Shown one piece after another: positions 1 through 64,000 of a stretch of 64,000 nt of DNA (positions are counted from its first letter, which is position 1; each line of letters opens with the position of its first letter). Source of the DNA: Escherichia phage AidaStucki_Bas93. Made by a program: the position numbers and the translations under genes. The DNA lies in the sequence record PQ850593.1. One strand, 5' to 3'. The notes beneath the pieces were generated by a model. That model did not search any database and was not told the DNA's origin. It saw only the letters and a program-made list of their open reading frames with translations.

Positions 1-2
1 TT

Positions 3-326
3 CTGAAACGTGAGATTCCAAATTGGGATGAAAACTTATATCAAAACTTAATGCAATACGCAATTGACTTAGGTGCTACTGAAGAAGAAGTATTGAAGGA
101 AAACCGTCCGTCTATTTTCCTAGCCCTTCACAAAGCATACCAATTTGATAAAGGTAAGCAGCAGGTGATGGCTAAGATTAAACGTCCCGGTGCTCCACGC
201 AAGGTTGTGAAGTCTGATGCTGCAAAGTCTCGCACTTCCAATAAGCCAGACAACGCTAAGGTTGCCAAGGCATTCGCAGAGGGTCGCGTTAGTCACGAAG
301 ACGCATTCAAATTCCTCGTAGATTAA
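3..326 (+). CDS. putative scaffolding protein, C-terminal fragment (frame open to window start)
   Basis: No stop in frame from position 3; Lys/Ala-rich tail; sits directly upstream of the major capsid gene. Function is positional inference only. Confidence 0.35.
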   Translation: MKREIPNWDENLYQNLMQYAIDLGATEEEVLKENRPSIFLALHKAYQFDKGKQQVMAKIKRPGAPRKVVKSDAAKSRTSNKPDNAKVAKAFAEGRVSHEDAFKFLVD

Positions 327-367
327 TCGACAAATTAATTATTTAATAGTATAGGAGCTAACATAAC

Positions 368-1429
368 ATGGCTAATCCAACTTTATTTGTATCGTATGAC
401 CAGAATGGTAAAAAACTTTCTTTTGCTAACTGGATTTCTGTTCTGTCCCCTCAGGATACCCCGTTCGTATCTATGACCGGTAAAGAGTCTATCAACCAGA
501 CTATCTTTAGCTGGCAGACCGATGCACTGGCAAGCGTTGACGGTAATAACGCACACGTCGAAGGCTCTCGTGCTGAAGACGGCGAAATGAAACCGACTGT
601 TATCAAATCTAACGTTACTCAGATTCTGCGTAAGGTTGTTCGTGTTTCTGATACTGCTAACACCACCGCTAACTACGGTCGTGGTCGTGAACTGATGTAT
701 CAGCTGGAGAAGAAAGGTAAAGAGATCAAGCGTGACCTCGAGAAAATCCTTCTGTCCGGTCAGGCTCGTACCGATGTTCTGGCTGACCAATACCTGACTA
801 ACTCCGCAACTGATCCTGCAGCTGTTGGTCTGAACGACACCCACGCAGCTCGTAAGACTGGTGCTTTCCAGTTCCTGTGTGCACACAACGGTGTTTCTGC
901 TGGTGTTGTTAAGAAAGAAAATGGCCCTGCTGATCCGGATACTGGTGCAGTAACTGTTAAAGTTGCACAGAATGCTTCTAACCCGACCACTAACGTTGGT
1001 TTTGATGAAGCTGATATCTTTGATATGACTCTGCAACTGTACACTGCTGGTTCTGAAGCAGATATCATCATGATCAACCCTGCTCATGCTAAGATCTTCG
1101 CTGGTCTGCAAGAAAACACTCAGGGTTCACGTAAGCGTATCTTTGAGAACACCAAGCAGTTCATCTACGAAGTTAACAGCATCACTGACCCGCTGGGCCA
1201 GAACTACAAAATCATCGTTAACCGTTGGATGCCTACCGATGCAGTTTACTTCTTCCGTAGCGCTGACTGGACTCAGATGGTCCTGCGTGCTCCGAAACGT
1301 ACTGAACTGGCAAAAGATGGTTCTTATGAGAAGTGGATGATTGAAATGGAAGTTGGTCTGCGTCACCGCAACCCTTATGCTTCCGGAGTTCTGTTCACTG
1401 CTGCGGGAAAGTTGGATCCGCAACAGTAG
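368..1429 (+). CDS. major capsid protein
   Basis: 353-aa ORF with strong SD (taGGAGctaacataacATG); sequence has the look of HK97-fold podophage capsid proteins; followed by a frameshift extension and a strong terminator, as expected for a highly expressed capsid gene. Confidence 0.7.
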   Translation: MANPTLFVSYDQNGKKLSFANWISVLSPQDTPFVSMTGKESINQTIFSWQTDALASVDGNNAHVEGSRAEDGEMKPTVIKSNVTQILRKVVRVSDTANTTANYGRGRELMYQLEKKGKEIKRDLEKILLSGQARTDVLADQYLTNSATDPAAVGLNDTHAARKTGAFQFLCAHNGVSAGVVKKENGPADPDTGAVTVKVAQNASNPTTNVGFDEADIFDMTLQLYTAGSEADIIMINPAHAKIFAGLQENTQGSRKRIFENTKQFIYEVNSITDPLGQNYKIIVNRWMPTDAVYFFRSADWTQMVLRAPKRTELAKDGSYEKWMIEMEVGLRHRNPYASGVLFTAAGKLDPQQ

Positions 1430-1947
1430 ACAGTGTGACTGTTAGCCCTGCGTCTGTAGAAAGTCTAGAGACAGGGGCTACTCAGCAGTTTACTGCAAGC
1501 GCTGAGAAGAGTGACGGCTCTACCGAAACAACTGGCTTTACTTGGTCAGTAACAGGAGGCGGTTCTATCACTCAGTCTGGTTTGTATACTGCTCCGAGTG
1601 CGGCTCAATCCACTGATGTATCCATTACTGCGACTTTAGAGGGTGTTTCTGGTACAGCAACCATTTCTGAAATTGTTGATCCTGCCCCTACTATTGTAGC
1701 TAAGGGTCCAATTACAGGTAAAACTGGTGGTTCTTCCACTAACTTCACTACCATGTTTACTGTAACTAATTCTACTGCTGCGGATTACACGTTTGTTGTA
1801 ACCCCTGCAGAAGCTGGTACAGTAAGCGCTGCTGGTGCGTTAACCTTAGATGATGCTGCAAGTGGCGAAGTTACTGTTCAAGCAAGTTTGACAGCTGACC
1901 CGTCCATCAATGCAACATGCACTTTTACTGGTGTAACACCTGCTTAA
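1405..1947 (+). CDS. Ig-like (BIG2-type) C-terminal capsid extension, translated in -1 frame after slippage at G_GGA_AAG (1405-1411)
   Basis: The -1 frame is open from 1345 to 1947 and overlaps the last 28 codons of the capsid ORF; heptamer GGGAAAG lies in the XXXYYYZ register of the capsid frame; product is Thr/Ser/Gly-rich with an Ig-like pattern (TQQFTASA...TWSVTGGGSIT). Confidence 0.5.
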   Translation, partial: GKVGSATVDSVTVSPASVESLETGATQQFTASAEKSDGSTETTGFTWSVTGGGSITQSGLYTAPSAAQSTDVSITATLEGVSGTATISEIVDPAPTIVAKGPITGKTGGSSTNFTTMFTVTNSTAADYTFVVTPAEAGTVSAAGALTLDDAASGEVTVQASLTADPSINATCTFTGVTPA

Positions 1948-1954
1948 AACTAGA

Positions 1955-1978
1955 CCCTGCCTTCGGGCGGGGTTTTTT
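1955..1978 (+). terminator. rho-independent terminator after capsid gene
   Basis: Hairpin CCCTGCC-TTCG-GGCGGGG followed by TTTTTT. Confidence 0.7.
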
Positions 1979-2048
1979 CGTTTTAAGACCTATACAAGCC
2001 AGCGTGTAATGTATATTCTTTGTCTACATATAACAAGGAGGACAACCT

Positions 2049-2801
2049 ATGGCAATGCCAGATGTTCAATACCCCATCAATACCTATGGGTGGCTAAAGA
2101 AGGCCGTGGCCCTCTGGGCAGATAGGGACGATGACGAATTTGTTAATCAAATTCCAAACTTTATTAACTTTGCAGAGAAAGAGATTTATCGTAACTTACG
2201 TATCCCTCCTCTGGAAAAAGAAGTGTACTTAGATATTAAAGATGGAGTAGCTTACATTCCTCCTGATTACTTAGAAGCTCAATGGATGATGAGAGCCAAA
2301 GATGGTACAATCTTCCAAGTAACATCTCCTGAAGAGATTAGCTATCGTAGACAGCATGGAACAATTAACCCATCTCATTGGAATAACCAACCTGTTAACT
2401 TTGCTCGTTTCGGTAGTCGTTTCATTTTCTACCCTAGCATCGAAGCAGACACTCCGTACTATCCTGATGATGGAAGTCCTTTGATTCCAGCAGAAAACTC
2501 AGTAATTCTTAGTTATTATGCAGACCCACCGGAATTTCATGAAGATACAGATACCAGTGCTATCCTTACTATTGCACCAGAACTTCTTCTGTATTTCACT
2601 CTACGTCATGCTTGCTTGTTTGTTCAAGATGATAATGGAGTTCAGAAATGGTCAGCATTAGGGAAAGCTATCCTTGATGAAATGGTAGAACAGAATAAGA
2701 AACAAGAGTACTCAGGTTCACCTATCGCAATTCCGAATAACATGACTCGACTTCAGAGCAGCTTGCCTGATATTTATGGTATTCGTACTTCTCGTGTATA
2801 A
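2049..2801 (+). CDS. hypothetical virion protein
   Basis: 250-aa ORF in the structural block with SD (AAGGAGGacaacctATG); no recognisable motif. Confidence 0.5.
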   Translation: MAMPDVQYPINTYGWLKKAVALWADRDDDEFVNQIPNFINFAEKEIYRNLRIPPLEKEVYLDIKDGVAYIPPDYLEAQWMMRAKDGTIFQVTSPEEISYRRQHGTINPSHWNNQPVNFARFGSRFIFYPSIEADTPYYPDDGSPLIPAENSVILSYYADPPEFHEDTDTSAILTIAPELLLYFTLRHACLFVQDDNGVQKWSALGKAILDEMVEQNKKQEYSGSPIAIPNNMTRLQSSLPDIYGIRTSRV

Positions 2802-2810
2802 GGAGATAAT

Positions 2811-5369
2811 ATGATCGTTTATAATAACCAAGCACCTGATGCAGTGAATAACGTTGGGCAGTTTGGTGCTACTGAAGGCTCTATCGGAGCTTACAAGCAA
2901 GCGGCAGAATATGCAGCTGATTCTAAGTATTGGTCACTGTTGGCAGAGGCTAAGTTTGGTACAGTTGATGACTTGATTGCTCAGGTTGAGATTCTATACA
3001 AACAAGGTGTTCTATTAAGAGAAGATATTGAAGACTTAAAACAAGACTTCATTGCACAAGATGCTCGTTTGATGAACCTCATTGCTCAAACTAACGCAGC
3101 TGTAGCTGATGCAAATAATGCAGTTGCTCTGATTAATCAGAAACTTGTAGAAGTTCAGAATCAACTCGACGTTCTGTTGGGAATGTCTGTTGACGTAACT
3201 ACACTTCCTCCGGGAACTCCGGCTACTGGCTCTTTTAATCCGAACACTGGTGTAATCTCTCTGGGTATCCCAGAAGGTGATCCCGGAAAGGATGGTTCTG
3301 TTACTGACCTATCTGCTGCTCCTACCGGTACACCGGAGCTGGGGGACATCGGTTTCTATGTTGACAAAGATGATAACATTGTTCACAAAACAACTCTCGA
3401 AGATATTGCAAACCTGATCCCATCTGTTCGTTCTGTTTCAGTTAACGATGGCCCTGCGCTTGATGGTGAAGTTGCTCTTACACTCAACAAAGAGACGGTA
3501 GGTCTTGGGAACGTTTTGAACGTGGCTCAGTACAGCCGCCAAGAGATTAATGATAAGTTTGACAAAACAACTAAAACCTACCAATCGAAAGCCGAAGCTG
3601 ATGCGGATGCTCAATACCGACAGGTAGGAGAAAAGGTTTTGGTGTGGGACTCAACGAAGTATGAATTCTATACTGTTGCAGCGAATAAAACCCTTACTCC
3701 GGTTAAAACAGAAGGTCGTATCCTAACTGTTAACTCCCGTGCTCCTGATTCAACTGGTAACATCGATATCGTAATCCCAACAGGAAACCCATCTTTGTAT
3801 TTAGGGGAGATGGTAATGTTCCCTTATGACCCAGCTAAAGCTGTCTCCTATCCGGGCATTCTTCCTGCGGACGGTCGTTTGGTGTCAAAAGAATCTGCTT
3901 TGGATTTAGGCCCATCCCTTATCAGTGGACAACTCCCTGTTGTTTCTGAAACAGAGTGGCAAGCTGGTGCTAAGCAGTATTTCTCTTGGGGTAAATTAGC
4001 CGATGGCATCACTGATGCAGATTCTACTAACTATATCAATATCCGTCTTCCTGATTGGACAGGCGGTGAGGCTATTCGATCCCCTGATTCTGTAAAAGAT
4101 AGTGCATATAAAGGTAATGTTCAAAGTCAGGTCCCTTATGTAGTCACTGTAAATAACCAAGCTCCTGATGAGATTACAGGTAACGTCAATATCTCCAGAT
4201 CTATCTTAGGTGCTGCTGCTGCTGGTGCAAACTCTGATATAACATCTCTCGCAGGGCTTACAACAGCGCTTTCTGTCACTCAGGGTGGAACAGGTGCAAA
4301 GAATTCCAATGATGCTAAGGTAAATTTAGATTTAGACAGAATAGAGCAAGGTTCTGGAGAGACTAAGATCCTATCTCCAAATAAAGAAACCTACATGTTT
4401 GTTGATAATGACGGGTGGGGTTGTTACCGTACCACGGCTGGGTTGGTCGGTACTGTAGCTTTGTCAGTTGAGAGAGGGGGCACTGGAGCAACAGATGTTG
4501 CTAGTGCAAGAGATAATCTAGGACTTAAATCTCTTTCTACATTAGATATTGTTCCAGTAACAAAAGGTGGTACAGGTGCTAGTGATGCTGCCGGTGCAAG
4601 GTTTAATTTGGGGTTGGGAAATGTTTCTACTCTGGACAACGTACCAATCGCTAGTGGTGGTACAGGTGCTAGTGATGCTGCCGGTGCCCGAAGCAACCTC
4701 GGAGCGCTGAGTAACACTCCAGCAAACACAGGTGCAGGTAATACTGGTGCGCGAGTCCAACATGCCACCGGAAGAGGTCTGTTTACTTTAGACATGTTTA
4801 ACTGCTACTGGTATATGCAGCCAGAGGATACTAACTTCTGGGTTGCCCACGGTGTGTCATATGCAGGGCCTAATGGCGAAGCCTCAGAGTATGGTCGTAT
4901 ATCTTACGCAATAAAGATTGCAGATGGAACAACAAAATATGTCCATTGTCTTACAAACAAAAACACCATCATTGATACAGGCGGATTTATCAAAGCGGCA
5001 TCTCCGGTAGTTAACATTTATGCCAACGGTCGGTATGAAACGAACGATGAGTCTGAGGGGGTTAGTGTCATCCGGCAGGGTATTGGTGAATATCTGATTA
5101 CCGGTTGCCTCGGTCTTAACTCTGATGCAAGATGGGGTGGGGTGGATGGGGGGTTTGAAATCCCAACAGATCGCAACAAGCAACCTAGGATTTGGCTGGA
5201 CTATGAGGTTAAAGAAGATGGTTCTATTTTAGTTAAAACCTATCACAGAACTCACCCAACCTCTCCAGTTTTTGCTAGAAACGAGATAGAAGGTTTTTCT
5301 GATGGGGACCCTATTGATATTCCAAGTGATGCTTTTATCTCAGTTCGTGTAGAGATGCCAGCTGAGTAA
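2811..5369 (+). CDS. tail fibre protein with collagen-like GGTGA repeats
   Basis: 852 aa; repeated GGTGA(S/T)DAAGAR.NLGL motifs typical of phage fibre proteins; N-terminal coiled-coil region. Confidence 0.65.
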   Translation: MIVYNNQAPDAVNNVGQFGATEGSIGAYKQAAEYAADSKYWSLLAEAKFGTVDDLIAQVEILYKQGVLLREDIEDLKQDFIAQDARLMNLIAQTNAAVADANNAVALINQKLVEVQNQLDVLLGMSVDVTTLPPGTPATGSFNPNTGVISLGIPEGDPGKDGSVTDLSAAPTGTPELGDIGFYVDKDDNIVHKTTLEDIANLIPSVRSVSVNDGPALDGEVALTLNKETVGLGNVLNVAQYSRQEINDKFDKTTKTYQSKAEADADAQYRQVGEKVLVWDSTKYEFYTVAANKTLTPVKTEGRILTVNSRAPDSTGNIDIVIPTGNPSLYLGEMVMFPYDPAKAVSYPGILPADGRLVSKESALDLGPSLISGQLPVVSETEWQAGAKQYFSWGKLADGITDADSTNYINIRLPDWTGGEAIRSPDSVKDSAYKGNVQSQVPYVVTVNNQAPDEITGNVNISRSILGAAAAGANSDITSLAGLTTALSVTQGGTGAKNSNDAKVNLDLDRIEQGSGETKILSPNKETYMFVDNDGWGCYRTTAGLVGTVALSVERGGTGATDVASARDNLGLKSLSTLDIVPVTKGGTGASDAAGARFNLGLGNVSTLDNVPIASGGTGASDAAGARSNLGALSNTPANTGAGNTGARVQHATGRGLFTLDMFNCYWYMQPEDTNFWVAHGVSYAGPNGEASEYGRISYAIKIADGTTKYVHCLTNKNTIIDTGGFIKAASPVVNIYANGRYETNDESEGVSVIRQGIGEYLITGCLGLNSDARWGGVDGGFEIPTDRNKQPRIWLDYEVKEDGSILVKTYHRTHPTSPVFARNEIEGFSDGDPIDIPSDAFISVRVEMPAE
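4566..4684 (+). repeat. perfect 32-bp direct repeat inside the tail fibre gene
   Basis: ggtggtacaggtgctagtgatgctgccggtgc occurs at 4566-4597 and 4653-4684, encoding the repeated GGTGASDAAGA peptide. Confidence 0.6.
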
Positions 5370-5378
5370 ATAAAACAT

Positions 5379-5399
5379 GCTCCCTTCGGGGAGCTTTAT
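5379..5399 (+). terminator. possible weak terminator after tail fibre gene
   Basis: Hairpin GCTCCC-TTCG-GGGAGC followed by TTTAT; the T-run is weak. Confidence 0.35.
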
Positions 5400-5411
5400 G
5401 GAGGATTATAA

Positions 5412-7289
5412 ATGTCTAGAGAATTAATGCCCAAATCTGGGATAATGATGCCTCATGTGGTAGTTACTAGAGATGCCGCAGTTGTGGGTGTGTCTACAGT
5501 TGATGGCGTGGCAGGTGCTGTTAATTTAACAGATAAATATCTACAAAAGTCTGATGCTGAAGCAACATATCAAACGAAAGCAGAAGGGGCTACTAAGCAA
5601 TATGTAACCGATGCTATTAACCCTATTATGACAAATGCTCTGTTTAAAGATGACCCTTTTGTCAATAATGATACACCTATCCGCTCTGGTGGCGGTAATG
5701 GTGTTGAATCAGTGGATATGATTAAAGTTACCCCCGAGAACTCTATCAAACTAGGGAGTTATGCTTCTTCTGTTCAGGGGGTTGAGATTCACTCTGCTGG
5801 TCGTGTTCAGGTTGTTGATCAGAATGATGGTGGAGTAGAAACTAAGTATCCTATCTATTCTAAAAGGTATCGTCCTGAGATTGAGGATTTGCCTTTCGCT
5901 GCAATTGGTTCTTATGTCAAGGATTCTCAAGGTCGTACTGTTGGTGTTACTCGTACAGGGATTAACTCTGATATCAAACAGCTTACTCAGAAGGTGACTT
6001 TCACTCAACCAGTTACTGTTCCTGATGCAGTTGGAGATTATGATGCAGTTACTTTGAGACAGCTTCGTAACAGTGGTGGTGGCTCTGGCGGTCCTACCAT
6101 GAGCGGTATTTCTAACTTTGGTATTGGTGATTTTCATTTACGTGACAGCCGTGCTTTCATTCCCGCTTTTGAAGTAACCTCTGATGGACAGCTTCTCAGT
6201 CGTTCAGAGTATCCAGACCTTTGGGCTTATGCTCAACTGTTGACACCTATCTCGGATGCTGATTGGTTGGCTGATCCTCAGAAACGTGGTAAATACTCAA
6301 CAGGTGATGGTTCTACTACTTTCCGTGTCCCTGACCGAAATGGTGTCCAATCAGGTTCAATTAAAGAGTTGTTTGGGAGAGGGGACGGAGGATCTTCCTC
6401 TAACAATGGTACAATCTACGAAGCAGCAGCGCCAGACATTGGAGGGGCAGCAGCTGGCGTATCTCAAGGTACTTATGCGCAAATTTTTGGTACAGCATCA
6501 AGAGGTGCGTTTTTCGCAGATAACGGTTTATATCCACAAGGTCAAGGTGAAACTATTCCGGGCGGAGCTGGTGCTACAGAAGGTCGTCAGAATACTCTGA
6601 ATTTCCTAGCAAGTAGATCTAATGCTACTTATGGGAGATACGGTGTTTCAGATAACATCCTCCCTCGTAACTTTATTGGTGTTTGGACTATCCGTGCGCA
6701 TGGTGGTTTTACGGCAGCTAACACTTCTTGGTCTGTGATTAATAGTGGCACTACTGTACCTCCACCTAACGCGGTTGTTTACGGCGGTCAAGTTTCCAGT
6801 GAGTACAGAGTCAACGGTGCACTACGTGTAGGCTCAAGCATCATGACGCGCTATACGGAAAATGGAGAAATTATCCCGATTGTTCGTGTTACTGATAACC
6901 GTACAGGTACGTCATCGTCTTATGACAGACCACTCCGTGATGCTTATCAGGTTACCAATACTGGAACAGGGGGTCGGTCACTTAACATCGTTAAAAACAA
7001 TACTCGCGGTTGGCAAACTATATCGTGCCGTTTTCCTGTAACATGCCCTCCTAACTCAGCTACAAACTGGAACTGGAATTTTGTAAGCGAAGGAGCAACA
7101 CCATTCGTCAACTATCCTGGGATATCGGCTAATGGGGAAAGTAGTAACTCTGCGGACTGGTTGGTTCAGGTGGAAGGTATTACAGGTAGTCAGTGTGCAG
7201 GCTTTATTCACAACAAATCATCAGCAACTTTGGTAGTATGGGTGATGTTAATCGCACACGGCATAATTGCCTCAACCTGGGAGGGATAA
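5412..7289 (+). CDS. tail fibre / tailspike-like protein
   Basis: 625-aa ORF in the structural block; Gly/Ser/Thr-rich; N-terminal region resembles fibre attachment domains; no catalytic motif recognised. Confidence 0.55.
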   Translation: MSRELMPKSGIMMPHVVVTRDAAVVGVSTVDGVAGAVNLTDKYLQKSDAEATYQTKAEGATKQYVTDAINPIMTNALFKDDPFVNNDTPIRSGGGNGVESVDMIKVTPENSIKLGSYASSVQGVEIHSAGRVQVVDQNDGGVETKYPIYSKRYRPEIEDLPFAAIGSYVKDSQGRTVGVTRTGINSDIKQLTQKVTFTQPVTVPDAVGDYDAVTLRQLRNSGGGSGGPTMSGISNFGIGDFHLRDSRAFIPAFEVTSDGQLLSRSEYPDLWAYAQLLTPISDADWLADPQKRGKYSTGDGSTTFRVPDRNGVQSGSIKELFGRGDGGSSSNNGTIYEAAAPDIGGAAAGVSQGTYAQIFGTASRGAFFADNGLYPQGQGETIPGGAGATEGRQNTLNFLASRSNATYGRYGVSDNILPRNFIGVWTIRAHGGFTAANTSWSVINSGTTVPPPNAVVYGGQVSSEYRVNGALRVGSSIMTRYTENGEIIPIVRVTDNRTGTSSSYDRPLRDAYQVTNTGTGGRSLNIVKNNTRGWQTISCRFPVTCPPNSATNWNWNFVSEGATPFVNYPGISANGESSNSADWLVQVEGITGSQCAGFIHNKSSATLVVWVMLIAHGIIASTWEG

Positions 7290-7290
7290 T

Positions 7291-7500
7291 ATGGTCACTA
7301 CAAATGTTAATTACGCTAAGACGGCTGAAATGAGACTTGCAACATGTGTAACTAAAATACAGGAATGCACAGCAATGGCGAGTTTCGTTGATGAATATAA
7401 GGACAAACTGGTCGAGTGGCAGAACTACTACATTGCTGCAAAACCTTTGAGTGATGCAGGAAAGTTTGAAGAGCTTTTCAACATCCCACTTCCCGACTAG
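7291..7500 (+). CDS. hypothetical protein
   Basis: ATG at 7291 with SD GGGAGGGA, one nt after the stop of the upstream gene; 69 aa. Track ORF begins at an upstream alternative start at 7267. Confidence 0.4.
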   Translation: MVTTNVNYAKTAEMRLATCVTKIQECTAMASFVDEYKDKLVEWQNYYIAAKPLSDAGKFEELFNIPLPD

Positions 7501-7556
7501 TCTGGCAAGTAATCTACAGTCCTGCTATGATGCTCTGATTAACGGAGGATGAAATC

Positions 7557-7715
7557 ATGGCAGGACGTCAAGTTACCTACACAACCCGTAGCTTAGGCGA
7601 GATTGTGAATCGCCTTGATCCTAAACGTTTAACGGAACCCAAAATAGTTTATATTCTGGATAACAGGAAGAGGGTCAAGAAGATTCTAATCTTTCTGATC
7701 CACGACTTTCGCTGA
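7557..7715 (+). CDS. small hypothetical protein (52 aa)
   Basis: ATG preceded by GGAGGAtgaaatc; below the 60-aa cut-off of the ORF track. Confidence 0.3.
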   Translation: MAGRQVTYTTRSLGEIVNRLDPKRLTEPKIVYILDNRKRVKKILIFLIHDFR

Positions 7716-7940
7716 ACAAAGGACTGGTGACCCCGGTTTAATCACAAACTGGAGGTGGTTTTAATAAGGGACTTGAACACTAATGGAGGTGTTAATATTT
7801 TTGTTAAAATTGCATCATCTATAGCAGAACTTAAGTCTGATAAATAGTCTACTGCCCCTTCGGGGGCTTTAGTAGTAAGTATGTTCAAGAGGTAATGAAA
7901 CTACTATATCACAAAAGGAATACACATAGGAGATACGAAG

Positions 7941-8159
7941 ATGAAAATGATGAAACAAATCAGTTATGGGCTAGCTTGCGTTGCTACCGGTTTTGTTGTG
8001 TCAGTGGCTGTTCCTGTTAACGCAGTGCATCCTCTGATAACACAGCCTGCACCAGTTGAGAAGTTAAGTGCATCTTGTAAGCAGCGTACAATTCAGAATA
8101 ATCTTGTGGTTATTTGTCCGGACTCTGATTCTAGTGCTCTGAGAAACATGCTTCAGTAA
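7941..8159 (+). CDS. small secreted or membrane-anchored protein, possibly lysis-associated
   Basis: 72 aa; N-terminal hydrophobic signal-like segment (MKMMKQISYGLACVATGFVVSVAVPVNA); directly upstream of the endolysin gene. Confidence 0.4.
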   Translation: MKMMKQISYGLACVATGFVVSVAVPVNAVHPLITQPAPVEKLSASCKQRTIQNNLVVICPDSDSSALRNMLQ

Positions 8160-8188
8160 TTTAGAGCTAACTGGAAGGGAGGTGAAAA

Positions 8189-8680
8189 ATGGATAATGTC
8201 GCATTGCCACCGATACAGCTGAGCTTAAGCCCAGACGGGATGGAATTCATCATGAAGCATGAAGGTATGAGAACTCGTGCTTACAAAGATTCCGCAGGTA
8301 TCTGGACGATATGTGTTGGGGCTACGCGCGATATGAATGGGTATCCAGTTAGACAGGGATTAACGTATTCTATAGAGGATTGTCTAGCTCTGCTAGATAG
8401 AGACACACAAGACTCTGTTCGTGCCACTCAGAAAAATATTAGGGTTCCTTTGTTAACCCACGAGTTTGATGCTCTCACCTCTTTCAACTTCAACGTTGGT
8501 GGTGAGGCTTTATCAACTTCTAAACTTAGGAAAGTTATTAACGGAGATGTGAAGGGTGATGTTTATTCCGAATTTCTTCGTTGGGATAAAATAACGGTAA
8601 GGGGAGAGAAGCAGAGAAGTCAGGGTCTTCATAACAGAAGGGTTGCAGAAGCTGATCTTTACACCGAAGGTAAATATTAA
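8189..8680 (+). CDS. endolysin, GH24 lysozyme (T4/lambda lysozyme family)
   Basis: Catalytic motif EG..TRAYKDSAGIWTICVGATRD (E-x8-D-x5-T pattern of GH24 lysozymes); 163 aa. Confidence 0.8.
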   Translation: MDNVALPPIQLSLSPDGMEFIMKHEGMRTRAYKDSAGIWTICVGATRDMNGYPVRQGLTYSIEDCLALLDRDTQDSVRATQKNIRVPLLTHEFDALTSFNFNVGGEALSTSKLRKVINGDVKGDVYSEFLRWDKITVRGEKQRSQGLHNRRVAEADLYTEGKY

Positions 8681-8692
8681 TGGAGGTGCCTT

Positions 8693-9496
8693 TTGGCTAT
8701 CGAAACTAATGCGGTAGTTGTTACCGATTTAAACCCGCTCTATCCTAGAGACAGGGATTACATCTACGAAGGGGCGGCTCAAATCCGCCTCATTAAACAA
8801 ACATTACAGAACACATTCCCAAATGTTACAGAGCCAGTTCAGTTGGACTCAGATTCTCTCAATATTCTGGCTAGCAAAGTTACCTTTACTGGTGACTCTA
8901 TGGATGTTGGTGGGTTGATGATCAAGAATGCCACTCCGGGTACAGGTGATAGCGATGTTGTCACTAAAGGCCAGATGGAAGCTTTCATGCAGAACTGGAT
9001 GGCTAATAAGCTTTACAGGATTGGCTCTTACTATATCACTGAAGAAGATATTAACCCCGGTGATAGTTCTTCTCTTGGTTTTGGCTCTTGGACTAAAGTG
9101 ACTGGTGTTATTATGGGTACTGGTGTAGTAAACCCTGATGGCTCTGTTCCTAATGCTCAGAGGGTTGAATTCCAAGCAGGTGGTACTGGTGGTCGTGTAT
9201 TCAATACCATTCGTACAGAGAACGTACCTTTGATGACAGTTAATGGCTCCAGCTTCTCTTTATCCAGCAACACCCACAGTCACAACATGGTATTTGGTCG
9301 TGGAGATGCTAGTGGTCATAACAGCTCACCTAACTGGTATAGTCCGGGTGGTGGTTACAGTCAGAGAACTGATAATGACACTCACACTCATACAATCTCT
9401 GGTAGTGTAAGTCTTGGTCGTGATGATATCTCTCGTCAACCTATTAACACTTTGCCACCATTCAGAGCGGCTCACATTTGGAGACGTATTAGTTAA
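8693..9496 (+). CDS. tail fibre-like structural protein
   Basis: 267-aa Gly/Ser/Thr-rich ORF in the structural block. Confidence 0.45.
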   Translation: MAIETNAVVVTDLNPLYPRDRDYIYEGAAQIRLIKQTLQNTFPNVTEPVQLDSDSLNILASKVTFTGDSMDVGGLMIKNATPGTGDSDVVTKGQMEAFMQNWMANKLYRIGSYYITEEDINPGDSSSLGFGSWTKVTGVIMGTGVVNPDGSVPNAQRVEFQAGGTGGRVFNTIRTENVPLMTVNGSSFSLSSNTHSHNMVFGRGDASGHNSSPNWYSPGGGYSQRTDNDTHTHTISGSVSLGRDDISRQPINTLPPFRAAHIWRRIS

Positions 9497-9505
9497 GGAG
9501 GAATT

Positions 9506-12500
9506 ATGGCGCTGTATCCAATAAAGTCACTAGGTGCTGTAGGCGTTATCGCTGATCAGGCTCCGACAGACTTAGCTCCTAATGCTTTCACTAATGCTAT
9601 AAATGCTCGATTTGTTGAGCAGAGAGTGTTTAAGACGGGGGGCAATGCCCCTCTTTCTTATGTAGATGAAGATAAGGATTTAACCCCTCTGTCTTTCGTG
9701 TCTATGCCTTTCGATTATTATAGCGCAGGTAATAGCTTTCTTGTTGTAGGTACGAATAAGAAGTTATATAAACTGACAGATGAAAGCTTGACTGACATTA
9801 GCCGTAAGGTTGCTACAGTCACTAAGAAGGCTTCTGCCTCAATTAAGATCTATCCAGTTGTTTCTCAAATCGTTCCTAAAGAATCAACTATTTCAATGAA
9901 CTTCAATCAGACTAAGAATCTAGAAGTTTCTCTTCTTCCTGCTGATGCTAACAATACCGACCTTGTTTGGGAGGTTAGTAATTCAACCTATGGAAGTATT
10001 GCAGTAGACCCTAATGATTCTAAACTTGCTACTCTAACATCTTTTGAGAGAGAGGGGAATCTTGTAGTAACCATCTCTACTGCTGATGATTCTGTAGTGG
10101 CTCAGATTGCTGTGAACATTATAGATGGTGATTCGGGAATCTTCTTGAGTCAGGACACTGTTACTATCCGTAAAGGAGGGACTACCACTCTTACGGCTGT
10201 TACTGGTAAAACCCCTGTTACTTGGTCTAGCAGTAATGCTTCTATTGTATCCGTAACCCCTAACGCTAATTCTCTAACTTCTGTTATTACTGCTAATGGT
10301 GAGGGCAACGTAACAATCACTGCCGATAATGGAACGAAGACTGCTTCTTGTGAGGTTGTTTCTATACCTCAGATTGATAGCATCTCTTTAAGCCAGTCGG
10401 ATGTTATTGTAAGCAGAGGTTCTCAGTACATCTTAACTGCTACCCTTTCTCCTGCTGATGCCCCTAATCAAAACATTACTTGGACCTCTTCTAATCCAAA
10501 TATTGCAACAGTATCAGGGACTAGTACACAAGGGACGATCAATGCCTTACTTGCTGGATTTACTGAGATTACGGCTACCACTGAAGAAGGTAACAGAGTT
10601 GCTGTCTGTACTGTACGAGTAGATTTAGCTGGAAGGGCGATGAGAACAAGTGCTATGGCATTTGCTGCACCTGCATCAGAACCAATTGAATCACAAGAGG
10701 AAGAAGTAGTAACTTCTCCTGAAAGTGAAGAGACGGTTTATTTTGCTGATCCTGTGTCTGGTATCGATACGTCAGGGATGTATGAAGGTAATAACTTCTA
10801 CGACTACTCTAACGTGAACGACATTGAAGGTTTTGCAAGAGCTTCTTTACTAGAAACCCCTTTGTCATCCGTAACCTTGGATGTTGTCAGTGCTTCTCTT
10901 GATGTTGGTGAGGAAATAGTTATTACAGCTACAGCTTCTCCAGAAGGTGAGTATTCCTATCAGTGGTCTGTCGATAAGACTGGTTATGTTTCTACAACTT
11001 CAGTTACTGGTAAATCTATCAAACTGGTTGCTCTTCGTAAAGGAGAGATTAACGTAACATGTACTGTCAGTCAGATGACCCAGAAAGATTACGATGCTTT
11101 TGATGACTACCCTTGGTATCACGCTGTTATCTCTAACTGTGCAGTTGCTACAACTCACTATGAAACTCCTCAGGTAAAAGAGTTCGAATCAGAATACTTT
11201 GTAGACCTTCCGGGGTGGGGTGAGCAAACAGTTGTTGATAGTGATGGAAACCCTTCAGTCAAAAAGTTTAACTGGAAATGTGAGAGAGTAAGATCTTTTA
11301 ACAACCGTCTTTTTGCTCTGAATATGAGAGAGGCTAATGCTTCTGGTGTTACCACTAACTACCCTCTTCGTCTTCGTTGGTCTAATTTTGCCAACGAGAA
11401 CAAAGCTCCTACTTTATGGGATGACTTTGCCTATGATCGAGTTGTGTCTTCGGACTTGGCTTCTAACATCGTAGGACAGACTCAGGCTTTAGAAAATGGA
11501 TATGCTGGTTACATCGACTTAGCTGACTCTAACGGCAGCTTGATTGATATCCTACCTCTTAAAGATTACTTGTTCGTTTATACAGAGTTTGAAACGTACA
11601 TTGGTTCTCCAACTAATAACACGTACCAACCTCTGATGTTCAAGAAACTCTTTAACGATTCCGGTATCCTTGCTCCTGAGTGTGTAGTAGAAGTTGAAGG
11701 TAGTCATTTCGTAGTTACTCAGAACGATGTAATCTTACACAATGGTGCAACTAAGAAGTCAATCGCTTCTAACCGTGTTAAGAATATGCTAATTAATGAG
11801 ATATGTCTGGTTAACCCTTTAGCTACTCGAGTACATTTGCATCAGGATAAGAAAGAAGTTTGGATTCTGTACGTAGGTCCGGGAGAACCAAAAGAAAGCT
11901 TCGCTTGTACTAAAGCTGCTGTATGGAACTACGAGTTTGATACTTGGTCCTTCCGTACTATTCCTTATGCTCAGTGTATCGGTCTAGTTGACCCTCCTGT
12001 TTTAGAGAGAGGTCCAATCTGGTCTGACTTCCAAGAGATCACTTGGGATGACCAATCTATCAAAGAACTCGTTTGGAGAAAGGATGCAACAAACTTTAGA
12101 CAGAGGGTTACGATAGTAGGTTCGTTCTTGAGGGGGTTCTATCAAGTGGATGTAGGTGCTCTTGATTATTTCTATGATAGGCTTAATGATAAGATTATAG
12201 AAAAACCACTGGAGATGAGGTTAGAGAGAACTGGCATTGATTTTGATAACATCACTAATGAGTGGAATCAAAAGCATATCAATAGGTTCAGACCTCAGAC
12301 GACAGGTTCTGGTACGTATACTTTTGAGGCGGGTGGTAGTCAATTCTCTAACGAGTATGGTCATCCACATACATCCAAGACGTATACGATTGGTGTTGAT
12401 AGGCATGTCTCGGTGAGACTGAACCATCCATACCTTTTCTATAATGTTATAGATAATGATGTTAACAGCAATGCTGCTATCAATGGATTAACGATAGAGT

Positions 12501-12523
12501 TTGCTGTTGGCGGGCGGAGATAA
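9506..12523 (+). CDS. large tail/structural protein with Ig-like (BIG2-type) repeats
   Basis: 1005 aa; several Ig-like segments (VTIRKGGTTTLTAVTGK..., ILTATLSPADAPNQNITWTSSNPNIATVSG); SD GGAGGaattATG. Confidence 0.55.
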   Translation: MALYPIKSLGAVGVIADQAPTDLAPNAFTNAINARFVEQRVFKTGGNAPLSYVDEDKDLTPLSFVSMPFDYYSAGNSFLVVGTNKKLYKLTDESLTDISRKVATVTKKASASIKIYPVVSQIVPKESTISMNFNQTKNLEVSLLPADANNTDLVWEVSNSTYGSIAVDPNDSKLATLTSFEREGNLVVTISTADDSVVAQIAVNIIDGDSGIFLSQDTVTIRKGGTTTLTAVTGKTPVTWSSSNASIVSVTPNANSLTSVITANGEGNVTITADNGTKTASCEVVSIPQIDSISLSQSDVIVSRGSQYILTATLSPADAPNQNITWTSSNPNIATVSGTSTQGTINALLAGFTEITATTEEGNRVAVCTVRVDLAGRAMRTSAMAFAAPASEPIESQEEEVVTSPESEETVYFADPVSGIDTSGMYEGNNFYDYSNVNDIEGFARASLLETPLSSVTLDVVSASLDVGEEIVITATASPEGEYSYQWSVDKTGYVSTTSVTGKSIKLVALRKGEINVTCTVSQMTQKDYDAFDDYPWYHAVISNCAVATTHYETPQVKEFESEYFVDLPGWGEQTVVDSDGNPSVKKFNWKCERVRSFNNRLFALNMREANASGVTTNYPLRLRWSNFANENKAPTLWDDFAYDRVVSSDLASNIVGQTQALENGYAGYIDLADSNGSLIDILPLKDYLFVYTEFETYIGSPTNNTYQPLMFKKLFNDSGILAPECVVEVEGSHFVVTQNDVILHNGATKKSIASNRVKNMLINEICLVNPLATRVHLHQDKKEVWILYVGPGEPKESFACTKAAVWNYEFDTWSFRTIPYAQCIGLVDPPVLERGPIWSDFQEITWDDQSIKELVWRKDATNFRQRVTIVGSFLRGFYQVDVGALDYFYDRLNDKIIEKPLEMRLERTGIDFDNITNEWNQKHINRFRPQTTGSGTYTFEAGGSQFSNEYGHPHTSKTYTIGVDRHVSVRLNHPYLFYNVIDNDVNSNAAINGLTIEFAVGGRR

Positions 12524-12529
12524 CAACAA

Positions 12530-12557
12530 GGGGCTTCGTGCCCCTTTTATTGTTTTT
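12530..12557 (+). terminator. rho-independent terminator
   Basis: Hairpin GGGGC-TTCGT-GCCCC followed by TTTTATTGTTTTT. Confidence 0.65.
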
Positions 12558-12567
12558 GGAGGAACTT

Positions 12568-13536
12568 ATGGGTGCAGGTGGTTTTCGTAAGAACACTGGT
12601 CGCAATAACACCACACTCCCGTACAACGTTGGGTTTCTCAATAATGTACAGGACACAGAAACTTATAACGTAGCCGTTTATGATGAACTACAGAAAGTCA
12701 GCACAGCTACTAACCAAATGTTCCAAGCTATAGATGAAATTCACGAAGAGATTGATGTTCGTATCAAAGCTCTTCATGCGATGAATCTACAATTTGATGA
12801 GCTTGAGAATAGAATTACTACAGAGATAGAAACAGCTATTGCAGACATTCAAACACAGATGGGGAACCTCTCCACTGATGATATTTGGGATAACTCTGTT
12901 CAACCTCCGGTAAAGCTAGAAAGCACAGTATCTGGCTTTAAGACAAGTATTGAAGGTAACACAACTAAAATACAGACTGTCGAAGGTATTGTTAATGATC
13001 AAGGTCAAGAGATTGCTTTAGTTCAGACAGAGATTCAAAACATTAATGGAAGCCTCTCTCAGTATATGAAGCTCTCTGAGTATGAAGCTACGTGGGGTGT
13101 TAACTCTACAGTCAACGGAAGATATGCTGGGGTCAAGTTAACTAACAACGGAACAAACAGCCAATTCCAAGTAACAGCTAACAAATTTATTGTTGGTGAT
13201 GGCAACTCTGGTAACACTCCCTTCGTGTTTGAAGGTGGGCGAGCTAGGATGGAATTCGCTGACATAAAGAACGTCAATATCACAACAGCTCAGATTGCTA
13301 ATGCTAGGATTCAGTGGGCACAGATTGATAACGTATCCATCTCCAACGCCCAAATTCAGAACTTGTCAGCGGATAAAATCACTGCTGGTTCTATGTGGGG
13401 TTCTAACTGGAGACTTACTGTTGGGGGTGACTTTGTTATGGGCGGCACAGGTGGGGCACAATTGTGGATGAATGGGAACAGGATAGACTTCTATGATGGA
13501 AGTGGTGCTCTGAGAATTAGGATAGGGAGTTGGTGA
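12568..13536 (+). CDS. structural protein with beta-helix-like repeats
   Basis: ATG at 12568 with SD GGAGGaactt (track ORF starts inside the terminator at 12538); repeats NVNITTAQIANARIQWAQIDNVSISNAQIQNLSA. Confidence 0.5.
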   Translation: MGAGGFRKNTGRNNTTLPYNVGFLNNVQDTETYNVAVYDELQKVSTATNQMFQAIDEIHEEIDVRIKALHAMNLQFDELENRITTEIETAIADIQTQMGNLSTDDIWDNSVQPPVKLESTVSGFKTSIEGNTTKIQTVEGIVNDQGQEIALVQTEIQNINGSLSQYMKLSEYEATWGVNSTVNGRYAGVKLTNNGTNSQFQVTANKFIVGDGNSGNTPFVFEGGRARMEFADIKNVNITTAQIANARIQWAQIDNVSISNAQIQNLSADKITAGSMWGSNWRLTVGGDFVMGGTGGAQLWMNGNRIDFYDGSGALRIRIGSW

Positions 13537-13537
13537 T

Positions 13538-14557
13538 ATGGCATATGGAATATGGTGTCAACCGGTAGGTCCGGGGCCAGCCGCCCCTGCCTCTCTTTTT
13601 ATAGATAGTAATTTAACATTTCCACAATATCTAGGAGCATACAATATATCTCCTTCGTGGAGTGCTAGAAATGCTTCTTTTAACGTAGGCTCTTTTGATG
13701 GTCAAGGTGAGTTATTAATTGTCCCGACTAGTAGACTTATTCAAGATTATTATGTAGGGACAGATTTAATGCCCAGTTTTAGTTATGTAACAGGTATAGG
13801 GACTTCTGGACAAACAGTAAATATTAACATAGAGCCTGCTGGAGCTAGTGGTAACAATAACAGAAACTTCCCAATGTCTTTCCAAGCATATAAACTCTGG
13901 CCTAGAGGTAATAGAAGCTACGGAATAACTTTCTCAAACTCAGCAGATTTCTTTTCTATCTCTGATAGTGGGGTTGTTGGTCAGTGTGTTTGGGCGTACA
14001 GAGGGGCTGTAGGAGACGGTTTTACTGTCCCTAATGCTGGCCCCAACGCTCTAGTATTTGCCAACTGGAATCAGGGTGGGGTGTGTGCTTCTTACAACGC
14101 AAGCAACGGTCAAATGATCATAACCCACGATAGATCAAACCAGTCTGGCAGTAACAGAGGTGCAGTAATATATGATATGAGAATTGCTGTTTTTGCTAGT
14201 GGTGTGGGTGTACCAGAACATAATGGAGGTCTGAATATATACTCTCCCGGAACTACAACTTGTGTATTCTCTACTTACAGGACTCCGTTTGCTATCAGCA
14301 GGTTCTTCCCATCTAGTGGGGGTTATACAGGTCTAGGCATTCCTATGATGTGTATGAATGTCACTAATGGAGCCATAACAGCGCAAGGTGGTGGATGGAT
14401 GTGGGTTCATGAAAGATCTCATACAATGAGTGGTACGTCAGTAGGAACAGGCTTTGGCCCACTCGTGGCTAACTGGACTGACCGATACCCAATCAACGTT
14501 AACATAAACCTAGGATTCAATTACCCAATGTTGGAAGGTTCTTTAATTTATGCATAA
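13538..14557 (+). CDS. hypothetical structural protein
   Basis: 339-aa Gly/Ser/Asn-rich ORF, abuts the preceding gene. Confidence 0.45.
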   Translation: MAYGIWCQPVGPGPAAPASLFIDSNLTFPQYLGAYNISPSWSARNASFNVGSFDGQGELLIVPTSRLIQDYYVGTDLMPSFSYVTGIGTSGQTVNINIEPAGASGNNNRNFPMSFQAYKLWPRGNRSYGITFSNSADFFSISDSGVVGQCVWAYRGAVGDGFTVPNAGPNALVFANWNQGGVCASYNASNGQMIITHDRSNQSGSNRGAVIYDMRIAVFASGVGVPEHNGGLNIYSPGTTTCVFSTYRTPFAISRFFPSSGGYTGLGIPMMCMNVTNGAITAQGGGWMWVHERSHTMSGTSVGTGFGPLVANWTDRYPINVNINLGFNYPMLEGSLIYA

Positions 14558-14566
14558 GGAGATATT

Positions 14567-15349
14567 ATGGCAATTAGAATGGGTATCGAAGAACTAGACC
14601 CAATGGTGCAACAGGCTTCAAAGAAGTATGGAATACCAGCTGCTTTGATTCATGCTGTAATCCAAAGGGAGTCTAGTGGTCGTCCTACGGTGGCCTCTGG
14701 AACTGGTCCTGTAGGTTTAATGCAGATCAGTAAAGGAGTAGCCAAAGATTATGGTTACAAACTAGAAGATAGACTTGACCCGGCAAAGAACATTGATATG
14801 GGTGCTCGTTACATCAGAGACAATCTGAAAGCTTTTAATGGTGATGTTAAGAAAGCGATGGTTGGTTATTCAGAAGGTATTAGTGGTGCTAAGCAGATGT
14901 TCGCTGGTAAAAGAGGTTTTACTTCTCAGGCTCTTGACTCAATGAATAACAAACACTTTCTCCCTTTCTATGGTGACGCATCTTCTCAGATTGCTAACCC
15001 TATTGGAGCTTTACAAGCTGTTCAGCCCGTCAACCAGTTCAGTTCGGGCTATTTAGATAGAGAGAAGGCTGCACAAGCTCCAACCCAGGCAGAGATTGCT
15101 GCTTCTAAGACAGGTGCTTTAGGCGGTAATCCTGTAGGGTTTTACTCTGATGAAGTGCAGGAAGGTGAAGACCAGAAGCCCCAACAGAACTTTGGTAATG
15201 CAGTATTAGGGTTGGCTGCTATGCTTGCTGGTAAACCTCCTACCTCTCAAACAGTTCAGAGGGCAAGTGCACCTCATGCAGCAGGTTCTCAGTACAGCCC
15301 ACAAACACAAGCAGTGCTTAGACGTCTGGCTAGCATTGGTGTTAAGTAA
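14567..15349 (+). CDS. lytic transglycosylase (SLT domain) virion protein
   Basis: SLT catalytic signature LIHAVIQRESSGRPTV...GPVGLMQI (Glu-Ser plus GLMQ). Confidence 0.7.
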   Translation: MAIRMGIEELDPMVQQASKKYGIPAALIHAVIQRESSGRPTVASGTGPVGLMQISKGVAKDYGYKLEDRLDPAKNIDMGARYIRDNLKAFNGDVKKAMVGYSEGISGAKQMFAGKRGFTSQALDSMNNKHFLPFYGDASSQIANPIGALQAVQPVNQFSSGYLDREKAAQAPTQAEIAASKTGALGGNPVGFYSDEVQEGEDQKPQQNFGNAVLGLAAMLAGKPPTSQTVQRASAPHAAGSQYSPQTQAVLRRLASIGVK

Positions 15350-15368
15350 TAATCGTTAAGGAGGACTT

Positions 15369-16421
15369 ATGTCTTTATTTGGAAAATCAGCTTCTAGCAA
15401 AACCACAGTGGCTCCTTCCTCTCAGGTTGATGCCCTGCTGAAGCAGATTGTTGCTAATGCTCAGAATATGCAGAACAACGATCAGGGATTCATTTCCCAA
15501 CAGCTGGCTGGGTTTAATGGCAACCAACAAGGTGCTCTGAACAACTTGGCAGCTTCTACTACTCAAAAGCAATTGGCTGATATGTACACACCTCGTACAC
15601 AGCAAGGGCTAGACCAACTGAATTCTCTTGCCCAGCAGTATCAGAATATTGTTAATGGTGGTGGCCTGACTGCTGACGGTGTTAATAACTTTAGTAGAGG
15701 TTTAAACAACTCAGCTCTTGCTCAAGCTACCAGTAAAGCAGCTTCCAATGTATCTCTTGGAAATGGTTCTGACTCAGGATCTCTTCGTAGAGCTGCTGCT
15801 CAGGGTGCTGCTCTTAATGGTGCTAATACAAATCTCTCTCGTACCATCAATGGTAAGAACATGGGAATTAGTGCTCTTCAACAAGATCAAAACTTCCAGA
15901 GAGGTTTGCTTGGTGCTCAGTCTGGTTTAGCTGGACAGAACCTCAATCTCGGTGCACAAGGTGTTCAGGCAACTCAGCAAGCTATCCAGAATCAACTCAT
16001 GGCTGGTAATTTACAACAGCAACAAGCTCAAGATCAAGCAGATATCAATTGGCAGAATACTATTGGTTCTCGGCAGTATGGGTGGAATCAGCTTAATAAT
16101 CAGCTTAATGTATTAAACAGTGTAAGCCCGATGGCTGGATATACGATTAAGAATGCTGCTCCGGGTATCAATACAGGACAACAGCTCCTAGGTGCTGGTA
16201 TTACTGGTTTAGGTATTGCAGGTCGTTTGGGTGCTTTCTCTCCTGACCAACAGACTCAGAATGCTTGGAGTTCCTATAACAATTCAGGCGGGCAATCTGG
16301 AATGGCTGGTCCTATGATTGGGGGTTCTAATCTTTCTCAACAGAAAGGTCAGTCTAACTGGTTATCCACAATGGGTAATAATATCTTAGGTGGTGTCTTA
16401 GGGGCATTCGGAGCAAACTAA
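15369..16421 (+). CDS. Gln/Asn/Gly-rich internal virion protein
   Basis: 350-aa low-complexity Q/N/G-rich protein in the structural block; SD AAGGAGGacttATG. Confidence 0.45.
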   Translation: MSLFGKSASSKTTVAPSSQVDALLKQIVANAQNMQNNDQGFISQQLAGFNGNQQGALNNLAASTTQKQLADMYTPRTQQGLDQLNSLAQQYQNIVNGGGLTADGVNNFSRGLNNSALAQATSKAASNVSLGNGSDSGSLRRAAAQGAALNGANTNLSRTINGKNMGISALQQDQNFQRGLLGAQSGLAGQNLNLGAQGVQATQQAIQNQLMAGNLQQQQAQDQADINWQNTIGSRQYGWNQLNNQLNVLNSVSPMAGYTIKNAAPGINTGQQLLGAGITGLGIAGRLGAFSPDQQTQNAWSSYNNSGGQSGMAGPMIGGSNLSQQKGQSNWLSTMGNNILGGVLGAFGAN

Positions 16422-16433
16422 AGGAGATTTGAT

Positions 16434-17402
16434 ATGGCTTTATTTGGAGGAGGGAATAGTAAAACTACTTCCCAAATGATTCGCCCTGAATACATTCAAC
16501 AGTATATTGACCAGCTTAACCAACTGATTGGTAATACTAGTTCAGGGGATTATGTTTATCGTGACAATGTAGGGTTTAATAATAACCAGACAGAAGCTCT
16601 TAACAACTTAGCACAATCTGGTGCTCTAGGGACTCTCTCGCAGCAATATATGGATGCAGCAGGTCAAGGGTTAGGTTATCTGGATAATGCCTATAAAGGT
16701 TATCAGAGCCTTTCTGGACAAGGCGGAGTTACTGGAGAACAGATTGGTGCTCTTGCTGGTCAACTATATGATGACGATGCTGTGCAAGCAGCTATTACAG
16801 CTAATAATGAACAAGTTCAACAAAACCTAGCACGTAATGCTCTTCCTCAGCTAGCTCAACAATATGCTGGTCAGCAGGGTTCAGGTGCTCGTATGGCTAA
16901 ATCTTTTGCTCAAGGCGATGCTCTGAATCAGATGCAAGGACAAGCAACAGATATTACCAACAGTGCCTATAATTCGGCTATCAGTCAAGCTGAAAGCATT
17001 CTCTCTGGTAATAGACAGAATCAGGCAGCTGCTCTCTCAGGTCTTTCCAATATTGGTTCTAACCTTTCTAACTTAGGTCAGCAAGGTGCTAATTTGTCTC
17101 AACAGCAAATGTTGAATCAATGGAATGCAGGGTTGCAGCAACAACAGCAACAACAGAATGAATATGATAATGCCTACCAGAATGCCCAGAATGCAGCTAA
17201 CTGGGGATGGCAGGATATCAATAACCAACTCGGTGCAGCAGGTGTACTTAACGGTGCTCTTGGACAAACTACAACTACCAAAACATCTGGTGGTGGCGGT
17301 GGCTTCTTAGGTGGAGCTATGAGTGGTGCAGCGGCAGGTTCTTCCTTTGGACCTTGGGGTGCATTGGCAGGGGGCGTAATCGGTGGGTTGGCTAGTAATT
17401 AA
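16434..17402 (+). CDS. Gln/Asn/Gly/Ala-rich internal virion protein
   Basis: 322 aa; same composition as the upstream gene; Gly-rich hydrophobic C-terminus. Confidence 0.45.
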   Translation: MALFGGGNSKTTSQMIRPEYIQQYIDQLNQLIGNTSSGDYVYRDNVGFNNNQTEALNNLAQSGALGTLSQQYMDAAGQGLGYLDNAYKGYQSLSGQGGVTGEQIGALAGQLYDDDAVQAAITANNEQVQQNLARNALPQLAQQYAGQQGSGARMAKSFAQGDALNQMQGQATDITNSAYNSAISQAESILSGNRQNQAAALSGLSNIGSNLSNLGQQGANLSQQQMLNQWNAGLQQQQQQQNEYDNAYQNAQNAANWGWQDINNQLGAAGVLNGALGQTTTTKTSGGGGGFLGGAMSGAAAGSSFGPWGALAGGVIGGLASN

Positions 17403-17415
17403 TTAGGAGACAAAT

Positions 17416-19071
17416 ATGCAACAGACAACTTACGCTCAGGTCAGAAGTCGTGACCCGAGAAATACTTTCTATGGTGTTAATCCGGGAGCGGCTTCGGCCT
17501 CTCCTTATATGGCTAGACCTATTCAGACAGCAGATGTTTCTATGTACCGACGTCCTTCTGTACCTCCATCTCTCGCAGGTCTTATCTCTCAGGCAGAAGA
17601 AGATCAGAATGCTATGGTGAATCCGGGATTCCAGCAACGTCTTATGGAACAACAGAATCGAGGAACCCCAACAAGTCTTCAGGGTATTGATATTGGAGCA
17701 CCAGCCCCTGTAGCAGCTAATCCTAATTTATCCACTGATCAGGGTTTACAAGATGCTGGACTTATGCCTAGCGACCCTCTTCCGGTAACGCCTCCTACTA
17801 AACCGCTAGAAGATGGCCCTATGGAGTTTACTCCTTCTCAAGTGGAACAGGCACAAGGTGTTGTTACTACTCTTGCTCAAGGTCAGGACACTGGAGACGG
17901 AATGGCTGGGGCTACTCGTATTAAAGATCAGGAACGTGTTAATAATGATATCATGCAAATTGCTAAAGCTAAAGACCCTTCCGAAGCTTGGAATAAACTA
18001 CAGAAAGAACCTTTCTATCAGAATTCCAGTTTCTATACAGGTTTGATGGGTGTAGGTCTTTCTATCATGTCAGGTAAATCTCCTATCGAAGCATTCCAAA
18101 TTGGTCAGGGAATGGCTAATCAAGATGAGACTAAGAAGCAACTAGAAGCTAACCGTGATGCTCTGATTGAACAAGGTTTCTCTCAAGATTCAATTGCAGC
18201 TGCTATTGCTAACGGAGATCCATCTCTTCTGAAGATGAAAGCTGTAGACCCTGCTCAGAAAGAAGCGTTGTATGCTGCTCGTGAAGAACGACAGAATGCT
18301 GAATGGGACAGACGTCAACAGATTCAAGAGCAGACTATGCGTGAGCGTGCTGAGGAAACTCGTCGTGCCGCTGAAGAAAGGGCTAATATGAACTTTGAAC
18401 GTCAGAAAGAGTTGATTGGATATCGTGATCAAGTTAAGGCTGAACGTGCCGAACAAGCTGCTCAGAGTTTTAACTTTAACCCGAAAGAAGTTCGTCTTGC
18501 TCAGAATACAGCTGAAGGTACGGTTGCTAAGCAGTGGGCAGAGAAAGGTGGCCTGTTTAACCAGTCTAACAAAGACTTGGATTTGGCTGACAAAGCAGTT
18601 AAAGATAAAGATTATCAGACAGCTCGTTCTGCTTACATGCAGGCTATTATGAACTCCGCAAGGGCTGAAATCGGTGCTACTCGTTCTCTTACCGAAGAAG
18701 ACTTGGGGCACTTTGCAGAAGACCCATCAATCTTCATTCGTGTTGGCAACAAGTTTGCACTGAAATCTGGATGGCGTCCTACTGATTCTGCTCTTGCTTA
18801 TGCTCGTAAGCAAGCTAACGTTGGTCACACCTCTGCAATGAAAGGTGTTGCTGATGCTAAGAGAGCTACGATTGAAGCTTACATCGGTTCTGGTATGGAT
18901 AAGAAGAGAGCTACTGCATTGGTTAACCGTGCAATCCCTTCTGGCGGTTTCTATGATCCTCTCGGTGTTTTCTCTGAGGAAGCAGAAGAGGCAGTTGGTG
19001 GTGCAGCAACCAATCCTAAACTGAATGGTGCTTTATCAGCTGTTGAAGACACTAGCTGGTTCACTGAGTAA
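17416..19071 (+). CDS. hypothetical virion protein
   Basis: 551-aa ORF with SD (TAGGAGacaaatATG); coiled-coil-rich centre. Confidence 0.5.
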   Translation: MQQTTYAQVRSRDPRNTFYGVNPGAASASPYMARPIQTADVSMYRRPSVPPSLAGLISQAEEDQNAMVNPGFQQRLMEQQNRGTPTSLQGIDIGAPAPVAANPNLSTDQGLQDAGLMPSDPLPVTPPTKPLEDGPMEFTPSQVEQAQGVVTTLAQGQDTGDGMAGATRIKDQERVNNDIMQIAKAKDPSEAWNKLQKEPFYQNSSFYTGLMGVGLSIMSGKSPIEAFQIGQGMANQDETKKQLEANRDALIEQGFSQDSIAAAIANGDPSLLKMKAVDPAQKEALYAAREERQNAEWDRRQQIQEQTMRERAEETRRAAEERANMNFERQKELIGYRDQVKAERAEQAAQSFNFNPKEVRLAQNTAEGTVAKQWAEKGGLFNQSNKDLDLADKAVKDKDYQTARSAYMQAIMNSARAEIGATRSLTEEDLGHFAEDPSIFIRVGNKFALKSGWRPTDSALAYARKQANVGHTSAMKGVADAKRATIEAYIGSGMDKKRATALVNRAIPSGGFYDPLGVFSEEAEEAVGGAATNPKLNGALSAVEDTSWFTE

Positions 19072-19138
19072 GACCTAAGTCCTGCCTTCCATAATGTATA
19101 TAGGAGGTAGGACATTTTTATTTATAAAAGGAGACGTT

Positions 19139-22100
19139 ATGGCTAACATTAAACCGTGGGAAGAAGCTTCCAAAGCTCCTGCGTATCTGAATGCCTCTCC
19201 GGAGCAACAGGCTCAAATGAGAGAACAATATAAGGCAGCAGGTGGCTTTATTCCTGAGGAACAACCAGTAGCACAACCACAACAAGAAGAACGTGGTGTT
19301 ATAGGTGAGTTTGCTCAAGGTGTGTCAAATGCTCTTCAATCTGGTGGTGCAAACATTGCAGCTAGTGCTGCTAAAGGTATTGGTGGTTTAGTTGAGATTG
19401 GTGAAGACCTAATTGGAGCACAAACTAGTTATGGTAAGCGTATCCAAGAGAACTCTCAGAACCTTCTGAAAGAACGTATGGATAAGATTGAGGATGGGAT
19501 TGGTAAAACTGCTGGGCAATATGCTGGGGTTGTTGGTGATATTGGTTTGACAGTTACTAATCCGTTAGCTGCCGCTGCTATCATCGCAGGTCGTGAGACA
19601 GGTCGTGCATATGCGGATCAAACCCCTGAAGAGGGAGAAGACAAGTCTGTTCTGGATGCAGCCTTAGTTGGTGGTGCTAACTATGCAGCTCAGAGAATTC
19701 TTCCGGGTGCTGTTGGTACAGCTGAATCTACACTTGGTCGTATCGGTCAGAACGTTGTTACTAACGCAGTGGCTGGTGCTAAAGGCGGTGCTCTTGTAGG
19801 TGCTGCTGAAGCTCAGAACAAATATGGTGATGACACAACCTTTGCTAATGTCTTAGAAGGCGCTATTGAAGAAGGTGCTATTGGTGCTGCATTCGGTGGT
19901 GCAGTGGGTGGTGTTCACGGTTTGATCAGCCGTCCAGATTCTGCTGTCTTCAAGAATACTCCAGAATATGCAAAGACTGACATTGCTGCTGACGATGAGC
20001 TGATTCGTAGTGCTAAGACTGTTGATGAACTGAAAGAAGCCTACTCTAAAGCTGAAACTGCTAACGCCGCTTCCGCTCTTAATCTTCTGGATGAGAATGG
20101 ATTCCGTATTACTGATGCTGTTGCTGTAGATTCTCCTGCTGCTCAGCGTATTCTTAATACAGACCAAGCTCGTGCTGAGAAAGCTGCTTCTGTTCAGAAA
20201 GAACATTCTAATATTCCGGGCCTTAATCCTTTGGCTTCTCCTGCTAAGACTCGTGGTAAAGCATTCGCTGATAATGAGCACAACCAGAAGCAAGCTGTTG
20301 CTATGAAAGATGCAATGGCTGACTACACCAAGGATAACACGAAAGCTCTTACAGATGTTCTAGATAACCTAGACCGTGAATTAACTGCTTACCGAGCTGC
20401 TGATGATTTTACTGGCAATCCACTTGATGTCAAGAATCGCACACAAGCTGACCGTGACTTCGTTGATGCTTATAAGACTTTCTATAATGAAGCAAATCGA
20501 TTCAAAGCTCGTGATGGTGAAGACTTTAACAACTTTGTAGAGAAAGCTACTGAGCTACGGAAGATGGCTGATAACGTTTCTCCAGAGATGAAGAAAGCTA
20601 TTAGTGGGTTGAAGAAACTGAAAGGTATGCCTGAAGGTTTTAACCCTATTCAAGATGCTTATACTCTGAACAATGCAGCTAAGTTCATGAGCAACCAAGA
20701 CCGTGGTTGGACTTCCCTGACCGATGATGGATTCCGTGAGGCTTCTTCTCCTAGTCTGGTTATGAACACACTCGGTGCTGCTAAGTATGCTCTGAATCGC
20801 TTCTCTTCTCAGCGTGCTCGCTCTCAACGTGTTAAGCAACAAGAAGCTAACAGCGAAGCTATCCGCTCTCTGGCTCGTGGTGATTTGGAAGTTGCTCGTG
20901 CTAAATCTACTGCTGATGAAGCTCGTGCTAAAATGGAAGAAGAACCAGTTGTTGATGACATTAAATTTAAGACGCAAAATGACGTGGAAACCGAACCGGT
21001 TCGGGAGCCTTCTTCTAGTACTGTGACGGAAGAAAATCTTCCTTCTTCCACTCCTCAAGAAGCCCCTCTTACAGCTCGCGATTTAGTTGCTCAAAGACGT
21101 GCAGTTAAGCAGGCAGAACAGCGTCGTGCTCAAGAAGAGGCCGCACAGGCTCCAGAACCCACTGTAGAGGAACCAACAGTCAAAGCCGAGCCATTACCTG
21201 CCCGTGCTCCTAAAGCTCCTAAGGAGTCTATACAGGACGTTAAACCGGCAAGTGGTGTAGAACGTTTAGCTGCCATGTCTAGTGCTGCTCGTCAGGCTAC
21301 TATAGATCGTGCAGAACGTTTTGCTCGTTCTCTGTACTCTCAGACTGCTAAGGCTAAGGCCACTGCTGAAAACTTCTTGGCTTACAAGGGAAGTTATAGG
21401 GAGTTGATGCGTCGGATTCGTCAGGAAGATAATGCTATCAACACTGAGCGTCATGAAGAGATGGCTCGTAATCAGCTAGCTTCTCAGCAAGGTATTGCTA
21501 CTGCTAAGAACAACACTGTACGAACTAACTTTGCTGAATGGGTTAAGGAACGTGGTCTGCCAGAAGACATTGCTACTAAGGCATTACGTGCTGAAGAGAA
21601 GGGTTTAGGTGGGAACGTGACTAACTTAGATAGTCTGAAACGTCGTGCTGAAAGGTTGTATCAGAAGCAGCGTGAGGATGAGTTTGATAGACTGTATCAA
21701 CAGGCTCTGGAAGAGAATAAAGCTTTTGATAAGAAGAATGCTCCTAAACTGGCTGACCAGAAGAAAGAGCTTCAATCTGAGATTGACACTTTGATTGATT
21801 CAGAACCTTTACGTCCTGCTCAGAAAGATGCTGTGCGTAAACTGATGAATGACTTTGTAGATGAGAAGTTTAAATCTTCAGAGAAGGCTGGTAGGGAAGA
21901 AGCTTTGGAAGTAGGTCAGATGAAGGATATTTGGGATGGGTTTATTAACACCTATAACAGAGAAGTGAATGCCTTCAACAAAGCTAACAAGAACTCTCAG
22001 TATGAGGCTGCTGCTAAACACTTGCAGGCTCGTGAGGAGCGTCTTATCTCTTTACGTAACAGAGCAGAAGCTCGTGCTCAAGCGAAAGCTACAGCAGAAG

Positions 22101-23446
22101 CTGAACGTCAGTTACTCGAAGCTATTGCTGGTCAGAAGACTGAGATAGAGAAGATGTTTGATGAGTTACCTAAACCTGTCCGCGAGGCTCAGGAAAGCCG
22201 TACTCTGAAACAGCTTGCAGCTCACCATGATAAGAACTCCCCTGTTCCTCCAGAACGTTTCCGTAGTATTATCGAACGTATCCACAACGCCGAGTCAGAT
22301 TACCTTGATCGTCAGCGTCGTTTAACTGATGCAGAAGAAGATGCTCGTCAGGCTAAGTGGAACAAAATGTATGAGCAAGCGGAAGAGATGGACCGTAAGT
22401 TTGAGATAGACAAAAGGGTTAAGCGCAGTGAAGAGCTTAAAGCGGCTCAGAAGCGTGAGAATGACCTTATGGCGGTACAACGTCAACGTGACGACATCCA
22501 TCGTCGCCTGATGCATACTTTGGAGGATAGGGGCATATCTAAAGAGGATGCTGAAGCATTTGCTGGTTCCTACATGGATAACCGTTATGCACTTCTTGAT
22601 AAGCCTATGACTCCTACTGAACATCAGAATGCTCGTTCTCGTATTGAGGCTGATGTTGAGAAGTTTGCTAAGAAGTACGAATCAATGACTCCTATTGAGA
22701 AAGAGATTGTTAAGGTTACTGGAGATACTGAAGGTAAGCTTGATAACTTGGATGCGGATACTAGGAAGGCTATTGAGGAGGCTCAGAAGGTGGACTCTGA
22801 TATTAAGAAACTGCAAGAGGAAGAGATGGAGATGGAGAAGATTCGTTCTGCTCTGCCTGATGATGAAAGATCTCAAGCAAATTCTGATATCTTGGAAAGC
22901 ATTAAACAGCAGGAAGAAGCCTTTGCTGATAAAGCAGAGAAAGCTTTCTTGAATGGGAAGAGCTTGGATGAGTTGGCTAGTGTGGCTGAAGTTTTAGACA
23001 GGGTTCATGGTGCAGACAAGGCTGGTAACAACCGTCGCTTTGTACGTGCATTGCAGACTGCTGCTGAAAACAAGAAGAAGTATGGTGATAATCCGGTAGC
23101 TTGGTTTAGTGCTGATGATTATTCTGCTATTGCTAAACTTGGTGCTTCTTCCGCAGGTGGTAACAAATCTAGAGCACTGGAGAAAATCTTTGGTTCTACA
23201 GCTGAACAAGCTAAGAGTAAGTTGCTTGGCAGGGATGATGTAGCGAAGATGAGACGTGTAATTGAAGAGAACCCTGATATTAAGATTCCTTCTTACAAGA
23301 CAACGAATCGTACTGAGTACTTGCAGTTCTTGGAGAAGTTTAATGACGAAGGGAAGCCGAAGATTAAACGTGGCTCATTGTCAGAGAAGCTTGAACGCAG
23401 TAAGCGTCAATCGAGACTCCGTGTAAGAGTTCGATCTAAGGAGTGA
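19139..23446 (+). CDS. very large internal virion / ejection protein (coiled-coil rich)
   Basis: Over 1400 aa, charged coiled-coil composition; start placed at the ATG after SD AAAGGAGAcgtt (track ORF starts at 19094). Confidence 0.55.
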   Translation: MANIKPWEEASKAPAYLNASPEQQAQMREQYKAAGGFIPEEQPVAQPQQEERGVIGEFAQGVSNALQSGGANIAASAAKGIGGLVEIGEDLIGAQTSYGKRIQENSQNLLKERMDKIEDGIGKTAGQYAGVVGDIGLTVTNPLAAAAIIAGRETGRAYADQTPEEGEDKSVLDAALVGGANYAAQRILPGAVGTAESTLGRIGQNVVTNAVAGAKGGALVGAAEAQNKYGDDTTFANVLEGAIEEGAIGAAFGGAVGGVHGLISRPDSAVFKNTPEYAKTDIAADDELIRSAKTVDELKEAYSKAETANAASALNLLDENGFRITDAVAVDSPAAQRILNTDQARAEKAASVQKEHSNIPGLNPLASPAKTRGKAFADNEHNQKQAVAMKDAMADYTKDNTKALTDVLDNLDRELTAYRAADDFTGNPLDVKNRTQADRDFVDAYKTFYNEANRFKARDGEDFNNFVEKATELRKMADNVSPEMKKAISGLKKLKGMPEGFNPIQDAYTLNNAAKFMSNQDRGWTSLTDDGFREASSPSLVMNTLGAAKYALNRFSSQRARSQRVKQQEANSEAIRSLARGDLEVARAKSTADEARAKMEEEPVVDDIKFKTQNDVETEPVREPSSSTVTEENLPSSTPQEAPLTARDLVAQRRAVKQAEQRRAQEEAAQAPEPTVEEPTVKAEPLPARAPKAPKESIQDVKPASGVERLAAMSSAARQATIDRAERFARSLYSQTAKAKATAENFLAYKGSYRELMRRIRQEDNAINTERHEEMARNQLASQQGIATAKNNTVRTNFAEWVKERGLPEDIATKALRAEEKGLGGNVTNLDSLKRRAERLYQKQREDEFDRLYQQALEENKAFDKKNAPKLADQKKELQSEIDTLIDSEPLRPAQKDAVRKLMNDFVDEKFKSSEKAGREEALEVGQMKDIWDGFINTYNREVNAFNKANKNSQYEAAAKHLQAREERLISLRNRAEARAQAKATAEAERQLLEAIAGQKTEIEKMFDELPKPVREAQESRTLKQLAAHHDKNSPVPPERFRSIIERIHNAESDYLDRQRRLTDAEEDARQAKWNKMYEQAEEMDRKFEIDKRVKRSEELKAAQKRENDLMAVQRQRDDIHRRLMHTLEDRGISKEDAEAFAGSYMDNRYALLDKPMTPTEHQNARSRIEADVEKFAKKYESMTPIEKEIVKVTGDTEGKLDNLDADTRKAIEEAQKVDSDIKKLQEEEMEMEKIRSALPDDERSQANSDILESIKQQEEAFADKAEKAFLNGKSLDELASVAEVLDRVHGADKAGNNRRFVRALQTAAENKKKYGDNPVAWFSADDYSAIAKLGASSAGGNKSRALEKIFGSTAEQAKSKLLGRDDVAKMRRVIEENPDIKIPSYKTTNRTEYLQFLEKFNDEGKPKIKRGSLSEKLERSKRQSRLRVRVRSKE

Positions 23447-23456
23447 TAAAAGAAAA

Positions 23457-23499
23457 GCCCTCAAGGAGAAAATCTCTTTGAGGGCTTTATTTGTTTTTA
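23457..23499. terminator. bidirectional terminator at the convergence of plus and minus transcription units
   Basis: Stem GCCCTCAA / TTGAGGGC with A-run on the 5' side and TTTATTTGTTTTT on the 3' side. Confidence 0.65.
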
Positions 23500-23751
23500 G
23501 ATTAAATCATAATACTGAATAATGTCAGAGAGTTTGAACTCTCGAATCTCATCTTTCTCTATATCTATCGCTGTCATAATCCAACAAGGTTTGCCACCGT
23601 TATGAAAACGGGAGCTAGCAACGGAGGTTCGGAGTGGAATAACGGACCGGTCAGCAACCTCGCCTCTCCAATTGCGATAGCGAAAGCGAAGCACTTGTTG
23701 CGTAGATTTTTGATCATCATTCATTTCCTTTCTTGAATTGTTTTCTTGCAT
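23497..23751 (-). CDS. hypothetical protein
   Basis: 84-aa ORF, last gene of the minus-strand unit. Confidence 0.35.
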   Translation of the reverse strand: MQENNSRKEMNDDQKSTQQVLRFRYRNWRGEVADRSVIPLRTSVASSRFHNGGKPCWIMTAIDIEKDEIREFKLSDIIQYYDLI

Positions 23752-24118
23752 CGTTTTCCATCTTTGTTTTTAGTTTATGACAAGGGTCTTTACACAGAAC
23801 CTGAAAACCTTCTTTCTCACACAGAGCACGAGAGATGATTTCATCCCAAGTTGCTTCATGGTCAAGAGGTACTATAGGCTCTATGTGGTCAATAGCCATA
23901 TCCTTTACAGGGTGGTCAGAACCACACATGGCACACCTAAAGTGCATTGCCAGTCTACCTGTCTTTGGATTAATCTTCTGCTCTGTCTTGGCTTCTGCTA
24001 GTGCATCGAACATGGGCTTCCACTTTCTAGTCAGAGAACGAATCCCTGACTTAATGAAAGAGTTGTAACGAGCTTCAGTCCAAGTTCCACTACAGCGTGT
24101 CTTCTCAGACTTCGCCAT
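23717..24118 (-). CDS. HNH endonuclease
   Basis: Cys pair and His-Asn-His core (CAMCGSDHPVKDMAIDHIEPI...CHKLKT). Confidence 0.55.
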   Translation of the reverse strand: MAKSEKTRCSGTWTEARYNSFIKSGIRSLTRKWKPMFDALAEAKTEQKINPKTGRLAMHFRCAMCGSDHPVKDMAIDHIEPIVPLDHEATWDEIISRALCEKEGFQVLCKDPCHKLKTKMENDARKQFKKGNE

Positions 24119-24297
24119 AATCAGCTTCTTCCCAAACTCGTTTGTTTACACGATGACTCACTTTGCCCTCACGAGGAATACGACCTGTCCTCTGATCAAA
24201 CAGTTGATGTTTAATCTTTTGATCTTTACGAGATTCACGATTGGAGGAGTTTTCATCATATGAACGATAATCAAATTTACCCATTATAATATCCTTA

Positions 24298-25116
24298 TTA
24301 CCAAGATTTATCTAACCATGTCCAGTCGAACAGGTCTTCCGGAGCCTGACCAACAAAGAGAAGCCGAGCATTCTCAAGCATTTTCTCTTCATCTTCAGTA
24401 TCGAACTTCTTATAATATTCCATTCGTACTATATGATACATGGTCCACTTATCTGTAACCCCAGCCAACAACTTAGCTGCTGCTTTCTTCCCTATCCCTT
24501 GACGTCGAAGCTGGAGCTTACCGCCCCACATCACTTCTTTACGTTCACCACATCCGGGAATATTATCTGTTCCATCTCCAATCAGCATCTGATAGAAGAA
24601 ATTTTGCCATGAAACTAAATCAGATACGTAGTGAGGAGGAACCTCTTTTTGTCTTTCTCCACAAGCCCAACGGTAATGCCATCCGGGAGTTATTAACAAA
24701 TCTTTGTCTCTAGTACAGATGATAGTGTTCTTATCTCTACGTTGCCTTTCAGCTAGTGCATCATCAGCCTCTCTCCCAAATACATCTATGTATTCATACT
24801 TACCTTTAATATAATCACCGACATTTTGCCAGTGAAAAGGTCTTTCTCCGGGAGGTCTGTTTGCTTTGTAGTCTTGCTGCTTAGCAACATCGAAACGGAA
24901 GTTACCGCCTTCGCTGAAGTAGAACACAACCTTACTGCAACCTGAGCGAGCAATGATAGTATCTATCTTGTACTGAAGTCGTTCAATCATGAAATTATAA
25001 TCAACTGGAACACGTCCTGTGTCAAGAAAGGGATGCTCCTGAGTAAGGGCACCCACTTCATATCGAAGAACATCTCCGTCCACAATCGCTACTTCTGGAT
25101 AAGATATATCACTCAT
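24298..25116 (-). CDS. 5'-3' exonuclease / flap endonuclease (FEN family)
   Basis: FEN motifs AIVDGD, YKANRP, EADDALA, TRDKDLL, GDGTDNIPG; start at ATG 25116 after SD GGAGGaaatc. Confidence 0.7.
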   Translation of the reverse strand: MSDISYPEVAIVDGDVLRYEVGALTQEHPFLDTGRVPVDYNFMIERLQYKIDTIIARSGCSKVVFYFSEGGNFRFDVAKQQDYKANRPPGERPFHWQNVGDYIKGKYEYIDVFGREADDALAERQRRDKNTIICTRDKDLLITPGWHYRWACGERQKEVPPHYVSDLVSWQNFFYQMLIGDGTDNIPGCGERKEVMWGGKLQLRRQGIGKKAAAKLLAGVTDKWTMYHIVRMEYYKKFDTEDEEKMLENARLLFVGQAPEDLFDWTWLDKSW

Positions 25117-25552
25117 GATTTCCTCCATGGTGTCGGATAAGGTGACAATTAGCACAGAGCATGACACATTTATCTAACTCTGCCTTAAGTTTAGGCCAGT
25201 ACCGATAGTATGAAGGGTTTTCGTCTTTTGTTTGTTCATCCAGATGATGGAACTGCATAACACAAGGTGGGTATTCTTTTTTACAATCTAAGCAAACACC
25301 TCCCATGTATTCTATTGCTTTTATCTTAAGATCTCTATTTGCCTTATTAGCAACCTCTTGCCGTCTTTTTCTATTGGCAGCATACCAAGCTCTTTTCTTT
25401 TCTGCGGTACAAATCCTACAAGTTCCAGTAACACCCTTAGTACACATCTTATTGGGGTGATATTCTGTTATGGCTTTTTCAACCCCACAAACGTTACACA
25501 CCTTAGTATCAGCATCCACTATAGCTACTTCAGGGAGCTTAACGTCTTCCAT
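25109..25552 (-). CDS. HNH homing endonuclease
   Basis: Zinc-binding Cys pairs and CANCHLIRHH; N-terminal 13 residues duplicate the FEN N-terminus (see findings). Confidence 0.65.
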   Translation of the reverse strand: MEDVKLPEVAIVDADTKVCNVCGVEKAITEYHPNKMCTKGVTGTCRICTAEKKRAWYAANRKRRQEVANKANRDLKIKAIEYMGGVCLDCKKEYPPCVMQFHHLDEQTKDENPSYYRYWPKLKAELDKCVMLCANCHLIRHHGGNHE

Positions 25553-25553
25553 A

Positions 25554-26077
25554 TTATTCTCCTAATAACTTACGAATTTCAATACGGAAATTATCATACT
25601 CTTCAGGGTATTCAAACCCACATTCAAGAAGAGCATAGTGAACAACCTTCAGCAAATCCTGAACCTTATTCTTATCTTTGTGTCGATAAGCATATTTGAT
25701 CATGTTGGTTTGTTGAAAGTTCAACTGAGGGTTTGCATGATAAAACTCGATAGGTTGAATCTTCTTGCTATCAGGGTTATAGTGGGAACCTCCCACCATA
25801 GAAACTAATGCTGGGTTACCTTGAGATGCCATTTCTAACTTCTCCGTGTGGTCATGTGAGTAGTCTACTGGAGAGGTTTTGTTACCAGTAATTTTAGGTA
25901 AAATCGCTCTAACTGTTTCTATGTACTTACCGCCATCAACATTAATTTGAAACTCCACAAGTTCATCCTGTAGTTCATACCCTGATAAGCTTGATAGTTC
26001 CTCTAGCTCGTCTCTGAGGAAGTTTGTGTGCTTTCTTTGGGTTGCAAGCGCTTTCTTTAAAAGAACTATTTCTTCAC

Positions 26078-26087
<10 letters not shown>
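25554..26087 (-). CDS. DUF3310-family phage protein with N-terminal coiled coil
   Basis: C-terminal pattern GGSHY...PIEF...NMIKYAYRHKDKN...DLLKVVHYAL matches my recollection of DUF3310. Confidence 0.5.
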
Positions 26088-27371
<1,284 letters not shown>

Positions 27372-27616
27372 AATGCATCTCTTTATAAATAGTTTCCGTG
27401 TTCTTCTTCCAGTTAGATAAACCGGTAAGAACCCTCTGAGCAACTTCATCAGCTGCCTTACTTCTTTCAATCTCTAACTCTTGTTGATGCTTTTCTTTAT
27501 CCAGATTGTTACTATCTGTTCTGTACTCATTAAACTTCATTCCGCCAAAGAACACCAGAGCAGAGAAGATAACAAATCCTAGATTATCACTTAAAGTGCT
27601 TTGCATATTGACCCCA

Positions 27617-27642
27617 ACGAAAAAAGCCACCCGAAGGTGGCT
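27617..27642 (-). terminator. rho-independent terminator downstream of SSB gene
   Basis: On the minus strand: AGCCACC-TTCG-GGTGGCT followed by TTTTTTCGTT. Confidence 0.6.
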
Positions 27643-27663
27643 AAGCTATAACAAGGAGAGTTA

Positions 27664-28410
27664 TCAGAAAGGCGAATCGTTATCGTCTTCATAAGTAGAA
27701 GCAGGTTCTTTATCAATCGTAGGGATCGAAGGGGTAGCTTCTTTCTGTTCTGTTTCAGAAGCACGAGTAATTTCACGACCAGCCAGAGGTATGTTCTTAG
27801 CGTCATTAGCTTGAGTAAGCAGGTTGCGCTGGAACGGGAACATCAGTTGATAAGATGCTACGTTCTCATCGGTTTCAGCATACGGTTCGAAGAATACCAG
27901 AGGACTACGAGCTTCACCAACTGCTGCACGATATTTGGTTGGGATTGGAGAAATGGTTTTGATGGAGTTTTTAACTTCACCAGCTTTGTTAGTGTAGGAG
28001 TTAACCAGAATGTTAACAGGCTGACCTAACAGCACATCCTTAAACCAAGACAGATCACCTTTCAGTGCTTGAATGCTTGGGTCAATCATCTTGCAAAGAT
28101 CAAGGATACCAGAGTTCTTAGCTCGTGGGTTTACATCATAACTCTTGAACTGGCAAGCAGGACGTGGTTCTAATGCCTTACCATCGGAATCTTTACCCGT
28201 AGCATCAACACCAATCAGCTCGAAAGCCAAATCCATACGGAAAGCTGGATTCTTAGGAGTTACTGCTTTGGTCTTCGGGTCAATCCAAGGGTCGCGATTG
28301 TGAACACCCAAACCTACTACACGAACAATACGTGCTTCGTATTCACCATCAGGGATTACATCGTAGTTAGATTTACGGGAAGAAGTTGCGATAGTTGGAA
28401 TCATGCTCAT
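27664..28410 (-). CDS. ssb: single-stranded DNA-binding protein
   Basis: 248 aa with an acidic C-terminal tail ending in Phe (YEDDNDSPF), as in T7 gp2.5 and bacterial SSBs; sits in the replication module. Confidence 0.5.
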   Translation of the reverse strand: MSMIPTIATSSRKSNYDVIPDGEYEARIVRVVGLGVHNRDPWIDPKTKAVTPKNPAFRMDLAFELIGVDATGKDSDGKALEPRPACQFKSYDVNPRAKNSGILDLCKMIDPSIQALKGDLSWFKDVLLGQPVNILVNSYTNKAGEVKNSIKTISPIPTKYRAAVGEARSPLVFFEPYAETDENVASYQLMFPFQRNLLTQANDAKNIPLAGREITRASETEQKEATPSIPTIDKEPASTYEDDNDSPF

Positions 28411-28830
28411 TGTTAATTTCCTTATTTAATTTGAAAGATTGTTGCTCTCTTTGAGCGGTTATGTATAATATACATTACGCTTATACCGATAAGAGTACTA
28501 TATAATATAAGTATCTTTGGTAGTAGATATAACACACTAGTAATGTATATATTGTATAGCTGATAAAGTTATTGCAGGCTTGTACATTGGGCAATTCATA
28601 GAATCCCTTGCAAGTACCGAAGGGCAGGAGCCACCTGCGAGATAAAAATAGAGAATTAAGGAATCCTTGATTTAGGTTGTAGGGACTCCTAGGGACTTTG
28701 ATTCTCTATTTAAAAGAATAAATAATTACTATATCTAATACTAAACAGACTGAAACAAAGATAAGAAACTTCTTATAAATACTCATTACTTATCATCTAA
28801 ATAGTTAACTAATCTCTGATATAAAGAAGT
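28411..28830 (-). promoter_or_regulatory. AT-rich intergenic region with repeated TGTATA-type elements (candidate promoter cluster)
   Basis: 420-bp non-coding gap upstream of ssb; three similar TA-rich elements at about 28455-28565 and a tandem AGGGACT(CCT)AGGGACT at about 28676-28695. Confidence 0.35.
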
Positions 28831-29019
28831 TTAAATCAAGCATCCATCACAAACATAGTCTCCACTAAGAGACTCTTGTAACAAACGATTTTGTTCCTCT
28901 GAATATAGAGAATTTACTAATTCTTTTAACTCTGAAAGAGTGATGAAATCAATAGTATTTCCATTATCTAAAATAGAAGAGTTAAGTAAATATTCATTGT
29001 CTTTAATTTTATTAATCAT
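28831..29019 (-). CDS. hypothetical small protein
   Basis: 62-aa ORF. Confidence 0.3.
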   Translation of the reverse strand: MINKIKDNEYLLNSSILDNGNTIDFITLSELKELVNSLYSEEQNRLLQESLSGDYVCDGCLI

Positions 29020-29316
29020 TCTTCATTTCCTTTTACTTCAGCGTAGACTTTGATAATGCCCTTAAGAACTTCCTTAGAAGCAATAGCACTTTCTTCAGAG
29101 GTGTGAATAGTAGAAAACTCTTTCTTTCCAATCTTGTAAGTGTGAACCCAAATCATACTTATTCCTCGTATTCCCAATTTCTTTCATAATATCCAGAGTT
29201 ATAATTTAGAGCGCATCTCTCAGCCTCCTCTATGTCATCAGTGTTTAGGATATTTACCCACCCACCAACTTCATCAAAACCTTCTTCTACTTCATTAAAC
29301 CATACGCTATACTTTT

Positions 29317-29709
29317 TCATCGAATCACCAAAGGCTCTTCAGAGTACACAGGAGCGGCTATTTCTACAGGAGGTGCTGCCCTAAGGTCATTAAGTCTTAC
29401 GCCCTTCAGCATTCCATCTAGGTGGTCCTTTTTGGGTATTCCAACAGGGAAGTCGTCAATCCAGATATCTACAAAGAAACCTAACTGGCGACATACGTCA
29501 TCTTTCTGAACACCATTGCAAAAGATGATAGGAATCTGCAAACGCTCTGCATCAATCTTAATGTCGTGATTATCATACCCATTAGGCTCTGCAAAGCGGT
29601 AAGTTACAAAACGTACATCATAACCTTTGGCTTGCATTAATGCCACCACAGATCGCCACAGCTCTTTATCTGAGGTGTAAGTATCATCGTAATCTAAACC
29701 AATATTCAT
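29317..29709 (-). CDS. hypothetical protein, possibly HAD-like phosphatase
   Basis: N-terminal GLDYDDT and later WIDDFP resemble HAD motifs I and IV; weak. Confidence 0.35.
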   Translation of the reverse strand: MNIGLDYDDTYTSDKELWRSVVALMQAKGYDVRFVTYRFAEPNGYDNHDIKIDAERLQIPIIFCNGVQKDDVCRQLGFFVDIWIDDFPVGIPKKDHLDGMLKGVRLNDLRAAPPVEIAAPVYSEEPLVIR

Positions 29710-29947
29710 GTTGAATCCTTTTAGACAAGAAAAGCCGCCCTAAGGCAGCTTCTTATTTAACTATTCACTTTAGCTTCAAGTGTTTCATTTTCAATACTCA
29801 AGTCAATCACTACGCCAGTAAGCTCAACGACTGCTTGGCGAAGGGCGTCTTTACCCATAGAATGTACTTGAGATAAGAAGAAAGCTTTACCTTCTTCCGT
29901 GGATAGGGTTTCTTTTAATTCAGAAGCAGTCATTGATATTCCTTATT

Positions 29948-30139
29948 TTACATTGTATAAATTCGCATGATTGTACCACCATCAGCTTCAATAGTAGAAA
30001 CAACTTCATCTCGTTCTTCATCCGTGTACACTAGTACACTTTTAAACGAGCCAGTCACATCTGTGTACAAAATGTTGTACTTGGGAGGTGGTTTACGGTA
30101 AATACCTTCCATCATTCTTTCTCCTCTCGTTCTTTCCAC
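29948..30139 (-). CDS. hypothetical small protein
   Basis: 63-aa ORF. Confidence 0.3.
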   Translation of the reverse strand: MERTRGERMMEGIYRKPPPKYNILYTDVTGSFKSVLVYTDEERDEVVSTIEADGGTIMRIYTM

Positions 30140-30309
30140 AGTTCAGCAAGCTCTAGGTAGAACTCAGCTTCATCAGGACGTCCTTGTTCATTACAGATGG
30201 CGCTTTGACGATAACACCAATCCGATGGCATCTCTTCCACTTCAATCTCCTTGTTATGAACTAATCAATAAGACTAGTTCATTTGTATTTCAATCTTTCA
30301 GTTCTGAAT

Positions 30310-30803
30310 TTAGTGTGTATGCATCCAATTTAACCCAATCTGACAATCAGAAGCCAGAGGACATTCCATGTTCAAGTACTCACCAGCCTTCTTAACACAA
30401 AGCTCGGTGTACTCTTTGAGTTTCTGTACATCATTACGGTTCACTGAGAACTGGCCCTCATCGTGCATATCAATTACCTTAGCACAACGAACTCCATCTT
30501 TCTCAATCCACTTGTTAAGGAACATCATAGCATATTTCATAACAACAGCACCAGCACATTGCAGGAGTGTGTTAAGGGCTTTATGAACCATAACCTTACC
30601 AGTGGCATCCCGTCTCATTGTAATCTTACGACCATCAACGCCAATCAAATACCCTTGAGCAGCTTTCTCTGTCATACGATCAATGAGGATTGCAATACAT
30701 GGGTTCTCTGCCAAGAAGCGTGCTCGCATCACTGAACCTTCGTCAGCTCCACCACCTACGATTGAACCAAGTTTAGCATCACCAGCACCATAGTTAAACG
30801 CAT
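30310..30803 (-). CDS. DNA polymerase (family A, T7-like), 3' exon; 5' boundary is approximate
   Basis: Translates to ...NYGAGDAKLGSIVGG...GVDGRKITMR...ALNTLLQCAG...MHDEGQF...NWMHTH, in line with the T7 gp5 C-terminus; the frame is open upstream of the track start to a TGA at 30805-30807. Confidence 0.6.
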
Positions 30804-31509
30804 CTCATATATTCGACAAGAGCCGCAACACTCTCGCCCGTTCTCTTATGAACTGCTACATGTCGCCATGTAGGATAGACTATATCATCACCCTCTATCG
30901 AGGGGTTGGGCGCTTCCACCGGCATTAGCTTCCGGCGTACTCCTTTCGGATAGTCGTTGCACCTTCAAGTATTCTATAGCTGTTTCTAATCGGCTAACAT
31001 CATCTTTCAATAGCCCTAAAGCTCTGTTGCAGTTGTGACACAACAGACCGCGTATTACTCCGGATTCATGGCAATGATCAACCACAAGTTTAATTCTGTG
31101 ATGTGTTGCCATTACAAACCCTTCGCCCTTACAGATAGCACACTTCCCATCCTGATCAGCGTACATCTTTTCGTAATCGCTGGCTGTGATTCCATAAATT
31201 CGTTTGAAGTAGGAATTTCTCCAGCCCCTATCTTTGCATTCATCAGAGCAATAATGTTCAGATGGTGCATTTGGTTGAAAATCTTTTGAGCAATTACGAC
31301 AAGGTTTTGGATTGAACCGACCTTGAGGGTATTTACTTGCCTCAGCAGTCTGTTCTTCTTTAGTTTTAGTTACAGTTGTATATTCCATAAGCACCTCCAT
31401 GTTGAGTTGCTATAGAATACTTGCTTGGCTCAGGATTGTCTACTAGAGAGTTTCCCTGAGTTCACCCAATTTAATCGACGAGATTACTCTCGAAGTATCC
31501 ATTTACGTC
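30804..31509 (-). mobile_element. putative group I intron in the DNA polymerase gene, carrying an HNH homing endonuclease ORF
   Basis: About 700 nt interrupt the polymerase frame inside motif B (KTFI | YAFNYGAG); upstream exon ends in U, insertion begins with in-frame UGA, candidate guide GGAUA can pair with exon UAUCU, last base is G. Confidence 0.5.
30888..31400 (-). CDS. intron-encoded HNH homing endonuclease
   Basis: HNH core DGKCAICKGEGFVMATHHRIKLVVDHCHESGVIRGLLCHNCNRALG. Confidence 0.7.
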   Translation of the reverse strand: MEVLMEYTTVTKTKEEQTAEASKYPQGRFNPKPCRNCSKDFQPNAPSEHYCSDECKDRGWRNSYFKRIYGITASDYEKMYADQDGKCAICKGEGFVMATHHRIKLVVDHCHESGVIRGLLCHNCNRALGLLKDDVSRLETAIEYLKVQRLSERSTPEANAGGSAQPLDRG

Positions 31510-32860
31510 AGATAAACGTTTTAGCGTTGTCACGAGTAGGAAGACCAGCAAGTTTCTGGTTGTGGGAGTGGATATCACCTTCAAGAAGGATATCACGATA
31601 CATAATAGCAGAAGCTAAACCACGTTCTGCCAGAGCTTTCTTAGCTGGATTATTCTCTTCGATTGCTTCAGCAAGCATATCCCTACACTCTTTAATGAGG
31701 TAGTGAGCGAGCATACGAAGTTCAAGTCCAGAACCATCATACCCTAAGAATACTTCTTTACCAGCGGGTATGTAATATTTGTAAGCACCTACAGGCTTAT
31801 CTTTCTTCCCCGGCTTACCTTTCTCGTAAATTACGTTAGTACCTTTTCGTATATAACAACCATCAGGAACAACGTTAGTAATAACGAAAGGACGAGAGTG
31901 ATCACTGTCTGAATTATAGTCAGACTCAAACAAACTGCGACACTCATGACCAAACAAACCACGAGAGGGAATATTAACCACGATACGATGTTTGAATCGA
32001 AAAGTTGGCGTAGCGCAGCTGTTAGCTTCTGCCGAAAGTTTACCATCTTCGCGTTCCTTTGCTATGAGTCCACTGATAAGACCTAGCCTGTGAGCCGCTA
32101 CAACGCGCCTCTTAAGCAAACTTCCAACACTCCCTAGCTCGCCCCCTAACCCTTCTTCAAGAGTCTCCTCGAGGTTTGTAGGAGCTGTAGGCCACTTGTT
32201 TGAGGTAGCTAGTGCTATCTTAATCTCATCAAACGTGATAGGTCTACGTCGGTTAGGGTTTAAACCTAAACCAAACACATAAGCCTTCATATAGTTCTTA
32301 GTCTTAAACCTAAAATGCTTCTCTAAGAACCTCCTAATATCTGCGTCAACCATCTCGGCTGTCTGCTTCTGTTTAGCATTACCTCGCATCCAAGCTGAAT
32401 ACCACGCTTGGTATGTTCCATACTTTCGTATATCTTTCTTGATTTCAAAAGTATTCCAAGGTTTCTTTGATACGTTAAACTCTGGAGGAAGAAAACCCTC
32501 ATCCATAAGGGCTTCTTTAACTCGTGCATCTTTCGATGGGTCAAAGTCCACGTATTCAACACAGGTGAATGCTCCACCAATGTCTTCTCTCTTAAGGCCA
32601 ACTCTATCACAATAGGCTTGAGGCCACTTCTGTAAAGCTCCAGACTTCTTAAATGGCTTCATATAAGTAGAGCCATCTAATCTCATCTTAGGTAAGAGAG
32701 GGATCAGTTCTTTGTCGATATTAACAATAATCTCTTTAAGGAGGTGAACATACCACCGAGCATTTCTTCGGTTGAAACTCACTCCGTGCTTCGCTTGCTT
32801 AGAGATTATATCAGCGACAGTCATCTCTGTCAAAAATGGGAGAGCGTCCGGGTTGCTCAC
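31510..32860 (-). CDS. DNA polymerase (family A, T7-like), 5' exon with motif A
   Basis: Motif A LGYDGSGLELRMLAHY and pre-motif-B LEGDIHSHNQKLAGLPTRDNAKTFI; ends at TGA immediately after KTFI. Confidence 0.75.
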
Positions 32861-32876
32861 TTTATACTCCTTTAAA

Positions 32877-33299
32877 TTATTGGTAAAGTAAATCTGTAAA
32901 TGCTTGGTTGTCTTCTACTACATCTAACAAGGTTGCTTCGTTACTATAAGACCTAACCGTCCCGTTGACAACTGTCCGAGTAGGAGAGGGAGGTGGTGTA
33001 TGGTTAGCCCTAGCTTCGCGAGGTTGCTCTCGTACTAAATGAGCCATAGCCATTTGGTTAGCGACTTCTTCTCTTTCTCGAATAGCTCTCTGAATATAAG
33101 CTAGCTTCATGCCCCAAGCTTCTTCAAATTCTTGAGGATGTTTGTCACTGATAACCACATATTGACGTTCAGGGATACCAGAGCGAATCTCTGATAAGAG
33201 TTCACAGAACAAATCCAGTTCGTGTTCAGTGAGATTCATTTCGATATCATCCCACTTGAGAACTAGGAAACGGTTTTGATATCTAGTCGGTAATGACAT
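32877..33299 (-). CDS. hypothetical protein
   Basis: 140-aa ORF with Pro-rich C-terminal segment. Confidence 0.4.
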   Translation of the reverse strand: MSLPTRYQNRFLVLKWDDIEMNLTEHELDLFCELLSEIRSGIPERQYVVISDKHPQEFEEAWGMKLAYIQRAIREREEVANQMAMAHLVREQPREARANHTPPPSPTRTVVNGTVRSYSNEATLLDVVEDNQAFTDLLYQ

Positions 33300-33302
33300 A
33301 GC

Positions 33303-33557
33303 TTAACCTTTAGGGAATGGGATGAGGTTTTCTACTGCAACACGGAATTCTTTCTCTACATCTTTATTCTTATAAGAAATGAATTTCCCATCAGTACCAC
33401 GGAGGATTACGTTAGTGCGAGCTGTTTTTGGGTTATGACTGATTTGGTTTGCAATGAGACTAATGTTGAGTTTAGTGTTGTGGTTATTGGTGAATTTCCA
33501 CTTAGCCAGACGATTAGTCATTACATCAATGATAGTTACAGTTTTTACAATAGACAT
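33303..33557 (-). CDS. hypothetical protein
   Basis: 84-aa ORF abutting the upstream gene. Confidence 0.35.
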   Translation of the reverse strand: MSIVKTVTIIDVMTNRLAKWKFTNNHNTKLNISLIANQISHNPKTARTNVILRGTDGKFISYKNKDVEKEFRVAVENLIPFPKG

Positions 33558-33591
33558 AGTTATTACCTAAGAAGTTTAGTTTGGTTTATAT

Positions 33592-33620
33592 AAAAGAAAA
33601 GGCCACCCATTTGGGTAGCC
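33592..33620 (-). terminator. rho-independent terminator
   Basis: On the minus strand: GGCTACCC-AAAT-GGGTGGCC followed by TTTTCTTTT. Confidence 0.55.
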
Positions 33621-33625
33621 TCATA

Positions 33626-33943
33626 TTACGATGAGCTTAAAGCTCCTTTGCGTGCTCCAGCTGCCTTCCCAGTTCGATCTCCACTTTTGCCGCCAGCTGA
33701 ACGATTTCCGCTGACTGTTTCAACACGTAAGTTGCTTGACGCATTAGAGCCTCCTGACTTGATAGCTCGTTTGTGTCCAACGTCTTTACCTCTGACAGCA
33801 GCTTTTCCATCGCGCTTTTCAACGATGCGACGTGCACGGTGGCGCTGAGCATCTCCGCTCTTGCTACCAATTCCCGTTTCACCCCTTGCGATGGCGGTAC
33901 GTCTTTCTTGTGCATAATCTCTCTTTCCTACATGGTCTGCCAT
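33626..33943 (-). CDS. highly basic Arg/Lys/Gly-rich protein
   Basis: 105 aa; strong SD (AAGGAGttctaaATG); preferred over the overlapping alternative-frame ORF 33637-33915. Confidence 0.4.
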   Translation of the reverse strand: MADHVGKRDYAQERRTAIARGETGIGSKSGDAQRHRARRIVEKRDGKAAVRGKDVGHKRAIKSGGSNASSNLRVETVSGNRSAGGKSGDRTGKAAGARKGALSSS

Positions 33944-34360
33944 TTAGAACTCCTTAATATATCAGTGTACACTAAGGAGTATACATTATGAATGATGTTA
34001 AAACTCTGCTAAGTATTTAATATCAGAGGCATATACCTCATCAAAGGAAATAACTTCTCCATTGTAAAGAAGTTCTATCTTCAATATACCAGAGCATTTG
34101 GTGTCTTTAGAATCAACCCTGATAGAGAGCTTATCAACTATCTGAGCTTTAATCTCTTCTATCATTAACTCTTGAGTGTTATTCACTCCACCCTCCCGGT
34201 GGTACAAAATCATCAGGAACGTCAATGATAGTAGGTTCTCCATTATTCATGCAGGTGTCTTCATTGAACTCTTCACACTCAAAGCATGCTCGTTCGATAT
34301 TTTTGTAGAAGTCGATGGTTGCTGAACCATCACCACAATCTCGGATAACTAGAGCTACTT

Positions 34361-35104
34361 TCATTTCTCTTGTCCTTTTTCCATTGCTTTAACAATAGCT
34401 TTACAGAAACCAGAACGAACAATGTCATCTGATTCACCATCTACAATCTCAGCGAACTCATACAGATCATGTTCATCAATAAAGTTAGTAGCCCAAGTAA
34501 GACCACTCTCACGACCACGCATGTCATGCTGGTTAGTATCACCCATGCAGAACAGTTGAGAGGTTTCTCCCAATCGAGTCATGATTGAGAAGGCTTCATC
34601 TTTAGTGGTGTTCTGGAATTCATCAACAATAACAACAGCATCATTGAAAGAACGACCACGGAGATATTCCAGAGGTACGAACTCAATATTACTGTTACCA
34701 AGCTGGCATTCATAGAACCCCTTACCATATCGCTGAGTAATAACATCGATGATAGGCATCAGGTATGGTTCAAACTTCTCACGCATCCCTCCCGGAAGTA
34801 ACCCAAGAGAGTTGCCCATACCAACTGAAGGACGGCTAAGAATGATCTTCTGAATCTTACCACTCTTCAGAGCATCGATAACTGTAGAAGTGATTACATA
34901 GGTCTTACCACAGCCCGCAGGAGCGTCTGTGAACACCACTTGTTTAGTCTTGATAGCATTGAGTAGCTCAGATTGAAACTGATTCTGAGGAACCACTGGC
35001 TTCGCTAAAACAACCTCTTCATACTCACGCTTACCTTTCTTAGTGACCAAGGCTTCACGACGTAAATCTTTACGAGATTCTCTACGGGACTGTCTACGGC
35101 TCAT
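34361..35104 (-). CDS. phoH: PhoH-like ATPase
   Basis: Walker A APAGCGKTYV plus PhoH signature LSRPSVGMGNSLGLLPGGMREKFEPYLMPI and VIVDEFQNTT. Confidence 0.85.
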   Translation of the reverse strand: MSRRQSRRESRKDLRREALVTKKGKREYEEVVLAKPVVPQNQFQSELLNAIKTKQVVFTDAPAGCGKTYVITSTVIDALKSGKIQKIILSRPSVGMGNSLGLLPGGMREKFEPYLMPIIDVITQRYGKGFYECQLGNSNIEFVPLEYLRGRSFNDAVVIVDEFQNTTKDEAFSIMTRLGETSQLFCMGDTNQHDMRGRESGLTWATNFIDEHDLYEFAEIVDGESDDIVRSGFCKAIVKAMEKGQEK

Positions 35105-35286
35105 TTGCGCTCTCCTAGCTCTTCGTAATTAAATACAGAGGTTCGACAATCTTTACATGTTGTTGTATAGACTCGAACATTAATGTACTTCTTGTTCTTC
35201 CCTTTGGTTGGAGAGCCTTTAGCAAGCTCTCTGATAACCTTGTTACTTGAGTGAAGGTTTGTGCCTTCGCATTTAGAGCACTTCAC
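35101..35286 (-). CDS. small zinc-ribbon protein
   Basis: 61 aa with CSKCEG ... CKDC pairs. Confidence 0.4.
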   Translation of the reverse strand: MKCSKCEGTNLHSSNKVIRELAKGSPTKGKNKKYINVRVYTTTCKDCRTSVFNYEELGERK

Positions 35287-35507
35287 TCAGGCTCACCAAC
35301 AGTAACTTCCCATACAACTTGAGAGATGATATTGTTGATCTGTTTGATTTGCTCGTAAGTCAGTTGCATACCTTTCATCTTCCGAGAGGCATTGCTTCGT
35401 GCTCTTCGCTGACGGTAGAAGTTATTCTTTTTAGTAGAGTGTAATCTACTCATTTCACAAGCTCCACTTCTTCAATACTGTACCCTTCAAAATACTCACC
35501 ATCTTGA

Positions 35508-35864
35508 TCATACTGGTTGATTGCTCTTGTTAGTACCCACACTTTCATTATTCTTCTCTTTATGAAGTCTATAAACAGCTGTCGCCATGCAAGCAACAGC
35601 TTCATTGTGTGGGAGATGCATCCCTGTAGAACCATCCCAATCTTTGAACTCATTGTCAAAGACTCCGGTAGGCTCTGGATACAGAGCTTGCAGCTCAACC
35701 AAATCATTAGCAACTTGTTGCCATTTATCATCAGACCAGATAGGGTCATCCAACCAGTAATACAAATAGGAATGGATGATTAATTGCCTTCTGTGCCGAT
35801 TAATTACTTCAGCGGGACTTATCTCACTTCCATTTGAAGTCCTAAATGTATTACTGTCAATCAT
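35508..35864 (-). CDS. small protein resembling NAD-dependent DNA ligase domain Ia
   Basis: HSYLYYWLDDPIWSDDKWQQVANDLVELQALYPEP parallels the LigA N-terminal Ia motif; only 118 aa, no adenylation domain. Confidence 0.45.
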   Translation of the reverse strand: MIDSNTFRTSNGSEISPAEVINRHRRQLIIHSYLYYWLDDPIWSDDKWQQVANDLVELQALYPEPTGVFDNEFKDWDGSTGMHLPHNEAVACMATAVYRLHKEKNNESVGTNKSNQPV

Positions 35865-35866
35865 GA

Positions 35867-36523
35867 TTAATTATTCCAAGTAGTTGATAAGGCTTTCCAA
35901 GAGATAGGATAAAGTTTCTTCATTTCTTCATCAATAGTTTGTGCAAACAGTCGGACCTCATACTGAGCGTGCTCTGACAGACGTTGACGGCACACATCTG
36001 ACCAGCCATATAGAGAGCCAGTCCACACCCACTCAGTGATCATCCCCTGAGGAAGAACAAATCGAGCTTGCTCTGGTGCAACAAATTCAATCAACTTATC
36101 ATATGCTGCTAGAGAGGATTCATATGCATCGTTAATCAGCATTAATGCTTCAGCTCGTTCTCCATCGATGAGTTGAATCCCTGAACCTGCATGGAGGTCC
36201 GAAGGTCTCGCAAAAATCTCTTTAGGGATGAAGACTTCAACTGCTCCATCTTTATACCGACGGGACATTTCGTTCCACGAGAATCCAACCTGATGCTTGC
36301 CCAGCTGTCTCGCAATTGCGATAGGTGCTTTGCATCGGAAACTGACTTGTGGGTGTCGGAATGGAGTAACATGCTTTTCTCTTGCGAGGAAGTTGATGAG
36401 ACGTTCATCACGTTCATTTAAATCACCTTCACGGGTTACGCCAAAGGAAACTCGAGCTGCGTTTACTACGCTACGATCACTTCCCATAGCTTCGATTAAT
36501 GTTGCTTGTAGTTGTTCATTCAT
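35867..36523 (-). CDS. thyX: ThyX-like (flavin-dependent) thymidylate synthase
   Basis: VVNAARVSFG and ...QLGKHQVGFSWNEMSRRY resemble the ThyX signature, but with K-H-Q where ThyX has RHR. Confidence 0.55.
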   Translation of the reverse strand: MNEQLQATLIEAMGSDRSVVNAARVSFGVTREGDLNERDERLINFLAREKHVTPFRHPQVSFRCKAPIAIARQLGKHQVGFSWNEMSRRYKDGAVEVFIPKEIFARPSDLHAGSGIQLIDGERAEALMLINDAYESSLAAYDKLIEFVAPEQARFVLPQGMITEWVWTGSLYGWSDVCRQRLSEHAQYEVRLFAQTIDEEMKKLYPISWKALSTTWNN

Positions 36524-36538
36524 CCGTGAATATCCTTA

Positions 36539-36814
36539 TTATTTATTGCTCAGTGCTGTGTCCAAAAATGCTTTCAGGTTTGCTTCAGTCTGCATACCAG
36601 AGAGGCTGTAATGTGCGCCACTATTCCGGTCAGGCACAACGAAAGCAGGAATGCTTCGTACACCATACTTAACAGCTTGTTCACGACCGTCACCCTCAAG
36701 GATATTAATCTCTTCCACTTCTACATCGAACTCCTTAACAACCTTCTCAAAGATAGGAGCCATTGCTTTACATGGAGCACACTGATCACTATAAAACTTA
36801 ATTACTTTAGACAT
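36539..36814 (-). CDS. thioredoxin-like protein
   Basis: CxxC active site in context FYSDQCAPCKAMAPIF and downstream IPAFVV (cis-Pro region). Confidence 0.7.
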   Translation of the reverse strand: MSKVIKFYSDQCAPCKAMAPIFEKVVKEFDVEVEEINILEGDGREQAVKYGVRSIPAFVVPDRNSGAHYSLSGMQTEANLKAFLDTALSNK

Positions 36815-36822
36815 GTAAATCC

Positions 36823-37002
36823 TTATGCAGTCAGGAGGTGAAGCAGGAATGGGATAACAACAGCTACGACAACCATGATAGTTGATGCTGTTTGAATCTC
36901 ACCTTTCTTGTCAGGGGTTTCTTCGATAAGCTTACCAGAAGCCCAATAGATACCACCACCAATAAAGATAGCCCAAATACCCCATACGATAGCTGATAAC
37001 AT
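36823..37002 (-). CDS. small membrane protein (59 aa, two hydrophobic segments)
   Basis: Below the track cut-off; ATG at 37002 with SD AAGGA; hydrophobic segments AIVWGIWAIFIGGGIYW and IMVVVAVVIPFLLHLL. Confidence 0.3.
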   Translation of the reverse strand: MLSAIVWGIWAIFIGGGIYWASGKLIEETPDKKGEIQTASTIMVVVAVVIPFLLHLLTA

Positions 37003-37023
37003 ATATCTATATCCTTATAAAGA

Positions 37024-37062
37024 GAAAACCCCGTCTATTCCTAGACAGGGCTTGAGTTTTTT
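37024..37062. terminator. hairpin terminator (possibly bidirectional)
   Basis: Stem CCCCGTCTA / TAGACAGGG with one mismatch; A-run on the 5' side, TTTTTT six nt after the 3' side. Confidence 0.4.
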
Positions 37063-37624
37063 AGTAAGACACATCACCACTTGAGTGGGACATGTTGCTC
37101 TTGACAAAGTAGCAATACTTGCCAAGACCTTCATTAATTTCTTGAAGCATACTTTGATCGACTGGATAAGTGGCTAAATCGCCATCAAACTCATCCATCT
37201 TCTCAATAATACACAACAAGGTCATGCACATATCAGAGAGCATACCGTCCATGTCTAGATCAGCGTTACCCTCTGAGAACCAAGCATGAGAGAGGTAGTT
37301 AGCTGCTGTAGCATCCACTTTAACACAGTGGTAACGCATACGTTCAGCAATACGATCTCCTACTTGTCGTGCGTAATCTTCCAGCTCGTCAAACATACCA
37401 TGAACACCCTGAAATCCTGCACCAGAGACGTTCCAGTGGTAGTTTTTAGCTTTGATGTGCAAGAGTTCCATATTAGCTTGTAAGCAGCTCAGGATGTGTT
37501 CTAGGCTGTTTCCGCTAATCATGCCTTGCATTGTTTCAAGGCGAGAGATTGAAAGCTCAGACCGGTCTAACATGCTGTAGCTGTCACGACCAATCTCAGG
37601 TAAATCAAAGACATTCTTATGCAT
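37061..37624 (-). CDS. Dps-like ferritin-fold protein
   Basis: KNYHWNVSGAGFQGVHGMFDELEDYARQVGDRIAER matches the Dps pattern; start placed at ATG 37624 after SD GGAG. Confidence 0.55.
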   Translation of the reverse strand: MHKNVFDLPEIGRDSYSMLDRSELSISRLETMQGMISGNSLEHILSCLQANMELLHIKAKNYHWNVSGAGFQGVHGMFDELEDYARQVGDRIAERMRYHCVKVDATAANYLSHAWFSEGNADLDMDGMLSDMCMTLLCIIEKMDEFDGDLATYPVDQSMLQEINEGLGKYCYFVKSNMSHSSGDVSY

Positions 37625-37946
37625 TTGGGTTTTCTCCATCAAGTTCAACTGAGTTAGCAACGTTACGTGCAATATTGTCCATTACCTGCTGGGTAATTAC
37701 GATGCAGTTCTGTGGGTCTACTGACTTAGAACGCCCCATTTCTGGGTCATACACCTTAACACGCTTAGCAGTTGAACCTGTAACCTGAAGAACCTTCAAC
37801 AGATATCCCTGATTACCGATAGACCAAGCAACAACATCACGATTCTTGATAAAGCGACCAAGCATATCACGATGATAAAACTGTTGCATCACCTTGGATT
37901 TTGTAATCTCTTCAGTGGGCGGGGCCACTTTACTCAAATCTAACAT
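37617..37946 (-). CDS. hypothetical protein
   Basis: 109-aa ORF overlapping the next gene start by 8 nt. Confidence 0.35.
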   Translation of the reverse strand: MLDLSKVAPPTEEITKSKVMQQFYHRDMLGRFIKNRDVVAWSIGNQGYLLKVLQVTGSTAKRVKVYDPEMGRSKSVDPQNCIVITQQVMDNIARNVANSVELDGENPNA

Positions 37947-38228
37947 AACTCTCTCCTGTAAAATACAAACTCTTATTGTACTCTATATACATTTGAGAGT
38001 TACCATATCTACTACCAATCAGTAGTGAACTTTTCCGCTAATATAAACACGACCAGAGGAATACTCTTTGGCCTTATGGATACTGATACTCTTAGTTAAA
38101 TCTGTATTGAACATAGACTTTTTAAAATCTCGAGCCTGTTGACGAGTAGGAAGTGCAGTCATGGTCATACCACCTGATGCCCACTTAATCTTTGCTAACC
38201 AAAACTGTCTCATAATGATTGGCCTCAT

Positions 38229-38762
38229 TTACACACCTTTAGATGCAACTACACCTTCAGAGTTATTATAACGACCCTTCACTGCATAGGAATGCTCCCC
38301 TGCATGAGAGTGCTCAAACATGACCATCTGACCAACACGCATACCAGCACGAACTCGTAAGCTGTGGTGCTTTGTTACGTTATGAAATTCAAATGTCAGC
38401 TTACTGCTATTAAATCCAGCGTCTGCCCACCCAGCGTGGAGGTGGTTCAAACCACAACGAGCCATAGATGAACGCAGGACAAACAGGCTTGAAATGTTAT
38501 CTGGAAGGTTAAACTCCTCCATAGAGTGAGCCAAGAAGAACTGACCCGGAGTGATAACCAAACCCTCTTCAGGAATTTTTACTTCCTTCCACTGAAGATT
38601 CTCTTTCGCATCAATATCAACGATGCCATCAGCCTGTTCTTCAACAAGGATAGTATCACCAATACGGATATCCACACTAGCAGCGTTAACATACTTATGC
38701 TCCGCATCCAGATAGCCATTGTCAATTACATCATGCAGTTCAATACTTCCTAGTAAACTCAT
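38229..38762 (-). CDS. dcd: dCTP deaminase
   Basis: RSSMARCGL, GWADAGF...EFHN and C-terminal KGRYNNSEGVVASK parallel the Dcd signatures. Confidence 0.8.
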   Translation of the reverse strand: MSLLGSIELHDVIDNGYLDAEHKYVNAASVDIRIGDTILVEEQADGIVDIDAKENLQWKEVKIPEEGLVITPGQFFLAHSMEEFNLPDNISSLFVLRSSMARCGLNHLHAGWADAGFNSSKLTFEFHNVTKHHSLRVRAGMRVGQMVMFEHSHAGEHSYAVKGRYNNSEGVVASKGV

Positions 38763-38771
38763 TCTTATTCC

Positions 38772-40019
38772 TTAGTTGTTTGTTTCTATGTCAAAAGAGA
38801 ATCCACGACCCGCTTCATCGGCAAACCGAGCTGTATGGGTTTGAGGCTCTAATACTTCAGGGTTGTTAGCAATAAAGCGAGCGGCGAGATTATCTTCCAC
38901 ATCTTGACTAGAGGGCTGACGTGCGCTAACAGTTAAACCATTTGGTCGACCATTAGAACGTCTAGACAACCACTGCTCAAATGAATCACTAGTAACACCA
39001 AGAGCCTCTTCAAAAGATGTTCTACGAGTAGGGCTTACTCTTCGTGACTCTTGTGCTCGACGCATTGCAGGGGCTACAAACACCCCTTCAATTGCATTAT
39101 GTCGATTAGGTTCATCTTCCCGACCAAGGAGATCACCTCCTGCATTAGTTGTTAAGTTTGTCAACCCTTCAGACCAATACGCACGAATCTGGCTAGAGCC
39201 ATAAATGCTTGACATTAACTGAATCTCTTCATAAGGTATATCAAAGAATCGACTCATATCTCGGTTAACACAATACTGAGCACTTGTTGTATCCTCAATA
39301 AGAGCAACCTGACCCCGTTCGTTGACCAGATGACTAACCGGCTGAGGTGTGGGAAGGTGTCGAGTTTGGGCCATGTATTGATATGCAGCTGCTGGAGAGG
39401 AAAATCTCAACACTTGCGAGTTAGGCCACTTCTTGTGAACATACCTGATTTCACGACTAGAAACAACCACTGGACAAGGGGCGGTCATAGCCAAGTATCC
39501 ATGAGGGGTCATGAATAAGTTATCAAGAGTCATCGCACCACGGCACATCATAGGAAAATTATCCAATACCTCTTCAATAGAAGTAGGATAATTAAACATG
39601 AATTGGATACGAACACCATTCCACTGAAACTCAATAATATCAGTGAATGTTAATTGAGAACCCCCAGCATATGATTCGTTCGTAGCTTCAACAAGAAGAG
39701 ATGAATACTCAATATCTTGTGATTCAAGCCATTCCTTCACATTACTTTCAATCTCCCGTCCAAGCATTTGCCACTGCTCGGCTGGGATAAAGGTATTTCG
39801 AGTTCTTGGTGTTTGTCCTCTGACAATAAAGATATCAATGTCATGTGGAGCTATGTTATTAAGAACAGCATCACGAATAGCTCCACCAGTAATGATAGGG
39901 CAAATACCATCTGGAATCAAGTTGTTGTTAATCAACTGTTCAATGAAGTGACGACCAACAGTGATATCAGGTTGTTGAGCAACCTTATCTTCAATTCGGT
40001 TAATCGGGATAACAATCAT
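38772..40019 (-). CDS. nucleotidyltransferase-superfamily protein (CCA-adding / poly(A) polymerase-like head motif)
   Basis: ITGGAIRDAVLNNIAPHDIDIFIV fits the GG.(V/I)RD...D.D signature; ATG at 40019 sits 2 nt after the exonuclease stop. Confidence 0.45.
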   Translation of the reverse strand: MIVIPINRIEDKVAQQPDITVGRHFIEQLINNNLIPDGICPIITGGAIRDAVLNNIAPHDIDIFIVRGQTPRTRNTFIPAEQWQMLGREIESNVKEWLESQDIEYSSLLVEATNESYAGGSQLTFTDIIEFQWNGVRIQFMFNYPTSIEEVLDNFPMMCRGAMTLDNLFMTPHGYLAMTAPCPVVVSSREIRYVHKKWPNSQVLRFSSPAAAYQYMAQTRHLPTPQPVSHLVNERGQVALIEDTTSAQYCVNRDMSRFFDIPYEEIQLMSSIYGSSQIRAYWSEGLTNLTTNAGGDLLGREDEPNRHNAIEGVFVAPAMRRAQESRRVSPTRRTSFEEALGVTSDSFEQWLSRRSNGRPNGLTVSARQPSSQDVEDNLAARFIANNPEVLEPQTHTARFADEAGRGFSFDIETNN

Positions 40020-40020
40020 T

Positions 40021-50761: not shown

Positions 50762-51958
50762 TTATTTTCCTAAAAATAATCCGCTCATAATACCATCCCA
50801 CTCAGAGGATGGAATCACTGAATACTCCGAACTTTGGTCCAGAGTTCCACTACTAAATCTCTGAACAATGTTATAGATGTTGAACAGGTCTTTAGCCTCA
50901 GTACGGATACCGTAGACTAATTTATCAGATGTTCTTTCATCTTTAGATACCCGACGAGCAAAATTAACCAGAAGGTTGTCACATTTAAGCGTTTCTGACC
51001 CACTCTCTACCAAATCAGGGTGCATCACAGGCAAGAACATCGAGTTATTGACTCGCAACTCTGCTGTTTCGTCATTCTCATAATGAATCCACTTAAAGTC
51101 TTCATCACGGAAGTGACCACAACCGTCTCTGTACGACTGCTGACGCCAAGGCACTTTAAATGCTTTAGCATACTTATCAGCCATGCCAACTGTAAACAAC
51201 GACGCTGGGAAGATGCAAGCATCCCAATCATTACCGACCAGAGTTGCTTTCGTTTCACCCAAGAGGTTAGTATAAGTGCTAATCATTCGGGAATAAATAT
51301 AAGCCTGAAGGATTGTCCAACCTTCAATCAACCATTTATGAAGGAAGGTTTCAACTTGACTCTCTTCGTCTTCGCAATAGAAGGTTCGGTCTAGCATTAA
51401 ATAGAACAGACAACGATCAGCAGGGATGTTCTCAGTTGCTACACCCATAAAACCTTTCTCGTGCCAGCGTAAACAGGAGGGACGATCTTTGTCCACAAAT
51501 GCTTCCATAGCTTCCAGTACAGCACGAGGTGAGGTTTGGTATTCAGGGTTTTTACTATTCCAACGATCAATGTTGTTCTTAGGAGGTGTGTCTTCATCTT
51601 CATACGAACACCAACTTAAAGCTTCAGATACGTGCTTTTCATCACACCAATGCCTAAAACCTAACATCTTCATGTGAGTTCCGGAGTTCCAGATATGCTT
51701 GATTTTACACATATCCATCTCTCGGCTTAACAGGAACTCTTCCCCATCAGCGCTACGAACGTTAGCTTCTTCATTCCACACTCGAACGTGCATATTCCAC
51801 CCATAAGTTGCCTCATACGTGTTAGGGTCGAAGTATTCATATTCGTCATCATCTTCATCAACGCCACCGTTATAGTTGCGGAGCTGAAGGAATCCATAGC
51901 AAGGAGGATAGACCGTTAAAACTCTACCTTCAATATCTTCTAATGTTACTGGAAACAT
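50762..51958 (-). CDS. hypothetical Trp/Cys/His-rich acidic protein (amidoligase island)
   Basis: 398-aa ORF, first gene of the tightly packed block. Confidence 0.45.
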   Translation of the reverse strand: MFPVTLEDIEGRVLTVYPPCYGFLQLRNYNGGVDEDDDEYEYFDPNTYEATYGWNMHVRVWNEEANVRSADGEEFLLSREMDMCKIKHIWNSGTHMKMLGFRHWCDEKHVSEALSWCSYEDEDTPPKNNIDRWNSKNPEYQTSPRAVLEAMEAFVDKDRPSCLRWHEKGFMGVATENIPADRCLFYLMLDRTFYCEDEESQVETFLHKWLIEGWTILQAYIYSRMISTYTNLLGETKATLVGNDWDACIFPASLFTVGMADKYAKAFKVPWRQQSYRDGCGHFRDEDFKWIHYENDETAELRVNNSMFLPVMHPDLVESGSETLKCDNLLVNFARRVSKDERTSDKLVYGIRTEAKDLFNIYNIVQRFSSGTLDQSSEYSVIPSSEWDGIMSGLFLGK

Positions 51959-51969
51959 TATACCAACCT

Positions 51970-52332
51970 CTATTGGTTTTTAATCAACTCAATAGACTTA
52001 CGGATATAAAGAATATCTCGGAAGTTTCTGTAGTTGTTCATAAATTGATGCTTCTGGAACTCAGCTTCTTCCAGAGCTTTCTTTGCGTCTGCATAGCCCT
52101 TACGAGCAAGATATACAACACGCTCTGGTAACATGTTTGCACGATGGATTAGATACTTGTGAGCTTTCATGTTGCTTTGCTCACGAGCAATCTTACCTTT
52201 AGCAACTTTGATACCATTTGCAATCCAAGCAAGTTCTTGCTCAAGCTCATCGTTGGACATTCCACCGAGGTTTGATGCAACCTTGTTCAGAGTTTCAATA
52301 TTAACGTTGCCCTTGATGGGACGTGTATTCAT
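51970..52332 (-). CDS. hypothetical protein
   Basis: 120-aa basic helical ORF. Confidence 0.4.
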   Translation of the reverse strand: MNTRPIKGNVNIETLNKVASNLGGMSNDELEQELAWIANGIKVAKGKIAREQSNMKAHKYLIHRANMLPERVVYLARKGYADAKKALEEAEFQKHQFMNNYRNFRDILYIRKSIELIKNQ

Positions 52333-52334
52333 AC

Positions 52335-52487
52335 TTACTCCTGTTGTTTACACTCGTCAATAACCCACTGATAAGTGGATTGCCCAGAAAAGAAACACTG
52401 AATAAATCCAGACGTTCTCTGCGTTACCAGTGCTAGTGCACAAATCACTACCGCTGCTGCTAGCAGTTTTAAATCTAATTTAGACAT
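52335..52487 (-). CDS. small secreted or membrane protein
   Basis: From ATG 52487 (SD GAGAGGAAAT): MSKLDLKLLAAAVVICALALVTQ signal/TM segment; 50 aa. Confidence 0.35.
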   Translation of the reverse strand: MSKLDLKLLAAAVVICALALVTQRTSGFIQCFFSGQSTYQWVIDECKQQE

Positions 52488-52717
52488 ATTTCCTCTCTTT
52501 GAATTTAAAAAAGGACTCTCCGAAAAGAGCCAAGCTTTAAATCCAAAAAAGATATTACCCAATATCTGTGGATAACCTGCTCTTAAAATATCTATCCGAC
52601 GGATGTTTGAGGAACACTCCTCGCCCTAGCATCGGCCCCATACGGGAAATAAATTAAGATTAGGTTAGTTGAGTCAGAATAACTCACATAGCCTTCTCCG
52701 GAAGAAGGCTATAGATG

Positions 52718-52951
52718 TTACTCGCCTTTCTTAGCACGATCTTTGGCAGTTTTGCCAGTGCGGATGCGGTGTGAAACGTTAACCAGAGTGCCGCCATCAA
52801 CTACGGTAACGCTCTTGTTTTTAGCCAGATCAAACACAGCCTTCTCTGTGCCACCCAAGCGAATTTGCTTAGGCTCACTGAAGGTTTGGGTTGATTTGGA
52901 TTGGAACTGGAACGGTTGACGGATTGCATCAATTGCACTTACTTTAGACAT
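52718..52951 (-). CDS. hypothetical protein
   Basis: 77-aa ORF with SD AAGGAA; a 10-bp stem hairpin (52692-52716) lies just downstream. Confidence 0.4.
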   Translation of the reverse strand: MSKVSAIDAIRQPFQFQSKSTQTFSEPKQIRLGGTEKAVFDLAKNKSVTVVDGGTLVNVSHRIRTGKTAKDRAKKGE

Positions 52952-53251
52952 AGGGGAAATTCCTTAAAAAGTCATGGCTGCGTAGAGGGAATTCCCTACG
53001 CAAATTGGGCCGCCTAAAAAGAGGCGTCATAGTACTAAAAGGAGGAGAGAAGAGGGCTTATTTAGCTACCTTTTTCTGACCATTTACGAACCAGATAATT
53101 GTGCCATCAGGCTGCCGTTGACCGAAGCCTTTAATAGTTAGCATGTCTTCCGAAAACTCTTTAAAAGTAATCATTTACTTATCCTTACATTAGAGTTAAT
53201 ATGATCTCTGCTTTGGCAAACTTCTCACCAACTTCGAGAGTATCAGCAATC

Positions 53252-53497
53252 CTACTCCTGAACCACAGACATACGAATCATTTCCACCGGAGTGTCACCC
53301 TTCATAACACCCAGCACACCAGACATAAGGTTAACTGTGGTAATCCAGTCTTTTTCTACAGAGATTTTGCTGGACACATTGGCAACACGCATATAATACT
53401 GAGGTGATGCTGAACCTCGCTGGACTACGAAAGGATTTCCGGGGATGATAGTATCCAGCGGATGTGTGTTATCTTTAATCTTAGGGATAATTTTCAT
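53252..53497 (-). CDS. hypothetical protein
   Basis: 81-aa ORF. Confidence 0.35.
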   Translation of the reverse strand: MKIIPKIKDNTHPLDTIIPGNPFVVQRGSASPQYYMRVANVSSKISVEKDWITTVNLMSGVLGVMKGDTPVEMIRMSVVQE

Positions 53498-53505
53498 CTT
53501 GATTC

Positions 53506-53817
53506 CTATTTAAGTTTGAGGCTGATATTAAGGTGCATACACGCCCTGTTCTGTACAGCGGCATAACTTCTGCCGAGCATGTCTGCCATTCTCTGAATAG
53601 GCATGAACCCAGCATTACGAATAACAAACTGATCTTCTTCTTCCGTCCACTTGACACGAAGAGTAGCTCTGGAAATTTTGAACTTGGTACAGGCTGTGTT
53701 AACAGCATTCTCTGTAACATTCATAATCTGAGCAACCTCTTGAACCGAGTACTCTTTGATCAGTCTCCGAAGATTTTCAATCTGCATCGGAGTCCATATA
53801 GTTCTTCGTGCTTTCAT
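53506..53817 (-). CDS. putative helix-turn-helix DNA-binding protein
   Basis: 103 aa; YSVQEVAQIMNVTENAVNTA and SYAAVQNR segments look like tandem HTH units. Confidence 0.4.
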   Translation of the reverse strand: MKARRTIWTPMQIENLRRLIKEYSVQEVAQIMNVTENAVNTACTKFKISRATLRVKWTEEEDQFVIRNAGFMPIQRMADMLGRSYAAVQNRACMHLNISLKLK

Positions 53818-53860
53818 ATACCCTCCAATTAAACATTTATATAAGACTTGCTTAGATAAA

Positions 53861-53896
53861 GATTCAATAAAATAGGGGGAGGGGACGAATCCTCCC
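53861..53896 (-). terminator. possible terminator
   Basis: Stem GGGAGG / CCTCCC with 8-nt loop; T-rich run on the minus strand after the hairpin. Confidence 0.35.
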
Positions 53897-54311
53897 TTAT
53901 CCTATTAATTAGTATTGCATGTAAGATCTAACAATCGGTTTCCTTTGTAGGAATAAGCGTTATGCTCATCCAGCACTAAACTCCCGCCCCCTTAGTGGGC
54001 TGGGTTATTAAAGGGTAACGCCCTTATGGGCTAGTTACGTGAATGTTAGTTTGATAGGAGATCTGAAGTCCTATCTCAAAGGACTCTCGTAAGAATCCTT
54101 CACGATAAGCTCTTAATATACTAATCCGTGTAAGAGAAACACTCTCTTAGTTAACTCTGCTTTAGCTCTGTAATAAGCCGTAGAACCTAACAGGCGGCTC
54201 TTAACAAAGAACTTGATGTCATTGCTTACGTCTTGTATTAAACGCTCCTGTACAGCTTCTGAGGAGCTATTAATTGAATCAATTAACACCTTTGTAGATG
54301 TGTAATTCACA

Positions 54312-54593
54312 TCACCACTCCTTACCGGTTGTAGTTGTAGAGCCACCACACCACTGTGCATTAGATAAGGTTTTAGTCTCCTCATCCATTGCTGCACCAT
54401 TCATGCATGAGATACCATTGTAACGCATATCAATTTCGCCAGAAGGAACCTTCTCACCTTTATGCCAGCGAGATACACAAATACCTTCCACTGCTACTGC
54501 ACACCATCCATCAGGACGGCTCTGTACACAGCCTGTAAGGGCCACACAGACAAGGAAGATACAGATTAAGGATATTACACCACCCCAACTCAT
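54312..54593 (-). CDS. putative lipoprotein
   Basis: From ATG 54593 (SD GGAGG): MSWGGVISLICIFLVCVALTGC has a signal peptide plus lipobox LTGC; Cys-rich mature part. Confidence 0.45.
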   Translation of the reverse strand: MSWGGVISLICIFLVCVALTGCVQSRPDGWCAVAVEGICVSRWHKGEKVPSGEIDMRYNGISCMNGAAMDEETKTLSNAQWCGGSTTTTGKEW

Positions 54594-54604
54594 AACACAC
54601 CTCC

Positions 54605-54708
54605 AAGAGCTTCTAGCGAGGATGACAGGGTTCGAACCTGCATACTCCAATTACTTCTTTAACGACCGCTTAGAAGGCGGGGAAGATACATCCTCGCTAG
54701 AAGCTCTT
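54605..54708. repeat. 20-bp perfect inverted repeat enclosing a 64-bp structured core
   Basis: AAGAGCTTCTAGCGAGGATG (54605-54624) is the exact reverse complement of 54689-54708; the core holds two short hairpins including the palindromic GGTTCGAACC. Confidence 0.6.
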
Positions 54709-55213
54709 ATTTATTATTGAAACCCTTGCTCCAGTAATACTTACCATTGCAAGACCTACTACAAAAATGATTTTGGTTTTCTTTGTGGACCTTGTTACTC
54801 CTTCTCTCAAAAGATGTGCCACAATTACTGCAAACCAAAGTTATGACCACACCCTTAGGTCTGTTCTCTAAGGTCTTCTTTAAGTGATCATTTGTGCTTA
54901 GAATCTGAAGGTTAGATATCTCATCATTGGTTGGATTTTGATCAACATGATCTACCTCTTCCTCTGTAGTGAGATATCTTCCTATGTGGCAGGACATTAA
55001 GTACCTAGCATAAGAAACAGTAGACCTGTCTTTATCAGAGTTGTAAAGATCTACAACCCTTCTCCCCTCTCGATTTTGACGAAGATATCCCCACCTCCAG
55101 TCATTGCAGTAGGGATAATCTAATTGTATTTTCAAATTACCTCCTGCTCTATCCATTGAGCTAAGAGCGCTTAATTTATTTAGATCATATCTCGCTTGGT
55201 GATAGGACCACAC
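54707..55213 (-). CDS. HNH homing endonuclease with C-terminal zinc ribbon
   Basis: EVDHVDQNPTNDEISNLQILSTNDH HNH core plus CSNCG...CSRSC. Confidence 0.65.
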   Translation of the reverse strand: MWSYHQARYDLNKLSALSSMDRAGGNLKIQLDYPYCNDWRWGYLRQNREGRRVVDLYNSDKDRSTVSYARYLMSCHIGRYLTTEEEVDHVDQNPTNDEISNLQILSTNDHLKKTLENRPKGVVITLVCSNCGTSFERRSNKVHKENQNHFCSRSCNGKYYWSKGFNNK

Positions 55214-55233
55214 ACTTTACATTCATACCAACC

Positions 55234-55485
55234 TTAAGCACATGCAGGGAGTGTGATGATTTCAGGTTTACCTTCGAACTCTTCAAACAAACCCAAGAAT
55301 GTAGGGCTATACGTACCAGTACAAACAAACTCATCAAAGAGTTCATTGTATGAGGGCTTAATCTTCCAAGCCCACACATAGCCCATCTTATCAATTGCAA
55401 TGTAACGAGTGTTTAGAGGAACAGTCATCATCACACCATCAACTTCGACCACTTTAGTGATTGGTGCAGCTTGGAAGTTTTTCAT
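55234..55485 (-). CDS. hypothetical protein
   Basis: 83-aa ORF. Confidence 0.4.
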   Translation of the reverse strand: MKNFQAAPITKVVEVDGVMMTVPLNTRYIAIDKMGYVWAWKIKPSYNELFDEFVCTGTYSPTFLGLFEEFEGKPEIITLPACA

Positions 55486-55500
55486 ACTTTACCCTTAATT

Positions 55501-55540
55501 AAAACAACAAAGGCCACCCGATTGGGCAGCCTTTTTTATT
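55501..55540. terminator. hairpin terminator, same GGCCACCC family as 33592-33620
   Basis: GGCCACCC-GATT-GGGCAGCC flanked by an A-run upstream and TTTTTTATTT downstream. Confidence 0.5.
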
Positions 55541-55984
55541 TGTTAACTGTTATAGATCCAATTACCTTGCTTGTTACGGATAGTGGACATTGCATGAACC
55601 CAGAAGCCTTCCAGTTTCAGAGCACCATTAGTTACTGCATCCATACGTTCAGGGCGGTTCATACGTTTGGTTGATACTTTCATACCTATCTCTCTCTTTG
55701 TTAGTGGAGGCATTATTGCCAGTTGATATAGCAGATAACCCTATTAAAAGGACTACCGACTATCTAAACTGGTGAAGACTCCCTACCCCTAGAGAGTCTC
55801 CTGAATCCCAAACCAATATGTACCCCTACATATCGGAAAGTCTACCGAAAATTAACAGGTTTTAGTCTAACACCGGATGTTCGAGCAAGCTCTCCCTAGC
55901 GGTGTGGCATATGCCTGATTTAATAAGTTAATGAGGAACACCCTCACATAGCCCTCTGATAAGCACAAGGGCTATAAGTCGGTG

Positions 55985-56281
55985 TTACTTGTCGGCTTCA
56001 ATCTCTTGATGCTTAGCTATAGCTACTCTCAAGTCCTCATTAGCACGAGTAAGGCGTAATACTTCATGGTTGAGATTCTGAAGACGCTTGTTTCTATCTT
56101 CAACTTGCGTAATAAGATCATTAAGAGTTTCTTTAACTTTCTCACTATACATCTCATCCACTCGGACTAGAGATTTGTACATTCTCTCCCAGCTTGCTGC
56201 TTTGTTCCTAAGGATAATAAATCCTATAACGCTGATAGTTAAACAGCTTACAAAAAGGAATTTATATATCTCTAAAGTCAT
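55985..56281 (-). CDS. membrane-anchored coiled-coil protein
   Basis: N-terminal TM segment (FLFVSCLTISVIGFIIL) followed by a charged heptad-like region. Confidence 0.4.
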   Translation of the reverse strand: MTLEIYKFLFVSCLTISVIGFIILRNKAASWERMYKSLVRVDEMYSEKVKETLNDLITQVEDRNKRLQNLNHEVLRLTRANEDLRVAIAKHQEIEADK

Positions 56282-56480
56282 ATTATTTACCCTTTATCAG
56301 AGATTAAAAGTAATATTATTTAAGTAAGTTATATTTAGTAAACTTATTTTCTAAGAAATTTTCAAAGGGTCTATATACAGAGCATTACCCATAGTCCCAG
56401 AACACTACCATCTTTTTCAATAAATTTACTAAGTGGTTGGTTTATAAAGGAATTTAGTTTGTCAAATCTGGCACTAGAGA

Positions 56481-56870
56481 TTATTCCCTAGAGCTATTAT
56501 CGAACACTAAATCACCACAATACATAGGATTGGCATACCATTTTGGCACCCCTTCGCTCTTACTCTGAAAGTAAGTCCCACTATACAGCGGAACATAATT
56601 CTTCTTAAGGGCACGTTTAGCAAGTCGCTCGCTTTCTCCAATGGCTTGCTTAGTCATCGGATTTTTATCACGAATCAGCTTTACATAACGTTTATAAGGT
56701 TTCTCCTGTTTTAATAGTACCGGAATCCACTCAAACTGGTTCTTTTGTCTTATCACCTGTTCAGCGGTCAGTTTTCGTTGGGCCATTCTATTTATCACGG
56801 TATCCGCAACTAAAGCCTTACATGCGGTTGGCTGATTCCCTGCCTCATAATAAATAGTCAATGTCAACAT
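56481..56870 (-). CDS. cell wall hydrolase (SleB / Hydrolase_2-like)
   Basis: IYYEAGNQPTACKALVADTVINR and QFEWI fit the SleB-type hydrolase pattern. Confidence 0.5.
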   Translation of the reverse strand: MLTLTIYYEAGNQPTACKALVADTVINRMAQRKLTAEQVIRQKNQFEWIPVLLKQEKPYKRYVKLIRDKNPMTKQAIGESERLAKRALKKNYVPLYSGTYFQSKSEGVPKWYANPMYCGDLVFDNSSRE

Positions 56871-57110
56871 TAGCTGGGCCGTTGTTATCAGAACTTGCTA
56901 CCTCCTGTTTTACGGGCATAAAAAAGCCCCAGCCGTAGCCGGGGCAAACCTGAAAGCAACGCATGACCATTGCTATAAATACACTCGCAAATGCACTTAC
57001 AGCAACGCAAAAAGCCGCTCAAAGGCGGCTATGTGGAAGCTTCAAATGGGGAGAGGGCACGACGCGGCAGAAAGAGCGTCATAGTACTAAAAGAGGGGGC
57101 TGCATTCCTA

Positions 57111-57554
57111 CTACTTAACCCTTGCTTCTTTGATGGGGTCAATGTATTTTTCAACTCCCCACTTGCGTTTACTGTCAGCGTAGAAAACATCAGGTGCACA
57201 CTGGCTTGTCTTAGGAAATGCTTGCGGGTCTTTCGTGCTACCTTTAAACTTCTGTTTACCACGGGTGCGACCATTACAGAAGATCTCTAACTTCTTCTCT
57301 TCTTCTGTTTTAGCTCCACCGCTCCGTAATAAAGAGCGTTTATGATCGGCTAACAATAACGCATCAGCACGATGGACACGATGACCTAAACGTTTTGCCA
57401 CACTGGAAGGAATAGGAGATTCAGCTTCAGCCTTTGCAGCACGACGTTTTAAACTACGCTTGCTAATGTGATTAGTTGCCTTTGGTTTCTCTTTCTCCAA
57501 TTCAGAAATAGAAAAACAACGCCCGCCCTTCATGCTGATTTTAGATTTAGCCAT
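57111..57554 (-). CDS. hypothetical basic protein
   Basis: 147-aa Lys/Arg-rich ORF. Confidence 0.4.
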   Translation of the reverse strand: MAKSKISMKGGRCFSISELEKEKPKATNHISKRSLKRRAAKAEAESPIPSSVAKRLGHRVHRADALLLADHKRSLLRSGGAKTEEEKKLEIFCNGRTRGKQKFKGSTKDPQAFPKTSQCAPDVFYADSKRKWGVEKYIDPIKEARVK

Positions 57555-58378
57555 TATCTTATTCCTTTCAGTGATAAGTTATATCGGGCAAGCCCATCAA
57601 GGCGATAGGCTTGAACAAATAACTCAACCAAGTAAACCAAATGATTTCCAACTACGCAGTAAGATCGTACCATCATCCATAGTTACGCATAATTTTAGTA
57701 GTCGCTTACTGGTACTGCTCACCGTTGTGATTCGTCCGGTTGTGCATTTACCTTTATTGCTATAAAGATATATAACACGATGGCCTAACAAGCGGGAAGG
57801 AGCTTTCTTAAATTCTGAGATGTTAGTGATCATTATCCATATACCTTAACATGATTGATTCGACGTGAATGATGATAAGAAGACTCAACAGCCATTGCCT
57901 TTAATTCTTCTTTTCGTTGGTTAGTGTGTACAATATCCCAATGATTATGATCGTGTTGGCGCTGTAATATCTTACTACATTTGCGATGGTTTCCCGTGCT
58001 GCGACGTTTCTCACAAATAGGACACTTGCCAAAATTATTACTGAATATCATTTTCTCAATCCTAACTTTCTTAAGACACGGCCTAACGTTGTTTCTTGGG
58101 TGATAGTATACCTGACCGCTTCACGTTCCAACGTTTCAATCTTCATTGGCGACGGATACCATTCACCGGTAAGCATACACCTATACTCAACGCCATACTT
58201 TTTAGATAGGCGGTAATGTTGACCGTTGACAAGATTCCTATAAATCGTGGTATGCGTCGTTAACATAATCGTCACCTTTGATTAGATTCTTTGATTAGTA
58301 CACTGAATCAATGCACTGATAAAAGAAAAGGCGCTACCCGTTAAAGATAGCGCCTTATGTTTATTTAGATTGTCTTAC

Positions 58379-59287
58379 TTATGCCGCCTGACGTGCCGCC
58401 ATAATTTCAGCCGCTTTGCGCAATACTTCTTCTTCTTCTGCTTTCGCCGCTTGTTCGGTACGGGTAGCAACCGTTGAAGAGATACGACCGCGCAGATTAT
58501 CTAACTTCTCTTGCATAGCTGCGATGGTCTTTTCCATTTCATCAGCGTATGAGTCCAGTGATTCTAGTTCCTTGCTCGATGCGTTCATCAGATAATCATC
58601 CGAGATCGCTACCGTCGAGGCCGTGACTTTCTTGATCAGTGAGTCAAAGGATTTTTTAACCTTCCCTACTTCTTCACTTAAGGCAATAGTGTTATCACTG
58701 GTAGCGCCGTTGCGCTCGTCAGCCAGCAATTTAGCTTCAATACGGATTGCATTCAAGCGGTCAACTAAAGCGTAAATATCCTGATTAAAATCTTCCTTGT
58801 TTTTCGCCGGGATTTGCAGGTGTGCCGCCACGTTGTCATTGCAACCTTTATAGAAGTTAGGATTATCTACTTCAATTGCACGACCTAACGCAAAGTTTTC
58901 GAAAGCATTTGACCAGCGAGCGCGGTTTTGTTCCATTTTGGCCTTAATTTGCGCTTCTTTCGCATCTTCTTTCGCTTTCGCTTCACCTTCCAGATTAATC
59001 CATTTTTTACGACCGTTTGCCGCACCAGTATTAAACTTGATTGGAGTTAAGAAAGTAATTGCAGTGGCAATAACATCCATATCGCGGAAACGTTCAGTTA
59101 ACAGAAAATCGACCGCCGCTTGCAATACATCTAACTTTTTACCGTTGCTGCGAAAGTGCTGCAAATGCCCTAAAAGGAAGTTAGAAACATCTTGTTTAAT
59201 CGCCGCGTTATTATTGCGGATGTTGTTTGCCAGCGCGTTAAAACCGGATTCTTTTACCAGATTAAAAACTTTAGCCATGATATTCAC
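58379..59287 (-). CDS. hypothetical coiled-coil protein, compositionally atypical (CpG-rich codons)
   Basis: 302-aa ORF; GCG/CGN-rich codon usage unlike the rest of the window. Confidence 0.5.
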   Translation of the reverse strand: MNIMAKVFNLVKESGFNALANNIRNNNAAIKQDVSNFLLGHLQHFRSNGKKLDVLQAAVDFLLTERFRDMDVIATAITFLTPIKFNTGAANGRKKWINLEGEAKAKEDAKEAQIKAKMEQNRARWSNAFENFALGRAIEVDNPNFYKGCNDNVAAHLQIPAKNKEDFNQDIYALVDRLNAIRIEAKLLADERNGATSDNTIALSEEVGKVKKSFDSLIKKVTASTVAISDDYLMNASSKELESLDSYADEMEKTIAAMQEKLDNLRGRISSTVATRTEQAAKAEEEEVLRKAAEIMAARQAA

Positions 59288-61230
59288 CTTTCAATTATAA
59301 GGGCACTATTGCCCCGCTCGCTATGAGCTTTTAAGCCACTATTGACTTAACTATAAACGCTCACTATAAACGCTTATAGGTAAGCGGAGCGGTCTTATCA
59401 GGAGTTAACCTTGCCGCTCCCTTATCCGTGATGTTTCATCTGGTATCTTTAATTAGTCGCTATAAATAAAGCCGACTTGATAGCGATGATCAATCATCAC
59501 AATAAGGCCAGTGTGTCCGACTCAATTTAATTACATTACTGTAACCGTCGGCAATATCGTTTACTCTGCTTTCGCTCCCGCCTATCCTTTTGTATCAGCT
59601 CTTTATCGCTAGTCATCGCCCACTACGGGATACTATTGCGAAAAAGTCACTAACCGCCTAATATTCCGGCGTTTTATATCTTTCGGCAAGTTTACTACAC
59701 AACACGACTATGTACTTTCATCATAAGACGAATATCAAGCCGCTCACGTCGTAAACGTTCACACTAAAACCTTATTGTTAAATAGCAATTTGCCACTTTT
59801 TAACCATTTTCCGCCGCCCGCGATTGGGCGTTAATTCGTCGGGATTGTCTACCCTGATCAACTTCATTCATTGTAGCGCCTTTTTAGCAAGGCCGCCGCT
59901 ACCCATTAACCGTGGGCGATTAGTTTTAGCCTTTGCGTGCACTCAATGATTCCGCTTATCAGTGGGGACTTTTCCAGTAAGGGATCGTAAAACCGTTTTC
60001 CCTGATATTCTAGGGAGTTTTACGCCGTTTTATCTGGTATGCTTTCCGATGGTTATTATCATCCAGCATATTTAACCGATATATGAAAATGTTTAAATTA
60101 TTAAAGAGCGGTAAATCTATCGGACGTGTTTTCTCACGTCATGCAACTGTTAGCCGTTGTGTCGCTTTTTCACTGAAGCGGTGATTTGCTTAGTGACTTG
60201 TGCTCATTATGAATCATTTTGCTTCCGCCGTCAATCACTTTTTTAATCTTTTTTCATCGTTCCCGCTGTTGGGAAGATATATCAATCAGCTGTATTTGAT
60301 TGAAGATCAAGCGATCAGGCTTGAACTTATGATTCATATTTTTAAAGAGCGGTTTTTCTGACTTGTGACCAGTATGAACTTACTTTCTCACGTTGTCAAT
60401 CTCTTTTTTATCATCTTTTTTCATTCTCTTCCCTTATCTCGCGTGCAACTATGCGAAAGGGCAAGATGATAAGTCTGATTTGTCTTTTTGGAATCTAGTA
60501 CGCTTTCAAGCATCAATCTTTTGAAAGTATCGAACAAATAAGGCTTATTGATATTGCTTATTGTCCGCCCGCTTCACGTATGAATCAGGAATCAATTCTA
60601 CCGATCAACTAAGCGCCTTGTAGTAATGACGTCACCGCCACCTAAAAGACAAATCATATTTTTAAAGAGCTGGATTTTTCACGTCATCGCTGACTTGTGC
60701 TCATTATGATTCAGGCTTTTTCCGGTGTCAAATACTTTTTCAAGTATTTTTTCACTTTCTAGCCTGATTTTTAAAGAGCGTTTAAAATTGTATGGCTCCC
60801 ATAACACCATTTGATGACCAGTTAACCTACGATCATTTAGGACTATAGTACCCGCTTAGCTGCGTCTGACTTGCTTCACTCACTAGGGAGTTACTTGAGC
60901 GGTCATCTTGTCTTTCTAAGCTCATTATAGGTTAGGCTTTTCAGTTGTCAAATACTTTTTCAAGTATTTTTTCACTTTCTAGCCTACTTTTTAAAGAGCG
61001 GGGCAATTTCTTGCCTTGTATGTTTTTCATCGTACCCGATGGAAATGAGTATACGCGAGCCTTCAGAAAGTGCAATAGGGATAAGCAAATTATTTTAAAT
61101 TTTTCACTGTAGGGAAGATAGAAGGGCGGGCTAACGTGGTACACCATAGAAAACGGCTTGTAAAGCGATAAGAAACGGCCTTAAACGCGCTACAGCGAGC
61201 TAAAAGGGAGTAAGGAATACAATCCCCTTA
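59288..61230. repeat. ORF-free region with degenerate direct repeats (candidate origin / terminus / promoter array)
   Basis: About 2 kb with no ORF of 60 aa or more; TTTAAAGAGCGG-type motif five times (60101, 60341, 60661, 60771, 60991); a 55-bp unit with palindrome AATACTT-TTTC-AAGTATT repeated exactly at 60726-60780 and 60945-61000. Confidence 0.55.
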
Positions 61231-61259
61231 GAAAAGAAAAAGCGCCTTTATTGGCGCTT
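61231..61259 (-). terminator. rho-independent terminator
   Basis: On the minus strand: AAGCGCC-AATAAA-GGCGCTT followed by TTTTTCTTTTC. Confidence 0.45.
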
Positions 61260-61280
61260 ATAGGGATGATTTAAAGTTTT

Positions 61281-61532
61281 TCACCATTTAGGCAAATCTG
61301 CATCAAGCAGGCCAGCAAGTGACAATTCACCGTCAACATATATCGATCTGAAATCATCTCGATTGATATCGATGCGCACCATTTGCAGCCATTTTTTGGC
61401 CTCATTAAAGCTCATTGAGCAAAAGGCAACCGTGGGCAATATTACGTCACCATTTTGCAAGCTGAACGCTATAAAAGTATCACACACACAACACGAAAGA
61501 CCGTTCGACAATTTAATCACTTTGATACTCAT
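61281..61532 (-). CDS. hypothetical protein
   Basis: 83-aa ORF. Confidence 0.35.
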   Translation of the reverse strand: MSIKVIKLSNGLSCCVCDTFIAFSLQNGDVILPTVAFCSMSFNEAKKWLQMVRIDINRDDFRSIYVDGELSLAGLLDADLPKW

Positions 61533-62392
61533 GTTTTTACACTCCCAAAGATAGGTTATTTATTTGCTGAATTTAGCGCCATAAAACTTACTAATCTTGT
61601 TTTTCGGGCTTAACTTGCTATCAGTGAGCGCTTCAATCACTTCACAAACGATCAGAACAAGTAAAGGAAAGACTACAGCCAGAAACATCATTACCAGAAC
61701 TATCATTTCTATTACTCCAATCAATCAATCAAGAGCCTTCACTTTACTATTGCCTATAAAGGAAAGCAAGTACCACGGGAACAAACAACCGCATAACAGA
61801 CCACGGGAAAACATCGCCAGATAATGCGGTGATATTATTCCACTTAAATAATTAGTTGACTCAAACATCAAACGTTAAAAGAAAAGAATAACAGAACGCT
61901 GAAAAAGAAAAGAATAAAAAGAATATAATAAACATCAAACATAATCTTTCCACTTAATTAATGCATATATCATTATTGCACTCATAATTATCACCATTGA
62001 AACTATTTACACTCAAACTATGGGGAGCTGCGACTGTTACATGACGGTACGACGCGATCGCTGATCGCCTTAAACTATCGGTACAGTGAAAGATCCATAC
62101 AATGGCTAGCCTTTCCCATACTCTTTTAAGGGGCACTAAATAAACGGGTATTAAATGAATAGGATGTTATACACGGGGCAATAACTGCACGGGATAGGGC
62201 ACGGGAAAAGTGGAACGTTGAAAAAGAAGGTAAAGGCATTGCCAATACCCATTTTTTAAATGAGGACTCCCCCTTTTTAACAATTCGTCGCGGAGCGCCT
62301 AGCCCCACTCGGTCAAATCAGAATTTTAAACCCTTATATATAAGCATATGCCCCAACTTTATGTTGTGGATTTAAGCTTGAGGAACTATTTA

Positions 62393-62557
62393 ATGAATCT
62401 AATTAAAGTGTTTAGACGGATGAAATGTAAACACGATTACTATCTTCTTCGTAAAGCTTACGGGGATGAAAGAATACACGGTCTCTATCTATCAACATGG
62501 AAATGTAGGGAATGTGGTAAGTTAAAGTTTAGTGAATGGATAGACAGACCGGGATGA
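62393..62557 (+). CDS. small zinc-finger-like protein
   Basis: ATG at 62393 after GAGGAActattta; CKHD...CRECG pairs; track ORF starts further upstream at 62348. Confidence 0.35.
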   Translation: MNLIKVFRRMKCKHDYYLLRKAYGDERIHGLYLSTWKCRECGKLKFSEWIDRPG

Positions 62558-62564
62558 TAGTGCC

Positions 62565-62710
62565 TTAACGTGACATAGCCTTTATGAAGTCCCCTTTATG
62601 ACATGCCCTTTACTTCAGCGTACACGGGTTGTTAGTATGAGGGTAGTCATCAGAGATGACATGGCCTTTACGGGTAGGTCTTATGATGTGCCCTTTATAC
62701 TTCAGAGACA
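62565..62710 (+). repeat. four degenerate direct repeats TGACAT(R)GCCTTTA upstream of a plus-strand gene
   Basis: Copies at about 62571, 62599, 62657 and 62684 (last variant TGATGTGCCCTTTA). Confidence 0.5.
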
Positions 62711-62746
62711 GCTACTACGTAGCGTCGTATTCAGAGGAGAAGAATT

Positions 62747-62968
62747 ATGAATTTAGTATTAGACTTTTTATCAGAGGTTGTGCCTCGCTTTCGTACGGAG
62801 ACTTGTGCCTTCGTTAAAATATCCCCTGAAGAATTAGAATGCATTGGTCGTCTGGTTGACTTGGATGACGATGAAGAATTTGATGCAACGATGGAAGTTA
62901 GTAGCCTAGGATGGTTATTCTTCCGAGCGTTCACCACTATCAAACCACACACTTATAAGGAATACTAA
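62747..62968 (+). CDS. hypothetical acidic protein
   Basis: 73 aa; SD GAGGAGAAGAAtt before the ATG. Confidence 0.45.
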   Translation: MNLVLDFLSEVVPRFRTETCAFVKISPEELECIGRLVDLDDDEEFDATMEVSSLGWLFFRAFTTIKPHTYKEY

Positions 62969-62971
62969 TTT

Positions 62972-63403
62972 ATGTTAGATTGTAAATATCAAGGAGATGA
63001 TATGTTAGATTTAATCCACACTACTCGCCCTAATTCTAAAACTAAAACACAACCATCTACTCTGGAAGTAATTGAATACGAATCTACTAAACATGATCAC
63101 CTCCCTGACTATGCTCGTGCAATGATTGAGATGATTGAAGAAGCTGAATATGAAATGCTCCATGATTACATCACCTCCAAAGATGAATGGCATCGTGATG
63201 TTCGAATCGAAGAAGATGGTACAGAAATAATTACGTGGGTTCACAAGAGTGAGTTAGTAGACGACGCACTGCGAGACTACGAAAAATTTTTGGTCGACGG
63301 CTCTATTCTTTTAGAGGAAGAGAAGGGTGTAGAACTTCCGTGGGAGGGTGAGACAGTTGCTTTAGGTAAGATGTTTAACCTGTCCGTTGGTGATTGTAAG
63401 TAA
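62972..63403 (+). CDS. hypothetical acidic protein
   Basis: 143 aa; alternative start at 63002 has the stronger SD (AAGGAGAtgat). Confidence 0.5.
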   Translation: MLDCKYQGDDMLDLIHTTRPNSKTKTQPSTLEVIEYESTKHDHLPDYARAMIEMIEEAEYEMLHDYITSKDEWHRDVRIEEDGTEIITWVHKSELVDDALRDYEKFLVDGSILLEEEKGVELPWEGETVALGKMFNLSVGDCK

Positions 63404-63408
63404 TGTTT

Positions 63409-63430
63409 GCCTCCTTTGGGAGGCTTTTTG
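63409..63430 (+). terminator. rho-independent terminator
   Basis: GCCTCC-TTTG-GGAGGC followed by TTTTTGTGTT. Confidence 0.6.
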
Positions 63431-63459
63431 TGTTGTTGATAATGTAGAAGGAGTATAAA

Positions 63460-63930
63460 ATGTTTGGAGAAAAAGGAGAACTCACACCTGCACAGGTAGC
63501 TGAGATTACAGGAAGATTACCCGGAGTAACGGAAGAACTTGAATCCAAGGGTATGAACCCAAGCAATGGGAAGTTTCAAAAGGGAAATAAATTCGGACGA
63601 CCCAAAGGTAGTAGAGGTAAACTGACACAATTAATGTTGGACCGTGTTGCTGCAAGTCATTTGTCTCCTGATGAAGTGTTAATTCAAATTTACGAAGATC
63701 CTAATATTCCACCTGATCTTAGATTCAAGGCTGCATCAAAAGTTGCAGATCTGGTATATCCTAAGGCGGCCTCTGTTGAAGTTAAGATTGAGGAAGAGAA
63801 TGTAGTCAACGAAGAATCACTGAATGCACAAATCAAGGACTTCTTGACTGGAGCACTTGGTATCGACGTTATGCCTCCAGAAGACAACTCCGAGGACGCT
63901 GAAAAGGGGGAGGAAGCGGACGAGAGTTAA
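63460..63930 (+). CDS. hypothetical protein
   Basis: 156 aa; SD GAAGGAGtataaaATG; basic N-terminus, acidic C-terminus. Confidence 0.5.
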   Translation: MFGEKGELTPAQVAEITGRLPGVTEELESKGMNPSNGKFQKGNKFGRPKGSRGKLTQLMLDRVAASHLSPDEVLIQIYEDPNIPPDLRFKAASKVADLVYPKAASVEVKIEEENVVNEESLNAQIKDFLTGALGIDVMPPEDNSEDAEKGEEADES

Positions 63931-63960
63931 GTAAAGGAAAGAAGGGGAGGTTCTTTGACG

Positions 63961-63987
63961 AAGGGACTTTCCCTTTTCTATTTTTTA
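63961..63987 (+). terminator. possible terminator
   Basis: AAGGGA-CTT-TCCCTT followed by a T-rich run. Confidence 0.4.
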
Positions 63988-64000
63988 AACTGGAGGAAGT

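Follow-up and report, generated by a model that had tools for sequence, protein, structure and literature searches.

Between a small early operon and the first gene of a leftward operon, the genome of Escherichia phage AidaStucki_Bas93 (PQ850593.1) carries a gap at positions 59,288 to 61,230 of the 64,000-nucleotide stretch that we analyzed (the window). The nearest relatives of the window are Kuravirus records, i.e., phiEco32-like coliphages of the Gordonclarkvirinae; on this taxonomy we dropped a first guess, made from phage names, that the phage is N4-like, with a virion RNA polymerase acting at hairpin promoters. In phiEco32, the counterpart of the gap is the 1,944-bp unannotated spacer between phi32_124 and phi32_125 (genes 124 and 125). 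The gap was found at full length in 97 phage records (74-96% identity), and it is left without annotation in most of ~95 related records. All of its elements are read on the minus strand, and their coordinates are collected in Table 1.

At the right border of the region, an intrinsic terminator closes the small early operon upstream. A first-pass annotation of this DNA had already placed a terminator here; its existence stands, but we corrected its strand to minus, with the stem running from 61259 to 61240 and then the T run. At the left border lies a gene encoding a 299-aa protein, the start codon of which was moved from GTG 59287 to ATG 59278. This gene was found in 97 phage records, the same number as the structured RNA described below, and the two adjoin in all 10 metagenomic loci. 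The protein has no sequence match in the PDB, and its AF2 model (pLDDT 77.6) offers no hint of function.

The gap is effectively noncoding. It had been described as free of ORFs of 60 aa or more, which does not hold literally, given a 68-aa ATG ORF at 60941..61147 (minus strand). Because a frameshift and stops break this frame in the closest relatives (95-97% nucleotide identity), we regard the ORF as spurious. A coding role for the gap was rejected on this lack of conservation, together with the absence of any match to the ORF in Pfam or PHROG; no minus-strand ORF of at least 30 aa was found in 59288-60420.

Table 1. Features of the gap and its borders, listed leftward (window positions)
Feature	Position	Strand	Details
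Intrinsic terminator	61230..61259	-	7-bp stem, 5 GC pairs; tail TTTCTTTTCT
boxA-like copy 1	60988..61000	-	CGCTCTTTAAAAA; within 63-nt repeat D2, upstream of P4
Putative promoter P4	60924..60951	-	TTGACA-16-TATAAT, 12/12; inferred TSS ~60917
boxA-like copy 2	60768..60780	-	CGCTCTTTAAAAA; in second D2 copy
Putative promoter P3	60703..60731	-	TTGACA-17-CATAAT, 11/12; UP-like tract; inferred TSS ~60696
boxA-like copy 3	60659..60671	-	AGCTCTTTAAAAA; ~+25 from inferred P3 start
Putative promoter P2	60371..60399	-	TTGACA-17-CATACT, 10/12; inferred TSS ~60364
boxA-like copy 4	60339..60351	-	CGCTCTTTAAAAA; ~+13 from inferred P2 start
Putative promoter P1	60206..60234	-	TTGACG-17-CATAAT, 10/12; inferred TSS ~60199
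Structured noncoding RNA (leader)	59300..60159	-	~860 nt; 226 consensus bp; 40 helices
Covarying hairpin (helix 2)	60122..60140	-	Immediately 5' of boxA copy 5; three covarying pairs
Putative boxA copy 5 + spacer	60094..60110	-	CGCTCTTTAATAATTTA; 89 nt downstream of last promoter
First operon gene (299 aa)	58379..59293	-	SD AAAGGTGA; ATG 59278; phi32_124 homolog; phrog_13018

Four tandem promoters predicted in the right half

The right half of the gap (about 61000-60200) contains degenerate repeat units, as noted at first pass: D1 occurs in three copies of 61 nt (70-77% identity), and D2 occurs in two copies of 63 nt (94%). Two details of the earlier description needed revision. A repeat taken to be exact over 55 bp contains two mismatches, its longest exact run being 40 nt (60726-60765, identical to 60946-60985), and the palindrome reported within it is genuine, but its stem is 8 bp rather than 7 bp long (AAATACTT-GAAA-AAGTATTT).

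In a scan of 58000-63000, the four top-scoring sigma70 sites (12/12, 11/12, 10/12, and 10/12) coincide with these repeat units, and all of them point leftward on the minus strand. An earlier suggestion of clustered early promoters thus finds support in the right half of the gap. P1 to P4, which all lie within 850 bp, are four of the 14 sites in the whole window that score at least 10/12. Each combines -35 and -10 hexamers at a spacing of 16-18 bp with an A/T-rich tract, i.e., the sequence pattern of sigma70 promoters with UP elements: ahead of each -35, a 45-nt stretch with A-runs has an A/T content of 64-76%, versus ~58% on average in the window, and in the case of P4, this UP-like stretch (76% A/T) contains the 8-bp palindrome. 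Among 25 close sequences, a strong sigma70-like promoter was detected at the P1 position in 24, and the same holds for 7 of 10 divergent loci. Collectively, these data define the right half as a predicted array of four tandem, near-consensus sigma70 promoters with UP-like tracts.

The promoter array of this spacer has already been noted for phiEco32 and SU10. Three sigma70 promoters, "like phage phiEco32," were reported in the homologous spacer of SU10 (Mirzaei 2014, PMC4281155), and Table S2 of that paper gives ttgaca...cataat promoters "between CDS120 and CDS121." These were assigned by analogy to experiments on phiEco32 (Pavlova 2012, as cited in PMC4281155). The gene 124/125 spacer of phiEco32 and the CDS120/121 spacer of SU10 are the same locus by homology and carry the same promoter type, although we find four strong promoters in the window and three are listed for SU10. 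The early class of phiEco32-like phages is transcribed by the host sigma70 holoenzyme. The literature on the phiEco32-like spacer that we examined makes no mention of boxA, antitermination, or RNA structure there, and a search of the searchable literature for boxA, antitermination, or noncoding RNA in phiEco32 returned no earlier report.

Putative boxA copies alternate with the promoters

The repeated TTTAAAGAGCGG/TTAAAGAGC motif pointed out at first pass could be confirmed and given a strand. Its reverse complement, GCTCTTTAA, occurs five times in the 64-kb window, always within the gap and always on the minus strand, versus 0.82 occurrences expected; none of 100 shuffles reached five. On the transcript, the TTTAAAGAGCGG motif reads (C/U)GCUCUUUAA(A/C)AA (the sites can also be written (C/A)GCTCTTTAA). 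Judged by its sequence, it is an rrn-type boxA in five putative copies, the reference boxA sequences being UGCUCUUUA for rrn and CGCUCUUA for lambda (PMC2724277). The copies lie at distances of +13, +25, +89, and +137 from the inferred TSSs. Promoters and boxA copies alternate in the same order in the 25 close sequences and the 10 divergent loci, and boxA copy number differs among relatives.

Copy 5 with its spacer (CGCTCTTTAATAATTTA) agrees with the E. coli rrn boxA-spacer UGCUCUUUAACAAUUUA (ugcucuuuaacaauuua) at 15 of 17 positions in the window, at 16 in many relatives, and at all 17 in L048 and L056; the element is conserved in all 35 sequences. The core of copy 5 (A1 columns ~144-156) is unpaired between helices 2 and 3 of the covariation-supported fold described below, with the spacer leading into helix 3 at its 5' strand (columns 168-178). 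One pairing only, to the -10 region, was predicted for this core, and it lacks covariation. Helix 2 (60140-60122) occupies the position that the boxB hairpin has in rrn leaders, i.e., 5' of boxA, and its three covarying pairs vary as AU (21)/GC (4), GC (18)/AU (6), and UA (16)/CG (6)/GC (2)/AU (1). In L048, the one divergent member inspected, a hairpin of different sequence is found at the same position.

The boxC consensus used for comparison is the GU-rich UGUGUGGG, and no element of this kind follows the boxA-spacer (read in AAACATTYTCCTATATCGG). The GAAA-loop hairpin mentioned above comes after two of the boxA copies, 1 and 2, where it overlaps the UP region; copies 3 to 5 lack it. A comparable leader without ORFs is present in the sister phage 7-11, where no canonical boxA was found on the transcribed strand.

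The CpG-rich left half encodes a large structured RNA

The first ~800 bp of the gap had been described as CpG-rich. Indeed, the CpG observed/expected ratio of 59288-60100 is 1.46, versus a window mean of 0.71 (sd 0.22), which ranks sixth among 632 windows; the structured RNA (about 60160-59300) and the 299-aa gene are CpG-rich alike. RNAalifold predicted 239 pairs in this RNA, of which 226 were retained after trimming. They include long-range helices at 60097-60087/59809-59799, 59969-59939/59879-59847, and 59778-59751/59564-59499.

Across the 226 consensus pairs, 99.3% of the cells are paired. Compensatory double changes occur at 76 pairs, versus 35.7±3.3 in shuffles (0/500 reached this number) and 8-11 in slid registers, and the covariation score is 0.251, versus 0.03-0.06 in slid registers. 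The fold is strand-specific, because the transcribed sense holds 570 G·U cells; it has 41 non-pairs, versus 595 on the opposite strand. The region therefore displays the marks of a structured RNA, i.e., strand specificity and covariation beyond both phylogenetic and register controls. The single-sequence MFE z-score is -5.8.

When the structure derived from the close group was applied to 10 unseen divergent sequences, 64% of the cells were paired, versus 36-43% in slid registers; individual helices reached 96 of 100 paired, with 48 compensatory cells. Folded alone, each of two divergent metagenomic clades yielded 230-260 pairs (90-93% paired), of which 100-110 show double changes, versus 16-28 when slid. 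The left half thus encodes an ~860-nt RNA whose structure and strand are conserved in three clades, and its core is conserved even where the identity of the 299-aa protein falls to 47-52%.

The 5' domain of the RNA aligns poorly between clades. The first-pass annotation had overlooked which strand the region is read on, that its motif matches boxA, and that the CpG-rich 800 bp are a large structured RNA.

This RNA is previously undescribed. Neither the window nor 10 related loci produced a gathering-score match in Rfam 15 (including GOLLD, ROOL, group I/II introns, RNase P, and 6S), and at E<=10, only chance-level snoRNA/sRNA matches appeared (E 3.6-10). ARAGORN detected nothing in the region, and 5,426 E. 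coli genomes showed no similarity to it. A scan with a degenerate 20-mer retrieved 8 true members among 47 matches in metagenomes and none among 32 matches in a set of bacterial genomes, from which the RNA is absent. Thirteen extra IMG/VR contigs obtained with an invariant 16-mer were all chance matches by profile search. Apart from the metagenomic loci, the RNA was found in virulent coliphages only.

Discussion

We consider it probable, at about 65%, that the gap is the immediate-early control region and long untranslated leader of the leftward early operon. Host sigma70 RNA polymerase would initiate at the four tandem near-consensus promoters, which together with their UP-like tracts correspond to the 100-220-bp units described at first pass. 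Each transcript would bear at least one of the five boxA copies, and all would bear copy 5. As it does at CRISPR arrays and in rRNA operons, boxA would then bring host NusB-NusE(S10), along with NusA, NusG, and SuhB, to the polymerase during elongation. This would render transcription of the untranslated stretch Rho-resistant and probably aid cotranscriptional folding. The polymerase would transcribe the ~860-nt RNA, which would adopt the elaborate fold kept by compensatory changes, and, meeting no terminator, would read on through the SD/ATG into the first early gene.

Binding of Nus factors and protection from Rho at these boxA copies are suggested by analogy: at untranslated CRISPR arrays, boxA keeps Rho from terminating transcription, and it also acts at rRNA (Stringer 2020, PMC7665894). 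Recent work indicates that rRNA escapes Rho without Nus factors and that, at suhB, Nus can even favor termination by Rho. In view of these findings, the effect of boxA could be on folding or regulation rather than on antitermination.

The closest parallel to the predicted arrangement is found in the E. coli rrn leader (boxB-boxA-boxC; NusB/E/A/G, SuhB, S4), whose core UGCUCUUUA and spacer ACAAUUUA are matched at 15-17 of 17 positions in the phage group. As in the rrn leader, a hairpin lies just 5' of boxA and strong tandem UP-like promoters lie ahead of it; as in the rrn operon, a long untranslated and highly structured RNA, closed by long-range helices, comes after boxA. Unlike its rrn counterpart, the phage element is encoded by a virulent phage, has five boxA copies with no boxC-like element seen, and leads into an RNA that is unrelated to rRNA (no Rfam match) and continues into mRNA. 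Lambda nutL and nutR likewise place boxA near a strong early promoter of a phage early transcript, and the first base is C, as in lambda CGCUCUUA. The core, however, is of the rrn type (CUUUA versus CUUA in lambda), no conserved GAAAA-pentaloop boxB follows boxA (the AAATACTT-GAAA-AAGTATTT hairpin being present in two units only), and the phage is virulent rather than lambdoid. In phage T7, the A1-A2-A3 promoters form a cluster of very strong host-RNAP promoters ahead of the early genes, and the clustered strong promoters described here similarly lie near the genome end that presumably enters first. As far as we know, T7 has a short leader that contains an RNase III site but neither a boxA array nor a large conserved fold.

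BoxA outside rRNA and lambda is also known from CRISPR arrays and the suhB leader, where it protects long untranslated transcripts against Rho or regulates them (Stringer 2020, PMC7665894; Baniulyte 2017). Those are single chromosomal sites, whereas the phage has a putative five-site array followed by a large folded RNA. In terms of the RNA itself, GOLLD and ROOL (~580-800 nt) have complex folds, have no known function, and are often associated with phages or prophages (Weinberg 2009, 2017). The ~860-nt phage RNA falls into the same size class, being longer than ROOL and within the range of GOLLD and group II introns, but it does not lie beside tRNAs, has no match in Rfam, and has a fixed place as an early-operon leader behind boxA. 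For ROOL and GOLLD, assembly into homo-oligomeric cages has recently been reported.

Our working view is that the RNA would be functional and would be produced in great quantity within minutes of the start of infection. It could work in trans, as a processed and stable RNA, or in cis, as the leader of the early mRNA. We tentatively propose, at less than even odds, a further-reaching reading in which a new class of very large (~0.86-0.94 kb), ornate RNA acts in its own right and is made in bulk by a borrowed, rRNA-operon-like expression system. Its components would be the tandem UP-element promoters, the rrn-type boxB-like hairpin plus boxA, and the Nus complex as both antiterminator and RNA-folding chaperone. 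Instead of being a passive leader, the RNA might, for example, be a ribozyme, build an RNP scaffold with the 299-aa protein that it co-occurs with, or serve as a decoy that draws off a defense system or host factor.

It is rather unlikely, in our estimation, that the structured RNA is a purely cis-acting 5' UTR with no independent function, serving as a stabilizer against RNases, a Rho shield, or a translational control of the 299-aa gene. Since no terminator or obvious processing site sets a discrete 3' end, a 5' UTR may be "only" what this RNA is, and the direct run into the SD/ATG, the paired occurrence with the gene (97 phage records each, adjacent in 10/10 metagenomic loci), and the shared CpG richness are all consistent with this. 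However, its size (~860 nt), its 40 helices, long-range ones among them, and its invariant single-stranded blocks far exceed what known leaders need, and its core outlasts the divergence of the adjoining protein.

A replication origin, built either on iterons and an initiator or on transcription priming with the structured transcript as pre-primer, appears improbable. Strong promoters beside a long structured untranslated RNA do resemble pre-primer layouts, for which ColE1 RNA II and the T7 primary origin are the comparison systems; direct repeats are present, and we know of no mapped origin in phiEco32-like phages. The repeated motif behind the iteron suggestion at first pass, however, is irregularly spaced (109-320 bp) and forms no tandem array, with a TRF search finding only trivial 2-copy A/T repeats in the region. 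In addition, DnaA boxes are absent from the region, no marked AT-rich unwinding element is seen (GC 0.375-0.42), the motif is identical to boxA, an RNA signal, and the repeats are fully explained as promoters.

Still less probable is a role of the boxA copies mainly as decoys that, carried on the most abundant early transcripts, would titrate NusB/NusE/SuhB away from host rRNA operons during host shut-off. Five copies, a boxA-spacer identical to that of rrn in L048 and L056, and promoters that are very strong by consensus score would suit such titration, but loading in cis would equally need one boxA per promoter, and the copy number varies among relatives. We deem it very unlikely that the GCTCTTTAA motifs are DNA-level operators through which a phage or host regulator controls the early promoters, with a coincidental likeness to boxA. 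They are interleaved with the promoters, and two copies sit at approximately -72 to -85 of P3 and P4. Chance, however, would hardly produce a 15-17/17 match that reaches into the rrn spacer, the motif is not palindromic, and all copies lie on the transcribed strand, with a promoter before each of them except copy 1 (upstream of P4) and with the last of them 89 nt past the last promoter and beside a covarying RNA hairpin. Finally, the first-pass idea that the gap is a packaging site, a terminal repeat, or the genome terminus, which its lack of ORFs, its repeats, and its nearness to the divergence point of the gene clusters would suit, has a negligible probability, as the 193-bp terminal repeat of phiEco32, identical at both genome ends, has its homolog at 62108-62279, ~0.9 kb outside the gap, and the phiEco32 counterpart of the region is found 2.8-4.8 kb in from the right end.

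With its gp36 sigma factor and gp79, phiEco32 serves as a model of how phages control host RNA polymerase, and yet its largest noncoding region had stayed unannotated; ~100 GenBank records show spurious small ORFs or no annotation at the gap. Large structured RNAs are rare and often come with unusual biochemistry, and because this one is carried by easily grown, tractable coliphages (therapy collections, e.g., BASEL), its function is directly testable. RNA-seq data already exist from a study that used the Kuraviruses RSB02 and RSB04 (BioProject PRJNA1225266; E. coli NC101, 10 min after phage infection), in which the reads were mapped to the host alone. The strong promoters and boxA modules are usable as ready parts for phage engineering. 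If the gap is indeed the control region and untranslated leader of the early operon, its boxA array offers a specific candidate for the antitermination strategy, so far undefined, that has been discussed for phiEco32-like phages. Such an array would explain how ~0.9 kb of untranslated RNA escapes Rho, and, as an rrn-type array in a virulent, non-lambdoid phage, it would add a new setting to those in which Nus factors act in antitermination and as RNA chaperones.

Genomic setting and coding status

A megablast search with 59288-61260 matched ~95 phage records, led by Escherichia phage ManiMatter_Bas94 (94.7%) and followed by MN05, ECBP2, NJ01, SU10, phiEco32, and others. Taxonomically they belong to Gordonclarkvirinae/Kuravirus or to the sister genera Suseptimavirus and Nieuwekanaalvirus, all phiEco32-like podophages whose heads are elongated. 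The counterpart of the region in the phiEco32 reference genome, a gap of 1,944 bp that separates phi32_124 from phi32_125, carries no annotation. Since the flanking genes on both sides lie on the minus strand, the region is to be read on that strand. The first-pass annotation had found no ORF of at least 60 aa here; literally this fails, as there is a 68-aa ORF at 60941..61147 (-), but because that ORF is interrupted in the nearest relatives and has no family match, the region is for practical purposes non-coding. The terminator proposed at the right border was borne out (see table), whereas the downstream gene starts at ATG 59278 and not at GTG 59287.

The suggestion of a genome terminus is refuted, as a homolog of the phiEco32 terminal repeat lies at 62108-62279. 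This stretch is 84.5% identical over 172 nt to the 193-bp phiEco32 repeat, which is identical at both genome ends. It follows that the physical genome end of this phage probably falls within the window, in the interval separating the divergent gene clusters, which makes the window a joined-ends representation. An iteron or DnaA origin found no support; a transcription-primed origin is conceivable, but nothing points to it. Of the earlier interpretations, only clustered early promoters stands, and such an array is already known in kind for phiEco32-like phages.

Promoters alternate with boxA copies

The underlying observations were largely right. The short motif does recur: GCTCTTTAA, the reverse complement of the form first reported, occurs five times in 64 kb (0.82 expected), with all five copies inside the region and on the minus strand. 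The degenerate units are likewise real, forming the direct repeat families D1 (3 x 61 nt) and D2 (2 x 63 nt at 94%), as is the CpG richness (o/e 1.46 in 59288-60100 against a window mean of 0.71). A 55-bp repeat described as exact has two mismatches, with a longest exact run of 40 nt.

The repeat units are promoters. Four sigma70-type sites, P1 to P4, are the best matches in the 5-kb stretch scanned. Just 14 sites on either strand of the whole window reach 10/12 or better, and these four lie within 850 bp. Each is preceded by an A-run-rich tract (64-76% A/T), and the element earlier given as 'GACTTGTGCTCATTATGA' is a backwards reading of the -10 region and initial transcribed sequence. Host sigma70 holoenzyme transcribes early phiEco32 genes.

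Features of the region and their coordinates
Feature	Position	Strand	Description
Terminator	61259..61240	-	bounds region on right
P4	60951..60924	-	TTGACA-16-TATAAT, 12/12
P3	60731..60703	-	TTGACA-17-CATAAT, 11/12
P2	60399..60371	-	TTGACA-17-CATACT, 10/12
P1	60234..60206	-	TTGACG-17-CATAAT, 10/12
Long-range helix closing large domain	60097-60087/59809-59799	-	consensus fold
Long-range helix closing large domain	59969-59939/59879-59847	-	consensus fold
Long-range helix closing large domain	59778-59751/59564-59499	-	consensus fold

Among 25 close relatives (L001-L025), the array (window 60200-61230) differs by unit-sized insertions and deletions, with two to four strong promoters detected per relative and a spacer of 1.76 to >2.3 kb; the block from P2 downward is kept in all of them. 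Together, the variation and the conserved block suggest recombination among repeated units. In addition, a weak sigma70-like site at 61048-61075 (-) (TTGCAC-16-TATACT, 8/12), between the terminator and boxA copy 1, would supply that copy with its own promoter; relatives have TTGACA-16-TAATAT at a comparable position. Elsewhere in the window, near-perfect matches occur at 32833 (-) (TTGACA-17-TATAAT, 12/12) and 20433 (-) (TTGACA-16-TAAAAT, 11/12). The former may be the counterpart of a SU10 middle-region sigma70 promoter (that upstream of CDS68, or one serving the sigma-factor gene).

On the transcript, the short motif reads CGCUCUUUAAAAA (three copies), AGCUCUUUAAAAA, and CGCUCUUUAAUAAUUUA, and by its sequence it is boxA: published forms are UGCUCUUUA with spacer ACAAUUUA for rrn and CGCUCUUA for lambda (PMC2724277). 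The last copy and its spacer match the rrn boxA-spacer at 15/17 positions here, at 16/17 in many relatives, and at 17/17 in the metagenomic relatives L048 and L056. Element order does not differ among the 25 close sequences and 10 divergent loci: promoters alternate with boxA copies, and the final boxA lies 816-936 nt upstream of the first gene. Each predicted transcript would thus include one boxA or more, +13 to +137 from the inferred starts.

By binding NusB-NusE, boxA nucleates assembly of the Nus complex on rRNA operons and at lambda nut sites, and it also shields untranslated CRISPR arrays against Rho. Judged by sequence identity, position, and strand, boxA here would recruit Nus factors as well; the literature searched showed no connection between phiEco32 and boxA.

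A large structured RNA in the CpG-rich half

The 823 bp adjoining the gene, which contain no minus-strand ORF of at least 30 aa, are present at full length (~816-857 bp) and 74-96% identity in every one of the 97 records with the downstream gene. RNAalifold, run on 25 aligned phages (A1; mean column identity, 85%), gave a consensus of 239 pairs, 76 of them with compensatory double substitutions; two helices take in promoter DNA that is not transcribed, and without them 226 pairs in 40 helices remain. In the 226-pair set, 99.3% of cells are paired, compared to 93.4% in shuffles and 35-47% in slid registers. Pairs changed on both sides number 76 (shuffles, 35.7±3.3, 0/500; slid, 8-11), double-change cells 382 (slid, 12-29), and the covariation score is 0.251 (slid, 0.03-0.06). 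On the transcribed sense, G·U cells number 570 and non-pairs 41, against 595 non-pairs when the opposite strand is read; the fold is accordingly strand-specific. The single-sequence MFE z-score is -5.8. It is the covariation that shows the fold itself.

Immediately 5' of the last boxA, where rrn leaders have boxB, there is a covarying hairpin. The core of this boxA is unpaired, and the spacer that follows leads into the first long-range helix. A sixth near-boxA, TGCTATTTAACAA (59775-59787, -), one mismatch from rrn boxA, sits inside the RNA within one of its most invariant blocks (GCAAATTGCTATTTAA, identical in 25/25 close sequences). Its 5' part is in a hairpin and its 3' part in a long-range helix with CCTTATTGT (~59507-59499). 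The rrn 16S-23S spacer contains a second boxA, which this copy recalls.

Rfam 15 gave no family match in the window or ten related loci, with chance-level hits only at E<=10, and the RNA showed no similarity to complete E. coli genomes. Motif scans revealed eight further Kuravirus-like metagenomic contigs and no member in bacterial genomes. At ~860 nt, the RNA is longer than ROOL (581 nt). A separate borderline Rfam tRNA match at 54617-54695 (-) (29.7 bits; gathering score, 29), not called by ARAGORN, may represent a phage tRNA that has diverged or degenerated.

The first early gene (58379-59278, -) encodes a 299-aa protein (phrog_13018), for which family, structure, and fold searches gave no functional clue and only generic helical fold matches. 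The gene matches the RNA upstream in CpG richness (o/e 1.42), and both occur in 97 phage records. Gene and RNA may be a single module, even an RNP.

The fold is conserved in divergent relatives

We compared ten metagenomic loci encoding homologs of the downstream protein (69-71% and 46-53% identity). Where enough upstream sequence exists, the gene is preceded by a largely gene-free 1.4-3 kb (up to ~3 kb in L046-L057) holding a boxA-containing control region, with a P1-type promoter detected in 7/10. The leader is 870-936 nt, and the A1 profile detects it in the four loci searched. A plain sequence alignment (A2; 57% identity) served to project the close-group structure onto the ten loci, none seen by the fold before, where it is kept at 64% of cells versus 36-43% in slid registers. 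Central and 3' helices are nearly intact (96/100 cells paired with 48 compensatory; 67/70 with 24; 60/69 with 34), and insertions leave the 5' domain poorly aligned. Folded separately, two divergent clades each gave 230-260 pairs, 90-93% paired (slid, 35-40%), with 100-110 double-change pairs (slid, 16-28). The fold is therefore independently confirmed and conserved over three clades of phiEco32-like phages.

Opposite-strand genes border the gene-free stretch in 6/10 loci. A small upstream operon is thus absent there, and the promoter/boxA/RNA region directly adjoins the divergence point, probably the genome ends. In Salmonella phage 7-11, of the sister group (L137/L138; NC_015938 88864-89916 joined to 1-129), an ORF-free leader of ~1.2 kb spans the validated early promoter to gene 151, with no canonical boxA on its transcribed strand.

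Proposed function

The region most likely forms a transcription unit, served by boxA and Nus factors, that yields a long structured RNA without translation. Host RNA polymerase would initiate at P1-P4 right upon DNA entry; single-stranded nascent boxA beside the hairpin would load NusB-NusE and other Nus factors; and the modified complex would transcribe an untranslated stretch of ~0.9 kb without being terminated by Rho, may assist formation of the long-range helices, as proposed for rRNA, and would then run on into the early operon. Initiation and read-on rest on sequence and published phiEco32/SU10 work; Nus loading, Rho resistance, and RNA function we infer. According to recent findings, Nus factors serve rRNA chiefly by aiding its folding, and at suhB they can even favor termination by Rho; their effect here may thus run in either direction. 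Lesser possibilities are that the RNA is a mere cis-leader, that the boxA array is a Nus decoy, or that the motif is a DNA operator.

The RNA itself has a substantial chance of being a new functional class. What matters most in the region, and went unseen in the first-pass annotation, is that a virulent phage carries a boxA array of the rrn type together with a large structured RNA that covaries strongly and falls in no described family.

Follow-up and report, generated by a model that had tools for sequence, protein, structure and literature searches.

A terS-linked array of short direct repeats near the left genome end of phiEco32-like phages is a candidate packaging signal

The question raised by this locus is what reads a run of short direct repeats that lies between two small rightward genes of Escherichia phage AidaStucki_Bas93, and to what end. 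The repeats are located in a 64,000-nucleotide stretch of DNA (sequence record PQ850593.1) that was analyzed as a whole and that we refer to as the window; it derives from a Kuravirus, a phiEco32-like podophage, and its nearest relatives are Bas94 (94.7% identity), Bas92, and LAMP. A previous sequence-only reading of the window had noted four copies of the repeat and suggested an operator or an iteron array for a DNA-binding protein, with the small proteins encoded next to it as the ones to try. We find that a set of regular sites for a DNA-binding protein is still the best reading, whereas the operator, the iterons, and the neighboring proteins as binders do not fare well, and we propose tentatively that the protein in question is a small terminase subunit. 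In the literature searched, outside of which two primary phiEco32 papers fall, we found no description of these repeats in phiEco32-like phages, and the literature searched describes no packaging signal for the phiEco32 group.

The array is composed of seven direct-repeat units of ~14 bp, with the pattern TGA-N4-5-SCCTTWA, which are arranged head-to-tail in two blocks at positions 62555-62612 and 62657-62697 (Table 1). Four units with core spacings of 16, 14, and 14 bp are followed by a 44-bp spacer and then by three further units (14, 13, and 14 bp), and both blocks are followed by CTTCAGNG, which we refer to as the YTTCAGNG element. The four copies originally reported (U1, U3, U4, and U5) are present as described, and the flanks are also as claimed, with a zinc-ribbon-like ORF preceding the array and a 73-residue ORF following it, but the count of four is incomplete. 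A repeat search yields an extra copy at 62584 (ATGAAGTCCCCTTTAT), and the looser TGA-N4-5-SCCTTWA pattern gains U0, with the array accounting for six of the eight matches to that pattern in the window. A scan with TGAYRTRSCCTTTA, allowing up to one mismatch on both strands of the 64 kb, gives four matches, none of which is outside the array, as compared with 0.32 expected, and none of 100 shuffled sequences gave four; the concern that the motif might be scattered at chance frequency is thus not borne out. A position weight matrix constructed from 27 units of nine relatives, from which the window and its two closest relatives were left out, gives a similar picture, in that the six top-scoring sites in the window are six of the array units, with scores ranging from 25.1 to 14.0, and the next site scores 10.9. 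The maxima obtained from 20 shuffled sequences have a mean of 13.5, the highest being 15.5. The core of U0, GCCTTAAC, is invariant across nine aligned relatives. The array units are without dyad symmetry, and the repeat search gave no inverted pair between them.

Table 1. Coordinates of the array units and of the surrounding features in the window
Feature	Position	Strand	Remarks
Direct terminal repeat, 193 bp	62108-62300	.	Placed through homologous records that begin at the mapped left end; single copy in this assembly
gp1 homologue, 69 aa, small and zinc-ribbon-like	62348-62557	+	PHROG 7696; weak match to zinc-finger PHROG 24253
U0 TGATAGTGCCTTAA	62555-62568	+	Matrix score 14.0, borderline relative to shuffles; overlaps the gp1 stop codon
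U1 TGACATAGCCTTTA	62571-62584	+	Matrix score 20.0; columns nearly 100% conserved in three genera
U2 TGAAGTCCCCTTTA	62585-62598	+	Matrix score 25.1, the best in the window; missed by the sequence-only reading
U3 TGACATGCCCTTTA	62599-62612	+	Matrix score 20.1; one endpoint of the LAMP 85-bp deletion
Spacer between blocks	62613-62656	+	Contains CTTCAGCG (62613-62620) and CACGGG (62623-62628); alignable across relatives
U4 TGACATGGCCTTTA	62657-62670	+	Matrix score 21.8
Degenerate unit CGGGTAGGTCTTA	62671-62683	+	Read off the sequence; holds the ~14-bp register between U4 and U5; conserved in Kuravirus relatives
U5 TGATGTGCCCTTTA	62684-62697	+	Matrix score 22.7; followed by CTTCAGAG (62700-62707)
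gp4 homologue, 73 aa	62747-62968	+	First gene past the array; Gordonclarkvirinae only
gp5 homologue, 143 aa	62972-63403	+	PHROG label 'ABC transporter' doubtful
Intrinsic terminator	63409-63424	+	Precedes the gp36-type late promoter
gp36-type late promoter TAATGTAGA	63440-63448	+	Same sequence as the late promoter of SU10 listed at 1480
Putative TerS, 156 aa, phi32_6 homologue	63460-63930	+	Profile match to small terminases; candidate array binder

The array is situated a few hundred bp from a genome end. Base 62108 of the window corresponds to the physical left end, as judged by alignment to the records of phiEco32, LAMP, Paul, and SU10, which begin at that end and have terminal repeats of 172-193 bp, and 448-590 bp separate the array from this mapped end, with the array located 255-400 bp beyond the inner boundary of the terminal repeat. 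In nine phages the sequence SCT/AGSC (with the slash marking the boundary) is found at both boundaries of the terminal repeat. Proceeding rightward, the order is terminal repeat, a promoter-like conserved sequence, gp1, the array, gp4, gp5, a terminator, a late promoter, and terS; to the left of the terminal repeat there is a ~3-kb ORF-poor stretch in which the early promoters, four strong minus-strand sigma-70 promoters, are located. We note that the opening bases of the genome, AGCCTTT, are those of the unit core, that an inverted GCCTTTA core is present inside the terminal repeat (62231-62237, minus strand), and that CACGGG, which is present in the array spacer, is found three times in the terminal repeat as well, all of which is weakly consistent with a role of the array in packaging.

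All 12 of the Gordonclarkvirinae genomes examined, which represent Kuravirus, Nieuwekanaalvirus, and Suseptimavirus, contain the array, with three to seven units that are always on the + strand and always between the stop codon of gp1 and the start codon of gp4, and with terS located 760 bp downstream. The first two units (GCCTTAACRTGACATGGCCTTTATG) are nearly invariant among nine aligned sequences, whereas gp1 is only 52-55% identical between these lineages; the first two units are better conserved than the genes that flank them. A pattern scan of IMG/VR returned phiEco32 and NJ01 and nothing else.

Of the genes in the vicinity, the one that we regard as encoding the candidate binder is terS, which starts ~760 bp downstream of the array, with gp4, gp5, the terminator, and the promoter in between, and which in relatives is followed directly by the TerL gene. 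A profile of 30 homologues of the putative TerS has small-terminase chains as its two best matches in the PDB (7joq, E=0.0044, and the PaP3 TerS 6w7t, E=0.18), and the phi32_6-type protein was likewise assigned as a small terminase in the YF01 paper (PMC9965538). An AlphaFold model of TerS has a pLDDT of 67, and a Foldseek comparison with the PDB gave no significant fold match, such that it is the sequence profile that reaches the small terminases and the structure model is uninformative. The small proteins adjacent to the array, which had been put forward as possible binders, are unlikely to serve in this capacity. Homologues of gp1, whose true start may be at 62393 if the LAMP annotation is followed, are almost all found in Escherichia and Shigella phages of this group, with about a dozen further matches in phages of other hosts; two of these are among the matches listed, and both are weak. 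Homologue searches found neither gp1 nor gp4 in Salmonella, Cronobacter, Proteus, Aeromonas, Vibrio, or Pantoea phages, including all nine of the distant phages with related arrays that are described below, and because these phages have an array and neither gene, binding of the array by gp1 or gp4 is considered improbable.

These distant relatives were found using the TerS protein, and the DNA preceding their terS genes was then inspected for direct repeats. In phages 7-11, GAP52, A24, ECO319P1, Privateer, BUCT695, SJSY21, LAh_8, and TacPo2, a related array precedes terS by 70-250 bp and shares its orientation, with the groups concerned being the Grimontviridae, Lahexavirus, and Pantoea phage TacPo2; the motif is TATGAC-N3-4-SCCATC or GGCATG, and the copies are spaced about 14, 27, or 40 bp apart. 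Phage 7-11 has four copies of TATGA-N4-SCCATCWA with spacings of 27, 27, and 26 bp, GAP52, A24, and ECO319P1 have three copies apiece with spacings of 40-41 and 28 bp, and in SJSY21, LAh_8, and TacPo2 the sequence ATGR-N3-4-GGCATG recurs at a spacing of 13-16 bp. As in the window, TCAGTG-type elements trail the units or the blocks in these families, and ATATGACATGGCAT in Privateer, TATGACATGGCATG in TacPo2, and GATGACATGGCCTTTA in the window can be seen to be the same element. In TacPo2 and 7-11 the array also occupies a single locus, with four of five motif matches in the complete TacPo2 genome and all four of those in the first 45 kb of 7-11 lying within them. The spacings across lineages cluster at 13-16, 25-28, and 37-41 bp, as a regularly spaced set of binding modules would be expected to produce, and a formal test of their periodicity gives a peak that is broad rather than sharp. 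Across these lineages terS is the gene that is consistently linked with the array, and the other neighboring genes change. Annotated termini were not found in the Grimontviridae records, and the closeness of the array to the genome end is established for Kuravirus only. In a metagenomic relative (L024), the units are within a called ORF, and a second array of three units is positioned directly before terS.

We retain the idea that the units are sites for a DNA-binding protein because the array is conserved, oriented, present at a single locus, and lacking in conserved RNA structure, and we propose that it acts as a recognition and assembly platform for a PaP3-type TerS, as a packaging-initiation signal by analogy with cosB and pacL. 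This is a tentative proposal whose chances we judge to be somewhat short of even, and it derives from the single locus, the fixed orientation, the regular sub-sites, the left-end position, the linkage to terS, and the membership of TerS in the PaP3 family; apart from the last of these, they resemble the traits of known terminase recognition sites. A TerS oligomer, in the form of a ring of N-terminal helix-turn-helix domains, would engage successive units spaced at ~14 bp on concatemeric DNA and would position the large terminase to cut at the SCT/AGSC bounds of the 193-bp repeat, a few hundred bp to the left, following which packaging would run rightward from the left end. In phage T7 the end bearing the strong early promoters is the first to enter the cell, and if the same is true here then the right end, with its strong early promoters, would enter first and the left end would be packaged first, which fits with a packaging signal at the left end.

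The closest functional analogues are probably cosB and pacL. Phage lambda cosB is made up of the R3-R2-R1 sites bound by gpNu1, and in SPP1 pacL and pacR it is the direct repeats known as boxes a, b, and c to which G1P binds. The array resembles both in having several short sub-sites at a single locus, at the terminase-gene end and in the broad vicinity of the packaging cut, and in lying upstream of the small-terminase gene, the known sites being either upstream of that gene or overlapping its start or promoters. It differs from them in its seven units, closely packed head-to-tail every ~14 bp in one orientation, in its separation from terS by two genes in Kuravirus, and in its distance of ~450 bp from the left cut, as both cosB and pacL are closer to their cut sites than this. 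The phages also differ, having short direct terminal repeats here rather than cos ends or headful pac packaging, and the binding of the array by TerS is putative. With PaP3 the parallel is in the candidate binder, which is of the same small-terminase family, a family that binds DNA sequence-specifically through an N-terminal helix-turn-helix. The PaP3 TerS is a nonamer with helix-turn-helix domains and sequence-specific DNA binding (PMC7672466), although what it bound was the 20-bp cos sequence itself, with no repeat array (Niazi et al. 2020, PMC7672466), and PaP3 has cohesive ends and a single tested cos sequence whereas Kuravirus has 193-bp terminal repeats and an array. In the SF6/SPP1 system the DNA-binding domain on its own has little specificity for the pac repeats (PMC4737164), and repeats near terS are therefore no proof of recognition.

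How the terminases of phages with short terminal repeats find and cut their genomes is poorly understood, and the phiEco32 group includes phages that are considered for therapy. A conserved array that is linked to terS at a single locus, together with a conserved cut-site motif on either side of the terminal repeat, provides concrete targets for footprinting and mutation, and would help in predicting genome ends from sequence alone, in designing plasmids for packaging by these phages, and in engineering them safely. A broader version of the proposal, which we consider doubtful at this point, is that the array is the packaging signal of the elongated-head (C3-morphotype) podophages, comprising the Gordonclarkvirinae, the Grimontviridae, Lahexavirus, and their relatives, in which a TerS ring would read a ~14-bp lattice and the cuts at SCT/AGSC would be blunt. 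If this were true, T7-style short-terminal-repeat phages that are without a phage RNA polymerase would have in the array their first TerS loading site to be defined by sequence.

There are several alternatives to packaging, among which a transcriptional or dual role remains a serious rival, even though we think it unlikely that the array simply comprises activator or repressor sites for the rightward terminase and late gene cluster, possibly including TerS autoregulation, that control a nearby promoter. The arrays of 7-11, LAh_8, Privateer, and BUCT695 end 30-70 bp upstream of a GTAATG-N16-CTA promoter of the P1 type (in 7-11 this is the mapped late promoter P1 at 1637), and the block-end TCAGTG(T) merges into the upstream element of the 7-11 promoter; with the distant arrays lying just upstream of a late promoter, a transcriptional role fits equally well in those families. 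[quoted passage not shown] In the window, however, there is neither a gp36-type nor a sigma-70 promoter in or just after the array, and the terS late promoter is 740 bp downstream and behind a terminator. The phiEco32 gp36 promoter consists of one element, tAATGTAtA, which precedes the transcription start by 6-8 bp (PMC8948821), and with up to one mismatch it is absent from 62555-62700, the nearest matches being at 61959 and 63440. A scan for sigma-70 promoters found none within the array; by hand, ATGACA is seen to resemble a -35 motif, and reasonable -10 motifs are either 20 bp away or lack a -35 partner. The array motif is absent at every gp36 promoter match in the window and at six other loose matches to GTAA-N18-ACTA in the first 45 kb of 7-11, on which basis a general late-promoter element is rejected, and 7-11 late transcription was tested in vitro with the E. 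coli RNA polymerase core and SaPh711_gp47, with an additional factor unmentioned (PMC8948821). The operator reading with which we began is not supported, the units being without dyad symmetry and without an overlapping sigma-70 or gp36-type promoter. Sites for CRP, PhoB, CpxR, OmpR, IHF, and DnaA, and matS, were compared by eye, and neither their spacing nor their consensus fits. The closest architecture is that of the T7 array, and this invites a different model, in which a T7-like set of short repeats at the genome end has a part in processing the ends, in duplicating the terminal repeat, or in the ejection and entry of DNA, rather than being itself where TerS docks. T7 has eight exact copies of ACCTAAAG plus variants with a CCTAAAG core, mostly 13 bp apart, at 175-345 (as checked in the T7 sequence), which abut the 160-bp terminal repeat, and three more copies inside the repeat, although to our knowledge the function of this array is not established, and the likeness is hence one of resemblance and not of mechanism. 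Both are podophages with short direct terminal repeats, Kuraviruses being thought to use a T7-like packaging strategy, both have a 7-8-bp core in direct orientation every 13-16 bp (14-16 bp here) just inside the left repeat, the core here reads TAAAGG on the opposite strand and shares TAAAG with T7, and core copies occur within the terminal repeat, three in T7 and one, inverted, in the window. But T7 has ~12 copies that abut its repeat, whereas 255 bp containing the promoter region and gp1 separate array from repeat here and the core is on the opposite strand; neither the T7 terminase nor its dependence on a phage RNA polymerase has any relation to this system, and no mirror array precedes the right-end repeat in the window, where there is just one GCCTTAAAC...TACAGTG element. 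We regard a genome-end function of this type as improbable.

A third group of models does without a protein bound to phage DNA for packaging or transcription. A role at the level of RNA, in the early gp1-gp5 transcript, with CCUUUA serving as an anti-Shine-Dalgarno sequence that masks nearby AGAGG ribosome-binding sites, as boxA-like sites for NusB/NusE, or as T7-like RNase III processing sites, is somewhat less probable still. All of the units are on the sense strand, in the minimum-free-energy fold U3 is paired with UAUGAGGG and the gp4 Shine-Dalgarno region with the stretch that comes after U5, and in phiEco32 a CCCUUU would be able to pair with the AGAGGG ribosome-binding site of phi32_2, as read from its sequence. 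U5 also has 11 nt (GTGCCCTTTAT) in common with T7 positions 879-892, which we take to be the R0.3 RNase III site, and UGCCCUUUAC can be likened to rrn boxA, UGCUCUUUAACAA. A boxA, with the sequence GCUCUUUA(ACAA), resides in a transcribed leader and is bound by NusB-S10. The array in 7-11, however, lies before the mapped transcription start, its position upstream of P1 arguing for a role at the level of DNA; the CCUUUA and boxA-like core is moreover not retained in the distant families, where CCATC or GGCATG takes its place. A T7-type RNase III site is an imperfect ~20-bp hairpin that encloses a conserved cleavage sequence, whereas the array RNA folds no better than shuffled sequences (z = -1.06), the weak consensus fold of nine relatives (-8.6 kcal/mol, covariation -0.12) encloses the units in no hairpin, and the array has no match in Rfam, and we reject an RNase III site or other structured RNA on these grounds. 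A coding repeat or a set of coupled mini-ORFs is similarly rejected, as the units are in different frames and the small ORFs that run across them are not conserved; a 50-residue ORF whose end coincides with the gp4 start codon is disrupted in LAMP. Most likely, then, the array is a cis-acting DNA element and not an RNA element. The iterons of a replication origin, for a phage or host initiator acting in the divergent early/late region, would be such an element, and the direct repeats, their restriction to one locus per genome, and their position at the edge of a large ORF-poor divergent region are all compatible with it. But no initiator-like gene is adjacent to the array in any lineage, terS being the sole consistently linked gene, on reading the sequence neither an AT-rich unwinding element nor clustered DnaA boxes are seen beside the units, and no origin is defined for this phage group in the literature searched; the iteron part of the initial suggestion seems highly improbable. 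Finally, the units could be functionless scars of recombination, left behind as small gene cassettes were inserted and deleted. Small ORFs are inserted between the two array blocks in phiEco32 and ES17, another ORF follows the second block in MN05, NJ01, and ES17, and LAMP has lost 85 bp by recombination between U3 and U5. We give this explanation very little credence, since across three genera the units exceed the flanking genes in conservation and related arrays persist in families that are without these cassettes. The array locus is all the same a hotspot of rearrangement, and because small genes are gained and lost there, insertions at this position could disturb a cis-acting signal.

Both edges of the 193-bp terminal repeat carry the sequence SCT/AGSC (the slash marking the boundary), which is conserved in nine kuraviruses and looks like the terminase cut motif. 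The left boundary site reads GGCTAGCC, a palindrome, in keeping with the blunt genome ends reported for the related phage SU10.

Terminal-repeat boundaries and minus-strand sigma-70 promoters in the window (for promoters, position of the first hexamer)
Feature	Position	Strand	Sequence
Left terminal-repeat boundary	62100-62115		TGGCT/AGCCTTTCC
Right terminal-repeat boundary	62293-62308		GCGCCT/AGCCCCAC
Sigma-70 promoter	60951	minus	
Sigma-70 promoter	60731	minus	
Sigma-70 promoter	60399	minus	
Sigma-70 promoter	60234	minus	

To the left of the terminal repeat lies a stretch of about 3 kb (59300-62100) with few ORFs, in which four strong sigma-70 promoters are found and terminator-like hairpins are over-represented (16 observed vs 3.8 expected); this is probably an early promoter region close to the right genome end. 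The right-end unique region contains A-rich short direct repeats at 61866-61935, with two copies each of AAAGAAAAGAATAA and AACATCAAAC. We also note an element resembling the array units, GCCTTAAAC...TACAGTG (62060-62090), at the right-hand end of the unique sequence and 20-45 bp to the left of the terminal repeat; it is carried by the window and by the related phages MN05 and NJ01, and is absent in Bas94.

Directly after the terminal repeat, the sequence GGTCAAATCAGAATTTTAAACCCTTATATATAAG (62311-62345) is kept in all relatives, including Suseptimavirus and the metagenomic relative L024. It figures as a potential sigma-70 promoter of gene 1 in the list given by the SU10 authors, and was not picked up in our consensus promoter scan. 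Further downstream, both PHROG 12176 and GenBank records give the gp5 homologue (62972-63403) the name 'ABC transporter', but we doubt this label because the product has no Pfam match and at 143 aa is far too small, and the name is probably a propagated annotation error.

In L024, whose TerS is 75% identical, four units lie within a called 269-aa ORF (1640-1760) and a second array of three units is situated immediately upstream of terS (2390-2480), and therefore both array position and copy number differ among lineages. One array unit, U5, shares the 11-mer GTGCCCTTTAT (62686-62696) with GGTGCCCTTTATGAT of T7 (879-892), a sequence that belongs to the RNase III site R0.3, located upstream of gene 0.3; because no hairpin matching that site is present at U5 in the window, we treat the shared 11-mer as a coincidence.

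A shorter motif, CACGGG, occurs three times within the terminal repeat (62172, 62188, and 62200), together with an ACGGGT at 62144, and is found again in the array spacer (62623) and after unit U4 (62670). Numerous CACGGG repeats are also present in the equivalent region of a second metagenomic relative (L027, 1139-1580).
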